A DNA stretch of 32,000 bases, taken from Planctomycetales bacterium (GTDB lineage Bacteria > 4484-113 > JAFGCY01). Below, one piece after another: positions 1 through 32,000 of this stretch. The translations under genes and the position numbers were made by a program. The stretch is taken from assembly GCA_022646745.1 (NCBI GenBank), contig CP060262.1:450001-482000 (forward strand). The letters are read 5' to 3'. Every line of letters begins with the position of its first letter. Position 1 is the first letter of the stretch. The notes below the pieces were generated by a model, which did not search any database, was not told where the DNA came from, and saw only the letters and a program-made list of their open reading frames with translations.

Positions 1-756
1 GTCAGCAGCATGGATGTCTACCGCGTGTTCGGCCGGATCCTCGGCACTGAACCCGGTGAGCCGATCGAAGGCCCGATCACCGAGGACAGCCCGCTCAGGG
101 AGCAGCTCTACCCCTACCGCGGCAAGGAGCCGCGCCCGGCTGACGACCCGCGCCGTGTGATGGATGACTATGACAAGATCCCGGCTGAGCAGGTGGTGCT
201 GTCTCACCGCACCCTGCCCGGCTGTGTTGTCAGGCTGCCGATGGTCTATGGTCCACGGGACTGGCAACGCCGGATGTTCCCCTACCTCAGGCAGATGCTG
301 GACGACCGGCCCTACATCGCGCTGGACTCCGACGCCCTGTCCTGGCGCTGCGCGCGCGGCTACGTGGAGAACATTGCACACGGCATCACGTTGGCAATCG
401 AGAAGCCTGAGAGTGCGGGGCGGCTGTACAACCTGTGCGAGCCTGTCGGCACCGAGCAGCAGTGGATCGAGCGCATCGGCCGGGCCCAGGGCTGGGACGG
501 ACAGGTGCTGAGCGTGCCACGCGAGCACTGGGAGAAGCACCTGAAGTGCGAGGCGCATACACAGCACCACCTTGACGTCTCCAGCGCGCGGATCCGCGAG
601 GAACTGGGCTACAGCGAGATCATCGACCCGCAGACCGCCGCCCTGCGCACCGTTGAGTGGGAACGTGACAACGAGCCGGACCAGTACGATGCGAGCATGT
701 TCGACTACGAGTCGATTGACAAGATGCTGCGCGCCCCGCGCAACGCCAGGGCCTGA
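1..756 (+). CDS. NAD-dependent epimerase/dehydratase (SDR family), C-terminal part; 5' end lies outside the window
   Basis: The reading frame is open from nt 1 (VSS precedes the first ATG at nt 10). The sequence '...RLPMVYGPRDWQRRMF...ARGYVENIAHGITLAI...LYNLCEP' is typical of the C-terminal substrate domain of extended SDR epimerases. Confidence 0.65.
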   Translation, partial: VSSMDVYRVFGRILGTEPGEPIEGPITEDSPLREQLYPYRGKEPRPADDPRRVMDDYDKIPAEQVVLSHRTLPGCVVRLPMVYGPRDWQRRMFPYLRQMLDDRPYIALDSDALSWRCARGYVENIAHGITLAIEKPESAGRLYNLCEPVGTEQQWIERIGRAQGWDGQVLSVPREHWEKHLKCEAHTQHHLDVSSARIREELGYSEIIDPQTAALRTVEWERDNEPDQYDASMFDYESIDKMLRAPRNARA

Positions 757-764
757 GCGTTAAG

Positions 765-1898
765 CTACTTCTCCGCGAACTTGCCGCCGAGCTGGCCACA
801 GGCCGCCCCGACATCCTGTCCGCGTGAGCGGCGCACCGTGACCGGCACGCCCTTCGATGCCAGCAACTGCGCGAAGTGATCGATGCGATCCTCACTGGTG
901 CCACGGAAGCCGGCGGAGGGGATCGGGTTGTAGCTGATCAGGTTGACATGCACCGGCAGCGGCTGCATGCGCGCCGGCTTCTCCTGCATCTCGGCATCCA
1001 GCACCACCGGGTGGTCCTGCGGCAGGCCCTTGAAACGGGCGAAGTCCACCAGCCGGCGGGCGTCGTCATCACTGTCATTGCTGCCGCTGATCAGGGTGTA
1101 CTCGATGCTGACCTTGCCGCCGTTGACACGGCGGTAGTAGTACAGCGCCGCCATCAGCTCCATGATGTCATGCGTGGCCTCGGGCATCTGCTCGCGGCGC
1201 TTGGCCTCGGTGGTGAAGTGCAGTGACAACGCGAGGTTGACACGCGGGAATGTGTCCGCCAGCTTGAGCATCGGCTGCACGATGCCGACCGTTGACACCG
1301 TGATGCGGCGCGGGCTCCAGTTGCGTCCCTGCTCGCCGCAGAGGATCTCCACCACGCGGCGCAGCGCGCGTAGGTTCAGCAGCGGCTCACCCATCCCCAT
1401 GAACACGATGCGGTCAACGGTCTGGCCACTGTCCTGCTCGGCGAGATAGAGCTGTTGCAGGATCTCGCCCGCTGACAACCAGCTGCGCAGCCCCATGTGC
1501 CCGGTCTCGCAGAACTTGCAGGCCATCGGGCAGCCGCTCTGGGAGCTGATGCACAGCGTGCAGCCGTACTTGCTGGGCATCACGACGGATTCAATCGGGT
1601 CGTTGCCACGGGTCAGGAAGGCGTACTTGATGCTGCCGTCGCGGCTGTCCAGCCTGACAACCTGCCTGAGCGGGGCGTGGTCGAACTTCTCCGCCAGCTT
1701 CTCGCGCAGGGCTGCCGGCAGGTTGGTCATCTGCGCCGGTTCATGCACATTCTTGACGTGCAGCCAGTCGAACACCTGCTTCGCGCGGAAGGCCGGCTCA
1801 CCGAGCGCGGTGAACTCCTCCGCGAGGCGCTCCATGCTCAGGTCCAGCAGGCGGTGCTTCTGCTGCGGGGCTTCCTCTGTGAGCGGCTGCTCTACCAT
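765..1898 (-). CDS. rlmN: 23S rRNA/tRNA (adenine-C2)-methyltransferase RlmN, radical SAM
   Basis: Carries the radical-SAM CxxxCxxC motif in 'CISSQSGCPMACKFCETG', plus 'FMGMGEPLLN' and a C-terminal 'GAACGQL'. Length of 377 aa is typical for RlmN/Cfr. The start overlaps the upstream gene's stop (ATGGTAG). Confidence 0.9.
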   Translation of the reverse strand: MVEQPLTEEAPQQKHRLLDLSMERLAEEFTALGEPAFRAKQVFDWLHVKNVHEPAQMTNLPAALREKLAEKFDHAPLRQVVRLDSRDGSIKYAFLTRGNDPIESVVMPSKYGCTLCISSQSGCPMACKFCETGHMGLRSWLSAGEILQQLYLAEQDSGQTVDRIVFMGMGEPLLNLRALRRVVEILCGEQGRNWSPRRITVSTVGIVQPMLKLADTFPRVNLALSLHFTTEAKRREQMPEATHDIMELMAALYYYRRVNGGKVSIEYTLISGSNDSDDDARRLVDFARFKGLPQDHPVVLDAEMQEKPARMQPLPVHVNLISYNPIPSAGFRGTSEDRIDHFAQLLASKGVPVTVRRSRGQDVGAACGQLGGKFAEK

Positions 1899-3298
1899 TT
1901 CTCCGGATCCTCAGGCAGCGGGAAGTCCAGCCCGAGGATCTCGCCGGCCCGCTTGAGGTAGGCGGCCTGCGGGCCCTGCATGTACTTGTACATGTACTTC
2001 TTGCCGGCCAGCGTGCTGTTCTCCATGTCCTCGATCGCCAGCACGCCGAAGCGTGTCTCGTCGGTGATCAGCTTGTCACGGTACAGCTTGTTGGAAACGT
2101 CGAGGTACTGCTCGTTGAGGAAGCGGGTGGCCGCGGCCAGCTCCGAAGCTTCCTTGGAGGCCGGGTTCTGCGCTTCCTGCTGCTTGTGCAGGCACTTGAG
2201 CTGCAGGTTGAAGAAGGTGCGATCGAAGGGCTCGATACGGCCGAGTGCATAGAGCATGTACATCACCTCGCCGATGTCCTCCTTGTCCTGCGGCCAGGTG
2301 GAGGTACCGTCCACGAGGCGTACGAGCTGGTTGACGGCGAAGGGATCGAGGTTGCCCCAGTGCAGCCAGTGGTCTACATAGACCGCGCCCTCCTGGGCGG
2401 CGTATACCCTGGGGTACATGGCGTCATGGGCGTAGGGCGGCACCGGCGGCGGATAGTAGAAGCGGCCCTGCGGCTTGGCATTGCCCTTGCGCAGCTCGCG
2501 GATGATCTCCCTGATCGGCTCATCGCCGAAGTCCGGCACGTAGATCTTGGCGAGGAACAGCGCACGGCTGTAGTTGACGAAGTTGTTGTCCGGGTCGCGC
2601 TTCTCCAGCTCGTCGTAAATGTCGCTGACTTCCTTGAGGCGGGTGCGGATCGCATCCATTTCCATACCCTGGGAGCGGATCCACTCATGGGCCTGGTGCG
2701 GCTCAGTCAGGGTGTAGATCTTCATGTAGTAGAAGCGCGGCTCATCGGGCCAGATCTCAATCGCCTTATCCAGCATGTCGATCGCTTCCGTCTCGGTATC
2801 CACATACTGGGTAGCGTCGGAGTAGCGCTTGCGCGGCTTGAGGTAGACGGCGTAGGTGGCATAGTTGAGCGGGTTGTCCGGCTGGGCCTCGATCGCGCTC
2901 TTGAACAGCTGCTCCACCGTGGCATTGGTGCCGAAGATCACGGTCTGGACCTCGCCAACCACTTCCTCATAGAGCTTCTGTCCCTCGGCCTGCTCCGCCG
3001 GGTCGCTGCTTTCCTTCAGCTTCTGGGCGCGGTCGTACTTGTCCTTGACCACGAGGTAGGAAGTCTCCACCAGGAACCAGGCCTGCTGCGCGTCCTCGTG
3101 GATGTCCGTGTAGGGACGGTCAAGGTAATGCGGGTAGATCTTCGTTTCCTTCGGAACGTTGGCGTTCGCCGTATCGAAGGTGTATTCATCGCCCTTCGCC
3201 GCCTTCTGGCCACCCGAGGGGCAGGCCGCAAGGAACAGCAGGCAGAGGGCTGCGAACAGTGTGGATATGTATCTATACATCATTGCGCCGGTGTCCAT
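1892..3298 (-). CDS. hypothetical lipoprotein (helical, possibly TPR-like)
   Basis: N-terminus 'MYRYISTLFAALCLLFLAACPSGG' is a signal peptide with an L-A-A-C lipobox. Long ORF with host-like composition. The exact start is uncertain (M at 3298, 3283 or 3280). Confidence 0.65.
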   Translation of the reverse strand: MDTGAMMYRYISTLFAALCLLFLAACPSGGQKAAKGDEYTFDTANANVPKETKIYPHYLDRPYTDIHEDAQQAWFLVETSYLVVKDKYDRAQKLKESSDPAEQAEGQKLYEEVVGEVQTVIFGTNATVEQLFKSAIEAQPDNPLNYATYAVYLKPRKRYSDATQYVDTETEAIDMLDKAIEIWPDEPRFYYMKIYTLTEPHQAHEWIRSQGMEMDAIRTRLKEVSDIYDELEKRDPDNNFVNYSRALFLAKIYVPDFGDEPIREIIRELRKGNAKPQGRFYYPPPVPPYAHDAMYPRVYAAQEGAVYVDHWLHWGNLDPFAVNQLVRLVDGTSTWPQDKEDIGEVMYMLYALGRIEPFDRTFFNLQLKCLHKQQEAQNPASKEASELAAATRFLNEQYLDVSNKLYRDKLITDETRFGVLAIEDMENSTLAGKKYMYKYMQGPQAAYLKRAGEILGLDFPLPEDPEKW

Positions 3299-3367
3299 GG
3301 GATTGAGAGACCTATCAGTATAGCGTCAGAACACTGACGGGTACTCCAGTAGATGAGCTGCCAGACG

Positions 3368-4384
3368 TCAGCGCGGCAGGCTGCGTTCGAGGAATGACCA
3401 CCAGTTGGCCCCGCTGAAGCCCGCCACCCGCTCGGGGGACCAGCCCCGTGCAGCCAGGCCATCGGCCAGTTTCTGCAGGTCGCGCACGTCGTTTATGCCT
3501 TCTGGTGTGTTCTCCACGGTCAACCCGCCATCCAGGTCACTGCCGATCCCGATGTGCGCCGCGCCGGCCAGCTCCGTGACATATTCAATATGGTCCAGCG
3601 CGCGCGACAGCGGCGGCTGCGGGTCGCCGGTATGCCAGGGCTGCACGATGAACGGTGCCAGCAGCACATGCCCGACCACGCCGCGGCGCTCACCGATCTC
3701 GCGGATCTGCCAGTCCTGCAGGTTGCGCTCGATGCCCGCCAGCTCACGCGCATTGGCATGTGTGGAACAGAGCGGGCTGCGGAAGTTCTCCAGCACATCC
3801 GAGATGCCCTGGTCATTGAGGTGGGCGAGGTCAAGGATCATACCGAGTTGTTCGTACTCCCGCAGCAGCTCAAACCCGAGCTGGGTCAGTCCGCCGCCAT
3901 CACTGAAGGTGCCGCTCGCATAGCGGTTGCGCCCGTTCCATGTCAGGCCGGCCATCCGCACCCCGCGGGAGAACCAGCTGGACAGCTCACTGGGGCCGGC
4001 CAGCAGGTCGAGGCCCTCCATCAGAAGCACGATGCCGATCGGTTTCGCAGGTTGGCCATCGCGACCGGGCACATCCGGAGCCGCAGCCAGTTCCGCGAGC
4101 TCGCGGCGGCTGGTGACCAGCCTCAGTTCCTGCGGGTACTGCCCAAGCCACATGCGGTACATCTGGTACTGCTCATTGAGCATCCGCAAGCGCACTTCGC
4201 TGGGATGTTCGTGCTCGACGAACAGGGTGGCGCAGATGAGGCGCACACCGGCCTGCTGCAGCCAGCCAAGGGTGATCATGCAGCTCTTGCCGCCGGGGTC
4301 AACAAGGTCGCGGCGATGCACCTGGCAGTGCATCGCGATGTCCTGGTGGGCGTCAACGAGGAATGGACCGGCTGGCAGCGGCAT
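3368..4384 (-). CDS. membrane dipeptidase family protein (peptidase M19)
   Basis: M19 signature blocks are present: 'VDAHQDIAMH', 'GVRMAGLTWNGRNRYASG', 'ILDLAHLNDQG', 'PLCSTHANAREL' and 'GIGSDLDGG'. Confidence 0.85.
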   Translation of the reverse strand: MPLPAGPFLVDAHQDIAMHCQVHRRDLVDPGGKSCMITLGWLQQAGVRLICATLFVEHEHPSEVRLRMLNEQYQMYRMWLGQYPQELRLVTSRRELAELAAAPDVPGRDGQPAKPIGIVLLMEGLDLLAGPSELSSWFSRGVRMAGLTWNGRNRYASGTFSDGGGLTQLGFELLREYEQLGMILDLAHLNDQGISDVLENFRSPLCSTHANARELAGIERNLQDWQIREIGERRGVVGHVLLAPFIVQPWHTGDPQPPLSRALDHIEYVTELAGAAHIGIGSDLDGGLTVENTPEGINDVRDLQKLADGLAARGWSPERVAGFSGANWWSFLERSLPR

Positions 4385-4436
4385 CCGCCTGAGTATATAT
4401 GCGGGCAGTACGCGTAGAGGCGGTTACAATTGCCCC

Positions 4437-4742
4437 GTGGACCTGCGAGAGCAGCTTTCATCGTCACTGAGCCGCGGACTCGGGATTGAGGTCGGACCGG
4501 AGTCGGCCGCGCTGGTGCTCGCCATGCACCGCCTCGAGAAGGAGCAGGGGCTGGGCGAGGTATTCAGCGTGGAGGAAGTGGCGCAGAGCGCCGGGATCAG
4601 CACGCTGGTGGCGATGGCCGCCCTGCCCGCCTGTGAGCAGGCCGGGCTGCTGAAGCGGCACGACGTGCGCACGGATGTCTACCTCACGCTTGAACCGGAG
4701 GGACGCAGCCAGATCATGCTGCTGAAGTACAGCGGGAAATGA
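4437..4742 (+). CDS. small winged-helix DNA-binding protein (MarR/ArsR-like), putative regulator
   Basis: An in-frame GTG at 4437 lies just past the divergent dipeptidase start; the longer 3927 start would run antisense through that gene. 'FSVEEVAQSAGISTLVAMAALPACEQAGLLKRH...YLTLEPEG' has an HTH-plus-wing pattern. The stop overlaps the lysE-like start (ATGA). Confidence 0.5.
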   Translation: MDLREQLSSSLSRGLGIEVGPESAALVLAMHRLEKEQGLGEVFSVEEVAQSAGISTLVAMAALPACEQAGLLKRHDVRTDVYLTLEPEGRSQIMLLKYSGK

Positions 4743-5386
4743 CAACGCTCCTGCCTGATACGGCGCAGCTGCTGGCATTCATCAGCGCCGGGCTGGCACT
4801 GAACATCATCCCCGGGCAGGACATGCTTTACGTGATCGTGCAGTCCAGCCATGGCAGCCGCCGGCGCGGACTGCTAAGCGCGCTGGCAATCGGCTGCGGC
4901 ACCCTGTTCCACATCGCAGCCGTCAGCCTCGGGCTGGCCGGGCTGCTGGCAGCGGTTCCTCTGGCATACAGCGTGGTACGCATCGCCGGCGCGATCTACC
5001 TGGTCTGGCAGGGGATTGCAATGTGGCGCACAGGTGGCCAGCCGGATGAGGGTTCTCCTGGTCACGCCGGGCAGTCCAGCGGCCGAGGGATGTTCCTGCA
5101 GGGGATGCTGACGAACATGCTGAATCCCAAGGTGGCGCTGTTCTTCCTTGCCCTGCTGCCCCAGTTCTGCGACCCGGTGCGCGGCAGCATGGGATTGCAG
5201 CTCGCCCTGCTCGGCCTGATCTTCTGCGTGAACGGTACACTGGTGCTGCTGGCGGTTTCACTGGCAACGCATTCCACCAGCCGCAGGTTCGGTGGCAGCA
5301 ATACCGGACAGCGCTGGCTGAAGCGGATCGGTGGCTGCGTACTGGCAATGCTTGGGCTGCGCCTGCTGCTGCAGCGTGGCCAGTGA
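4739..5386 (+). CDS. LysE/RhtB family amino-acid exporter
   Basis: N-terminus 'LLAFISAGLALNIIPGQDMLYVI' and 'LTNMLNPKVALFFLALLPQF' are LysE-family hallmarks. About 6 TM segments, 215 aa. Confidence 0.85.
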   Translation: MTTLLPDTAQLLAFISAGLALNIIPGQDMLYVIVQSSHGSRRRGLLSALAIGCGTLFHIAAVSLGLAGLLAAVPLAYSVVRIAGAIYLVWQGIAMWRTGGQPDEGSPGHAGQSSGRGMFLQGMLTNMLNPKVALFFLALLPQFCDPVRGSMGLQLALLGLIFCVNGTLVLLAVSLATHSTSRRFGGSNTGQRWLKRIGGCVLAMLGLRLLLQRGQ

Positions 5387-5659
5387 GCACACCGGCTTGC
5401 CGGGCCACCGATATTTGTTTACTGGCAACCAATATCGGCAAGCTGATTCCCATTCTGTTGCCAATCTGAATGCGGACCCAGAAACGGAGCGGACCGCCAG
5501 CGGCTGACAGTCGGTCCATATAGGTGCAGATTGGCAAGCAAGAAGAATTATCGGTCAACTTTCCAATATATTATTGATTGTCAGATAGTTTAGGGGCACT
5601 TCATTCTCATTCAACCAGTAGTTTGATCCATCGCCAGTCTGGCGCGGCATCATTTCAGC

Positions 5660-5839
5660 ATGATGATGACGCGCAACAGACTAACGGTTACTGAGAAGCG
5701 CTTGATTTGGGAACAGGGATTCGGACTTGATATTCGCGAAAACAGCGCGTCCATTGGACTGCTCGGATTCGCTGCCGTGCTGATGGTCGTCTCCATCGTC
5801 ACCCCGATCGCACAGCTGTTCTACTACTCAAGCTGGTAG
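5660..5839 (+). CDS. small (59 aa) tail-anchored membrane peptide, paralog of 6044..6208
   Basis: My own translation: MMMTRNRLTVTEKRLIWEQGFGLDIRENSASIGLLGFAAVLMVVSIVTPIAQLFYYSSW. It is below the 60-aa cutoff of the ORF track. It shares an 'E+xLxxEQGxxxDIR' motif plus a C-terminal TM helix with the second ORF. No clear Shine-Dalgarno (SD) sequence. Confidence 0.4.
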   Translation: MMMTRNRLTVTEKRLIWEQGFGLDIRENSASIGLLGFAAVLMVVSIVTPIAQLFYYSSW

Positions 5840-6043
5840 GACCGGGCTCGAAAGCTCCCCTTCGCCTTCCGCTTGCTGCTGCAAGGATGCAGCAGCCCTT
5901 TCCTGCAGTGGACACTGCACTTTCTCCATCAATTCACGCAAATGCTGTTTATGCCTGCATGCAGCCGGGTATACAGTCTGGTTTGAAGCCAGTGCCAGAA
6001 CCCCCAACGCAACAAATCAGCAGGAAGGAAGGTCTAAGAAGTC

Positions 6044-6208
6044 ATGCAGGACATGAGAGCCATCAGAGCAATTGAGAGGCAGCTCGTGCTGGAACAGGGA
6101 GACAGTTTCGACATCCGTCGTCACTTCGCCCTGCTGGCCGTGCTGGTTGTCAGCAGCGCGCTCTTCATCCTTGCGCAGTTCTTCCCCCAGGTGCTGGCAG
6201 GCCTGTAA
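6044..6208 (+). CDS. small (54 aa) tail-anchored membrane peptide, paralog of 5660..5839
   Basis: My own translation: MQDMRAIRAIERQLVLEQGDSFDIRRHFALLAVLVVSSALFILAQFFPQVLAGL. A purine-rich GGAAGGAAGG lies ~13 nt upstream of the ATG. Same motif and TM layout as the first ORF. Confidence 0.45.
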   Translation: MQDMRAIRAIERQLVLEQGDSFDIRRHFALLAVLVVSSALFILAQFFPQVLAGL

Positions 6209-6294
6209 GGCAAGGAATGAAGGGGCTGCTGCTCCATCGTTCCCATAATACACGGAATTTCTCCGGCAGCGGCAAGTCCGGCCGGGTTGCCAGA

Positions 6295-6323
6295 CCCGCC
6301 GCCCCATCCACGGGGCCGGCGGG
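6295..6323. terminator. GC-rich hairpin between convergent genes (possible bidirectional terminator)
   Basis: CCCGCCGCCCC-atccac-GGGGCCGGCGGG forms 11 bp with one bulged C. It lies between the small ORF (+) and the DUF899 gene (-). There is no clean U-tract on either side. Confidence 0.3.
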
Positions 6324-6343
6324 CTGGCTTCATTCACTCAAGC

Positions 6344-6940
6344 CTATTCAAACGCGCTGCCAGTGGAATCCGGCAGGCGGATGAACATGTGGAACAGGCC
6401 CATCAGGCTGTCACCGGGGCAGATGTCGGTCTGCTGGTGGCAACGGATCGTGCCGTCGCCAGTCTTTTCCAGGATCATCATCCCAGGCCCGTAGTGCACC
6501 TTGTCGCCATCCTCACGCGCATAGCCCCAGTCCTTCGACAGGCTGGTATCGCGGCAGCTGAGCATGTCGAACTGCCAGCCGCGCAGCTTTGCGCCGGCCT
6601 GCTGCTGGTCCGGACGGTCATTGCTGACGAGCAGGAACTTGGCGCGCTGGCCGTACTCCCCGCTTTCGAGGTGGTGGAAGTAGCCATTGAAGCCATCCGC
6701 CCACAGTGAGCAGTACTTGCAGGCAAAGCCCATGTTGTGCACGAGCACCATCTGGCTGTGCTCGCCGAACATTTCGCTGAGCCTGACAGTGCTGCCGTCA
6801 TGGCGGGTCAGTTCGTAGTCCTGCATGGCCTGGCCGCCGAGTTGCTTCTCGATAGCTGCCATTTCCATGTTCAGCGCATTGCGCTGGTCCCATTTCGCCT
6901 TCAGCTGCTGCTTCAGGTCCTGTGTCTGTGTTGCATCCAT
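6344..6940 (-). CDS. DUF899-type thioredoxin-fold protein
   Basis: The layout 'YELTRHDGSTVRLSEMFGEHSQMVLVHNMGFACKYCSLWADGFNG...HL...AKFLLVSNDRP...GWQFDMLS' matches the DUF899 pattern, including its Cys-containing motif. ATG at 6940 is preferred over the TTG at 6964, which lies inside a palindrome. Confidence 0.6.
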   Translation of the reverse strand: MDATQTQDLKQQLKAKWDQRNALNMEMAAIEKQLGGQAMQDYELTRHDGSTVRLSEMFGEHSQMVLVHNMGFACKYCSLWADGFNGYFHHLESGEYGQRAKFLLVSNDRPDQQQAGAKLRGWQFDMLSCRDTSLSKDWGYAREDGDKVHYGPGMMILEKTGDGTIRCHQQTDICPGDSLMGLFHMFIRLPDSTGSAFE

Positions 6941-6956
6941 GGCTGGAGTATAACAC

Positions 6957-6972
6957 TTAACCAATTGGTTAA
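6957..6972. promoter_or_regulatory. perfect 16-bp palindrome TTAACCAATTGGTTAA, candidate operator upstream of the DUF899 gene
   Basis: Read directly from the sequence. It lies 17 nt upstream of the ATG at 6940, in the short xthA-DUF899 spacer. Confidence 0.3.
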
Positions 6973-6995
6973 CAATGGAATTTCCGGAAAACGCG

Positions 6996-7751
6996 CTATT
7001 TCAGTTCGATCCCCACCGGGCAGTGGTCGCTGCCATACACCTCGGGCAGGATGTAGGCCCGCTTGAGGGACTTCCCAAGCGACTGGCTGATGCAGACGTA
7101 GTCGATGCGCCAGCCGACATTGCGCTCACGTGCCCCGGCACGGAAGCTCCACCAGGAGTAGTGGCCACCCTCGTCATTGAGGTGGCGGAAGCTGTCGATG
7201 AAGCCGGCGTTGACAATGTTGTCCATTCCGGCGCGTTCCTCATCGGTGAAGCCGGCGCTGCCAACGTTCTGCTTCGGACGGGCAAGGTCGATCTCCCTGT
7301 GGGCCACGTTCAGGTCGCCGCAGAACACCACGGGCTTCTGTTCCTCAAGTTTCTTCACGTGCGAGAGGAAGTGTGGATCCCATTCCTTATGGCGGTATGG
7401 CAGGCGGCTCAGGTCATTCTTGACGTTGGGTGTGTAGACGGTCACCAGCCAGAAGTCCTTGAATTCAGCGCTGATCACACGGCCTTCGTTGTCATGCTTC
7501 GGATCCCCCATCCCGTTCAGGACATTGAGCGGCTGCTGGCGGGTCATGATCAGGGTGCCGCTGTAGCCCTTCTTCTCGGCCGGGTTCCAGAACAGCTCAT
7601 AGCCGCCCCAGTCCACATCCGGCACCTGCTCGGGCATGGCCTTGATCTCCTGCAGGCAGAGCATGTCGGCGTCCATCTCCGCCATCTTGTCCAGCAGGCC
7701 CTTGTCGAGCGCACTGCGCAGTCCGTTGACATTCCAGGATACGATTCGCAT
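6996..7751 (-). CDS. xthA: exodeoxyribonuclease III (AP endonuclease)
   Basis: 'MRIVSWNVNGLRSA...', 'CLQEIK', 'VVFCGDLNVAH', 'WRIDY' and 'GSDHCPV' are canonical ExoIII/EEP motifs. 251 aa. Confidence 0.92.
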   Translation of the reverse strand: MRIVSWNVNGLRSALDKGLLDKMAEMDADMLCLQEIKAMPEQVPDVDWGGYELFWNPAEKKGYSGTLIMTRQQPLNVLNGMGDPKHDNEGRVISAEFKDFWLVTVYTPNVKNDLSRLPYRHKEWDPHFLSHVKKLEEQKPVVFCGDLNVAHREIDLARPKQNVGSAGFTDEERAGMDNIVNAGFIDSFRHLNDEGGHYSWWSFRAGARERNVGWRIDYVCISQSLGKSLKRAYILPEVYGSDHCPVGIELK

Positions 7752-7774
7752 GGCGCAGCAGTATAGCGCGGGGT

Positions 7775-8164
7775 TCAGTCGTCGTCAGAATCCCGCAGGC
7801 GCTTCAGTTCACGCAGCAGATCGCGGTCACGCATGTCGAGGTCGGCCTCAGGCAGGCCGCCGTCAATGATCTCCTCCAGCTTTTCGCGACCGATCAGCTT
7901 CTCGAGGCGGCGGTCCAGCTTGTCCAGCTCGCCCTCGCTGTAACCCATCGCCACGGCGGTCTTGATCACATCCATCTTCTCGCGCGCCAGGTCACGGTAG
8001 ACATCGAGCGCCTTGTCGCGCTCAGCCCGTGTCAGGTTTGCCAGCCGCCGTTCATGGCGGCGGGCACCGGGGGTCTTGCTCGGACCGAAGATCGCGCGCG
8101 CAGCATGCACCGCAAACACGATGATCGCCACCATCAGTCCTATCTGGATCAGCTCCGGAATCAA
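7775..8164 (-). CDS. paralog 5 of a tandem family: N-terminal TM helix plus conserved cytoplasmic helical domain
   Basis: I moved the start to the in-frame TTG at 8164, preceded by GGGAGG 9 nt upstream. This removes the overlap with the upstream paralog and places the start just before the TM helix 'IPELIQIGLMVAIIVFAV', as in the other four. Conserved block: 'YRDLAREKMDVIKTAVAMGYSEGELDKLDRRLEKLIGREK'. Confidence 0.65.
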   Translation of the reverse strand: MIPELIQIGLMVAIIVFAVHAARAIFGPSKTPGARRHERRLANLTRAERDKALDVYRDLAREKMDVIKTAVAMGYSEGELDKLDRRLEKLIGREKLEEIIDGGLPEADLDMRDRDLLRELKRLRDSDDD

Positions 8165-8198
8165 ACCCCGTGCACCTCCCTGATTGTTGCCAGTTTCG

Positions 8199-8618
8199 TC
8201 ATTGCTGTCCTCCCTCAGTCTGCCTATTCCCGCTGGAGCGGCTGGCGCTGCCCGACAGGTCCTGGTCCGGCAGCTCACCGGTGGTGATTGTGGTCACGTT
8301 CACCTTTGGCTTGCCGTCTCCATCCTCCACCACACGCAGCTCCGTCAGTTCAGTCAGCTGGTGCAGGTCAGCGTGCTTCTCTATTATCCGTCCAAGCTCG
8401 GCCAGCGACTTCTCATCAGCACCGAACTGCACTGCATTGTTCAAAAGCTCGATGCGGTCCTTCATCAGCTCGCGGTAGATCTCCATCGCGCGCCGCTTGT
8501 CCAGCCGGTTGCCGAGGTGCTTGAACAGGTCCGTGATGCCGAAGAACACGCCCAGCACGGCCACCACGCCCCAGAAGCTGGTGAGGATGGTCTGGATGAT
8601 GGGCACGCTTTCAGGCAC
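8199..8618 (-). CDS. paralog 4 (most divergent) of the tandem TM-helical family
   Basis: TM helix 'IIQTILTSFWGVVAVLGVFFGI', followed by 'RRAMEIYRELMKDRIELLNNAVQFGADEKSLAELGRIIEK'. It lacks the basic C-terminal tail of the others. Confidence 0.6.
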   Translation of the reverse strand: MPESVPIIQTILTSFWGVVAVLGVFFGITDLFKHLGNRLDKRRAMEIYRELMKDRIELLNNAVQFGADEKSLAELGRIIEKHADLHQLTELTELRVVEDGDGKPKVNVTTITTGELPDQDLSGSASRSSGNRQTEGGQQ

Positions 8619-8630
8619 GATCAGAGATTA

Positions 8631-9014
8631 TCACGCATCCCGCTCACGGCGGCGCGGCCTGCGTTTGATCCGCGTCAATTCAGTGTCGATGTCCATGCTA
8701 TCGACCTCATGGCTGGCTTCTGGCACGCCGGGCTGCTTCTTGCCCAGCAGCTTTGACATCTCTCGCCGGCCGATCAGGCGTTCCAGCCGCTCATCAAGCA
8801 TGTCGATCTCATCCTCGTCGCGTCCCATCGCCACGGCGGTCTTGATCACATCGAGCTTCTCGCGCACGATGCGCTCATACATCGCGCGTGCCTCCTGGCG
8901 CTCGCGGCGCTGGAAGTAGCCACCGATGTTGCTGCTCAGGATCGCGATGATCGGGATCATCAGCGCCGTCAGCGGAATAAGCAGCCAGGAATCCCTGGCA
9001 AGTATCTCTATCAT
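8631..9014 (-). CDS. paralog 3 of the tandem TM-helical family
   Basis: TM helix 'WLLIPLTALMIPIIAIL', followed by 'EARAMYERIVREKLDVIKTAVAMGRDEDEIDMLDERLERLIGRRE' and the basic tail 'KRRPRRRERDA'. Confidence 0.7.
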   Translation of the reverse strand: MIEILARDSWLLIPLTALMIPIIAILSSNIGGYFQRRERQEARAMYERIVREKLDVIKTAVAMGRDEDEIDMLDERLERLIGRREMSKLLGKKQPGVPEASHEVDSMDIDTELTRIKRRPRRRERDA

Positions 9015-9052
9015 TTCCTCAACCTGTGCCGGCCACCTGTGGTGGCGTTAAT

Positions 9053-9388
9053 CTAAATCTCGGCTTCGCGCCTGCGGTGCCGGCGGATCACGCGCTGTAG
9101 ATCGTACGCCAGATCGCCGCCCTCTTCAAGTGCCGTTTCCATTCCGCTGAAGCGTTCACGGCCGATCAGCCGCATCAGGCGGGAGTCCAGCCGCCCGAGA
9201 TCCTCCTCGTTGTAGCCAGCATCAATCGCACTGCGCAGGATCTCGAGCTTCTCGAGGATGATGCGCTCCTGGCTCTCGCGCTCGGCGCGGCGCAGGGATA
9301 TCTCGCTGTTGCGGAAATAGACCTTATAGAACGTGATGCTTGATGTCAGTATCAGCGTCAGGAACAAAAGCACTTCACCTTCATGCAT
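9053..9388 (-). CDS. paralog 2 of the tandem TM-helical family
   Basis: TM helix 'VLLFLTLILTSSITFY', followed by 'ERIILEKLEILRSAIDAGYNEEDLGRLDSRLMRLIGRER' and the basic tail 'RRHRRREAEI'. Confidence 0.7.
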   Translation of the reverse strand: MHEGEVLLFLTLILTSSITFYKVYFRNSEISLRRAERESQERIILEKLEILRSAIDAGYNEEDLGRLDSRLMRLIGRERFSGMETALEEGGDLAYDLQRVIRRHRRREAEI

Positions 9389-9417
9389 TGCAGAATCCCT
9401 CCGGGCCCTGTGGACGA

Positions 9418-9816
9418 TTACATCTCGGAACGTTCAATCTGACGCTTTAGTTCGCGTTCCTGTTTCCGCCGGCGGCGCTCAATGATGTCCTCCACCTCAT
9501 CCTCGAGGATGTCCATTTCGCGGTCCTCCGGGGCCACGGGCACATTCTTAATATTTGATCCGGCAAGCTTGAGCATCTCCTGCTGGCCGATCAGGTTCTG
9601 CAGGCGGCGGTCCAGGCGGGCCACTTCGCGGTCGTCGAAACCCGCTTCCAGCGCGGTCTGGATCACCAGCAGGCGGTCCTGCACGATCTGCGAATACATA
9701 TCCCGCGCCTCACGGCGCTCCTTCATGGCCATCACGCGCAGGTAGACGATGGTGCCGGGGATGCTGAGCATCATCAATGTGCCGCCGAGAATTCCGAGTA
9801 CTGCTTCGATATCCAT
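9418..9816 (-). CDS. paralog 1 of the tandem TM-helical family
   Basis: TM helix 'VLGILGGTLMMLSIPGTIVYL', followed by 'EARDMYSQIVQDRLLVIQTALEAGFDDREVARLDRRLQNLIGQQE' and the basic tail 'RRRRKQERELKR'. Confidence 0.7.
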   Translation of the reverse strand: MDIEAVLGILGGTLMMLSIPGTIVYLRVMAMKERREARDMYSQIVQDRLLVIQTALEAGFDDREVARLDRRLQNLIGQQEMLKLAGSNIKNVPVAPEDREMDILEDEVEDIIERRRRKQERELKRQIERSEM

Positions 9817-9869
9817 AATTGCTCCCTGCCGATCTGAAATGAACGGGCTTATCCCTGTCCCCCAGGAGC

Positions 9870-9898
9870 ATATTACAACGATTATTGAGTTTATGCAA
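9870..9898 (-). promoter_or_regulatory. candidate sigma70-like promoter for the five-paralog array
   Basis: On the minus strand: TTGCAT (9898-9893), a 17-nt spacer, then TAATAT (9875-9870). It sits in the AT-rich intergenic stretch upstream of the 9816 start. Whether the sigma70 consensus applies in this lineage is unknown. Confidence 0.3.
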
Positions 9899-9962
9899 GT
9901 ACTTTCTTAATAATTCGAATGTCAAACTTCATATTTTTCAATTTATCAGGCTAATCAACCAT

Positions 9963-11183
9963 TTACTTTTCAATTTTAATACTATTGCGGTCCACACTGA
10001 CCGTGAACTCAAGTGCGCTCTTCTCACCTTCCCGGTCATCCCGTGCGTTGTAGGGCACGATGCGGTAGGTCCAGCGCTGCGGGCGGTCATTGCGCATCAC
10101 GTCATCATCCATGTAGCGGTATTCAGTGCGGCGGATCGGGTTCCACTCCTTCGGGCGGTGGATGCTCATCGGCATGATCGGGTAGCTGCGGTGCGGCAGC
10201 AGCACCTCGCGGTTGCGCGGCTCCTCGGCCTTGCGCCGGTAGATCCGGTAGCCGCTGAGCAGGTTGCCGTAGTTCTGGTCCATCAGCCAGATGTCCTTGT
10301 AGTTCACCTCGCCGTCGCGATTGCCGTCCGGGTGCCAGTCCCAGTCGTCCTCGCGGCCATCGGTGGAGACGTAGCCATAGCGCCGGCCGACGGGCACCAT
10401 GTCGCAGATGTTGACCTCGCCGTCATTGTTGAGGTCGCCGACGTTGCGCTCCTCCCACCACAGCACGAGGCAGTCACAGTCCGGGTCTGGGTAGACCGTG
10501 AATTCCTCGATGATGTTGTGCGTGCCGCTCGGGGCGTTGTCCAGCCAGTGCGGCTTCTGGTCGGCGGGCCGCTCGTTGAACCAGAACTCCGCGAACACTC
10601 CCTCGGTGAACTTGATGCCGCCGTTCACATCGGGGCGGATGCGGGTCATTCCCGCCGTGACGACGCCCGGCAGGTCCTGGCGCTCGTACCACAGGCGGTC
10701 GCCCTCCTTGCCGAACAGGCTGCCGGGTTCGATGCGCTCGGGGTCCCAGCGCTCCTGGTGGTAGCGCACGTAGACCAGCAGGTCGTAAAGCTCCGGGGCA
10801 TCCAGCAGCGTGACGACCAGGTGGTAGTCGCCATCGTCAAGGTCACGCCCGGTCAGCACGATGTTGTCATTGAGCACGGTGGTGGGCTGGCCGAAGTCAT
10901 CCAGCACCCAGAGCGTGAAGCCATCGAGGTGCTTGCCAAGCGAGGTGTCCCATTCGTAGAAGCTCGGCTTGTTGAGTTCCTCGAGCGTGGGCGGCACTTC
11001 AAAGTTGCCTTCCTTCTCGGGGTAGCGCGAAACGAAGCGCCCGACCGGGTGGATCGGGTAACCCACGCTGAACGGTGGCGCGCCCCAGGCCAGGGTGTAC
11101 AGCGCAATCGCCAGCACGACCGTGCCGGCAATCCGCCATGCCCCATGGATCCTGCGCCTCACGCCCACAATGTTATCAGTCAC
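9963..11183 (-). CDS. secreted or membrane-anchored protein with a dockerin-like double EF-hand repeat and a C-terminal FN3-like domain
   Basis: Signal or anchor sequence 'RRRIHGAWRIAGTVVLAIALYTLAWG'. Two dockerin-type repeats, 'DLNNDGEVNICDMVPVGRRYG' and 'DGNRDGEVNYKDIWLMDQNYG' (nt ~10266-10439). FN3-like C-terminus: 'GYRIYRR...WTYRIVPYNARDDREGEKS'. The annotated start is GTG; a second in-frame GTG 7 codons downstream is also possible. Confidence 0.7.
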   Translation of the reverse strand: MTDNIVGVRRRIHGAWRIAGTVVLAIALYTLAWGAPPFSVGYPIHPVGRFVSRYPEKEGNFEVPPTLEELNKPSFYEWDTSLGKHLDGFTLWVLDDFGQPTTVLNDNIVLTGRDLDDGDYHLVVTLLDAPELYDLLVYVRYHQERWDPERIEPGSLFGKEGDRLWYERQDLPGVVTAGMTRIRPDVNGGIKFTEGVFAEFWFNERPADQKPHWLDNAPSGTHNIIEEFTVYPDPDCDCLVLWWEERNVGDLNNDGEVNICDMVPVGRRYGYVSTDGREDDWDWHPDGNRDGEVNYKDIWLMDQNYGNLLSGYRIYRRKAEEPRNREVLLPHRSYPIMPMSIHRPKEWNPIRRTEYRYMDDDVMRNDRPQRWTYRIVPYNARDDREGEKSALEFTVSVDRNSIKIEK

Positions 11184-11216
11184 CGCCAGCAGGACGCGGC
11201 GGCGTGGCGAATGTTC

Positions 11217-11474
11217 TCAGTTCGCCGGCCTGTCCCCGATGATTTCCCCTGGAGGCGCGGTGTCATGCACCGCCTGAGCACTGCGCATGTTGCCGCCGAG
11301 AGTGCGGAACTGCGGGATGATCACGTAATTGAGTAATGCAAGGATGATTGCCAGCGCCACCAGCATGTTGATGATGCCCTCGAGGCTGAGGGAGGCAAGG
11401 AGTGAAGCGGCAACCCGGTCGCCGAAGCCGTGACGATCATGGCGGTAAGCGCCCGAGCGATTCCCATCAAACAT
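11217..11474 (-). CDS. small single-TM membrane protein (85 aa)
   Basis: I chose the ATG at 11474, preceded by AAGGGGGAAG. TM helix 'IINMLVALAIILALLNYVII'. It ends 34 nt upstream of the dockerin-like gene on the same strand. Confidence 0.4.
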   Translation of the reverse strand: MFDGNRSGAYRHDRHGFGDRVAASLLASLSLEGIINMLVALAIILALLNYVIIPQFRTLGGNMRSAQAVHDTAPPGEIIGDRPAN

Positions 11475-11658
11475 ACTTCCCCCTTCGCGGGAGCGCATGG
11501 AAACGGGGAATGGAAGAGTTCCCGATCGTTCCCGCAAAGTTGTCTACAGCGTTGGCATCACGGGCATCTGCTACCCGGGCTGCCTTGACGATGAAGACGA
11601 TTATGGAGTTAGTTGGTTACATCCATTGGATATGGAGAAGGAGGAGAGCACTGAGAAA

Positions 11659-11687
11659 TTAACCACAGAGACACAGAGAGCGCAGAG
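11659..11687. repeat. left arm of split inverted repeat 'D' (TTAACCACAGAGACACAGAGAGCGCAGAG)
   Basis: The reverse complement of 12251..12281 reads TTAACCACAGAGAGCACAGAGGACACAGAGG. The outer 13 nt are identical and the remainder is similar, with a 1-nt indel. The arm is built from CAGAG units. Confidence 0.75.
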
Positions 11688-11703
11688 TTTTTGAAGACAT
11701 CCA

Positions 11704-12249
11704 TTAGCGACGGTTTTGACGATAACCCAGTGAGATCCTCCTCCCGCCCTCAATCCTGAAATGCTCGCCTTCATGGAACCATGACGTCCGGTTGAAGGAA
11801 TTCCACCGCAGCAGGAATCCCGAACAAAGGAAGCGCCATGTCAACATCTCATCATTGAACTCGCGGCTCTGTTCCCTGAGTTCACCGTAGATCTGGATTT
11901 CCAGCTCCTTTCGAGCTGTAATTCTTGATGCCAGTTGCTTCACCTCGTAAAGTGATCCTGACGATATGACCCTGCGGGGAAGTTGACGTTCTTCTTTGCC
12001 ATTGTCAATCAAGCCTGCATCCAACTCAAAGCTCTCTTCCGCCACATTGCAGAATGTGATGCAGGATCTTCCCAGTTCCATTGGTGCATCATATGGATTT
12101 GATGGGTGCTCAGCCGACATATTCGGCCCATCCGTGGTTGCAAACGACGCATTGCCGTTTCTTCTGACAACAGGCCCACAGAACACATCGTGAAAATCAA
12201 AAAGTCGGAGCTCCTTATTCGTGGAATAGTTCCATTCCCGGACTTTCAT
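11704..12249 (-). CDS. orphan hypothetical protein (181 aa) bracketed by inverted repeat D
   Basis: Uninterrupted ORF with visibly lower G+C (~50% in two sampled 60-nt lines) than the flanks. I recognise no family motif. The ATG at 12249 lies 2 nt from the right arm. Confidence 0.5.
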   Translation of the reverse strand: MKVREWNYSTNKELRLFDFHDVFCGPVVRRNGNASFATTDGPNMSAEHPSNPYDAPMELGRSCITFCNVAEESFELDAGLIDNGKEERQLPRRVISSGSLYEVKQLASRITARKELEIQIYGELREQSREFNDEMLTWRFLCSGFLLRWNSFNRTSWFHEGEHFRIEGGRRISLGYRQNRR

Positions 12250-12250
12250 T

Positions 12251-12281
12251 CCTCTGTGTCCTCTGTGCTCTCTGTGGTTAA
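12251..12281. repeat. right arm of split inverted repeat 'D' (CCTCTGTGTCCTCTGTGCTCTCTGTGGTTAA)
   Basis: See the left arm. This arm overlaps the mtaB stop codon (TAA at 12278-12280). Confidence 0.75.
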
Positions 12282-13738
12282 ACGCTCTGCGCCTTCTTCT
12301 CTCTCACCGGCTCAGCCGAGAACACCCCGTCGCGCAGGTTCGTCAGCTTAAGCTCGACGATGTTGCCAGCTTCTATGCCCTCCTGCACTGGCAGCTGCAC
12401 CACCTGGTAGGCTTCGCCATGGCCGATCAGCATGCCGTCACGCTCCTCCTCGACCAGCACCTGCGAGCTGCGGCCGACGAAGCGTTGCCACTGCTGCTCG
12501 CCGAGCATCGCGCAGTGTGCGATCAGGCGGCGGTTGCGCTCCTGCACGACTTCGCGCGGCAGCTGCGGCAGGCGGCCGGCGCGGGTGCCGGGGCGCGGGG
12601 AATAGGGGAAGCCGTGGATGCGCTCAAAGCGCATATCTGTGCAGAAGTCGAGGGTCTCGGCAAACTGCTCATCCGTCTCCGTCGGGAAGCCGACAAGGAT
12701 GTCCGTTGTCAGCGAACCATGCGGGATCGCCTCGCGGATGCGTGTTGCCACGTTGCGGTAGGTCGCAGTGTCGTACAGTCGACGCATCTCGGTCAGCACT
12801 CCGTCGCTGCCGCTCTGCAGCGGCAGGTGAACGTGCGGGGCCATGCGCGGGTGCTGGAGCTGCCCGTAGAACCGGTCGTCAATGTCCTCCGGCTCGATGG
12901 AGGAGATCCGCAGGCGGGTGCCCTGCGGCAGGCGCCCGAGGATGGCATCGACCAGGTCTGACAGGTCAGGGTGGCCGGGGGTGCGTTCGTAGAGCTTGCC
13001 CATCCGCCAGTGCTTGTCACTGGCAATGTTCTCAATCGTGTCAACCGGGGTCATGCCGTAGTGGCCGATGTTCACGCCGGTCAGCACGATCTCGCGTACG
13101 CCGCCGGCGATGTTGCCATCCACCTGCGCGATGATCTCGTCGAAGGGCAGCGAGGCGTAGGGCCGCACGAAGGGGATGATGCAGAAGGTGCACATGTTGT
13201 GGCAGCCGTCCTGCACCTTGATGAAGGCGCGGCTGCGCCCGAGCCCGACGATGCCGGTGTTGTCAAGGGCGGCAGTGTCAATCGCCTGGCTGCTTTCGTA
13301 GCGGGCCTCGCTGGCCAGCGCATCCGTGCGGCGGGCATTGCCTTCGAGCACCTCGTCCAGGTAGGCGAAGGCCTGCGGATAGAAGTCGAACACCTCGGCC
13401 CCGGCATCACGGTACTGGTCGGAAACAGTGTGGTTGCGCGCGGCGCAGCCTGTGAACAGCACGGAGCTCTGCGGGTGCTCGCGCTTGATGCGGCGCACGA
13501 ACTGGGCGGCCTTGCGCTCGGCCTCCTTTGTGACGCAGCAGGAATTGACGAACACCACCGGCCGCTCGAGCTCATCGCTGCTGGGCAGCTCACTGCCCGT
13601 CAGCTCCAGCGGCTGGTAGCCGTATTTCTTCAGCACATCGGCGAAGGCCACGCTCTCTGAGTAGTTGACCTTGCAGCCGAATGTCTTAATGAACACCGGT
13701 TTCACGGGGGAAATAGTAACATGGCAGACTTCAGACAA
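12278..13738 (-). CDS. mtaB: tRNA methylthiotransferase, MiaB/RimO superfamily, MtaB-like (radical SAM plus TRAM domain)
   Basis: N-terminal 'IKTFGCKVNYSES' (MtaB-type UPF0004 motif), radical-SAM 'VQDGCHNMCTFCIIP', and a C-terminal TRAM-like domain. The 13738 start is a TTG inside repeat C; the in-frame GTG at 13705 is an alternative. Confidence 0.85.
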   Translation of the reverse strand: MSEVCHVTISPVKPVFIKTFGCKVNYSESVAFADVLKKYGYQPLELTGSELPSSDELERPVVFVNSCCVTKEAERKAAQFVRRIKREHPQSSVLFTGCAARNHTVSDQYRDAGAEVFDFYPQAFAYLDEVLEGNARRTDALASEARYESSQAIDTAALDNTGIVGLGRSRAFIKVQDGCHNMCTFCIIPFVRPYASLPFDEIIAQVDGNIAGGVREIVLTGVNIGHYGMTPVDTIENIASDKHWRMGKLYERTPGHPDLSDLVDAILGRLPQGTRLRISSIEPEDIDDRFYGQLQHPRMAPHVHLPLQSGSDGVLTEMRRLYDTATYRNVATRIREAIPHGSLTTDILVGFPTETDEQFAETLDFCTDMRFERIHGFPYSPRPGTRAGRLPQLPREVVQERNRRLIAHCAMLGEQQWQRFVGRSSQVLVEEERDGMLIGHGEAYQVVQLPVQEGIEAGNIVELKLTNLRDGVFSAEPVREKKAQSV

Positions 13739-13828
13739 AAGACGTCAGACTCCAGACTTGCTGGAAGTCACGTATCTGCACACAAGTTGCCGCCCGATGA
13801 TCTGTAGTCTGAAATCTGAAATCTGGAC
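13725..13828. repeat. heptad-armed hairpin repeat 'C'
   Basis: Left arm: CAGACTT CAGACAA AAGACGT CAGACTC CAGACTT. Loop of ~45 nt. Right arm: ATCTGTA GTCTGAA ATCTGAA ATCTGGA. The pentamer cores are complementary. It fills the whole mtaB/membrane-gene spacer. Confidence 0.7.
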
Positions 13829-13829
13829 A

Positions 13830-14648
13830 CTACTGAGGCTGGTCCCACTGGCGGCGGTTGCGCTTCTCCGCCATGCGCATCAGGAAGAGCCCCGGCGCGA
13901 TGACATAGCCAAGGCGCAGCTGCACCTCAGTCAGCCAGAAGCCTGCCTGCGCCTTGAAGCAGTAGCGCGCCAGCCAGGCGGTGTAGAGCAGGCAGTACAC
14001 GGAGTAGTACCAGGGCAGGTCGGACTGGCGCAGTGTGCTGCGGGCAATCACAAGCGTCCAGTAATAGAGCAGCATCGCCACCGGCACTGCCAGCAGCACG
14101 ATACCTACCCGCTTGTAGAAGATGTTGTGCACCCAGGCATTCGGGAACTGGTCGAGCCGCGTGGCAATCAGCATCTGCAGCTCACGCTTGAGCGCCAGTT
14201 CCTCATCCTCATCCTTCGGCGTGTAATGCGCCACCAGGCCATGGGCTTCGAGGAACTCGTCCACCTCCGGGCTGCTGCCGGCGATGGCCTTGTCAATTAC
14301 GTCCATCAGCTGGCCACTGCCAAGCCGGTTGCGCCAGAGCGCACGCTGGATACCGATGGCAAACAGCGCGAGAGTGGACAGCACGCCGGAGAAGTAGAAT
14401 GCCAGGTACAGCGGCCACATCGGGCTCAGGGCAATCTCCTCCTCGATGACAAGCTGGCTGAAGTCCTCACCGGTGTCATAGGCCGTGGCCGAGATCATCA
14501 TCCATGGCCCGAGCATATAAAGCATCATCAGCAGGCCAAACAGGCCGATGATGTACCACCAGACCCAGAACCGCTTTGTCTCTGAGTAGCTGTGCCAGGC
14601 GTACATGGCAACGAGTTCCTCCTCGGGAATCGCCATCAGGCTGTCCAT
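13830..14648 (-). CDS. hypothetical multi-pass membrane protein
   Basis: 272-aa ORF with host-like composition and several hydrophobic helices (e.g. 'FWVWWYIIGLFGLLMMLYMLGPWMMI', 'LYLAFYFSGVLSTLALFAIGI', 'VGIVLLAVPVAMLLYYWTLVI'). No recognised family. Confidence 0.6.
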   Translation of the reverse strand: MDSLMAIPEEELVAMYAWHSYSETKRFWVWWYIIGLFGLLMMLYMLGPWMMISATAYDTGEDFSQLVIEEEIALSPMWPLYLAFYFSGVLSTLALFAIGIQRALWRNRLGSGQLMDVIDKAIAGSSPEVDEFLEAHGLVAHYTPKDEDEELALKRELQMLIATRLDQFPNAWVHNIFYKRVGIVLLAVPVAMLLYYWTLVIARSTLRQSDLPWYYSVYCLLYTAWLARYCFKAQAGFWLTEVQLRLGYVIAPGLFLMRMAEKRNRRQWDQPQ

Positions 14649-14728
14649 GTATTCACCGCGGTCGCGCAGGGTGGCACCTCAGAAGTGAGTGGTCAGTAAA
14701 CAGTATAGGAGAGTGCGGGAAACAGGGA

Positions 14729-14802
14729 GCAGCGAGCTGGGAGCAGAAAGCAGACGTGGCATGCCTCAGCAGCGAGTCTGCTCTCTGCTTTCAGCTTTCT
14801 GC
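14729..14802. repeat. heptad-armed hairpin repeat 'E' (27-bp stem, 20-nt loop)
   Basis: GCAGCGA GCTGGGA GCAGAAA GCAGAC pairs with GTCTGCT CTCTGCT TTCAGCT TTCTGC. Hand pairing gives 22 Watson-Crick pairs, 3 G-T wobbles and 2 mismatches. It lies in the divergent spacer between the 14648 start and the azlC start. Confidence 0.75.
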
Positions 14803-14829
14803 CAGCTATTCCTGTGCTACATTGCGGCG

Positions 14830-15552
14830 ATGCCGGAGCAGACCCCCGCCACAGCACGCAGCGCCTTCCTCGAGGGAGCGCGCGAGATATCCGTGCTGGT
14901 GCCGGGGATCTTTCCCTTCGGGATGGTGGCGGGTATATCCGCGATGCAGGCCGGGCTGACGCCGCTGCAGGCCTTCGGCGGCTCGCTGTTCATCTTCGCA
15001 GGGGCGTCGCAGCTGGTGGCCTATGAACTGATCGGCAATGCTGCCCCGGTGCTGCTCATCGTGCTGGCCGCGCTGACGGTCAACCTGCGCTTCCTGCTGT
15101 ACTCCACCGCACTGGCGCCGCTGATGGCTCCCTTGCCGCTCAGGCTGCGTGCGCTGTGTGCCTACATCATGACGGACCAGGCCTACGCCTTCGGCTACCG
15201 GCGCTGGACGGAACACCCGGAGCGGCCCTTCCCGCAGGCCTACTACATGGGGGCCGCGCTGCCGCTTTTGGCAACCTGGCTGAGCTCAACCGTGGCCGGG
15301 ATCCTGCTTGGCAGCGGGGTGCCGGATGAATGGGGCCTGCAGTTCGCAGTTCCGCTGTGCTTCATCGCGATCCTCGTGCCGGCGGTGAAGGACCGCGCCA
15401 CTCTGGCGGCGGCACTGGTCGGCGGTAGCGTTGCCATCATGCTCGGCGGCCTGCCCTGGAAGCTGTCGCTGCTGATCGGCGCGCTGTGCGGGATCATGGC
15501 CGGGGTGCTGCTGTCAGCGCGTCCGACGGCGAAGGAGCCTGGCAATGCCTGA
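14830..15552 (+). CDS. azlC: AzlC family branched-chain amino-acid transport protein
   Basis: 'FLEGAREISVLVPGIFPFGMVAGISAMQAGL...SLFIFAGASQLVAYEL' is the AzlC signature. I chose the ATG at 14830 because the longer 14689 start runs through repeat E. Confidence 0.85.
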   Translation: MPEQTPATARSAFLEGAREISVLVPGIFPFGMVAGISAMQAGLTPLQAFGGSLFIFAGASQLVAYELIGNAAPVLLIVLAALTVNLRFLLYSTALAPLMAPLPLRLRALCAYIMTDQAYAFGYRRWTEHPERPFPQAYYMGAALPLLATWLSSTVAGILLGSGVPDEWGLQFAVPLCFIAILVPAVKDRATLAAALVGGSVAIMLGGLPWKLSLLIGALCGIMAGVLLSARPTAKEPGNA

Positions 15553-15898
15553 ACCGGCACTGCTGCAGCTGGCACTGACGGATGGGCAGGTCTGGCTGGC
15601 AATCGCGCTGACCGGCATCGGCACCTTCCTGCTGCGCTTCGTGATGTTCGCCGCACATGGCCGCATCCAGCTGCCGCAGCGCCTGTTCGATGCGCTGAAG
15701 TTCCTCCCGCCGGCGATCCTCGCAGCCCTGGTACTGCCGGCGATCTACCGCAGTGAGCCCTCCGGCTGGGCCCCGCGTGAGCCGGCACACCTGCTGGCGG
15801 GCCTGCTGGCGATCGGCATCGCCTGGCGCACGCGCAACATGCTGGCAACGATCCTCGGCGGGATGATCGCGATGTGGATCCTCGAAATCTGGCTGTAG
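15545..15898 (+). CDS. azlD: AzlD family branched-chain amino-acid transport protein
   Basis: 117 aa, very hydrophobic, overlaps the azlC end by 8 nt. The canonical azlC-azlD pairing is present. Confidence 0.8.
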   Translation: MPEPALLQLALTDGQVWLAIALTGIGTFLLRFVMFAAHGRIQLPQRLFDALKFLPPAILAALVLPAIYRSEPSGWAPREPAHLLAGLLAIGIAWRTRNMLATILGGMIAMWILEIWL

Positions 15899-15902
15899 CG
15901 GA

Positions 15903-15921
15903 GGCCAGGCTGTCAGCCTGG
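15903..15921 (+). terminator. palindromic hairpin immediately after azlD (possible terminator)
   Basis: GCCAGGCTG-T-CAGCCTGGC has 9-nt perfect arms and starts 5 nt after the azlD stop. No U-tract follows. Confidence 0.3.
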
Positions 15922-15925
15922 CAAT

Positions 15926-16026
15926 CAGACGACAGACTTCAGACCTCAGACGACAGATCTTTAATAGTTCCGTACTGCTTCAAAGCCACGGATTGCCCAT
16001 CTGGCGTCTGGGGTCTGATGTCTGGC
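15926..16026. repeat. heptad-armed hairpin repeat 'A'
   Basis: CAGACGA CAGACTT CAGACCT CAGACGA CAGAT, a ~40-nt loop, then ATCTGGC GTCTGGG GTCTGAT GTCTGG. Hand pairing gives ~26 bp with 2 mismatches and 1 wobble. The loop's 3' end, CACGGATTGCCCATCTG, resembles the loop of repeat B. Confidence 0.75.
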
Positions 16027-16221
16027 TTGCAACTCGCATCCGCTCGACTGCCGCGAGGTCTATCAAACGGTTTTGTCAACGCGGAGTCGCTGAGACGCGG
16101 AGAAATCCAATCCTCGTTGCTTGATCATTGAGCTAACTACAATCGTTTCGGGTAATCGAACAATGAACCCCCCACGCCTGCGGCGTGCTGCGCGGCCTCC
16201 TGCCTTGCCGGGATGAATAGT

Positions 16222-16328
16222 CAGATCCCAGACTTTAGACATCAGACTACAGATCCGCACGCGAACCACCCTGCATCAATGCACCGATTGCCATTCTGAT
16301 GTCCGGAGTCTGTTGTCTAATGTCAGAC
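16222..16328. repeat. heptad-armed hairpin repeat 'B' (degenerate)
   Basis: CAGATCC CAGACTT TAGACAT CAGACTA CAGATCC, a ~40-nt loop ending CACCGATTGCCATTCTG, then GAT GTCCGGA GTCTGTT GTCTAAT GTCAGAC. The cores pair; the spacers mostly do not. Confidence 0.65.
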
Positions 16329-16404
16329 AAGCCGCCGGACATTCCGGGTGGGTATCGAAGCGCAGCTGAGATCCACGGGCGGGAATGGCGGACATGCCAG
16401 CCCT

Positions 16405-18818
16405 CACATACTTAACTTAGTTTCTAAGCACTTGAAGATAAAATGTGTATAACTGGTTTGTATTTCCACTTACCTCTTTCAGAATCGTCATACTAGGAAT
16501 TCAAACTAACTAACATTTGCTGTTCGCATTAGCTTGAACATCTAAGTGTTGAGATATTTTTCAAGTAAAATTAGAATTATTGGCACTGGTATAGTAAACA
16601 ATAATACCCTCGAAACCGAAATTAATGGATTCAAAAAATTCTTGAACCACTCCAGCTCTCGAATACATGAAATTTTATTTCCAATTGTCACTATTGCAAA
16701 TAGAGAAGCCCCAAATAACAAGAGACAACAAGGTATAACAGCGAACAATATTTTTACATTACTATTTAAGTCAAGAGTGTACATAAAAAACGGCATCCAA
16801 TAATTCACAGAAGCCAGCACTGCAACCTGTACTCCTGTCAAGACAAACACAGATAAGACAAGATAAATTATTCTACTTGGAAGTTTGGCATAATAATCCA
16901 ATTTTTCATCTTTTCTCTTATCTTCTCCTGATAATGCTTCAATAGTTGCGCTGCTTTTTTGAGACTCTGTTCTTAGTATATCTAGTTGTTCCTTATGCTC
17001 CTGCAGCTCTTTCTGTGCTTCAAGAAGTTTAGTCTTCATTGAGATTGCTTCAGCGCTACTCTGCTCAGCCGACCTTCGAAGTAAGTCTCGCTCAGCACCA
17101 GTTTTGAGCAATTCTTCGGAAATAGTGTCGTTTACCAATGCTACCGCACGAGAATCATCAATTTCATTGTTAATTCTTGAACGCAAGCCGTCGTTTACTA
17201 ACACGCTAGTCATAATGTCTTCACCAAGATCATCGATATTTTCTTGTCGAGATAAAATATTGATGATTTTGTGAGCGGTGTCTTTTGTATCCTCATCGCT
17301 TGACATACCGAGAATTGGCAATTGCACATAACCAATTATCGCTTTATCTAACGCAACTTGTCGAGGTATCCAGAATTGAAGCAAGTTTGCTATGGCAGTA
17401 GGATAGACGCAACTTGAAACTCTTGATCCATTTTTTGCTTGCATTTCCAAATCAAATCCAATGAGCTTTCTATCAAGAGTCACAATCCAGTATTTTGCTT
17501 CGAGTGGAGACTCAACATCAAATCCCCTAGCTTCCCTTACTTTTTGAAACAAAAACATGTCATGATCGGCTCTGTCATATGCTTTTTGCTCATCAAGTTG
17601 TCGATTCATCCTCATTAATCTTTCTTTGTAAGATTCAATTAAATTCAGTTGGAATTGTGCTACTGTTGCCTCTTTTCTAGTAATGGGCATTATCGTAAAG
17701 CCAAATTTCTTTGTTAACACTGTCTTTAGATCTGTTGAGTAAGGTTTTAATATTTCAACTGGATTTGCAGCTTTACCAGTTGCAATTACTTTATCTGCAA
17801 CAATCTTGTAGAAATCTGAATAACCTGACTTTAATATTATTCTTGCAAGTTTGACATCAATTATTCCCTTCTGAGTATTCAGACACAACCATTGAATATG
17901 GGATGCAATTTCTCCCAGTGTTTTTTGCGATATCATCAATCTGTAATTTACACTGCCTCTTACAGCACGTAGCAATTCCATAAGAGAGATGATTGATGAA
18001 TGCGCTGGATGCAAACTAAGCCCCATCGCTGATAAAGCAACATTTGTATCAACATATATATGGAATTCTGGCTTATTTCCTAACTGCGCCTGAATGTGAT
18101 TAAGTGCTTCAATCGAAAGTGAATTTGCCTGGTAAACGAATGAAGCATGCGTGAAAGTAGCTAAGTATGTCGAAACTGCTGCATTTGAAGAAAGTAAAAA
18201 TTGAGCAACTGCTCTACATATAACCTCTCGTTCCTTCTCAGTTTCATAATTCGAGAGGAACGTTGTCAAATCGGTCGAATCATCGAATGTGAATTTTCCA
18301 TTCAAAATGTACTCAAAAGTGGAAACACTATTCCTTGCAAATAACGGAACCAGAAATTGCTCAAGAAACATATCCCAATGTGCATTTTGTGGGTCTAGTC
18401 CTGAGCCCAGAATTGCCTGCAGATATGTTTGTTTGGCCTGTTCTTCAATAGTTAAGTAATGAACTAAATCGTCACTGTATTCCTTTTTAGTTTCCGGTGA
18501 TAACAAATATTTCTTTGATCTTCTTATAAAACGAGTTATTTTTTCCCTTTCGAGATTTTTGCAAATGTTTTCTACTTCCAAGTATTCCAATCTAATGTTG
18601 TATGCGGTCTGTAGAAATTCAATGATTTCTTGAAAACTCAGTTCTTTCTCTGCGCTGAATAGTGCTGCAATGACAAATTGCGTCTTAGCCTTGTTCCACC
18701 ACATGCTCTTGTTTAATTTTACATGAGCGGCGCACTCAATAAATTGGGGCGAAAGAATCTGTCTTTGATTTAGAGTCATAAATGTAACAACTTTACCACA
18801 TTTTTATTACAGTTTACC
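16405..18818. other. compositionally foreign AT-rich islet (putative horizontally acquired insertion), single gene
   Basis: Sampled 60-nt lines are ~32% G+C inside and ~65% just right of 18819. The right edge coincides with the uvrB stop. The left edge (~16405) is less sharp. I saw no integrase, tRNA or flanking direct repeat. Confidence 0.7.
16542..18779 (-). CDS. 745-aa multidomain protein: N-terminal winged-helix-like region, PIN-like nuclease domain, coiled coil, 3-4 C-terminal TM helices
   Basis: The only long ORF in the islet, with an ATG start. Residues 239-249 'FHIYVDTNVAL' match the PIN beta1 motif. Later acidic motifs are 'RADHDMF' (403-409) and 'WIVTLDRKL' (431-439). wHTH-like 'ELSFQEIIEFLQTAYNIRLEYLEVENICKNLEREKITRFIRRSKKYLLSPE'. 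Charged coiled coil at ~560-630. Hydrophobic helices at ~634-660, 676-699 and 722-739. Confidence 0.8.
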   Translation of the reverse strand: MTLNQRQILSPQFIECAAHVKLNKSMWWNKAKTQFVIAALFSAEKELSFQEIIEFLQTAYNIRLEYLEVENICKNLEREKITRFIRRSKKYLLSPETKKEYSDDLVHYLTIEEQAKQTYLQAILGSGLDPQNAHWDMFLEQFLVPLFARNSVSTFEYILNGKFTFDDSTDLTTFLSNYETEKEREVICRAVAQFLLSSNAAVSTYLATFTHASFVYQANSLSIEALNHIQAQLGNKPEFHIYVDTNVALSAMGLSLHPAHSSIISLMELLRAVRGSVNYRLMISQKTLGEIASHIQWLCLNTQKGIIDVKLARIILKSGYSDFYKIVADKVIATGKAANPVEILKPYSTDLKTVLTKKFGFTIMPITRKEATVAQFQLNLIESYKERLMRMNRQLDEQKAYDRADHDMFLFQKVREARGFDVESPLEAKYWIVTLDRKLIGFDLEMQAKNGSRVSSCVYPTAIANLLQFWIPRQVALDKAIIGYVQLPILGMSSDEDTKDTAHKIINILSRQENIDDLGEDIMTSVLVNDGLRSRINNEIDDSRAVALVNDTISEELLKTGAERDLLRRSAEQSSAEAISMKTKLLEAQKELQEHKEQLDILRTESQKSSATIEALSGEDKRKDEKLDYYAKLPSRIIYLVLSVFVLTGVQVAVLASVNYWMPFFMYTLDLNSNVKILFAVIPCCLLLFGASLFAIVTIGNKISCIRELEWFKNFLNPLISVSRVLLFTIPVPIILILLEKYLNT

Positions 18819-20969
18819 CTACCCCACCTTCCCCCGGTTCGCCCCTTCGCTCTTCATCTTGCGGGCCATCTTCTTCGTCAGCGCGTCCACCTGGTCGCGC
18901 ACCAGTGCGGCTTTTTCGAACTCCAGCAGTTCCGCCCACTTGTGCATCTGCGCCTCCAGCTCGGCGACCAGCATTGTCAGTTCGCCGATGCCCATCGCGT
19001 CATGTTCGTCCGGGATGCTCGCCTGGGCGACCTTGATCACCTTCAGGCCGCTTTCCTCCAGCCCTTCCGTGATGTCCTGGATCTTCTTGATGATGGTCTT
19101 CGGCGTGATGCCGTGCTCCTCGTTGAAGGCCAGCTGGATGTCGCGGCGGCGGTTCGTCTCGTCTATCGCGCGCTGCATCGAGGGCGTGATCTTGTCAGCG
19201 TAGAGAATCACCTCACCGTTCACGTTGCGGGCTGCGCGGCCGATGATCTGGATCAGCGAGCGGTCCGAGCGCAGGAAGCCTTCCTTGTCGGCGTCGAGGA
19301 TGCAGATCAGCGAGACCTCTGGCAGGTCGAGGCCCTCCCGCAGCAGGTTGATGCCGACCACCACGTCGTAGGTGCCGAGCCGCAGGTCCTTCAGGATGCG
19401 GATGCGCTCCACGGTGTCAACGTCCGCATGCAGGTACTGCGTCTTCACGCCGCTGTCAGACAGGTAGTCGCTGAGCTTCTCCGCCATGCGCTTCGTGAGC
19501 GTCGTCACCAGTGTGCGCTCGCCGCGCTCGATGCGCCCGCGCACCCGCTCCAAGAGGTCGTCAATCTGGTGCTTGGTGGGCTCGATCACGATCTGCGGGT
19601 CCACGAGCCCGGTCGGGCGGATGATCTGCTCGGCGGTGTTTTCAGTCACCTGCAGTTCATAGGGCCCGGGCGTGGCGGTGGTGTAGATCACCTGGTTGAC
19701 ATACTTCTCCCACTCGTCGAAGCGCAGCGGGCGGTTGTCAAGCGCGCTTGGCAACCTGAAGCCGAAGTCGACGAGTGTCTGCTTGCGCGAGCGGTCGCCG
19801 TTGTACATGCCGTGCAGCTGCGGGATGGTCACATGGCTCTCGTCAATGATCATCAGGAAGTCGTCGGGGAAGTATTCGATCAGGTTTGACGGCGTCTCGC
19901 CCGGCATGCGGCCGTCGAAGTGCCGCGAGTAGTTCTCGATGCCGTTGCAGTAGCCGACGTTCTCGATCATCTCAATGTCGAAGTGCACGCGCTCCTTCAG
20001 GCGCTGGTACTCTAGGAGCTTGCCCTCCTTCTCAAACTTCGCCAGCTGCTCACGGGCCTCGCGGCGGATGCTCTTGATGGCCAGCTCCTGCTTCTCGGGG
20101 ATCAGCACGTAGTGCGTGGCCGGGAAGACGTAGGCCTTCTCCAGCTGCTCCTGCTCCTTCATCGTGACCGGGTCGACGCGGGCGATGCGCTCCAGCTCGT
20201 CGCCGAAGAACTCGAGGCGCAGGATCTCCTCCTTGTCGGCGGAGAAGATCTCGAACACATCGCCCTGCACGCGGAAGGAACCGCGCACCAGCTCGTAGGA
20301 GTTGCGCATGTACTGCATGTCAACCAGGCGGCGGATCAGGTGCTCTCGCCGCACCTCGAAGCCGGGGAACAGCCTGAGGCTGAGCTTCTCGTAGTCCTCG
20401 GGCGAGCCGAGGCCGAAGATGCAGGACACGCTGGCAACGACGATCACATCACGCCGGGTCAGCAGCGCCTCGGTGGCGCTGTGGCGCAGGCGGTCGATCT
20501 CCTCGTTGATCTGGCTGTCCTTCTCGATATAGGTGTCGGTCTTCGGGATGTAGGCCTCGGGCTGGTAGTAGTCGTAGTAGGAGACGAAGTACTCCACGTG
20601 GTTCTCGGGGAAGAACTGGCGGAATTCGGCGCAGAGCTGGGCCGCCAGCGTCTTGTTGTGGCAGATCACGAGCGTGGGCTTCTGGGTGGCCTGGATCACG
20701 TTGGCCATGGTGAAGGTCTTGCCGGTGCCGGTCGCGCCGAGCAGCACCTGGTGCTTCAGCTCACGGCCGACGCCGTCCACCAACGAGGCGATCGCCGTCG
20801 GCTGGTCACCGCCGGGGGTGTAGTCCGCCGCCAGCCTGAACTCACCCTCACGCTGCCAGAAATCGGCCTCCACGGCCGCCGCGCCGAACACATCCTCATT
20901 GACGGGATCGTCACCGGGCAGGCGATGCTGCTCGTCCTCGGATACCTTCCACTTCTTCGCCTTGGGCAT
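18819..20969 (-). CDS. uvrB: excinuclease ABC subunit B
   Basis: '[10 protein letters not shown]', Walker A '[15 protein letters not shown]', helicase motifs and a C-terminal UVR domain '[28 protein letters not shown]'. The ~40-aa N-terminal extension may reflect a later true start (in-frame GTG codons exist). Confidence 0.95.
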
Positions 20970-21018
20970 AACGGGGCATTATACCCGTTATACGGTACGT
21001 TTGTTAAGATGTGGCAGT

Positions 21019-22674
21019 TCAGGGCAGCAGCTGGGCGAAGCGCAGTTCATCCGGCACCACGGTGTGATAAAGGATGGCCGGCTGGTTGTCAGGCATCAGC
21101 ACCAGTCCCAGTGATCCGCTGCTTGCCGCCGGGTCCACCCTGCTGACCTTCCAGTCGGTACCGGCCGCCGGGGTGGTCGAGTCCGTCCATGCATAGTGTA
21201 CGGAAAGCTCGCCGGCATGGCGGTAGGCAACACCGATCCCGCCGGGGATCCTGATCATCCGCACGAGCGGATCGCCTTCCACGCGTACACCGACGTCCAT
21301 CGTATGCCGCTGCTGGAAGTCACCGGGGCTGGCCGGGTCCACCACGCTGCTGATGGCGTAGCTCAGGTGGTCCGGATAGCCGAGATAGGCCACCGCGGGC
21401 TTGCCGTCGAGGTCCAGGCAGCTGCCGGCGGTCTGCCCCAGCAGGTTGTCAACGGCACTGATCGTGAAGTCAGCGGGATCCACCGGCATTGCCAGCGGAC
21501 TGTAGGCATAGATGAGTTCACGATCCGGGTACTTCGAATACAGCAGCACCGGGCGGTCCGCCAGGCTGGCCAGCGACACATTGAAATAGGCCTCGCCTGG
21601 CGCCAGTTCAGCACCGGCGACCACTTCCTGCCAGTCCGCATCACCGAGCGGGACTCCCTTGGTGGCGCGGCGGTAGATCACCTGGTCCTCGGCAAAGCCC
21701 TGCTGCACGAAGGCGACGGCCGGCTTGCCGTCGATCATCGCCAGCCCGAGGTTGCGGTCGTTGCGGGCATAGCCCATCGAGCTCCAGTACCACTCCCCGA
21801 TCCCGTTCGGGAAGTTGTTCGTGCCATGCGCGTAGTAGACCTCCGGCGGAATCATTCCATCCGGGCCGTACATCACGGCGATCACCGGCACATTGCCGAC
21901 ACCGAGCAGGCGTGTTGCCTGCACACGGTTGGGATAGCCCGTATCAATGTCATGGCAGGTCCAGTCAGTACCAGCAAGCGGTTTCTCAATGTCAGCCTTG
22001 CACATCACGAGTTCGTACCCGAGGGTACCGTTGCGTTCATAGATGAATGCCGCCCGGTCGCCGACCCGGCCCAGGTCGAACACCTGGCTGTCCGGGTGCA
22101 GGTCGTCAACGGAGTGGATCTCCCATTGCGGCAGGTCAAGCTGGATGAAGGACCGGACCAGCCTGGCCTGCACGTCGTCAAATGCCGCGAATGCAATGTA
22201 GGCGTTGCCAGCCGGGCTGCGCAACTGCTGCCAGCCGACGGCCAGCTGGTCCATCCCGGCGGTGTAGGGAGTCCAGCTCCATCGGCCCGCAGGGTAGTCG
22301 GCGTAACCGATCCACAGCTTCTGCGGATCAGTCACATCAGCCAGTTCAAAGTGCACGCTGTCAAACTGCGAGGCCCCGGGATGGAAGCGGTACATCACCC
22401 AGGCAGGCTTGCCCGGATCAGCGCTGATCATGAAGTCATTGCCCTGCACCCAGCCACCTTTCAGCAGGTACCAGTCCTTCCCCTGAAGTTCCAGCAAGGT
22501 GGCGACGCTGACGGAGCCGTGATCGTCATCCGGCCAGGGCGGGTTCAGCATTTCCGGTGCAGTTGTTGCTTCCTGAACACCCGTTGCGTTGACAATCAGC
22601 TGTGTGGTTGAATGGCGGGAACAGGAGATCAGCAGGACAAGCATCGCAGGCAACAGGTAACACAACATCCGCAT
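21019..22674 (-). CDS. lipoprotein with ~45-aa blade-like repeats (putative beta-propeller)
   Basis: I moved the start to the ATG at 22674, preceded by GAGGAGG at 5 nt. 'MRMLCYLLPAMLVLLISC' is a signal peptide with an L-I-S-C lipobox. The C-terminal half repeats the pattern 'hxhDGKPAVAY...LxYA...P..DW', e.g. 'MIDGKPAVAFVQ', 'LDLDGKPAVAYLGY', 'IPGGIGVAYRH'. Confidence 0.75.
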   Translation of the reverse strand: MRMLCYLLPAMLVLLISCSRHSTTQLIVNATGVQEATTAPEMLNPPWPDDDHGSVSVATLLELQGKDWYLLKGGWVQGNDFMISADPGKPAWVMYRFHPGASQFDSVHFELADVTDPQKLWIGYADYPAGRWSWTPYTAGMDQLAVGWQQLRSPAGNAYIAFAAFDDVQARLVRSFIQLDLPQWEIHSVDDLHPDSQVFDLGRVGDRAAFIYERNGTLGYELVMCKADIEKPLAGTDWTCHDIDTGYPNRVQATRLLGVGNVPVIAVMYGPDGMIPPEVYYAHGTNNFPNGIGEWYWSSMGYARNDRNLGLAMIDGKPAVAFVQQGFAEDQVIYRRATKGVPLGDADWQEVVAGAELAPGEAYFNVSLASLADRPVLLYSKYPDRELIYAYSPLAMPVDPADFTISAVDNLLGQTAGSCLDLDGKPAVAYLGYPDHLSYAISSVVDPASPGDFQQRHTMDVGVRVEGDPLVRMIRIPGGIGVAYRHAGELSVHYAWTDSTTPAAGTDWKVSRVDPAASSGSLGLVLMPDNQPAILYHTVVPDELRFAQLLP

Positions 22675-22836
22675 GACGGCCTCCTCAGCTCGGCGGAAAC
22701 TCCGCCAAGCATTCAGCCTACCCGCAGCAGCTGGATCTGAACACCACTGCTGGCAATTGTGACTGATACTCAGTTGCAGTATGCGATTGCATGCAGGCGC
22801 AGGACTGCTGACAGGAACCTTGCAGGTCACATACGA

Positions 22837-23294
22837 TCAGTCGAAGCGGTTTGCATACTTGAGCAATCCAGCGCTCTCGTCACCGTATCCAACCGCCACT
22901 GTGCCATCAACCTCCGCAATGCTCGTATGGGCAAGGGCCGCACTCGCCTCAGGTACATCCGCGTAGTTGTCCCATGCACCGGCAGGAAGTCCCTTAGCAG
23001 TGAAGCTCGTTACAATCTGCACAAATACGATTCCGGAATATGGCTGATGACGGGAAAACCATTCACCAGGGCCATGGAAAGATAGTTGTCGAAATTCCCA
23101 GCAGCCAGTGCAGTCTCTGCCACCTGCCAGTCGCCAAGCAATCCTCCATCCGGAGTGTCAGCCCGTGCGTACCAGGTCACACCAGCATTGGAATCATATG
23201 CGCAAACAACCGGATTGCCATCCGCAAGGATGATATCGACGTGGAGCGGGACGCTCATGGACTGGATTGCCAACAAGCATGCGAAGCAGCTCAC
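22837..23294 (-). pseudogene. frameshifted short paralog of the blade-repeat lipoprotein (or a sequencing indel)
   Basis: Two overlapping ORFs (23294-23010 and 23022-22837) in different frames both carry the blade pattern ('ILADGNPVVCAYDSNAGVTWYARADTP...DW', 'IAEVDGTVAVGYGDESAGLLKYA'). A 1-nt shift near 23025-23040 would join 'NGFPVISHIPES' to 'GIVFVQIVTSFTAKGLPAGAW'. Confidence 0.45.
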
Positions 23295-23387
23295 CCTTGC
23301 CCGTCTTCCACTTCTTCGGCCTGGCCATCGTCAGGCATGGAACCGTGATATCCGGCAAGTTTGATCAACGGTGCCGGAGCCCAAGCA

Positions 23388-26171
23388 TCACGGCAGGTCC
23401 GTGCCGAAGGCGATGAAGTCCCCCGCCAGGCTGCCGACGTATACCGTGCCATCCTCGCCGATACAGGGACTGGCCTGGACATTTCCGTTCGTGCCATACT
23501 CCCACAGCAAGTTGCCAGCGTAGTCCACCGCGCGGAAACTACCATCCAGGCTGCCGAAGTAGATGTTGCCACTGACATCATTCACGGGACCGCTTAACAC
23601 ACCGCCGGCGGTGGGAAACTCCCATTTCAGGCTGCCATCGAGGTTCAGCGCATACAGCTTGTCATCAGAGCTGCCGAAATACACCGTGCCGCCGAATACA
23701 CCAATGGAAGCCGGGGAATCAACAAAGCCCCCGGTTGTGTAGGACCATTTCTCGCTGCCATCAGGATTCAGCGCGTGCAGATTGTTGTCATCACTGCCAA
23801 CGTAGATCGTTTCATCGTATCCTCTTGCCGGACTGCTGTACAGCTCAGTCCCGATGTCCTGTTGCCATTTCAGGCTGCCATCCGGCTTGGCGGCAACGGT
23901 GAACCCACCAAGATTTGTCACGTAGACCGTGCCATCAATTCCCACGCTCGGTGAACTGACAATTCCAAAACCGGTGTCATAGGCCCAGGTAACACTGCCT
24001 GCGGGATGTATCTTGTACAGATTCCCACCCTGAGATGCTATATAGATGCTTTCATCAAAGGCGATCACGGGGCTGCCGGTGACAACCCCCCCCAGGCCAA
24101 GCGACCATTTCAGGGTTCCATTGGGATTGACTGCGTAAAGGAAGTCATCAACACTGCCAAAGTAAATCGTACCGTCAGCGGCAATGGCAGGACTGGATTG
24201 GATGCTACCGCCGGTTGTAAATGACCACTTTATCGCTCCCGTCGCACTATCCAGTGCATAAAGTGAACCGTCATCGCAGCCCACATAGATCGTCCCGTCC
24301 CCTGCGATGGCTGCTGTACTTCGCACACCGCCAGGAAGCAAGATCTCCCAGCGGACATTGTTTGTGACAGCACCCGGGAAGAATGAGATGCCCGCCCCGG
24401 TCTGATCTCCCCTGTACTGTGACCAGGCGCTGGGCAGGCGCAGGAATTTGCCTTGGCTGGCCTGAGCTCCGCCGTTGTCCGTGACCCGCAGCTGGATAAG
24501 GAAGGCTCCCCTGCACGGAAACAGATGCTGTACCTTTGGTGAGGGACCGCTGGCTTCAAACACGGAGTCACCGATGAAGTCCCATTCATACAGGACGATG
24601 TTTCCGTCAGGATCGCTGCTGGCACTGGCATCCAGGAAGGACCAGAAGGGAGCATAGGGCGACCAGACGTCGATGTCAAAGTCCGCCAGCGGCAGCTGGT
24701 TGTCGGGATGAACTCCCGTTGCCAGCACGCTCAGCGTATCCACATCCCAGGCACCTTGTGTATCAGTCACGCGGAACTTCACGTTGTACAGCCCGGGCAC
24801 GTTATAGGTCAGGATGATCTCGGTATTGTCGGTGCCGTCATCGTAGATGCCGTCGGCGTCCAGGTCCCAGGCGTAGCTGAGCTGCGCCTCACTGTCCTCG
24901 GCATCCTCTCCGGTGCCGGTAAGCGTCACATCCAGCGGTACAGCTCCCGTGGCCGGACTGGCCATCGCGCTGGCAACGGGGCGGCTGTTGCCACTGATGA
25001 CCAGTGACAGGCCTCCCAGCGCAACGTACTCGCCAGCGGCGTTGCGACCCTGCACACGCGGGCGTATGATGCCGGTTGCGGATGTATCAGCGCTCTGTGT
25101 TCCGGTGTCGTCAGCCACTATCTCGAACACGCCGTCTCCGTCCAGGTCCCAGTCGTAGTTGCTGGCACCTGCCGCTGTCAGGCTGATTGCGTCATTAATC
25201 AGGCCGGAGACCCTGTCCGTGCTGACTGAGACGATTACCGGAGCAGTTGCCAGCGGCGTGGCGCTGGCAATCGGTGTCGGTGCACTTTCATTGCCACCGA
25301 AGTCTATGGCGCTGAGGGCCACGAATGTCTGGTCCTGCAAGCCGCTGAGCAGGTGCCGGGTGCTGCCCTCCAGGTAGTCCACGCGCTGCACACCGGCGGA
25401 CTGCGGGTTGAGGAAGGACTTGTCTGAGTAATAGATCGCATAGCCCGCGAGGTCCGGATCAAGCACTGCTGACCAGCTCAGTTCAAGGCCACCCGGCACG
25501 GGAGCAGCCGACAGGCCCAGCGGAATTGCAGGAGCAGTGACCGAAGCAGGGTCGAACTGGTTCGCACCGATCCCGACCACGTCGATGCTGCTGCCCGCCG
25601 GGCAGAGCACGGTCACGAATGTGTTGCCAAAGGGGCTGGTCAGCAGGGCTGATCCATCGCTGGCAGCCTGCAGGCGGATGTGGTTGTCCGTGAAGGGGCC
25701 ATGCCAGTCCCAGCGGCCGGTGCCGTAGTTGGAAAGGCCGACAAAGTAGCCATCTCCACTGAGCAGGTTGGAATCCACGCTGACGATGCCGGGCTGTGCG
25801 CTGCCCATGCTGATACGGTACATGGCATGGGAAGTCCCGGTGGTATCCGTGCCGTTGAGGCGCGTGGCTTCCAGGTTGTCAGCGGCATCCCCGCTGTCCA
25901 GGAAACGCTCGACGCCAGGTGTGAAGTCGGTGTTGATGTTGATGGAGGAGGTACGGCGCTCTGAGGGCAGGACATGCCCGTCCCCATCCAGCTGCTCCCA
26001 GGGCTGCACTCCGTCTTCAGGCAGTCCCACGGGGAACAGCGTCACTGTTGAACCAACAGCGGGACCATTATTTTCCTGTGTTGCAGGATCGACCTCCATG
26101 GACGGATCCGATGCGCAGGAAATCAATGTGATTCCCAGCAGGGCGATGAGTACAACGGCAGCTCTGGACAT
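23388..26171 (-). CDS. large lipoprotein with PKD domains and a C-terminal PQQ-like (BamB-like) beta-propeller
   Basis: I moved the start to the ATG at 26171, preceded by AGGAGG at 6 nt. 'MSRAAVVLIALLGITLISC' carries the lipobox. PKD signatures: 'YDWDLDGDGVFE', 'YAWDLDADGIYDDG...YNVKFRVTDTQGAWD' and 'YEWDFIGDSVFE...IQLRVTDNGGAQ'. About 8 PQQ-like blades: 'GTIYVGCDDGSLYALDSATGAIKWSF' and similar. Confidence 0.85.
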   Translation of the reverse strand: MSRAAVVLIALLGITLISCASDPSMEVDPATQENNGPAVGSTVTLFPVGLPEDGVQPWEQLDGDGHVLPSERRTSSININTDFTPGVERFLDSGDAADNLEATRLNGTDTTGTSHAMYRISMGSAQPGIVSVDSNLLSGDGYFVGLSNYGTGRWDWHGPFTDNHIRLQAASDGSALLTSPFGNTFVTVLCPAGSSIDVVGIGANQFDPASVTAPAIPLGLSAAPVPGGLELSWSAVLDPDLAGYAIYYSDKSFLNPQSAGVQRVDYLEGSTRHLLSGLQDQTFVALSAIDFGGNESAPTPIASATPLATAPVIVSVSTDRVSGLINDAISLTAAGASNYDWDLDGDGVFEIVADDTGTQSADTSATGIIRPRVQGRNAAGEYVALGGLSLVISGNSRPVASAMASPATGAVPLDVTLTGTGEDAEDSEAQLSYAWDLDADGIYDDGTDNTEIILTYNVPGLYNVKFRVTDTQGAWDVDTLSVLATGVHPDNQLPLADFDIDVWSPYAPFWSFLDASASSDPDGNIVLYEWDFIGDSVFEASGPSPKVQHLFPCRGAFLIQLRVTDNGGAQASQGKFLRLPSAWSQYRGDQTGAGISFFPGAVTNNVRWEILLPGGVRSTAAIAGDGTIYVGCDDGSLYALDSATGAIKWSFTTGGSIQSSPAIAADGTIYFGSVDDFLYAVNPNGTLKWSLGLGGVVTGSPVIAFDESIYIASQGGNLYKIHPAGSVTWAYDTGFGIVSSPSVGIDGTVYVTNLGGFTVAAKPDGSLKWQQDIGTELYSSPARGYDETIYVGSDDNNLHALNPDGSEKWSYTTGGFVDSPASIGVFGGTVYFGSSDDKLYALNLDGSLKWEFPTAGGVLSGPVNDVSGNIYFGSLDGSFRAVDYAGNLLWEYGTNGNVQASPCIGEDGTVYVGSLAGDFIAFGTDLP

Positions 26172-26280
26172 GGCTGGCCTCCTGATCCTGATGAACCATG
26201 CTAGCACAGCTGGTCTGCTTTGAGCTTCTGCAGCTGTACAGCGCGCGGCAGAGCCGGGAGGCTTGCCGTATCATTTCCCT

Positions 26281-26871
26281 ATGCACATCCCGCAGCCGAT
26301 CACGATCGAGGGGCCGATAGTCAGGCTTGAGCCCCTGTCAATGGACCACCTGGCTGACCTTGAGCTGGCCTTCCAGCCAGGCACCTGGCAGTGGTCCTTC
26401 TACCGCTTCCTCGAAGGCGACATGGCAGGCTACATAGAGCACTCGCTGAAGATGTGCCGCGACACCAGCCGGGTGGCCTTTGCCGTGATCGACATCGCCA
26501 GTGGCAAGGCGATCGGCGGCACCAGCTACATGAACGTGCAGGCGCACGATGACAGCGTCGAGATCGGCTACACCTGGTTCGGCCCCCAGTGGCAACGCAC
26601 CGGACGCAACCGGGCCAGCAAGCTGCTGCTGCTGGACCATGCCTTTGACGACCTGGAGGTGAACCGAGTGGAGTTCATGGGCGATGCGGACAACACGCCG
26701 AGCCGCAATGCCCTGGAGGGCATCGGTGCCACCTTTGAGGGCATCATCCGCGAGAACCGCCGGCGCACCGACGGCAGCTACCGCTCCACCTTCTACTACT
26801 CCATCATCCGCAGCGAATGGCCTGCCGTGCGCGCAAGGCTGGTGGAAAGCATCCGCGAAGTGACGGGCTGA
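26281..26871 (+). CDS. GNAT family N-acetyltransferase (RimJ/RimL-like)
   Basis: 'VRLEPLSMDHLADL', 'EIGYTWFGPQWQRTGRNRASKLLLLDHAFDDLEVNRVEFMGDADNTPSRNALEGIGATFEGIIRE' is a typical Acetyltransf_3 core. The start is ambiguous: TTG at 26263 or ATG at 26281. Confidence 0.8.
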   Translation: MHIPQPITIEGPIVRLEPLSMDHLADLELAFQPGTWQWSFYRFLEGDMAGYIEHSLKMCRDTSRVAFAVIDIASGKAIGGTSYMNVQAHDDSVEIGYTWFGPQWQRTGRNRASKLLLLDHAFDDLEVNRVEFMGDADNTPSRNALEGIGATFEGIIRENRRRTDGSYRSTFYYSIIRSEWPAVRARLVESIREVTG

Positions 26872-26877
26872 ATCTGC

Positions 26878-28305
26878 CTAGCCCTGTGGCGGGATGTTCT
26901 GGTTCATGCGGAACAGGTTGCGTGGATCATACTTTGCCTTCAGGGACACAAGCCTGTCCCAGGTTTCGGCGGGATAGGCATCCTGCACGCGCTGCCGACC
27001 CTCGTTGCTGACGAAGTTCACATACACACTGCCCGAGGCATGGGGTGCAGCGGCTTCGAACAGGCTGCGAGCCCAGCCTACCGCCCTGTCGTCATCAGAA
27101 GCATCCTGCCAGCGCGTGTGCACATTCATCAGGAAAGGCGTGCTGCGATGGTGGTACGCGGTATCAGTGGCGCCGACTTCAGCCATTGCGCCGCCAAGCT
27201 GGGCCAGGAAGATCTCGCACTGGTCTCCGGGAGCCTGCTGGATGTACTCAATCACGGTGTCGATTATTCCGTCGTTGACGGAATCTAGGTTGTGCGATTT
27301 CCAGTAGTTCCGTACCCCGGCAGTCTGCAGCCCGTCAAAGGCTGATTGCCAGGCCGTGAACGGGGCCAGCCCGAGGTGGTCCCCGTGGGCGTTGCCAAAT
27401 CCGCGCACTGGTGCCACCAGCCGCTCGCCTTCCGCCGGGTCTCCGGCATAGGCCACCGCAATGATCTGCACCAGCTGGCCATGCACTGATTCCGGCAGGA
27501 ACGGCAGGGGCGGGGCCTTGCGCGTCACGGCCCAGACGGTCAGTTCACGCGGTGCTGCTGCGGCGAACTCGCGATAGCGTTCCAGCACCTGGCGTGCCTC
27601 GCTGAACGGGAACACGATCACGCCGCAGTAGATCTCAGGCCCCAGCGGATGCAGTCCGAACTCGAAGTTGGTGACAACGCCGAAGTTCCCACCTCCACCG
27701 CGGATGCCCCAGAAGAGGTCGGCATTCTCGGTGGACGATGCCTTCAGCAATTCGCCGTCCGCGGTGACTACGTCAGCCGAGACCAGGTTGTCAATCGTCA
27801 TGCCGTATTTCCGGCTGACCCAGCCGAAGCCACCGCCCAGGGTCAGGCCCGCCACGCCGGTCTCGGAGATGATCCCGCCCGGGGCCACCAGGCCATGTTC
27901 CTGGGTCGCCCTGTCAAGGTCTGCAAGCTGGCAACCCGGTCCGACATTGGCAATCCGTGCCCCTGGGTCCACCGTGGCCTGCTTCATGCGGGTCAGGTTT
28001 ACCATGATCCCGCCGTCACAGACTGCGTTGCCAGCAACGTTGTGTCCGCCACCGCAGACCGCCGTCAGCACTCCGTGCTCAGAGGCAAAGCGCACAGCAT
28101 GCTGCACATCCTCAGCTGACTCGCACATCGCGATCAGTCCCGGCCGGCGGTCGATCATGTGGTTCCAGATCCTACGGCAGTCCTCGTAGCCCTGATCTGC
28201 CGTGCCCAGCAGGCTGCCCTGCATCCGGTCTGACAGGTCCTTTACCTGTTCCGCGCTGACGCTGATCTGCTGGCCGTCGAGGCCTGTCAGGATGGTGTCC
28301 GCCAT
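26878..28305 (-). CDS. FAD-binding oxidoreductase, PCMH/BBE (berberine-bridge-enzyme-like) family
   Basis: 'AVCGGGHNVAGNAV', 'GLTLGGGFGW', 'DLFWGIRGGGGNFGVVT' and a C-terminal BBE-like 'KYDPRNLFRMNQNIPP'. Confidence 0.85.
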   Translation of the reverse strand: MADTILTGLDGQQISVSAEQVKDLSDRMQGSLLGTADQGYEDCRRIWNHMIDRRPGLIAMCESAEDVQHAVRFASEHGVLTAVCGGGHNVAGNAVCDGGIMVNLTRMKQATVDPGARIANVGPGCQLADLDRATQEHGLVAPGGIISETGVAGLTLGGGFGWVSRKYGMTIDNLVSADVVTADGELLKASSTENADLFWGIRGGGGNFGVVTNFEFGLHPLGPEIYCGVIVFPFSEARQVLERYREFAAAAPRELTVWAVTRKAPPLPFLPESVHGQLVQIIAVAYAGDPAEGERLVAPVRGFGNAHGDHLGLAPFTAWQSAFDGLQTAGVRNYWKSHNLDSVNDGIIDTVIEYIQQAPGDQCEIFLAQLGGAMAEVGATDTAYHHRSTPFLMNVHTRWQDASDDDRAVGWARSLFEAAAPHASGSVYVNFVSNEGRQRVQDAYPAETWDRLVSLKAKYDPRNLFRMNQNIPPQG

Positions 28306-28432
28306 AGCCTGTTCCTCCGCCTGGTTGTGGCCGGCAAGGAGCAGAATAAGTAAAATGCCGGCCCGATTGGCGTTTCACTATACCATTGAATTGAGACTCA
28401 ATATCAATCTGTATTGGAACGGAGAGTTGAAT

Positions 28433-29650
28433 TCAATCCGCCAGCAGCACCCGCAGGCCCGGCAGTTCATCGCCCGCCACAAACTCCAGCGAGGCCCCGC
28501 CTCCCGTGCTGACATGTGTCAGGTGCCCGGCCACATTGGCGCGGTTGACCGCCGCCACACTCTCCCCGCCGCCGACGATTGTCACCGCACCGCGGTCGCT
28601 GACTGCAGCCAGCGTACGGGCTATCCCAAGAGTGCCGGTGGCGAAGCGCTCCTGCTCGAACACGCCCATCGGTCCGTTCCAGAACACAGTCTGGGCCTCC
28701 CAGATCACCTCGTGGTACTTCTCCAGTGTGGCATCGCCAATGTCCAGCGCAACATCGCCATCCTGCATGCCATCGGCGGGACGCAGCTCGCAGCTCTCCG
28801 GGTTGTCAAACCTCTCGCCGACGCGGTAGTCCAGCGGCAGGATAAGCGCAGTGTCCTTTTCCTTCGCCAGTTCCAGCATACGCAGCGCTTCCGGGAACAT
28901 CGACTGCTCGACGAGGCTGTTGCCGGTGTTGTGGCCCTGGGCGGCGAGGAAGGTATTGGCCATCGCCCCGCCGATACAGACACTGTCCGCCAGTGGGATC
29001 AGGCTTTCAAGCACTTCCAGCTTGCCGGAGATCTTGGCGCCACCCATCACGATCACCAGCGGACGGACCGGGTCGTCAATCACCTTGGAAAGGGCGCTGA
29101 CCTCAGCTTCAACCAGCCGGCCAGCCGCGGATGGCAACAGGTGCGCCACGCCTTCCGTGGAGGCATGCGCCCGGTGTACCGTGCCGAAGGCATCACTGAC
29201 GTAACAGTCGGCGAGCGCTGCAAGCTGCCGGCAGAAATCCGGGTCATTCGCTTCCTCGCCCGGCTCGAAGCGCATGTTCTCCAGCAGCACGATGTTGTTA
29301 CCGGCGGCGGCGATGGTCCTCTGGGCACCCTCTCCTGCCACATCCGGGCTCAGGAATACTTCCAGCGGGGCAAGGTGCTCCAGCGCCAGCGCCGAGTTGA
29401 GCGCATCGCGCAGCACCGGCACCAGCGGCTCAAGGCGCAGCTTGTCCACCACCTGCCCATCGGGCCGGCCGAGGTGTGAGCACAGCACCAGCCTCGCCCC
29501 ACGCTTCAGCAGTTCCACCATCGTGGGCAGGGCGGCGCGGATGCGGGTGTCATCCGTCACGCGGCCCTCCTTCAGCGGCACGTTGAAATCCACGCGCATC
29601 AGCACGCGCTTGCCGGCCACGTCAAGTGAGTCGATTGTCCTGAGTTTCAT
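28433..29650 (-). CDS. pgk: phosphoglycerate kinase
   Basis: 'GKRVLMRVDFNVPLKEGRVTDDTRIRAALPT', 'SHLGRP', 'GGAKISGKL' and 'STGGGASLEF' are canonical PGK motifs. 405 aa. Confidence 0.95.
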   Translation of the reverse strand: MKLRTIDSLDVAGKRVLMRVDFNVPLKEGRVTDDTRIRAALPTMVELLKRGARLVLCSHLGRPDGQVVDKLRLEPLVPVLRDALNSALALEHLAPLEVFLSPDVAGEGAQRTIAAAGNNIVLLENMRFEPGEEANDPDFCRQLAALADCYVSDAFGTVHRAHASTEGVAHLLPSAAGRLVEAEVSALSKVIDDPVRPLVIVMGGAKISGKLEVLESLIPLADSVCIGGAMANTFLAAQGHNTGNSLVEQSMFPEALRMLELAKEKDTALILPLDYRVGERFDNPESCELRPADGMQDGDVALDIGDATLEKYHEVIWEAQTVFWNGPMGVFEQERFATGTLGIARTLAAVSDRGAVTIVGGGESVAAVNRANVAGHLTHVSTGGGASLEFVAGDELPGLRVLLAD

Positions 29651-29713
29651 GTCTGCTCTCCCTCGCGCCCATATTCTATTACTCGCCGCACGGCCCCTGT
29701 TATCCTCTTAGCC

Positions 29714-31306
29714 GTGGCGGAGGGATTCTCAAGCAAACGCATCATCGAGCTGACGGGCGAGCTCGTGCGCATTGATTCGGTGGTCGGAACAAAGGGTGAA
29801 CGCGAGCTCGGGGATCACCTGCACGACCTGCTCCAGCGCGAATGCGGAAGCCTGCCGGGGGTCAGCCTGCAGCGTATAGAGACGGATTATGGGCATTGCC
29901 CCCCGGCACTGATGGCGTTCTGGCGTAGCCCCGTGGAGACAAAACGCACCATAGTATTAATGGGCCACTACGACGTGGTCGGGCTGGAACCCTACGGCAG
30001 CCTGGCTGATCGCGCACTGGACACTGAAGCCCTGCGACAGGCCTATGCAGCAGGCAGTGATCCCGATTTGAAGGCGGCTGCCGCGGATCCGGACTGGGTG
30101 TTCGGCCGCGGCTGGCTGGACATGAAAAGCGGCATCGCCGTGATCATCGAACTGTTTCGCACCCTTGCCAGTGAGAATGAACTGCCGCTCAACCTTGTGC
30201 TGCTCATCACCCCGGACGAGGAGAGCCAGAGCCGTGGGTTGTACGCTGCCCTGCCCGAGCTGAACCGCCTTCGCCGGGAGCGGGGGCTGGAGCTGGTGCA
30301 GATTGTCAATGCAGACTACATGTCCCCGCTGTTCGAGGGCGACGAGCGCCACTTCATCTACAGCGGCACGATCGGCAAGTTCACGCTGGGCCTGACGGTG
30401 CTCGGCACCACGACACATGCCGGTTCACCTTTCGGGGGGGTCAATGCCGCATCACTGGCGGGATACCTTGCATTCGCAGTCGAGCATGACCGAAAGTTCC
30501 TGCAGGGCCACCGCGGCGAATGGCTGCCGCCGCCCACCGTGCTGCACCTGGCTGACCGCCGCCGCCGCTACGACGTGATGACGGTGGAAAGCGCTTCGCT
30601 GTATGCCAACGTGTTCAACATCGCAGCGGACAGCAAGCGGCTCTGGCGCGACACCCTGCAAGAGATCCGCCGGCTAGTGCGGCGCTATGACTCCGAGATG
30701 CGCAAGCGCTACAACCGCTTCGTGGCCCGCGCTGACATAACACCACAACGCGATGCCCGCCGGCCCGAAGTGATCGACTTTGCAACGCTGCTGGACCGCA
30801 GCGCGGCAAACATGCAGCGCGAGCCACATGTCCTGCTGGCTGAAGCCCGAGCCGCAGCCAGCCACGAGGATGAGCGCCAGCGCGGAATAGAGGTCGTCAA
30901 TTGGCTGGGGGCGCGCCTGCCACAGGGCCGGGCGACGGTTGTGGCCAGCCTGCTGCATCCCTGGTATCCCTGCCGCATTGAAAATGACCAGGACCGACTA
31001 GATATCATGCGCAGGCTGTGCGAGGAACAGGGCCTGACTCACTTCCACATCTATCCGTACATCTCCGACATGAGTGCCTTCGCCTGGCAGGGCGGAGTAC
31101 CTGAGCTGCTTGGGAAATGCAGTGCTCTTGATCAACAGCCCGATGATATTGAGATGCTGGAATCACTGGCCTGCCCGGTGCTGAATCTAGGCCCATGGGG
31201 CAGCGGAGCACATACCGGACAGGAGCGCAGCCGGCTGGACTGGTTGTCAACCGGACTGCCGGAGGCGATGCTGTCACTCATAAGAATGATTTCGCAGTCG
31301 CATTAA
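29714..31306 (+). CDS. M20 family metallopeptidase (RocB-like)
   Basis: 'LVRIDSVVGTKGE', 'IVLMGHYDVV' and 'GRGWLDMKSGIAV' are M20 metal-binding and catalytic blocks. The ~530 aa size fits the RocB-like subgroup. GTG start. Confidence 0.65.
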   Translation: MAEGFSSKRIIELTGELVRIDSVVGTKGERELGDHLHDLLQRECGSLPGVSLQRIETDYGHCPPALMAFWRSPVETKRTIVLMGHYDVVGLEPYGSLADRALDTEALRQAYAAGSDPDLKAAAADPDWVFGRGWLDMKSGIAVIIELFRTLASENELPLNLVLLITPDEESQSRGLYAALPELNRLRRERGLELVQIVNADYMSPLFEGDERHFIYSGTIGKFTLGLTVLGTTTHAGSPFGGVNAASLAGYLAFAVEHDRKFLQGHRGEWLPPPTVLHLADRRRRYDVMTVESASLYANVFNIAADSKRLWRDTLQEIRRLVRRYDSEMRKRYNRFVARADITPQRDARRPEVIDFATLLDRSAANMQREPHVLLAEARAAASHEDERQRGIEVVNWLGARLPQGRATVVASLLHPWYPCRIENDQDRLDIMRRLCEEQGLTHFHIYPYISDMSAFAWQGGVPELLGKCSALDQQPDDIEMLESLACPVLNLGPWGSGAHTGQERSRLDWLSTGLPEAMLSLIRMISQSH

Positions 31307-31361
31307 GTAAAATAGACTATTGCAATTTCTGTCATTTGCCTGCGCGTCAGCTTTACCGGGA

Positions 31362-31367
31362 TATAAT
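31362..31367 (+). promoter_or_regulatory. perfect TATAAT -10 box upstream of the FG-GAP lipoprotein gene
   Basis: TATAAT lies 39 nt upstream of the ATG at 31406. There is no convincing -35 at 17 nt. Confidence 0.25.
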
Positions 31368-31405
31368 CAGGAAGCTGAAATATCCTAGCGATTCGCAGAG
31401 GCGGA

Positions 31406-32000
31406 ATGATGACAAGCAGAAGCACTACTGTAGTGGCCACCTTATTGCTGCTGACTTGCGGGCTACTTCCTTCCTGTGACAACGGAAGCGACACGCAAAG
31501 CAAGGGCACGAATGCAGGCCGGACCGGCGGCACCGCCGTCGACGACTTCCTGAGCTCAAGCAAGCTGAATGACAGCGGCCCCGGCAGTGGCAAGTTCGTG
31601 CTGCTCGGTGGCGACGAGACCGGGATCGAGTTTGACAACCGGGCCGATGACATCGACTTCATCGCGGAGGACCGGGCCAGCCAGGCCGGCCTGGCCTGCG
31701 GGGATGTCAACGGCGACGGGATCCTCGACCTGTTCCTCTGCGGGATGGAGACTGACAACAGGCTCTACATCGGCGAGGGCGGCTTCCGCTTCCGCGACGT
31801 GACCGCCGACAGCGGGGATGACCTCGCCGTGGCCGGGCACGAGACCTTCGGTGCGCTGTTCGTCGACATCGAGGGCGACGGCGACCAGGACCTCTACCTC
31901 GGCGTGCGTGGTGCGGACGACCGGCTGTACATCAATGACGGGCGCGGCAAGTTCACCAACGAAGCATCCCAGCGTGGCACCACTGCCACCAATGCCACTT
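31406..32000 (+). CDS. FG-GAP/VCBS repeat lipoprotein, CRTAC1/ASPIC-UnbV-like; 3' end lies outside the window
   Basis: My own translation (no stop in the window, so it is absent from the ORF track): 'MMTSRSTTVVATLLLLTCGLLPSCDNGS...' is a signal peptide plus Cys. 'GDVNGDGILDLFLCGMETDNRLYIGEGGFRFRDVT' and 'VDIEGDGDQDLYLGVRGADDRLYINDGRGKF' are FG-GAP repeats. GAGG lies ~5 nt upstream of the ATG. Confidence 0.75.
   Translation, partial: MMTSRSTTVVATLLLLTCGLLPSCDNGSDTQSKGTNAGRTGGTAVDDFLSSSKLNDSGPGSGKFVLLGGDETGIEFDNRADDIDFIAEDRASQAGLACGDVNGDGILDLFLCGMETDNRLYIGEGGFRFRDVTADSGDDLAVAGHETFGALFVDIEGDGDQDLYLGVRGADDRLYINDGRGKFTNEASQRGTTATNAT

Follow-up and report, generated by a model that had tools for sequence, protein, structure and literature searches.

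What are five tandem, diverged copies of one small membrane protein doing together? The window, that is, the whole stretch of 32,000 nucleotides analysed here, holds five consecutive minus-strand genes encoding proteins of 111-139 aa, and all five open reading frames were found where the first-pass annotation had placed them (Table 1). The open reading frame of paralog 5 as listed covers 7775-8278, and initiation at its first GTG (8278) would make it overlap gene 4; judged from the sequence, its start is likely the TTG at 8164, 9 nt past a GGGAGG at 8175-8180. With this start the spacers between the array genes measure 29, 38, 12 and 34 nt, in agreement with the range of 12-38 nt given earlier. 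SD-like sequences precede genes 1, 2, 3 and 5, and gene 4, lying 12 nt past gene 3, has no obvious one. The array genes themselves show ordinary base composition, AT-richness being confined to the intergenic region upstream, and Rfam and tRNA scans across the window gave no matches.

Table 1. Features of the array and its surroundings, in window coordinates.
Feature	Position	Strand	Description	Evidence
xthA	6996-7751	-	ExoIII-type Exo_endo_phos protein	profile match E 3.6e-28
Paralog 5	7775..8164	-	129 aa from TTG 8164, 'KAL' subtype	ORF, likely start by SD-like GGGAGG
Paralog 4	8199..8618	-	139 aa, GTG start, most divergent copy	ORF, family HMM
Paralog 3	8631..9014	-	127 aa, nearest to family consensus ('EAR' type)	ORF, family HMM 176 bits, 25 homologs
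Paralog 2	9053..9388	-	111 aa, shortest copy	ORF, family HMM 82 bits
Paralog 1	9418..9816	-	132 aa, first gene of the array, predicted N-out/C-in bitopic	ORF, family HMM 107 bits
AT-rich intergenic region	9817..9962	-	candidate array promoter	hexamers and flanks align with L001
Partner gene	9963..11183	-	406 aa, exported cohesin-dockerin-FN3 protein	signal peptide, AF2 and Foldseek

The five proteins have in common the block ER.EAR..YERIV.EKLDVIKTAVAMGY...EL..LD.RLE.LIG, which, as had been noticed at first reading, is weakest in paralog 4, where LD.RLE.LIG is lost. Identity to paralog 3 is 15-38%. The similarity among the paralogs is not chance: the family HMM, of which the five window ORFs are themselves a part, scores them at 82-176 bits, and homologs beyond this genome are present on dozens of independent metagenome contigs. 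A profile search run exhaustively through 1.84 billion representatives returned 141 clusters (about 141 at 50% identity), nearly all of 60-180 aa; the genomes matched are uncultured Planctomycetales MAGs. The only long match, P0158, is a eukaryote-like repeat protein that matches the helix-2 pattern alone, and it was therefore excluded from the family. We define the members as bitopic 'EKLDVIKTAVAMG / LD.RLE.LIG' proteins with one N-terminal TM helix, a positive-inside juxtamembrane region and a conserved core, in which K53, A60, G64, L73, D74, R76, L77 and G82 (paralog 3 numbering) are near-invariant among 121 sequences. All five window proteins are recovered by the family HMM, and paralog 4 clusters inside the family although D74, R76, L77 and G82 are absent from it, the rest of the core being kept. 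Copy number across the family runs from one to five, so that the five-copy array is one state among several.

The family had not been recognised from the sequence, and the searches agree, the block having no significant match to a well-characterised domain in curated libraries, PDB or Foldseek. Pfam and NCBIfam profile searches with the five paralogs gave no significant match, PADLOC a single chance-level one (E 0.014) and PHROGs at best a weak holin match for paralog 1 (E 0.04); the PDB profile search with the family alignment (A2) reached E 0.51 and Foldseek of the paralog 3 model against PDB E 7. A SHOCT-like nature, suggested by the pattern L..L...G....E....K..LL, was rejected, as SHOCT matched none of the five window proteins (Pfam, E ≤1) and was absent from the 25 most recurrent families in a scan of 121 members. 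No relative was detected in 2.9 million viral contigs. These sequence comparisons indicate that the family is real, old, conserved and rare: a new and narrow one, whose small inner-membrane proteins are confined to uncultured Planctomycetota. In the literature searched we found nothing on it, the sole related item being a generic planctomycete cohesin/dockerin 'planctosome' proposal (PMC6461901).

Each window protein has one strong hydrophobic segment followed by a K/R cluster. Of 85 members, 77 carry a single TM segment whose mean hydropathy reaches at least 1.6, and a second segment is seen in none; the mean K+R count is 4.1 over the 15 residues that follow the TM segment compared with 0.3 ahead of it, and 82 of the 85 obey the positive-inside rule. 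The earlier prediction from this rule that the helical domain is cytoplasmic, with the N-terminus outside, thus holds family-wide. An AF2 model of paralog 3, of moderate confidence overall (mean pLDDT 68, pTM 0.39; pLDDT 79-89 over residues 41-80), places one helix at residues 9-62, a turn at MGRD (63-66) and further helices at 67-81, 83-90 and 109-117. The charge layout in the family is +2 in the juxtamembrane region, -2 in helix 2 (mean net charge, with 4.7 D/E residues) and basic at the C-terminus.

The C-terminal tails distinguish the paralogs from each other and are conserved inside ortholog groups (up to 24/28 identical positions). In comparisons among orthologs, the paralog 1 tail, LEDEVEDIIERRRRKQERELKRQI, is conserved at 27 of 46 positions (3 genomes), that of paralog 2, LAYDL.RVIRRHRRR, at 16 of 26, and that of paralog 5, GGLPEADLDMRDRDLLRELKRLR, is almost invariant (24/28); the tail of paralog 3 is IKRRPRRRERDA. 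Paralog 4 stands apart, with 46/58 identical positions in the core against 5/46 in a tail that is neither conserved nor basic, and paralog 2 carries a 4-residue deletion within the juxtamembrane ER.EAR motif. The claim that four of the five tails are acidic and then Arg-rich was roughly right and somewhat generous: the layout is clear in paralogs 1, 2 and 3, paralog 5 has RELKRLR and ends in DSDDD, and in paralog 4 the layout is missing.

One-to-one positional orthology links the five paralogs across three genomes, those of the window, L001 and L011 (for paralog 1, the orthologs are L001.1 and L011.1), and it extends to paralog 4, which sits on a long branch yet has its orthologs in L001 and L011. 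All five are under purifying selection, with dN/dS of 0.12-0.29 for paralog 1, 0.18-0.22 for paralog 2, 0.16-0.38 for paralog 3, 0.29-0.40 for paralog 4 and 0.16-0.19 for paralog 5, approximate values given that dS (about 0.7-1.5) is near saturation and that stop-to-stop ORFs with a few upstream codons were used. The order of subtypes is also kept. The 'KAL' subtype of paralog 5, whose clade includes L004.3, L005.3, L014.2, L019.2, L020.2 and L026.2, is always last in one set of arrays, distant lineages among them, and a second lineage (L002, L016, L022, L025) has its own fixed order; solo genes are common and form clades of their own. Since subtype order has been kept across lineages, rapid diversification is disfavoured, and the suggestion of a diversifying family fits poorly with the old positional orthologs and the dN/dS values.

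The AT-rich region noted before the array, with its promoter-like hexamers, is borne out by comparison with other loci. GC content is 36% in 9790-9990 compared with about 62% for the window, and a -35-like TTGCAT (9898-9893) is separated by 17 nt from a -10-like TAATAT (9875-9870), followed by a leader of about 50 nt and a GGGAG 5 nt before the ATG at 9816; the equivalent in L001 is TTGCAA-17-TAGAAT. Ahead of gene 1, every lineage has one conserved, putative promoter element. In most lineages the element TGnTAGAAT (TG[CT]TA[GA]AAT) lies 6-9 nt from the start codon of the first array gene, and 12 of its 17 occurrences in 830 kb fall before such a gene. A leaderless promoter was considered as an array-specific feature and rejected, as several unrelated window genes show the same layout.

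The genes flanking the array in the window match ExoIII, DUF899/AhpC-like, cohesin-dockerin, MiaB-like, M19 and RlmN families in Pfam. The xthA gene reported downstream of the array is indeed an ExoIII-type gene, but its relevance as context did not hold up: it adjoins the array only in the closest relatives (the window, L001 and probably L011) and is served by a -10 element of its own, 8 nt ahead of the ATG, and we rejected it as a functional partner. Other genes recur downstream of arrays, DsbD-type genes in about 6-7 loci and dCMP-deaminase genes in 4; each recurs within one lineage only, and both were treated as inherited synteny.

The conserved neighbour of the array is instead the partner gene upstream of the AT-rich region, which had gone unmentioned at first reading. 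Its product comprises a signal peptide, a cohesin-like beta-sandwich, a dockerin-like Ca-binding repeat (GDLNNDGEV...DGNRDGEVN) and an FN3-like C-terminal domain, and it belongs to a family with 41 matches, in which alignment A4 displays invariant GD.NNDGEV and D.D motifs and AxA-type cleavage sites. The Dockerin_1 (PF00404) match of the dockerin region is weak, 20.5 bits against a cutoff of 22.9, and the same match is precomputed for three homologs. The AF2 model (pLDDT 77, pTM 0.75; pLDDT 82-95 over residues 71-180) retrieved 2w1n (cohesin+FN3) with Foldseek at E 2e-5, and many type I/II cohesins at probability 1.00 and a target TM-score of about 0.45-0.55. The assignment as a cohesin (nine-stranded beta-sandwich, jelly-roll) is thus one of fold, with no Pfam cohesin match. 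With true orthologs of the partner defined by E below 1e-60, 11 of the 14 assessable arrays of 2-5 copies have one upstream on the same strand, compared with none of about 10 assessable solo genes. This linkage persists in flanks that have otherwise been reshuffled, with partner identity as low as 44%. The L015, L018 and L019 arrays have no true partner within the 1.3-4 kb visible upstream, and the partner occurs without an adjoining array in L013, with PilB/PilT-type ATPases next to follow, and on a JGI contig, with a Band_7 protein in that place. The adjacency could partly reflect inherited gene order. As the array has its own promoter between itself and the partner gene, the two are separate transcription units; in the literature searched we found no description of such a partner linked to arrays of bitopic membrane proteins.

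From the gene structure, family membership, topology signal, gene order, promoter and partner linkage, and from the age of the paralogs and the selection on them, we infer tentatively, with a probability of roughly 45%, that the five genes encode the ordered subunits of a hetero-oligomer that sits in the inner membrane, has its domains in the cytoplasm and is functionally tied to the partner. The five genes would form one transcription unit of five non-redundant family members. Each protein would run from a very short outside N-terminus through the TM helix into a basic juxtamembrane stretch that continues this helix, turn at the conserved (A)MG(Y) into a net acidic return helix (LD.RLE.LIG) and a short third helix, and end in a Pro-containing linker and a paralog-specific amphipathic, acidic-then-basic tail. 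Contacts between TM and hairpin helices may join the subunits into a membrane complex of defined composition, and duplication may have enlarged the family from an initial one or two copies, in the manner of ATP-synthase b/b' or TatA/B/E. The conserved tails could serve as docking peptides, an Arg-rich tail binding the acidic helix-2 face of a neighbour or else cytoplasmic clients, and the membrane complex would probably be the cytoplasmic-membrane part of an envelope-associated assembly tied to the exported partner. Solo copies are common and therefore a single subunit type can be enough, which counts against this reading.

The solo genes and their separate clades also fit a reading in which each paralog is an independent adaptor, a membrane tether or homo-oligomer that recruits or regulates its own client through its tail, the copies being clustered by tandem duplication alone. 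One subunit type would then be functional by itself, copy number could vary from 1 to 5 as it does, and the tails would be expected to be what they are, the most paralog-specific part of the protein and conserved within ortholog groups; the TM segments, moreover, differ greatly between paralogs. The long-conserved subtype order, the tight operon-like spacing and the one promoter are, however, more typical of the subunits of a stoichiometric complex, and the conserved core and freely drifting tail of paralog 4 are a misfit with a tail-centred function for every copy, so we regard independent adaptors as somewhat unlikely. Much further down the scale, a diversifying or selfish cassette of fast-evolving immunity, toxin-antitoxin, holin-like or phage-derived paralogs could explain the tandem amplification and the strong divergence (15-38% identity to paralog 3), small membrane proteins being common in such systems, and paralog 1 has its one weak holin match (E 0.04). 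This is largely refuted and very improbable in view of the dN/dS of 0.12-0.40 in all copies, the positional orthologs and subtype order kept in other genomes, the PADLOC, PHROGs and viral-contig searches without a significant match or relative, the housekeeping genes on the flanks and the ordinary base composition of the array genes.

The TA.AMG(Y)S..EL block might alternatively form a three-helix module of membrane-tethered HTH- or UBA-like regulators, binding or sequestering nucleic acid, a ubiquitin-like protein or another protein. We take the A-x3-G spacing and the hydrophobic positions to fit the classical HTH or the UBA 'MGF/MGY loop' pattern, as a lead only, and the AF2 model is consistent with it in predicting two helices joined by a turn at the conserved G, with a short helix after them, much as UBA-like modules have a helix, a conserved M-G-(F/Y) loop, a helix and a short helix. 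Sub-threshold Pfam matches to DUF1421 (PF07223; 7/121 members, best E 0.026) and UBA_9 (PF22567; 2/121, best E 0.13) are the only recurrent weak Pfam similarity that does not involve the TM region, beside isolated weak matches to HTH_65, MerD and TetR. Yet no match reaches its curated threshold, the UBA-like scores falling far below it, and neither the PDB profile search (E ≥0.5) nor Foldseek (E ≥7) recovered UBA domains. DNA binding is opposed by the net acidic would-be recognition helix (mean -2, 4.7 D/E), and a compact UBA by helix 1, which in the model is part of a 54-residue helix continuous with the TM segment, and by the greater length of helix 2. Regulators of this kind are thus an improbable explanation.

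Returning to the hetero-oligomer, its closest counterparts are families of small bitopic proteins. ATP synthase b/b' subunits (PF00430) likewise have an N-terminal TM helix running into a long cytoplasmic helix, and are adjacent diverged paralogs forming a hetero-dimer of fixed composition. The window proteins differ in being shorter, in folding back, as predicted, at the MG(Y) turn into a hairpin and third helix, and in carrying a Pro-linker and acidic/basic tails; a single member of 121 matched ATP-synt_B, weakly and below threshold (E 0.0077), and no atp genes lie in the window or the compared loci. TatA/TatB/TatE resemble them in the N-out single TM helix, the cytoplasmic amphipathic helix, the charged tail with an acidic patch, and the origin by duplication of tandem genes whose products form hetero-oligomers. 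In our family the F-G...KLP hinge is absent and ER.EAR follows the TM helix (alignments A2 and A3, read directly), tatC is not found near the array, and the cytoplasmic helix is modelled as running straight from the TM helix rather than lying on the membrane; MttA_Hcf106 (PF02416) matched none of the five window proteins at E ≤1, nor does it figure among the 25 most recurrent families of the 121-member scan. PspB (PF06667) shares the small size, the N-out/C-in bitopic topology and a helical or coiled-coil segment in the cytoplasm, but is about 75 aa long and lacks the hairpin, linker and tail. The remark that a PspB-like layout lacks sequence-level support proved correct: the five paralogs gave no PspB match in Pfam or NCBIfam (E ≤1), the profile is absent from the recurrent families of the 121-member scan (E ≤10), and neither pspA nor pspC is among the Pfam-annotated neighbours in the window.

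Planctomycetota have unusual envelopes, little is known of the proteins responsible for their membrane architecture and division, and both their cell organisation and their FtsZ-independent division are poorly explained; conserved membrane proteins specific to the lineage are obvious candidates for these roles. An unannotated family with a conserved 45-residue cytoplasmic core, ordered paralogs under purifying selection, a conserved promoter and a genomic partner that stands out statistically offers experimentalists and modellers a concrete, testable module. Should it prove an ordinary scaffold, the outcome would be the annotation of a new domain family. A bolder and quite improbable version is a Planctomycetota-specific trans-envelope assembly, without described counterpart, in which an ordered ring or chain of 2-5 bitopic subunits, joined by Arg-rich tails on the acidic helix-2 face of a neighbour, would form a platform on the cytoplasmic face, connected through the inner membrane with a cohesin-dockerin-FN3 protein that self-associates in the periplasm; if true, planctomycete cell biology would gain a new component, and the assembly would represent an envelope or cytoskeletal scaffold of a new type.

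The 'planctosome' proposal (PMC6461901) concerns exported proteins of Planctomycetes in which cohesin and dockerin modules occur together without any connection to cellulose breakdown; those published, from Nemodlikiaceae, are large multi-domain anchor and adaptor proteins. The window partner is likewise exported and has a cohesin-like fold and a dockerin-like repeat, with an FN3 domain in addition. It differs from the published proteins in being compact (400 aa) and in coming from a distinct, narrow family (41 matches), and it adds a case of non-cellulosomal cohesin-dockerin use.

All five consecutive minus-strand genes reported by the first-pass annotation are present in the ORF list, although gene 5, when read from its first GTG, overlaps gene 4. 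In the DNA a GGGAGG at 8175-8180 is followed nine nt on by an in-frame TTG at 8164, from which gene 5 encodes 129 aa with its N-terminus just ahead of the transmembrane (TM) segment. With this start the spacers are 29, 38, 12 and 34 nt, within the 12-38 nt originally given. MAFFT alignment of the five paralogs recovered the common block, and its weakest version is indeed that of paralog 4, where LD.RLE.LIG is lost.

Coordinates of the array, its flanks and related features (positions in the window unless a locus is named)
Feature	Locus	Coordinates	Strand	Remarks
Gene 1	window	9418-9816	minus	132 aa
Gene 2	window	9053-9388	minus	111 aa
Gene 3	window	8631-9014	minus	127 aa
Gene 4	window	8199-8618	minus	139 aa, GTG start
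Gene 5, as listed	window	7775-8278	minus	167 aa from first GTG
Partner gene	window	9963-11183	minus	406 aa
xthA	window	6996-7751		ExoIII-type nuclease
DUF899/AhpC-like gene	window	6344-6964		thioredoxin fold
Start codons close behind a -10-like hexamer	window	4384, 6940, 7751, 20969	minus
5-copy clade leader	window	9817-9870
Counterpart leader	L001	about 9125-9186
M19/TPR/RlmN block	window	765-4384
M19/TPR/RlmN block	L002	4484-8126
M19/TPR/RlmN block	L013	11311-14419		
M19/TPR/RlmN block	L014	6234-9834
DsbD-type gene	L002	12185-14269
DsbD-type gene	L003	963-3689
DsbD-type gene	L015	3865-5973
DsbD-type gene	L039	4534-5694
DsbD-type gene	L041	1403-3769
Low-GC block	window	16000-19000		38-43% GC
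ORF in low-GC block	window	16542-18779	minus	745 aa

The proteins had not been recognised as members of any family, and this was borne out: none of the five reached a curated threshold in Pfam, NCBIfam, PADLOC or PHROGs, and neither a PDB profile search (best E 0.51) nor Foldseek of the paralog 3 model against the PDB (best E 7) gave a match. With paralog 3 as query, a word-seeded search of 5.8 billion proteins gave 25 relatives, nearly all unnamed or "hypothetical protein"; a JGI ABC-transporter label on one of them is evidently spurious. The profile built from these relatives and the five paralogs, run against all 1.84 billion 50%-identity representatives, matched 141 proteins at E up to 1e-3 (129 of them at E up to 1e-10); nearly every one falls within 60-180 aa, and none is fused to another domain. 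The sole long match, a eukaryote-like repeat protein of 1044 aa (P0158), has at least seven repeats of TRERVTKIYQQYNP.KL.DVDKVLEK[FY]AGRDQELIEMLEEKY and resembles the family only in its helix-2/helix-3 pattern (E 9e-7 summed over repeats), probably through convergent helix-turn-helix periodicity and not homology. No relative turned up in 2.9 million viral contigs, and the GTDB species representatives in which the family was found are all MAGs that bear the label Planctomycetales or just "bacterium". Since eight positions are also near-invariant in 121 sequences (K53, A60, G64, L73, D74, R76, L77 and G82, paralog 3 numbering), this is a real, new protein family, small, sharply conserved, unannotated and narrowly distributed.

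Topology and charge were analysed in 85 members with the core motif, of which 77 have exactly one strongly hydrophobic 19-residue stretch, with a mean start at residue 6; no member shows two. K+R averages 0.3 in the N-terminal stub vs 4.1 in the 15 residues after the TM segment, and 82/85 members obey the positive-inside rule, in keeping with the cytoplasmic helical domain originally proposed; the predicted topology is a reverse signal-anchor, N-terminus out and C-terminal domain in. An AlphaFold2 model of paralog 3, computed from the same alignment as the family profile (mean pLDDT 68, 79-89 over residues 41-80), has a continuous helix 9-62, comprising the TM segment and juxtamembrane ER.EAR..YERIV.EKLDVIKTAVAM, which turns at MG(R/Y)D (63-66) into a return helix 67-81 (EL..LD.RLE.LI), followed by a short helix 83-90, a disordered Pro-containing linker and a short amphipathic helix 109-117 ahead of the basic end. 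Net charge across the family is +2 in the juxtamembrane stretch, neutral in helix 1 and -2 in helix 2 (4.7 D/E vs 2.7 K/R). In 74/85 members the tail opens with an acidic half, and in 63/85 it is net basic over its last 12 residues. The conserved cytoplasmic unit is a helical hairpin.

An HMM scan of all fetched loci gave five copies in the window, L001, L011, L016 and L022, four in L002, three in L004, L005, L015, L018, L023 and L025, two in L014, L019, L020, L026, L029 and L030, and one in more than 20 loci. In neighbour-joining trees of the core, the window's paralogs are one-to-one positional orthologs of the L001 and L011 copies, and paralog 5, the last gene of the array and of the "KAL" subtype, groups in a single clade with the genes that close the 2- and 3-copy arrays of distant lineages; L002, L016, L022 and L025 form a second lineage with its own conserved order of four subtypes, and a DRA.ARALYER clade holds solo genes only. 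Pairwise dN/dS between orthologs was 0.12-0.40 across the five paralogs, with paralog 4 at the top of the range; the values are approximate because dS (~0.7-1.5) is near saturation. TM segments and tails diverge between paralogs and are conserved inside ortholog groups, where the tail positions identical in all three genomes number 27/46 (paralog 1), 16/26 (paralog 2), 15/36 (paralog 3), only 5/46 (paralog 4) and 24/28 (paralog 5). Orthology, gene order, dN/dS and tail conservation together argue against the rapidly diversifying family that had been put forward as one explanation, and favour old, specialised, non-redundant copies.

We clustered all ORFs within 6 kb of family genes and found a single dominant neighbour, the gene upstream of the array. 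The first-pass annotation had noted xthA, which does follow the array and encodes an ExoIII-type nuclease (Exo_endo_phos, E 3.6e-28, Pfam) but flanks it only in the window and its nearest kin, L001 and probably L011; the neighbour that matters is the upstream gene. Of 14 arrays with visible upstream DNA, 11 are preceded on the same strand by a true ortholog of this partner (E below 1e-60 against the partner HMM), immediately in nine cases and with one opposite-strand gene inserted in two; of about ten assessable solo genes, none has such a neighbour. This linkage persists despite partner identity down to 44% and other flanks that differ between lineages. There are exceptions: behind the L013 partner, PilB-like (MshEN+T2SSE) and PilT-like ATPases take the place of an array, with a solo family gene elsewhere in that genome, and on one JGI contig a Band_7 protein comes after the partner.

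The partner family is itself narrow and unannotated (41 matches, 44-81% identity). Its members carry a signal peptide with AxA-type sites in most homologs and an invariant dockerin-like repeat, GD.NNDGEV...D.D, for which the window protein scores 20.5 bits against the Pfam Dockerin_1 cutoff of 22.9 and three homologs have a precomputed match. The beta-sandwich, modelled at pLDDT 82-95 (whole model pTM 0.75), matched the cohesin+FN3 double module 2w1n (E 2e-5) and many type I/II cohesins (probability 1.0) in Foldseek, and the C-terminal domain is FN3-like. A cohesin-like fold, a dockerin-like repeat and FN3 are found in one compact exported polypeptide, which could bind itself in cis or polymerise head-to-tail. 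Planctomycetes are already on record as having cohesin/dockerin proteins that are non-cellulosomal (PMC6461901); that paper describes neither the partner nor the link between partner and array.

The AT-rich region and promoter-like hexamers noted ahead of the array are both present. GC upstream of gene 1 is 36% vs ~62% in the window as a whole. The window carries TTGCAT, a 17-nt spacer and TAATAT there, matched in L001 by TTGCAA and TAGAAT, and in both the leader that follows is some 50-60 nt long and includes an SD sequence. Elsewhere the intergenic DNA ahead of the first family gene carries a strict TG[CT]TA[GA]AAT, which reads as an extended -10 consensus, at ten arrays and at two solo genes; these sites make up 12 of its 17 occurrences in 830 kb (both strands) of analysed sequence. 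Five more loci (four arrays and one solo) have TGGTAGAAT there. Compared across loci, every lineage has a dedicated promoter for the array, in support of the promoter-like hexamers first noted. Only 6-9 nt separate the end of the element from the ATG or GTG, and the mRNA is therefore predicted to be leaderless or nearly so. This layout is a habit of the window genome and not array-specific, as a -10-like hexamer also stands 6-8 nt before the ATG of the M19 peptidase gene, xthA, the DUF899-like gene (placing its start at ATG 6940 in place of the listed TTG 6964) and uvrB. Such hexamers (TATACT, TATAAT, TAGAAT), often with an upstream TG, end 6-9 nt ahead of start codons both in these unrelated genes and in the first family gene of L002, L014, L016, L019, L023, L026, L030, L044 and L049, which suggests widespread leaderless mRNAs in the lineage. 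With its own hexamer, xthA may be transcribed independently of the array. In the 5-copy clade leader a conserved stretch directly follows the -10 element, reading CTCCTGGGGGACAGGGATAAG in the window and CTCCTTGGGAAAAGGGATTAAG in L001 (two sequences compared); the array leader had no Rfam match.

The five array genes share one orientation, are tightly spaced and each under constraint, and lie behind a single conserved promoter. Their N-out/C-in bitopic products have tails that are conserved and paralog-specific, subtype order is conserved, and the arrays are linked to an exported cohesin-dockerin-FN3 protein. Our preferred, still tentative reading (probability roughly 0.45) is a hetero-oligomeric inner-membrane complex with docking tails that works with this partner. 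The subunits would assemble in a defined composition, arisen by duplication from a one- or two-subunit form as in ATP synthase b/b' and TatA/B/E, and the tails would serve as docking peptides; an attractive possibility is that a subunit would use its Arg-rich end to bind the acidic helix-2 face of the subunit next to it. Complex and partner would then make up an envelope-associated assembly; that this amounts to a Planctomycetota-specific trans-envelope scaffold seems a long shot. Alternatively, each paralog could be a membrane adaptor of its own, with its tail recruiting a separate client; we regard this as possible and less probable than the complex. A diversifying or selfish cassette, for which amplification itself might speak, is largely refuted by the constraint on all five genes and is very improbable.

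Membrane-tethered UBA/HTH-like regulators are also unlikely. The helix, M-G-Y loop, helix pattern looks UBA- or HTH-like by eye, and when 121 members were scanned separately against Pfam at E up to 10 the only two recurrent weak families were UBA-like DUF1421 (7/121, best E 0.026; UBA_9 in 2/121) and ABC_membrane (7/121; the single alignment displayed spans the TM segment and first cytoplasmic helix). We treat the sub-threshold UBA-like matches as a lead, and the acidity of helix 2 makes DNA binding less likely. ATP synthase b/b', TatA/B/E and PspB are the nearest analogues in manner of working, being small bitopic helical subunits with diverged tandem paralogs, and the architecture is of this familiar general kind and not categorically new; HMMs together with defining motifs or gene context placed the paralogs in none of them, and at the sequence level the family stands alone.

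Among other flanks, a DsbD-type protein occurs at six to seven loci and a dCMP deaminase at four. In one lineage this thiol:disulfide transporter (DsbD_N + DsbD_TM + thioredoxin) is encoded downstream of family genes at a distance of 0.1-1.2 kb, usually with a conserved 270-aa ORF between, and in the window the DUF899/AhpC-like gene lies two genes downstream of the array; this redox theme may be coincidence or inherited synteny. An M19 dipeptidase, TPR-like protein and RlmN block adjoins the partner in L002, L013, L014 and L026; in the window it lies ~5 kb away, across the array from the partner, pointing to local rearrangement. The 745-aa ORF of the window's ~3 kb low-GC block (window GC ~62%) has no Pfam match and only chance-level PADLOC and PHROG matches. 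The gap from uvrB to a 201-aa ORF is 2.8 kb in the window vs ~1.4 kb in syntenic L001, and the block looks like a horizontally acquired insertion.

Follow-up and report, generated by a model that had tools for sequence, protein, structure and literature searches.

A lone gene in an AT-rich islet beside uvrB belongs to a widespread family of predicted membrane-anchored PIN-like nucleases with a candidate defence role

The window, by which we mean the whole 32,000-nucleotide stretch of DNA that was analyzed, contains a short AT-rich islet holding one gene, which raises the questions of where this gene came from, what its product might do, and whether it is, as an initial annotation had proposed, an undescribed single-gene defence module. 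The islet and its surroundings are laid out as follows:

16405..18818, no strand: AT-rich islet (composition profile and sequence at both edges)
16542..18779, minus strand: single intact ORF of 745 aa, ATG start, stop codon included; the sole islet gene (ORF list)
18780..18818, minus strand: 39-nt AT-rich spacer from the uvrB stop to the ORF start (sequence; promoter/terminator scan)
18819..20969, minus strand: uvrB, context outside the module (Pfam UvrB_inter, UvrB, UVR, and Helicase_C)

The islet has a G+C content of 35%, with 0.33–0.41 in each 300-nt window from ~16450 to 18850, compared to a host background of 0.61–0.69 overall. The drop that the initial annotation had placed at the uvrB stop codon (18819–18821) is sharp, with the islet beginning immediately past that codon and values of 0.61–0.65 from 18850 upward on the uvrB side, but the recovery it had placed near 16405 is only partly exact: the G+C content first reaches only ~0.54, in a repeat-rich spacer at 15850–16450, and is fully restored (0.64–0.69) below ~15900. 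Horizontal acquisition of the islet gene, which had been suggested from this composition, is supported, both because the islet is so much poorer in G+C than the host and because relatives of the gene are likewise AT-richer than their flanks (57 of 60 non-redundant loci, mean difference −0.08). Mobility signatures were sought at the islet, and there are no tRNA genes and no Rfam families, no integrase or transposase ORFs in or beside it in the ORF list, and no convincing terminal repeats, the sole candidate being a weak 19-nt inverted repeat (rough p ~0.05).

The islet neighbours, verified by Pfam, are uvrB, which lies directly upstream of the ORF and is co-directional with it, and AzlC and AzlD (AzlCD), with no restriction-modification (R-M) neighbour in the window. 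There is no space for a second gene, with 39 nt upstream of the ORF and 137 nt of AT-rich DNA downstream. A scan for promoters and terminators around the islet gene gave nothing above shuffled expectation, and because the spacer carries neither a promoter-like nor a terminator-like site, transcription by read-through from uvrB is plausible.

The product of the ORF is 100% identical to an NCBI MAG Planctomycetales hypothetical protein, although the public annotation (P0001) is 720 aa long and starts at M26; family-wide conservation of residues 9–27 makes M1 the probable true start. An AF2 model built from three sequences reached a pLDDT of only 47, and the model used here rests on 134 sequences (pLDDT 85.4, pTM 0.68, with the PIN region mostly >90). 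Together with conservation across the same 134 sequences, it gives the following layout:

18702..18779, minus strand: N-terminal conserved helix, aa 1–26, absent from the public annotation (L9, L22, and W27 ≥90% conserved, 134 sequences)
18501..18701, minus strand: winged helix-turn-helix, aa 27–93, three helices and a beta hairpin (AF2 model, pLDDT >90; Foldseek)
18081..18500, minus strand: all-helical domain, aa 94–233 (AF2 model; conservation moderate)
17340..18080, minus strand: predicted PIN-like nuclease domain, aa 234–480 (Foldseek, conservation, weak Pfam matches)
17157..17339, minus strand: helical linker, aa 481–541 (AF2 model; conservation moderate)
16881..17156, minus strand: charged coiled-coil stalk, aa 542–633, ~90 residues (AF2 model; no position conserved ≥90%)
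16545..16880, minus strand: three transmembrane helices, aa ~634–660, 671–704, and 718–744 (hydropathy, scanned in the window protein and in 134 relatives)

This layout bears out the architecture first read from the letters, namely a winged helix at ~40–95, a coiled coil at ~560–630, and three to four hydrophobic helices at ~634–740. The winged helix matches winged-helix regulators as a group in Foldseek searches of the PDB (prob 0.98–1.00), including LmrR (4zzd, prob 0.99, TMt 0.64), STIV F93 (2co5, prob 1.00, TMt 0.64), and IclR (5tjj); by sequence profile, the F93 match is below significance (E = 0.055). The all-helical domain is 99% conserved at W135 and at the position of S151, and the linker has conserved positions at D495, the column of K499, I505, L532, and R533. 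The stalk, which finds only coiled-coil-type chance matches in Pfam, PADLOC, and the PDB, is part of one continuous helix (542–668) that runs into the first transmembrane helix, and the distribution of charges fits an N-in, C-out topology.

The central question is whether the middle of the protein is indeed a PIN-like nuclease domain. In the AF2 model, this region has strands at 238–243, 277–284, 361–364, and 430–433, with a helical insert (285–357) past strand 2 and two helices past strand 3, and structure comparison places it among alpha/beta/alpha PIN-like folds, as had been proposed. The top PIN-fold matches in the PDB are the HARP RNase P (7og5, prob 0.98, TMt 0.52) and AF1683 (1w8i, prob 0.96, TMt 0.46), followed by PAE0151 (2fe1, prob 0.80), 8kda, and 7e8j, with E-values of 0.1–2, all >0.1, for this whole-chain query. 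Matches at the sequence level are weaker: the window protein aligns to Pfam PF01850 (PIN) below threshold (E = 1.1, aa 241–295 on profile positions 1–45), 65 relatives give weak matches to the PIN clan (PIN_12 in five, best E = 2e-5; PIN in four; PIN_3 in two), and a profile of the PIN region picked up no PDB sequence beyond coiled-coil or chance matches.

Among the 134 sequences, D244, N246, T287, E290, D407, and R418 are invariant, D436 and D443 are 99% conserved, and T434 is among the 99–100% conserved residues. The acidic residues are placed as in PIN enzymes, with D244 following strand 1 (238–243), T287 and E290 opening the helix after strand 2 (277–284), and T434 and D436 following strand 4 (430–433). 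The motifs quoted in the initial annotation all lie where it had put them (FHIYVDTNVAL at 239–249, LMELL at 266–270, RADHDMF at 403–409, and WIVTLDRKL at 431–439), and three of its acidic positions, D244, D407, and D436, stand; E268 and D405 do not, the second acidic residue being E290, and the conserved pair near 403–409 being H406-D407, with D405 unconserved. We consider D244, E290 (with T287), D407, D436, and D443 to be candidate active-site residues on the basis of this model. Of the 46 columns conserved at ≥90%, 30 fall in the PIN-like domain, including all invariant ones, compared to only two in the winged helix and none in the coiled coil and transmembrane region. Metal-dependent PIN-like nuclease activity would be consistent with this pattern, and we infer it for the family. 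RNA is the target of most VapC-group PIN enzymes.

How widespread is this protein? A word-indexed homolog search gave only three proteins (alignments as query included), which would have made it an orphan family, but this reading was overturned by an exhaustive HMMER search, which found at least 779 clusters at 50% identity from many phyla, including Planctomycetota, Acidobacteriota, Chloroflexota, Actinomycetota, Bacteroidota, Pseudomonadota, and others, in a patchy, sporadic distribution that is at odds with the species tree. Members are ~720–770 aa long and share the N-terminal winged-helix and helical head and the C-terminal coiled coil with two to four transmembrane helices; they are ~25% identical to each other, and the 134 relatives are only ~24% identical to the window protein. 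No Pfam, NCBIfam, or PADLOC model covers the family. Scans of the window protein against Pfam, NCBIfam, PADLOC, and PDB sequences gave nothing significant (its PADLOC match, E = 0.0054, is to the coiled-coil region only), and no model in PADLOC-DB v2.0.0 (2023, including PDC candidates) was matched by more than one of 65 members, with single coiled-coil matches only. In this 2023 library, the family is thus not a named defence system, as the initial annotation had suspected. A full-family profile against PDB sequences gave coiled-coil or chance matches only, and a BFVD fold search only long-helix artefacts such as tape-measure proteins. The family has probably escaped the catalogues because its members are so dissimilar and mostly reside in uncultured lineages.

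[quoted passage not shown] 2017) as the nearest Pfam family. DUF4935 proteins carry an insertion past S2 as well as a pair of helices past S3 and are usually monocistronic (PMC5499597), and the islet protein resembles them in its alpha/beta/alpha fold with four to five conserved acidic residues, in its DTN, T..E, and T.D motifs after strands 1, 2, and 4, and in the long helical segment inserted past strand 2 and the helix pair past strand 3. However, DUF4935 proteins are soluble, of ~350 aa, with an N-terminal PIN domain and a C-terminal alpha/beta region (PMC5499597), whereas the islet protein, at 745 aa, adds a head, a coiled coil, and transmembrane helices; given this different architecture, and with no match of the window protein to the PIN_12 model, we do not assign it to that family. 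A functional parallel is DS-3 (WP_022645725.1), a single-protein split-PIN anti-phage system found with DefensePredictor and validated in E. coli, where defence requires its catalytic residues (PMC13092281). Both are single proteins with no antitoxin and a PIN core split by a large helical insertion, and their strand-1 motifs are similar (MIIDTNILYSLVGLS versus FVDTNFLFSxLGLH), but DS-3 is only 340 aa long and lacks the winged helix, coiled coil, and membrane anchor that the islet protein has. Homology does not extend across both PIN halves: just 19–20 residues align (hhalign E = 1.2e-3, probability 19.5%, HMM 6.2 bits), and DS-5, another validated PIN defence protein, shares only the generic strand-1 motif. 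PIN.COG4956, a group of PIN-TRAM proteins that begin with four transmembrane helices (PMC5499597), is also comparable, and while it likewise fuses a PIN nuclease to a membrane anchor, that anchor is N-terminal rather than C-terminal, TRAM stands in place of the winged helix, and it is a conserved housekeeping-type family with no sequence match to the islet family.

The case for defence comes from the genomic context of the relatives. The gene (X below) occupies the slot between hsdS and hsdR in five non-redundant Type I loci (hsdM-hsdS-X-hsdR with 2–14-nt overlaps or gaps: L052, L080, L089, L096, and L094), a slot that the window copy does not hold, and it is found as GmrSD-X-hsdR (L057), between a Mod-like methyltransferase (MTase) and ResIII in Type III-like loci (L049 and L019), between an SNF2-type IIG MTase and Mrr (L023, L029, L069, L009, and L001/2), and after UvrD-HmaB-HmaC in Hma loci (L010/13). 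Elsewhere, it is adjacent to Mrr (L006), MTase-RAMA (L008), IetAS (L014), or DUF3800 (L016, a close relative from Pseudomonas japonica 66C3, at 9962–12193 of that locus). Across the four system classes, the gene overlaps its R-M-type neighbours by 4–14 nt or lies 2–26 nt away from them; such tight operon coupling fits partner dependence as well as autonomy. The defence-type embeddings and neighbours fall on separate branches of the family tree, so that co-location with defence genes is recurrent and independent, and the neighbourhoods favour defence over housekeeping, the distinction on which the initial annotation had staked its proposal. A defence gene lies within three genes in 14 of the 32 loci that have ≥2 kb on both flanks, so that roughly half lack a recognizable defence neighbour, and at least 18 of the 32 have no R-M-type neighbour. 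Non-self matches were obtained for 24 of 149 near genes compared to 1 of 147 far genes, a contrast that is biased upward, as the reference proteins came from near neighbours. The description of a lone gene, correct for the window, does not carry over to the family, in which roughly one member in three is embedded in an operon; many other occurrences are lone.

Similar embedding is known from other systems, and guilt by embedding has yielded validated defence genes (10.1101/2024.01.29.577857). PrrC sits inside a Type I locus, EcoprrI, in the same slot (PMC12707154), and TgvAB likewise sits inside a Type I locus (PMC11411939). The family resembles PrrC/RloC and TgvAB in that at least five non-redundant relatives are co-transcribed from between hsdS and hsdR, placing a nuclease (predicted here) within an R-M operon as a likely second defence layer. 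The folds are unrelated, with PrrC combining an ABC ATPase and an anticodon-nuclease domain and TgvAB being GmrSD-like, compared to a winged helix and PIN domain here, and no ATPase or PrrC/RloC model is matched in Pfam, NCBIfam, or PADLOC, which sets the family apart from PrrC/RloC. Unlike PrrC and TgvAB, the family has a membrane anchor, is often lone, and turns up inside Hma, Type IIG/Mrr, and Type III-like loci too. Two candidates that Payne et al. (2024) reported as embedded in Hma, HEC-03B (PIN) and HEC-09 (HTH and NYN), follow the same embedding logic as the Hma loci here, and HEC-09 similarly joins an N-terminal HTH to a PIN-like nuclease. However, HEC-03 needs an ABC ATPase partner while this family has no conserved partner gene, and HEC-09, which did not confer defence, has a C-terminal NYN domain and is not reported to have a membrane part.

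Taking all this into account, the reading that we favour, and think probable, is that the islet gene encodes an autonomous, self-contained, horizontally acquired single-protein defence nuclease, its defence role being a candidate one that rests on genomic context. In such a mechanism, the three C-terminal helices would anchor the protein in the inner membrane, the stalk would probably drive oligomerization, and the winged-helix and helical head and the metal-dependent PIN-like nuclease would face the cytoplasm. Infection would be recognized by the head, with invading nucleic acid or else a phage protein as the cue, and this would release the nuclease, which could then cut RNA, or DNA as it comes in at the membrane, thereby halting phage or plasmid propagation. 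In R-M-type operons, the co-transcribed gene would provide a second defence layer in the position of PrrC or TgvAB, whereas in the source genome it would stand alone, probably read through from uvrB. The nuclease activity, substrate, and trigger in this scheme are proposals, as is the outcome, which may be abortive infection, the type named in the initial annotation, or direct interference. If the prediction holds, this would be a widespread single-gene immune module absent from Pfam, NCBIfam, and PADLOC, and its insertion between subunits of four restriction-type systems would be an independent case for the embedded defence principle, with the embedded relatives offering natural paired systems for testing layered immunity. 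The architecture, in which a fast-evolving winged-helix head precedes a PIN nuclease located at the inner membrane, would make two questions directly testable: how such an enzyme is silenced without an antitoxin, and whether the membrane serves as a meeting point with incoming phage nucleic acid.

The alternative that survives best, although we consider it doubtful, is that the protein depends on a partner and serves R-M-type systems as a guardian or accessory subunit, kept latent by, or working together with, their MTase or SF2 translocase subunits and firing when restriction is blocked, as in the PrrC paradigm. Translational coupling between R-M subunits in four system classes, in a slot identical to that of PrrC in EcoprrI, fits this reading. 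The window copy would then be orphaned, its partner missing, and might be inactive or in decay, and it is indeed the most divergent member, keeping 37 of the 46 conserved columns (all others keep at least 38, median 44), departing from nine, and lacking D380 (93% conserved), such that it could be under relaxed selection. Its ORF is intact, however, and retains all invariant candidate catalytic residues; moreover, four unrelated partner types make one specific protein–protein interface unlikely, at least 18 of the 32 loci with long flanks lack any R-M-type neighbour, one clade beside uvrB has its own promoter, and the embedded genes BrxU, HEC-05, and HEC-06 act independently of their host systems (PMC11411939; 10.1101/2024.01.29.577857).

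A broader and more speculative reading would take in the association with uvrB. The window copy lies beside uvrB in tandem, and a second, independent clade of six non-redundant metagenomic loci lies head-to-head with uvrB in a semi-conserved position, its genes carrying their own conserved sigma-70-type promoter. The ResIII/Helicase_C core of UvrB is also found in the R-M neighbours HsdR, Res, and SNF2. In this reading, the family might be a general membrane guardian nuclease that plugs into unrelated immune systems built on DNA translocases (Type I, Type III, Type IIG/SNF2, and Hma), and UvrB would stand in as the house translocase in the absence of an R-M system; through its winged-helix head, the protein would detect SF2 motors that are stalled or inhibited, or else DNA that comes in across the membrane, upon which the PIN nuclease would fire. 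If true, the PrrC paradigm would gain a new fold, a membrane location, and four system classes at once, and the double uvrB association would be accounted for, but we regard this reading as unlikely.

A selfish toxin or addiction gene, or cargo that stabilizes mobile DNA through a nuclease that is toxic when deregulated, without protecting the host, is quite improbable. Patchy spread, foreign composition, and location in variable islands would fit it too, and PIN domains are the classic VapBC toxins (PMC5499597). Against this, an adjacent small antitoxin gene of the VapBC type is found neither in the window islet nor as a conserved small partner ORF across 75 non-redundant loci, tblastn gave no matches in 50,697 phage genomes (INPHARED) or 72,556 plasmids (PLSDB), the islet has no integrases, transposases, or convincing terminal repeats, and addiction toxins do not have such a large multi-domain build or a head resembling a sensor.

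It is very unlikely that the protein is a membrane nuclease with a housekeeping or repair role linked to UvrB and further SF2 translocases, such as the processing of damaged DNA, for although the double uvrB adjacency and the shared helicase core of the R-M neighbours point that way, the spread is sporadic against the species tree, the G+C content foreign, most family loci have no uvrB nearby, the coincidence with uvrB is only marginal (~0.03 a priori, not significant post hoc), and the uvrB-clade genes have their own promoter. Transmembrane proteins are common among defence effectors, and an N-terminal winged helix with a membrane anchor recalls membrane-bound transcription regulators, such that the PIN-like domain, which in the window protein matches PIN models only below significance, might be non-catalytic and the protein a membrane-tethered regulator or scaffold (ToxR-like), or its membrane segment the effector (pore, depolarization); we give this very little credence, as the residues under the strongest constraint in the family are acidic and polar ones where PIN enzymes canonically have their active site, rather than those of the winged helix, coiled coil, or membrane segment, and there is almost no periplasmic sequence for sensing. 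As a minor observation on that segment, its sequence is unconserved yet hydrophobic segments are present in every one of the 134 relatives, and DUF2207_C matches this region in 20 of 65 members.

The window protein, the 745-residue product of an open reading frame lying alone in an AT-rich islet after uvrB, is a solid, testable defence candidate, with a mechanism that is not categorically new. In the composition profile, GC is 0.33–0.41 across all 300-nt windows at ~16450–18850, 0.61–0.65 on the uvrB side and 0.64–0.69 below ~15900, with 15850–16450 intermediate (~0.54), which confirms the sharp AT-rich block with one long open reading frame beside uvrB described in the initial annotation. The genes concerned are:

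16542..18779, minus strand: islet open reading frame, 745 aa, ATG start; no other long one in the islet (ORF list)
18819-20969, minus strand: uvrB, stop codon 18819-18821; Pfam confirms UvrB upstream of the islet open reading frame
Other side of the islet from uvrB, convergent: AzlC/AzlD (Pfam)

As the next large genes beyond encode a MiaB/RimO-like methylthiotransferase and a PQQ beta-propeller protein, the surroundings are of a housekeeping kind; no restriction-modification (R-M) system, integrase or transposase lies beside the islet, and no tRNA genes, Rfam families or convincing flanking repeats were found at it. The co-directional uvrB and islet gene are separated by a 39-nt AT-rich spacer in which a promoter/terminator scan found no promoter-like site or terminator, suggesting that the window gene may be transcribed by read-through from uvrB. 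It is annotated as a 'hypothetical protein' (H7A35_01950, Planctomycetales MAG) of 720 aa from M26; because residues 9–27 are conserved family-wide, M1 at 18779 is the likelier true start (start region 18704-18779).

Scanned directly against Pfam, NCBIfam, PADLOC and PDB sequences, the window protein had no significant match, the sole hint being PF01850 (PIN; E = 1.1, aa 241-295), and a word-indexed homolog search returned three proteins, namely the window gene itself and two Logan sequences. A k-mer-prefiltered search found 3 relatives even when its query was a 65-sequence alignment, compared to 779 clusters at E ≤ 1e-3 (348 at E ≤ 1e-30) from exhaustive HMMER over 1.84 billion representatives; families at ~25% identity can appear as orphans in indexed searches. 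Given this number of clusters, a near-constant length (nearly all 700–790 aa) and merely 24–30% identity to the window protein, the family is large, diverse and uniform in architecture.

AlphaFold was unusable with 3 sequences (pLDDT 47), while 134 sequences gave pLDDT 85.4 and pTM 0.68. The resulting model comprises:

aa 27-93: winged helix, three helices and a beta hairpin
aa 94-233: helical domain
aa 238-480: alpha/beta domain, strands 238-243, 277-284, 361-364 and 430-433, with a helical insert (285-357) and two helices after strand 3
aa 481-541: helical linker
aa 542-668: continuous single helix, a coiled-coil stalk extending into the first transmembrane helix
aa 674-744: two more hydrophobic helices

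The top Foldseek matches in the PDB are PIN-fold nucleases, led by HARP RNase P 7og5 (prob 0.98, TMt 0.52), AF1683 1w8i (0.96) and PAE0151 2fe1 (0.80), then more HARP and PRORP entries, and the N-terminus matches the winged-helix regulators LmrR 4zzd, IclR 5tjj, TtgV and STIV F93 (prob 0.98-1.00, TMt up to 0.64); the E-values of 0.1-2 are a caveat, though expected for a 745-residue query against 100-150-residue domains. Hydropathy gives three transmembrane segments, whose flanking charges fit an N-in, C-out topology, and C-terminal hydrophobic segments in 134/134 relatives. The PIN-like fold, winged helix, coiled coil and C-terminal hydrophobic helices proposed initially are thus recovered, and the peptide motifs quoted in their support all lie at the residues claimed. 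Among 65 members, Pfam matched PIN_12 in 5 (best 2e-5), PIN in 4, PIN_3 in 2 and the membrane domain DUF2207_C in 20; neither a full-family nor a PIN-region profile matched PDB sequences.

In the 134-member alignment, D244, N246, T287, E290, D407 and R418 are invariant, and T245, H406, W431, T434, D436, D443, W470, P472 and R473 are at least 90% conserved. Thus, D244, D407 and D436 of the acidic set named in the initial annotation stand, whereas E268 and D405 are not conserved. The invariant residues follow strands 1 and 4 in the model or open the helix behind strand 2, all PIN metal-ligand positions, and these putative ligands are under stronger constraint than any other residues of a family that otherwise diverges to ~25% identity. 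Of the 46 columns with ≥90% conservation, 30 fall in the PIN-like domain and none in the coiled coil or transmembrane region, which argues that the nuclease would be the functional core, with the membrane part serving as a generic anchor and oligomerisation device.

By predicted fold, the window protein belongs to the PIN-like superfamily, closest to PIN_12/DUF4935, for which Matelska et al. (PMC5499597) give the same insert pattern: S2 is followed by a long helical insert and S3 by two helices. Membership of the Pfam family PIN_12/DUF4935 was rejected, as were VapBC, PrrC/RloC, and the validated PIN defence proteins DS-3 and DS-5, with which just a 19-20-residue strand-1 motif aligns. No PADLOC v2.0.0 model fits the family, so that the claim that this is not a named system holds for that library, and our literature searches turned up no account of a defence protein with the order winged helix, PIN, coiled coil, transmembrane. 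The known kind of which the candidate would be a variant is defence by a single nuclease protein whose gene is embedded in R-M operons.

We collected loci from GTDB species genomes (13), metagenomes (80), IMG/VR contigs (2) and Logan contigs (3), which gene calling and de-replication reduced to 75 groups. The GTDB loci span Acidobacteriota, Chloroflexota, Actinomycetota, Planctomycetota, Prevotellaceae, Rokubacteriota and one isolate; homolog GC is below that of the flanks in 57/60 loci (mean difference -0.08), and no conserved small open reading frame neighbours the homolog across the collection. Neighbours annotated with Pfam and PADLOC include the following (X, relative of the window gene; L numbers, loci):

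Type I R-M, HsdM-HsdS-X-HsdR: L052, L080, L089, L096, L094; junctions from 14-nt overlap to 24-nt gap
Mixed restriction, GmrSD-X-HsdR: L057
Type III-like, N6_N4 Mod-like MTase-X-ResIII helicase: L049, L019, L051
Type IIG/Mrr, SNF2 helicase-type IIG/DrmMI-like MTase-X-Mrr: L023, L029, L069, part of L035, L009, L001/L002 (8-nt overlap)
Hma, UvrD helicase-HmaB-HmaC-X: L010/L013
Adjoining defence genes: Mrr (L006), MTase-RAMA (L008), IetA-IetS (L014), DUF3800 (L016)

Since these contexts occupy separate branches of a neighbour-joining family tree, the defence associations arose repeatedly. The neighbourhood check proposed in the initial annotation therefore favours defence, with relatives recurrently inside or adjoining restriction-type operons. 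Among the 32 non-redundant loci that have 2 kb or more on either side, 14 have a gene of the listed defence contexts at most three genes away; a 22-protein reference set, self-matches excluded, matched 24/149 near genes versus 1/147 genes more than 5 positions off, a comparison that is biased (references drawn from near genes) and supportive only.

A separate clade (L022, L026, L028, L030, L031, L039; 43-71% identity within it, ~24% to the window protein) stands head-to-head with uvrB, unlike the tandem window copy, so that the family adjoins this housekeeping gene in two independent cases; possible explanations are an SF2 translocase link, an insertion hotspot or regulatory piggy-backing. A sigma-70-type promoter-like element (TTGACA, 17 nt, then TGGTGAAAT or TATAGT) is conserved just upstream of the homolog (L022:3383-3534, L026:911-1044, L030:318-469; also L031, L039, L028), which implies that these homologs may be transcribed independently. 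A conserved GCTCTATTGTAGC element adjoins the uvrB start in three loci of this clade.

We infer that the window protein, a foreign single gene product with a membrane anchor and a cytoplasmic winged-helix and helical head, is a self-contained defence effector, its relatives being recurrently co-transcribed within restriction-type immune operons, with a partner gene absent. The head would detect an infection cue, whereupon the PIN nuclease would be released to cut either RNA, on which PIN enzymes usually act, or DNA entering at the membrane. In R-M operons it could form a second defence layer, like PrrC (PMC12707154) and TgvAB (PMC11411939) in Type I loci, a reading in line with 'guilt by embedding', the reasoning that gave the validated HEC (Hma-embedded candidate) systems (10.1101/2024.01.29.577857). 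DS-3 is an experimental precedent for single-protein PIN defence without an antitoxin (PMC13092281).

The tight operon coupling could also mean a partner-dependent guardian of R-M systems, orphaned in the window, where the copy is the most divergent member (37/46 conserved columns versus at least 38 in all others, D380 lost); we consider this unlikely, however, given four unrelated host systems, many lone copies, one clade with a dedicated promoter-like element, and a window reading frame that is intact and keeps every invariant residue. A selfish toxin is considerably less probable, as there is no antitoxin, there are no mobility genes, and the family was not found in 72,556 plasmid or 50,697 phage records. 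The adjacency to uvrB, both in the window and in the independent six-locus clade, would suit a repair-linked nuclease, but patchy distribution, foreign composition and a coincidence that is only marginal (~0.03 a priori, not significant post hoc) make this very improbable. A non-catalytic regulator or pore, contradicted by the 46-column conservation pattern, is equally hard to credit.

Returning to the self-contained effector, several minor observations concern its islet and relatives. An imperfect 19-nt inverted repeat (16440-16458 / 18786-18804, core AAAATGTG / CACATTTT) lies at most 40 nt from each islet end, with a rough chance estimate of ~0.05, and could be an insertion-event remnant or coincidence. 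The AzlD-islet spacer holds two long imperfect hairpins of CAGAC/GTCTG-type repeats (15933-16025 and 16229-16312; RNAfold, -71 and -41 kcal/mol for enclosing stretches of 161 and 146 nt), without an Rfam match and with similar motif density near 13600-13900, which may be REP-/MITE-like elements or structured RNA. On IMG/VR contigs, one homolog (L097:7917-10295) has GC 0.38 against flanks of 0.66, a sharper islet than in the window, and another (L098:1902-4214) has a tail-fibre/depolymerase gene nearby, suggesting that the family is occasionally carried as prophage cargo. The sole cultured-isolate carrier among the collected loci, Pseudomonas japonica 66C3 (L016:9962-12193; NZ_JAAMQU010000019.1), has its homolog adjoining a divergent DUF3800 gene, which matches PADLOC PDC-M04A weakly. 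In L001, the IIG-embedded homolog has downstream of it a 197-aa protein without a family match (4669-5262) and a ~300-aa protein weakly matching DUF5655 / PDC-S18 (5376-6323), the latter recurring in L080; these may be further uncharacterised defence-island genes.
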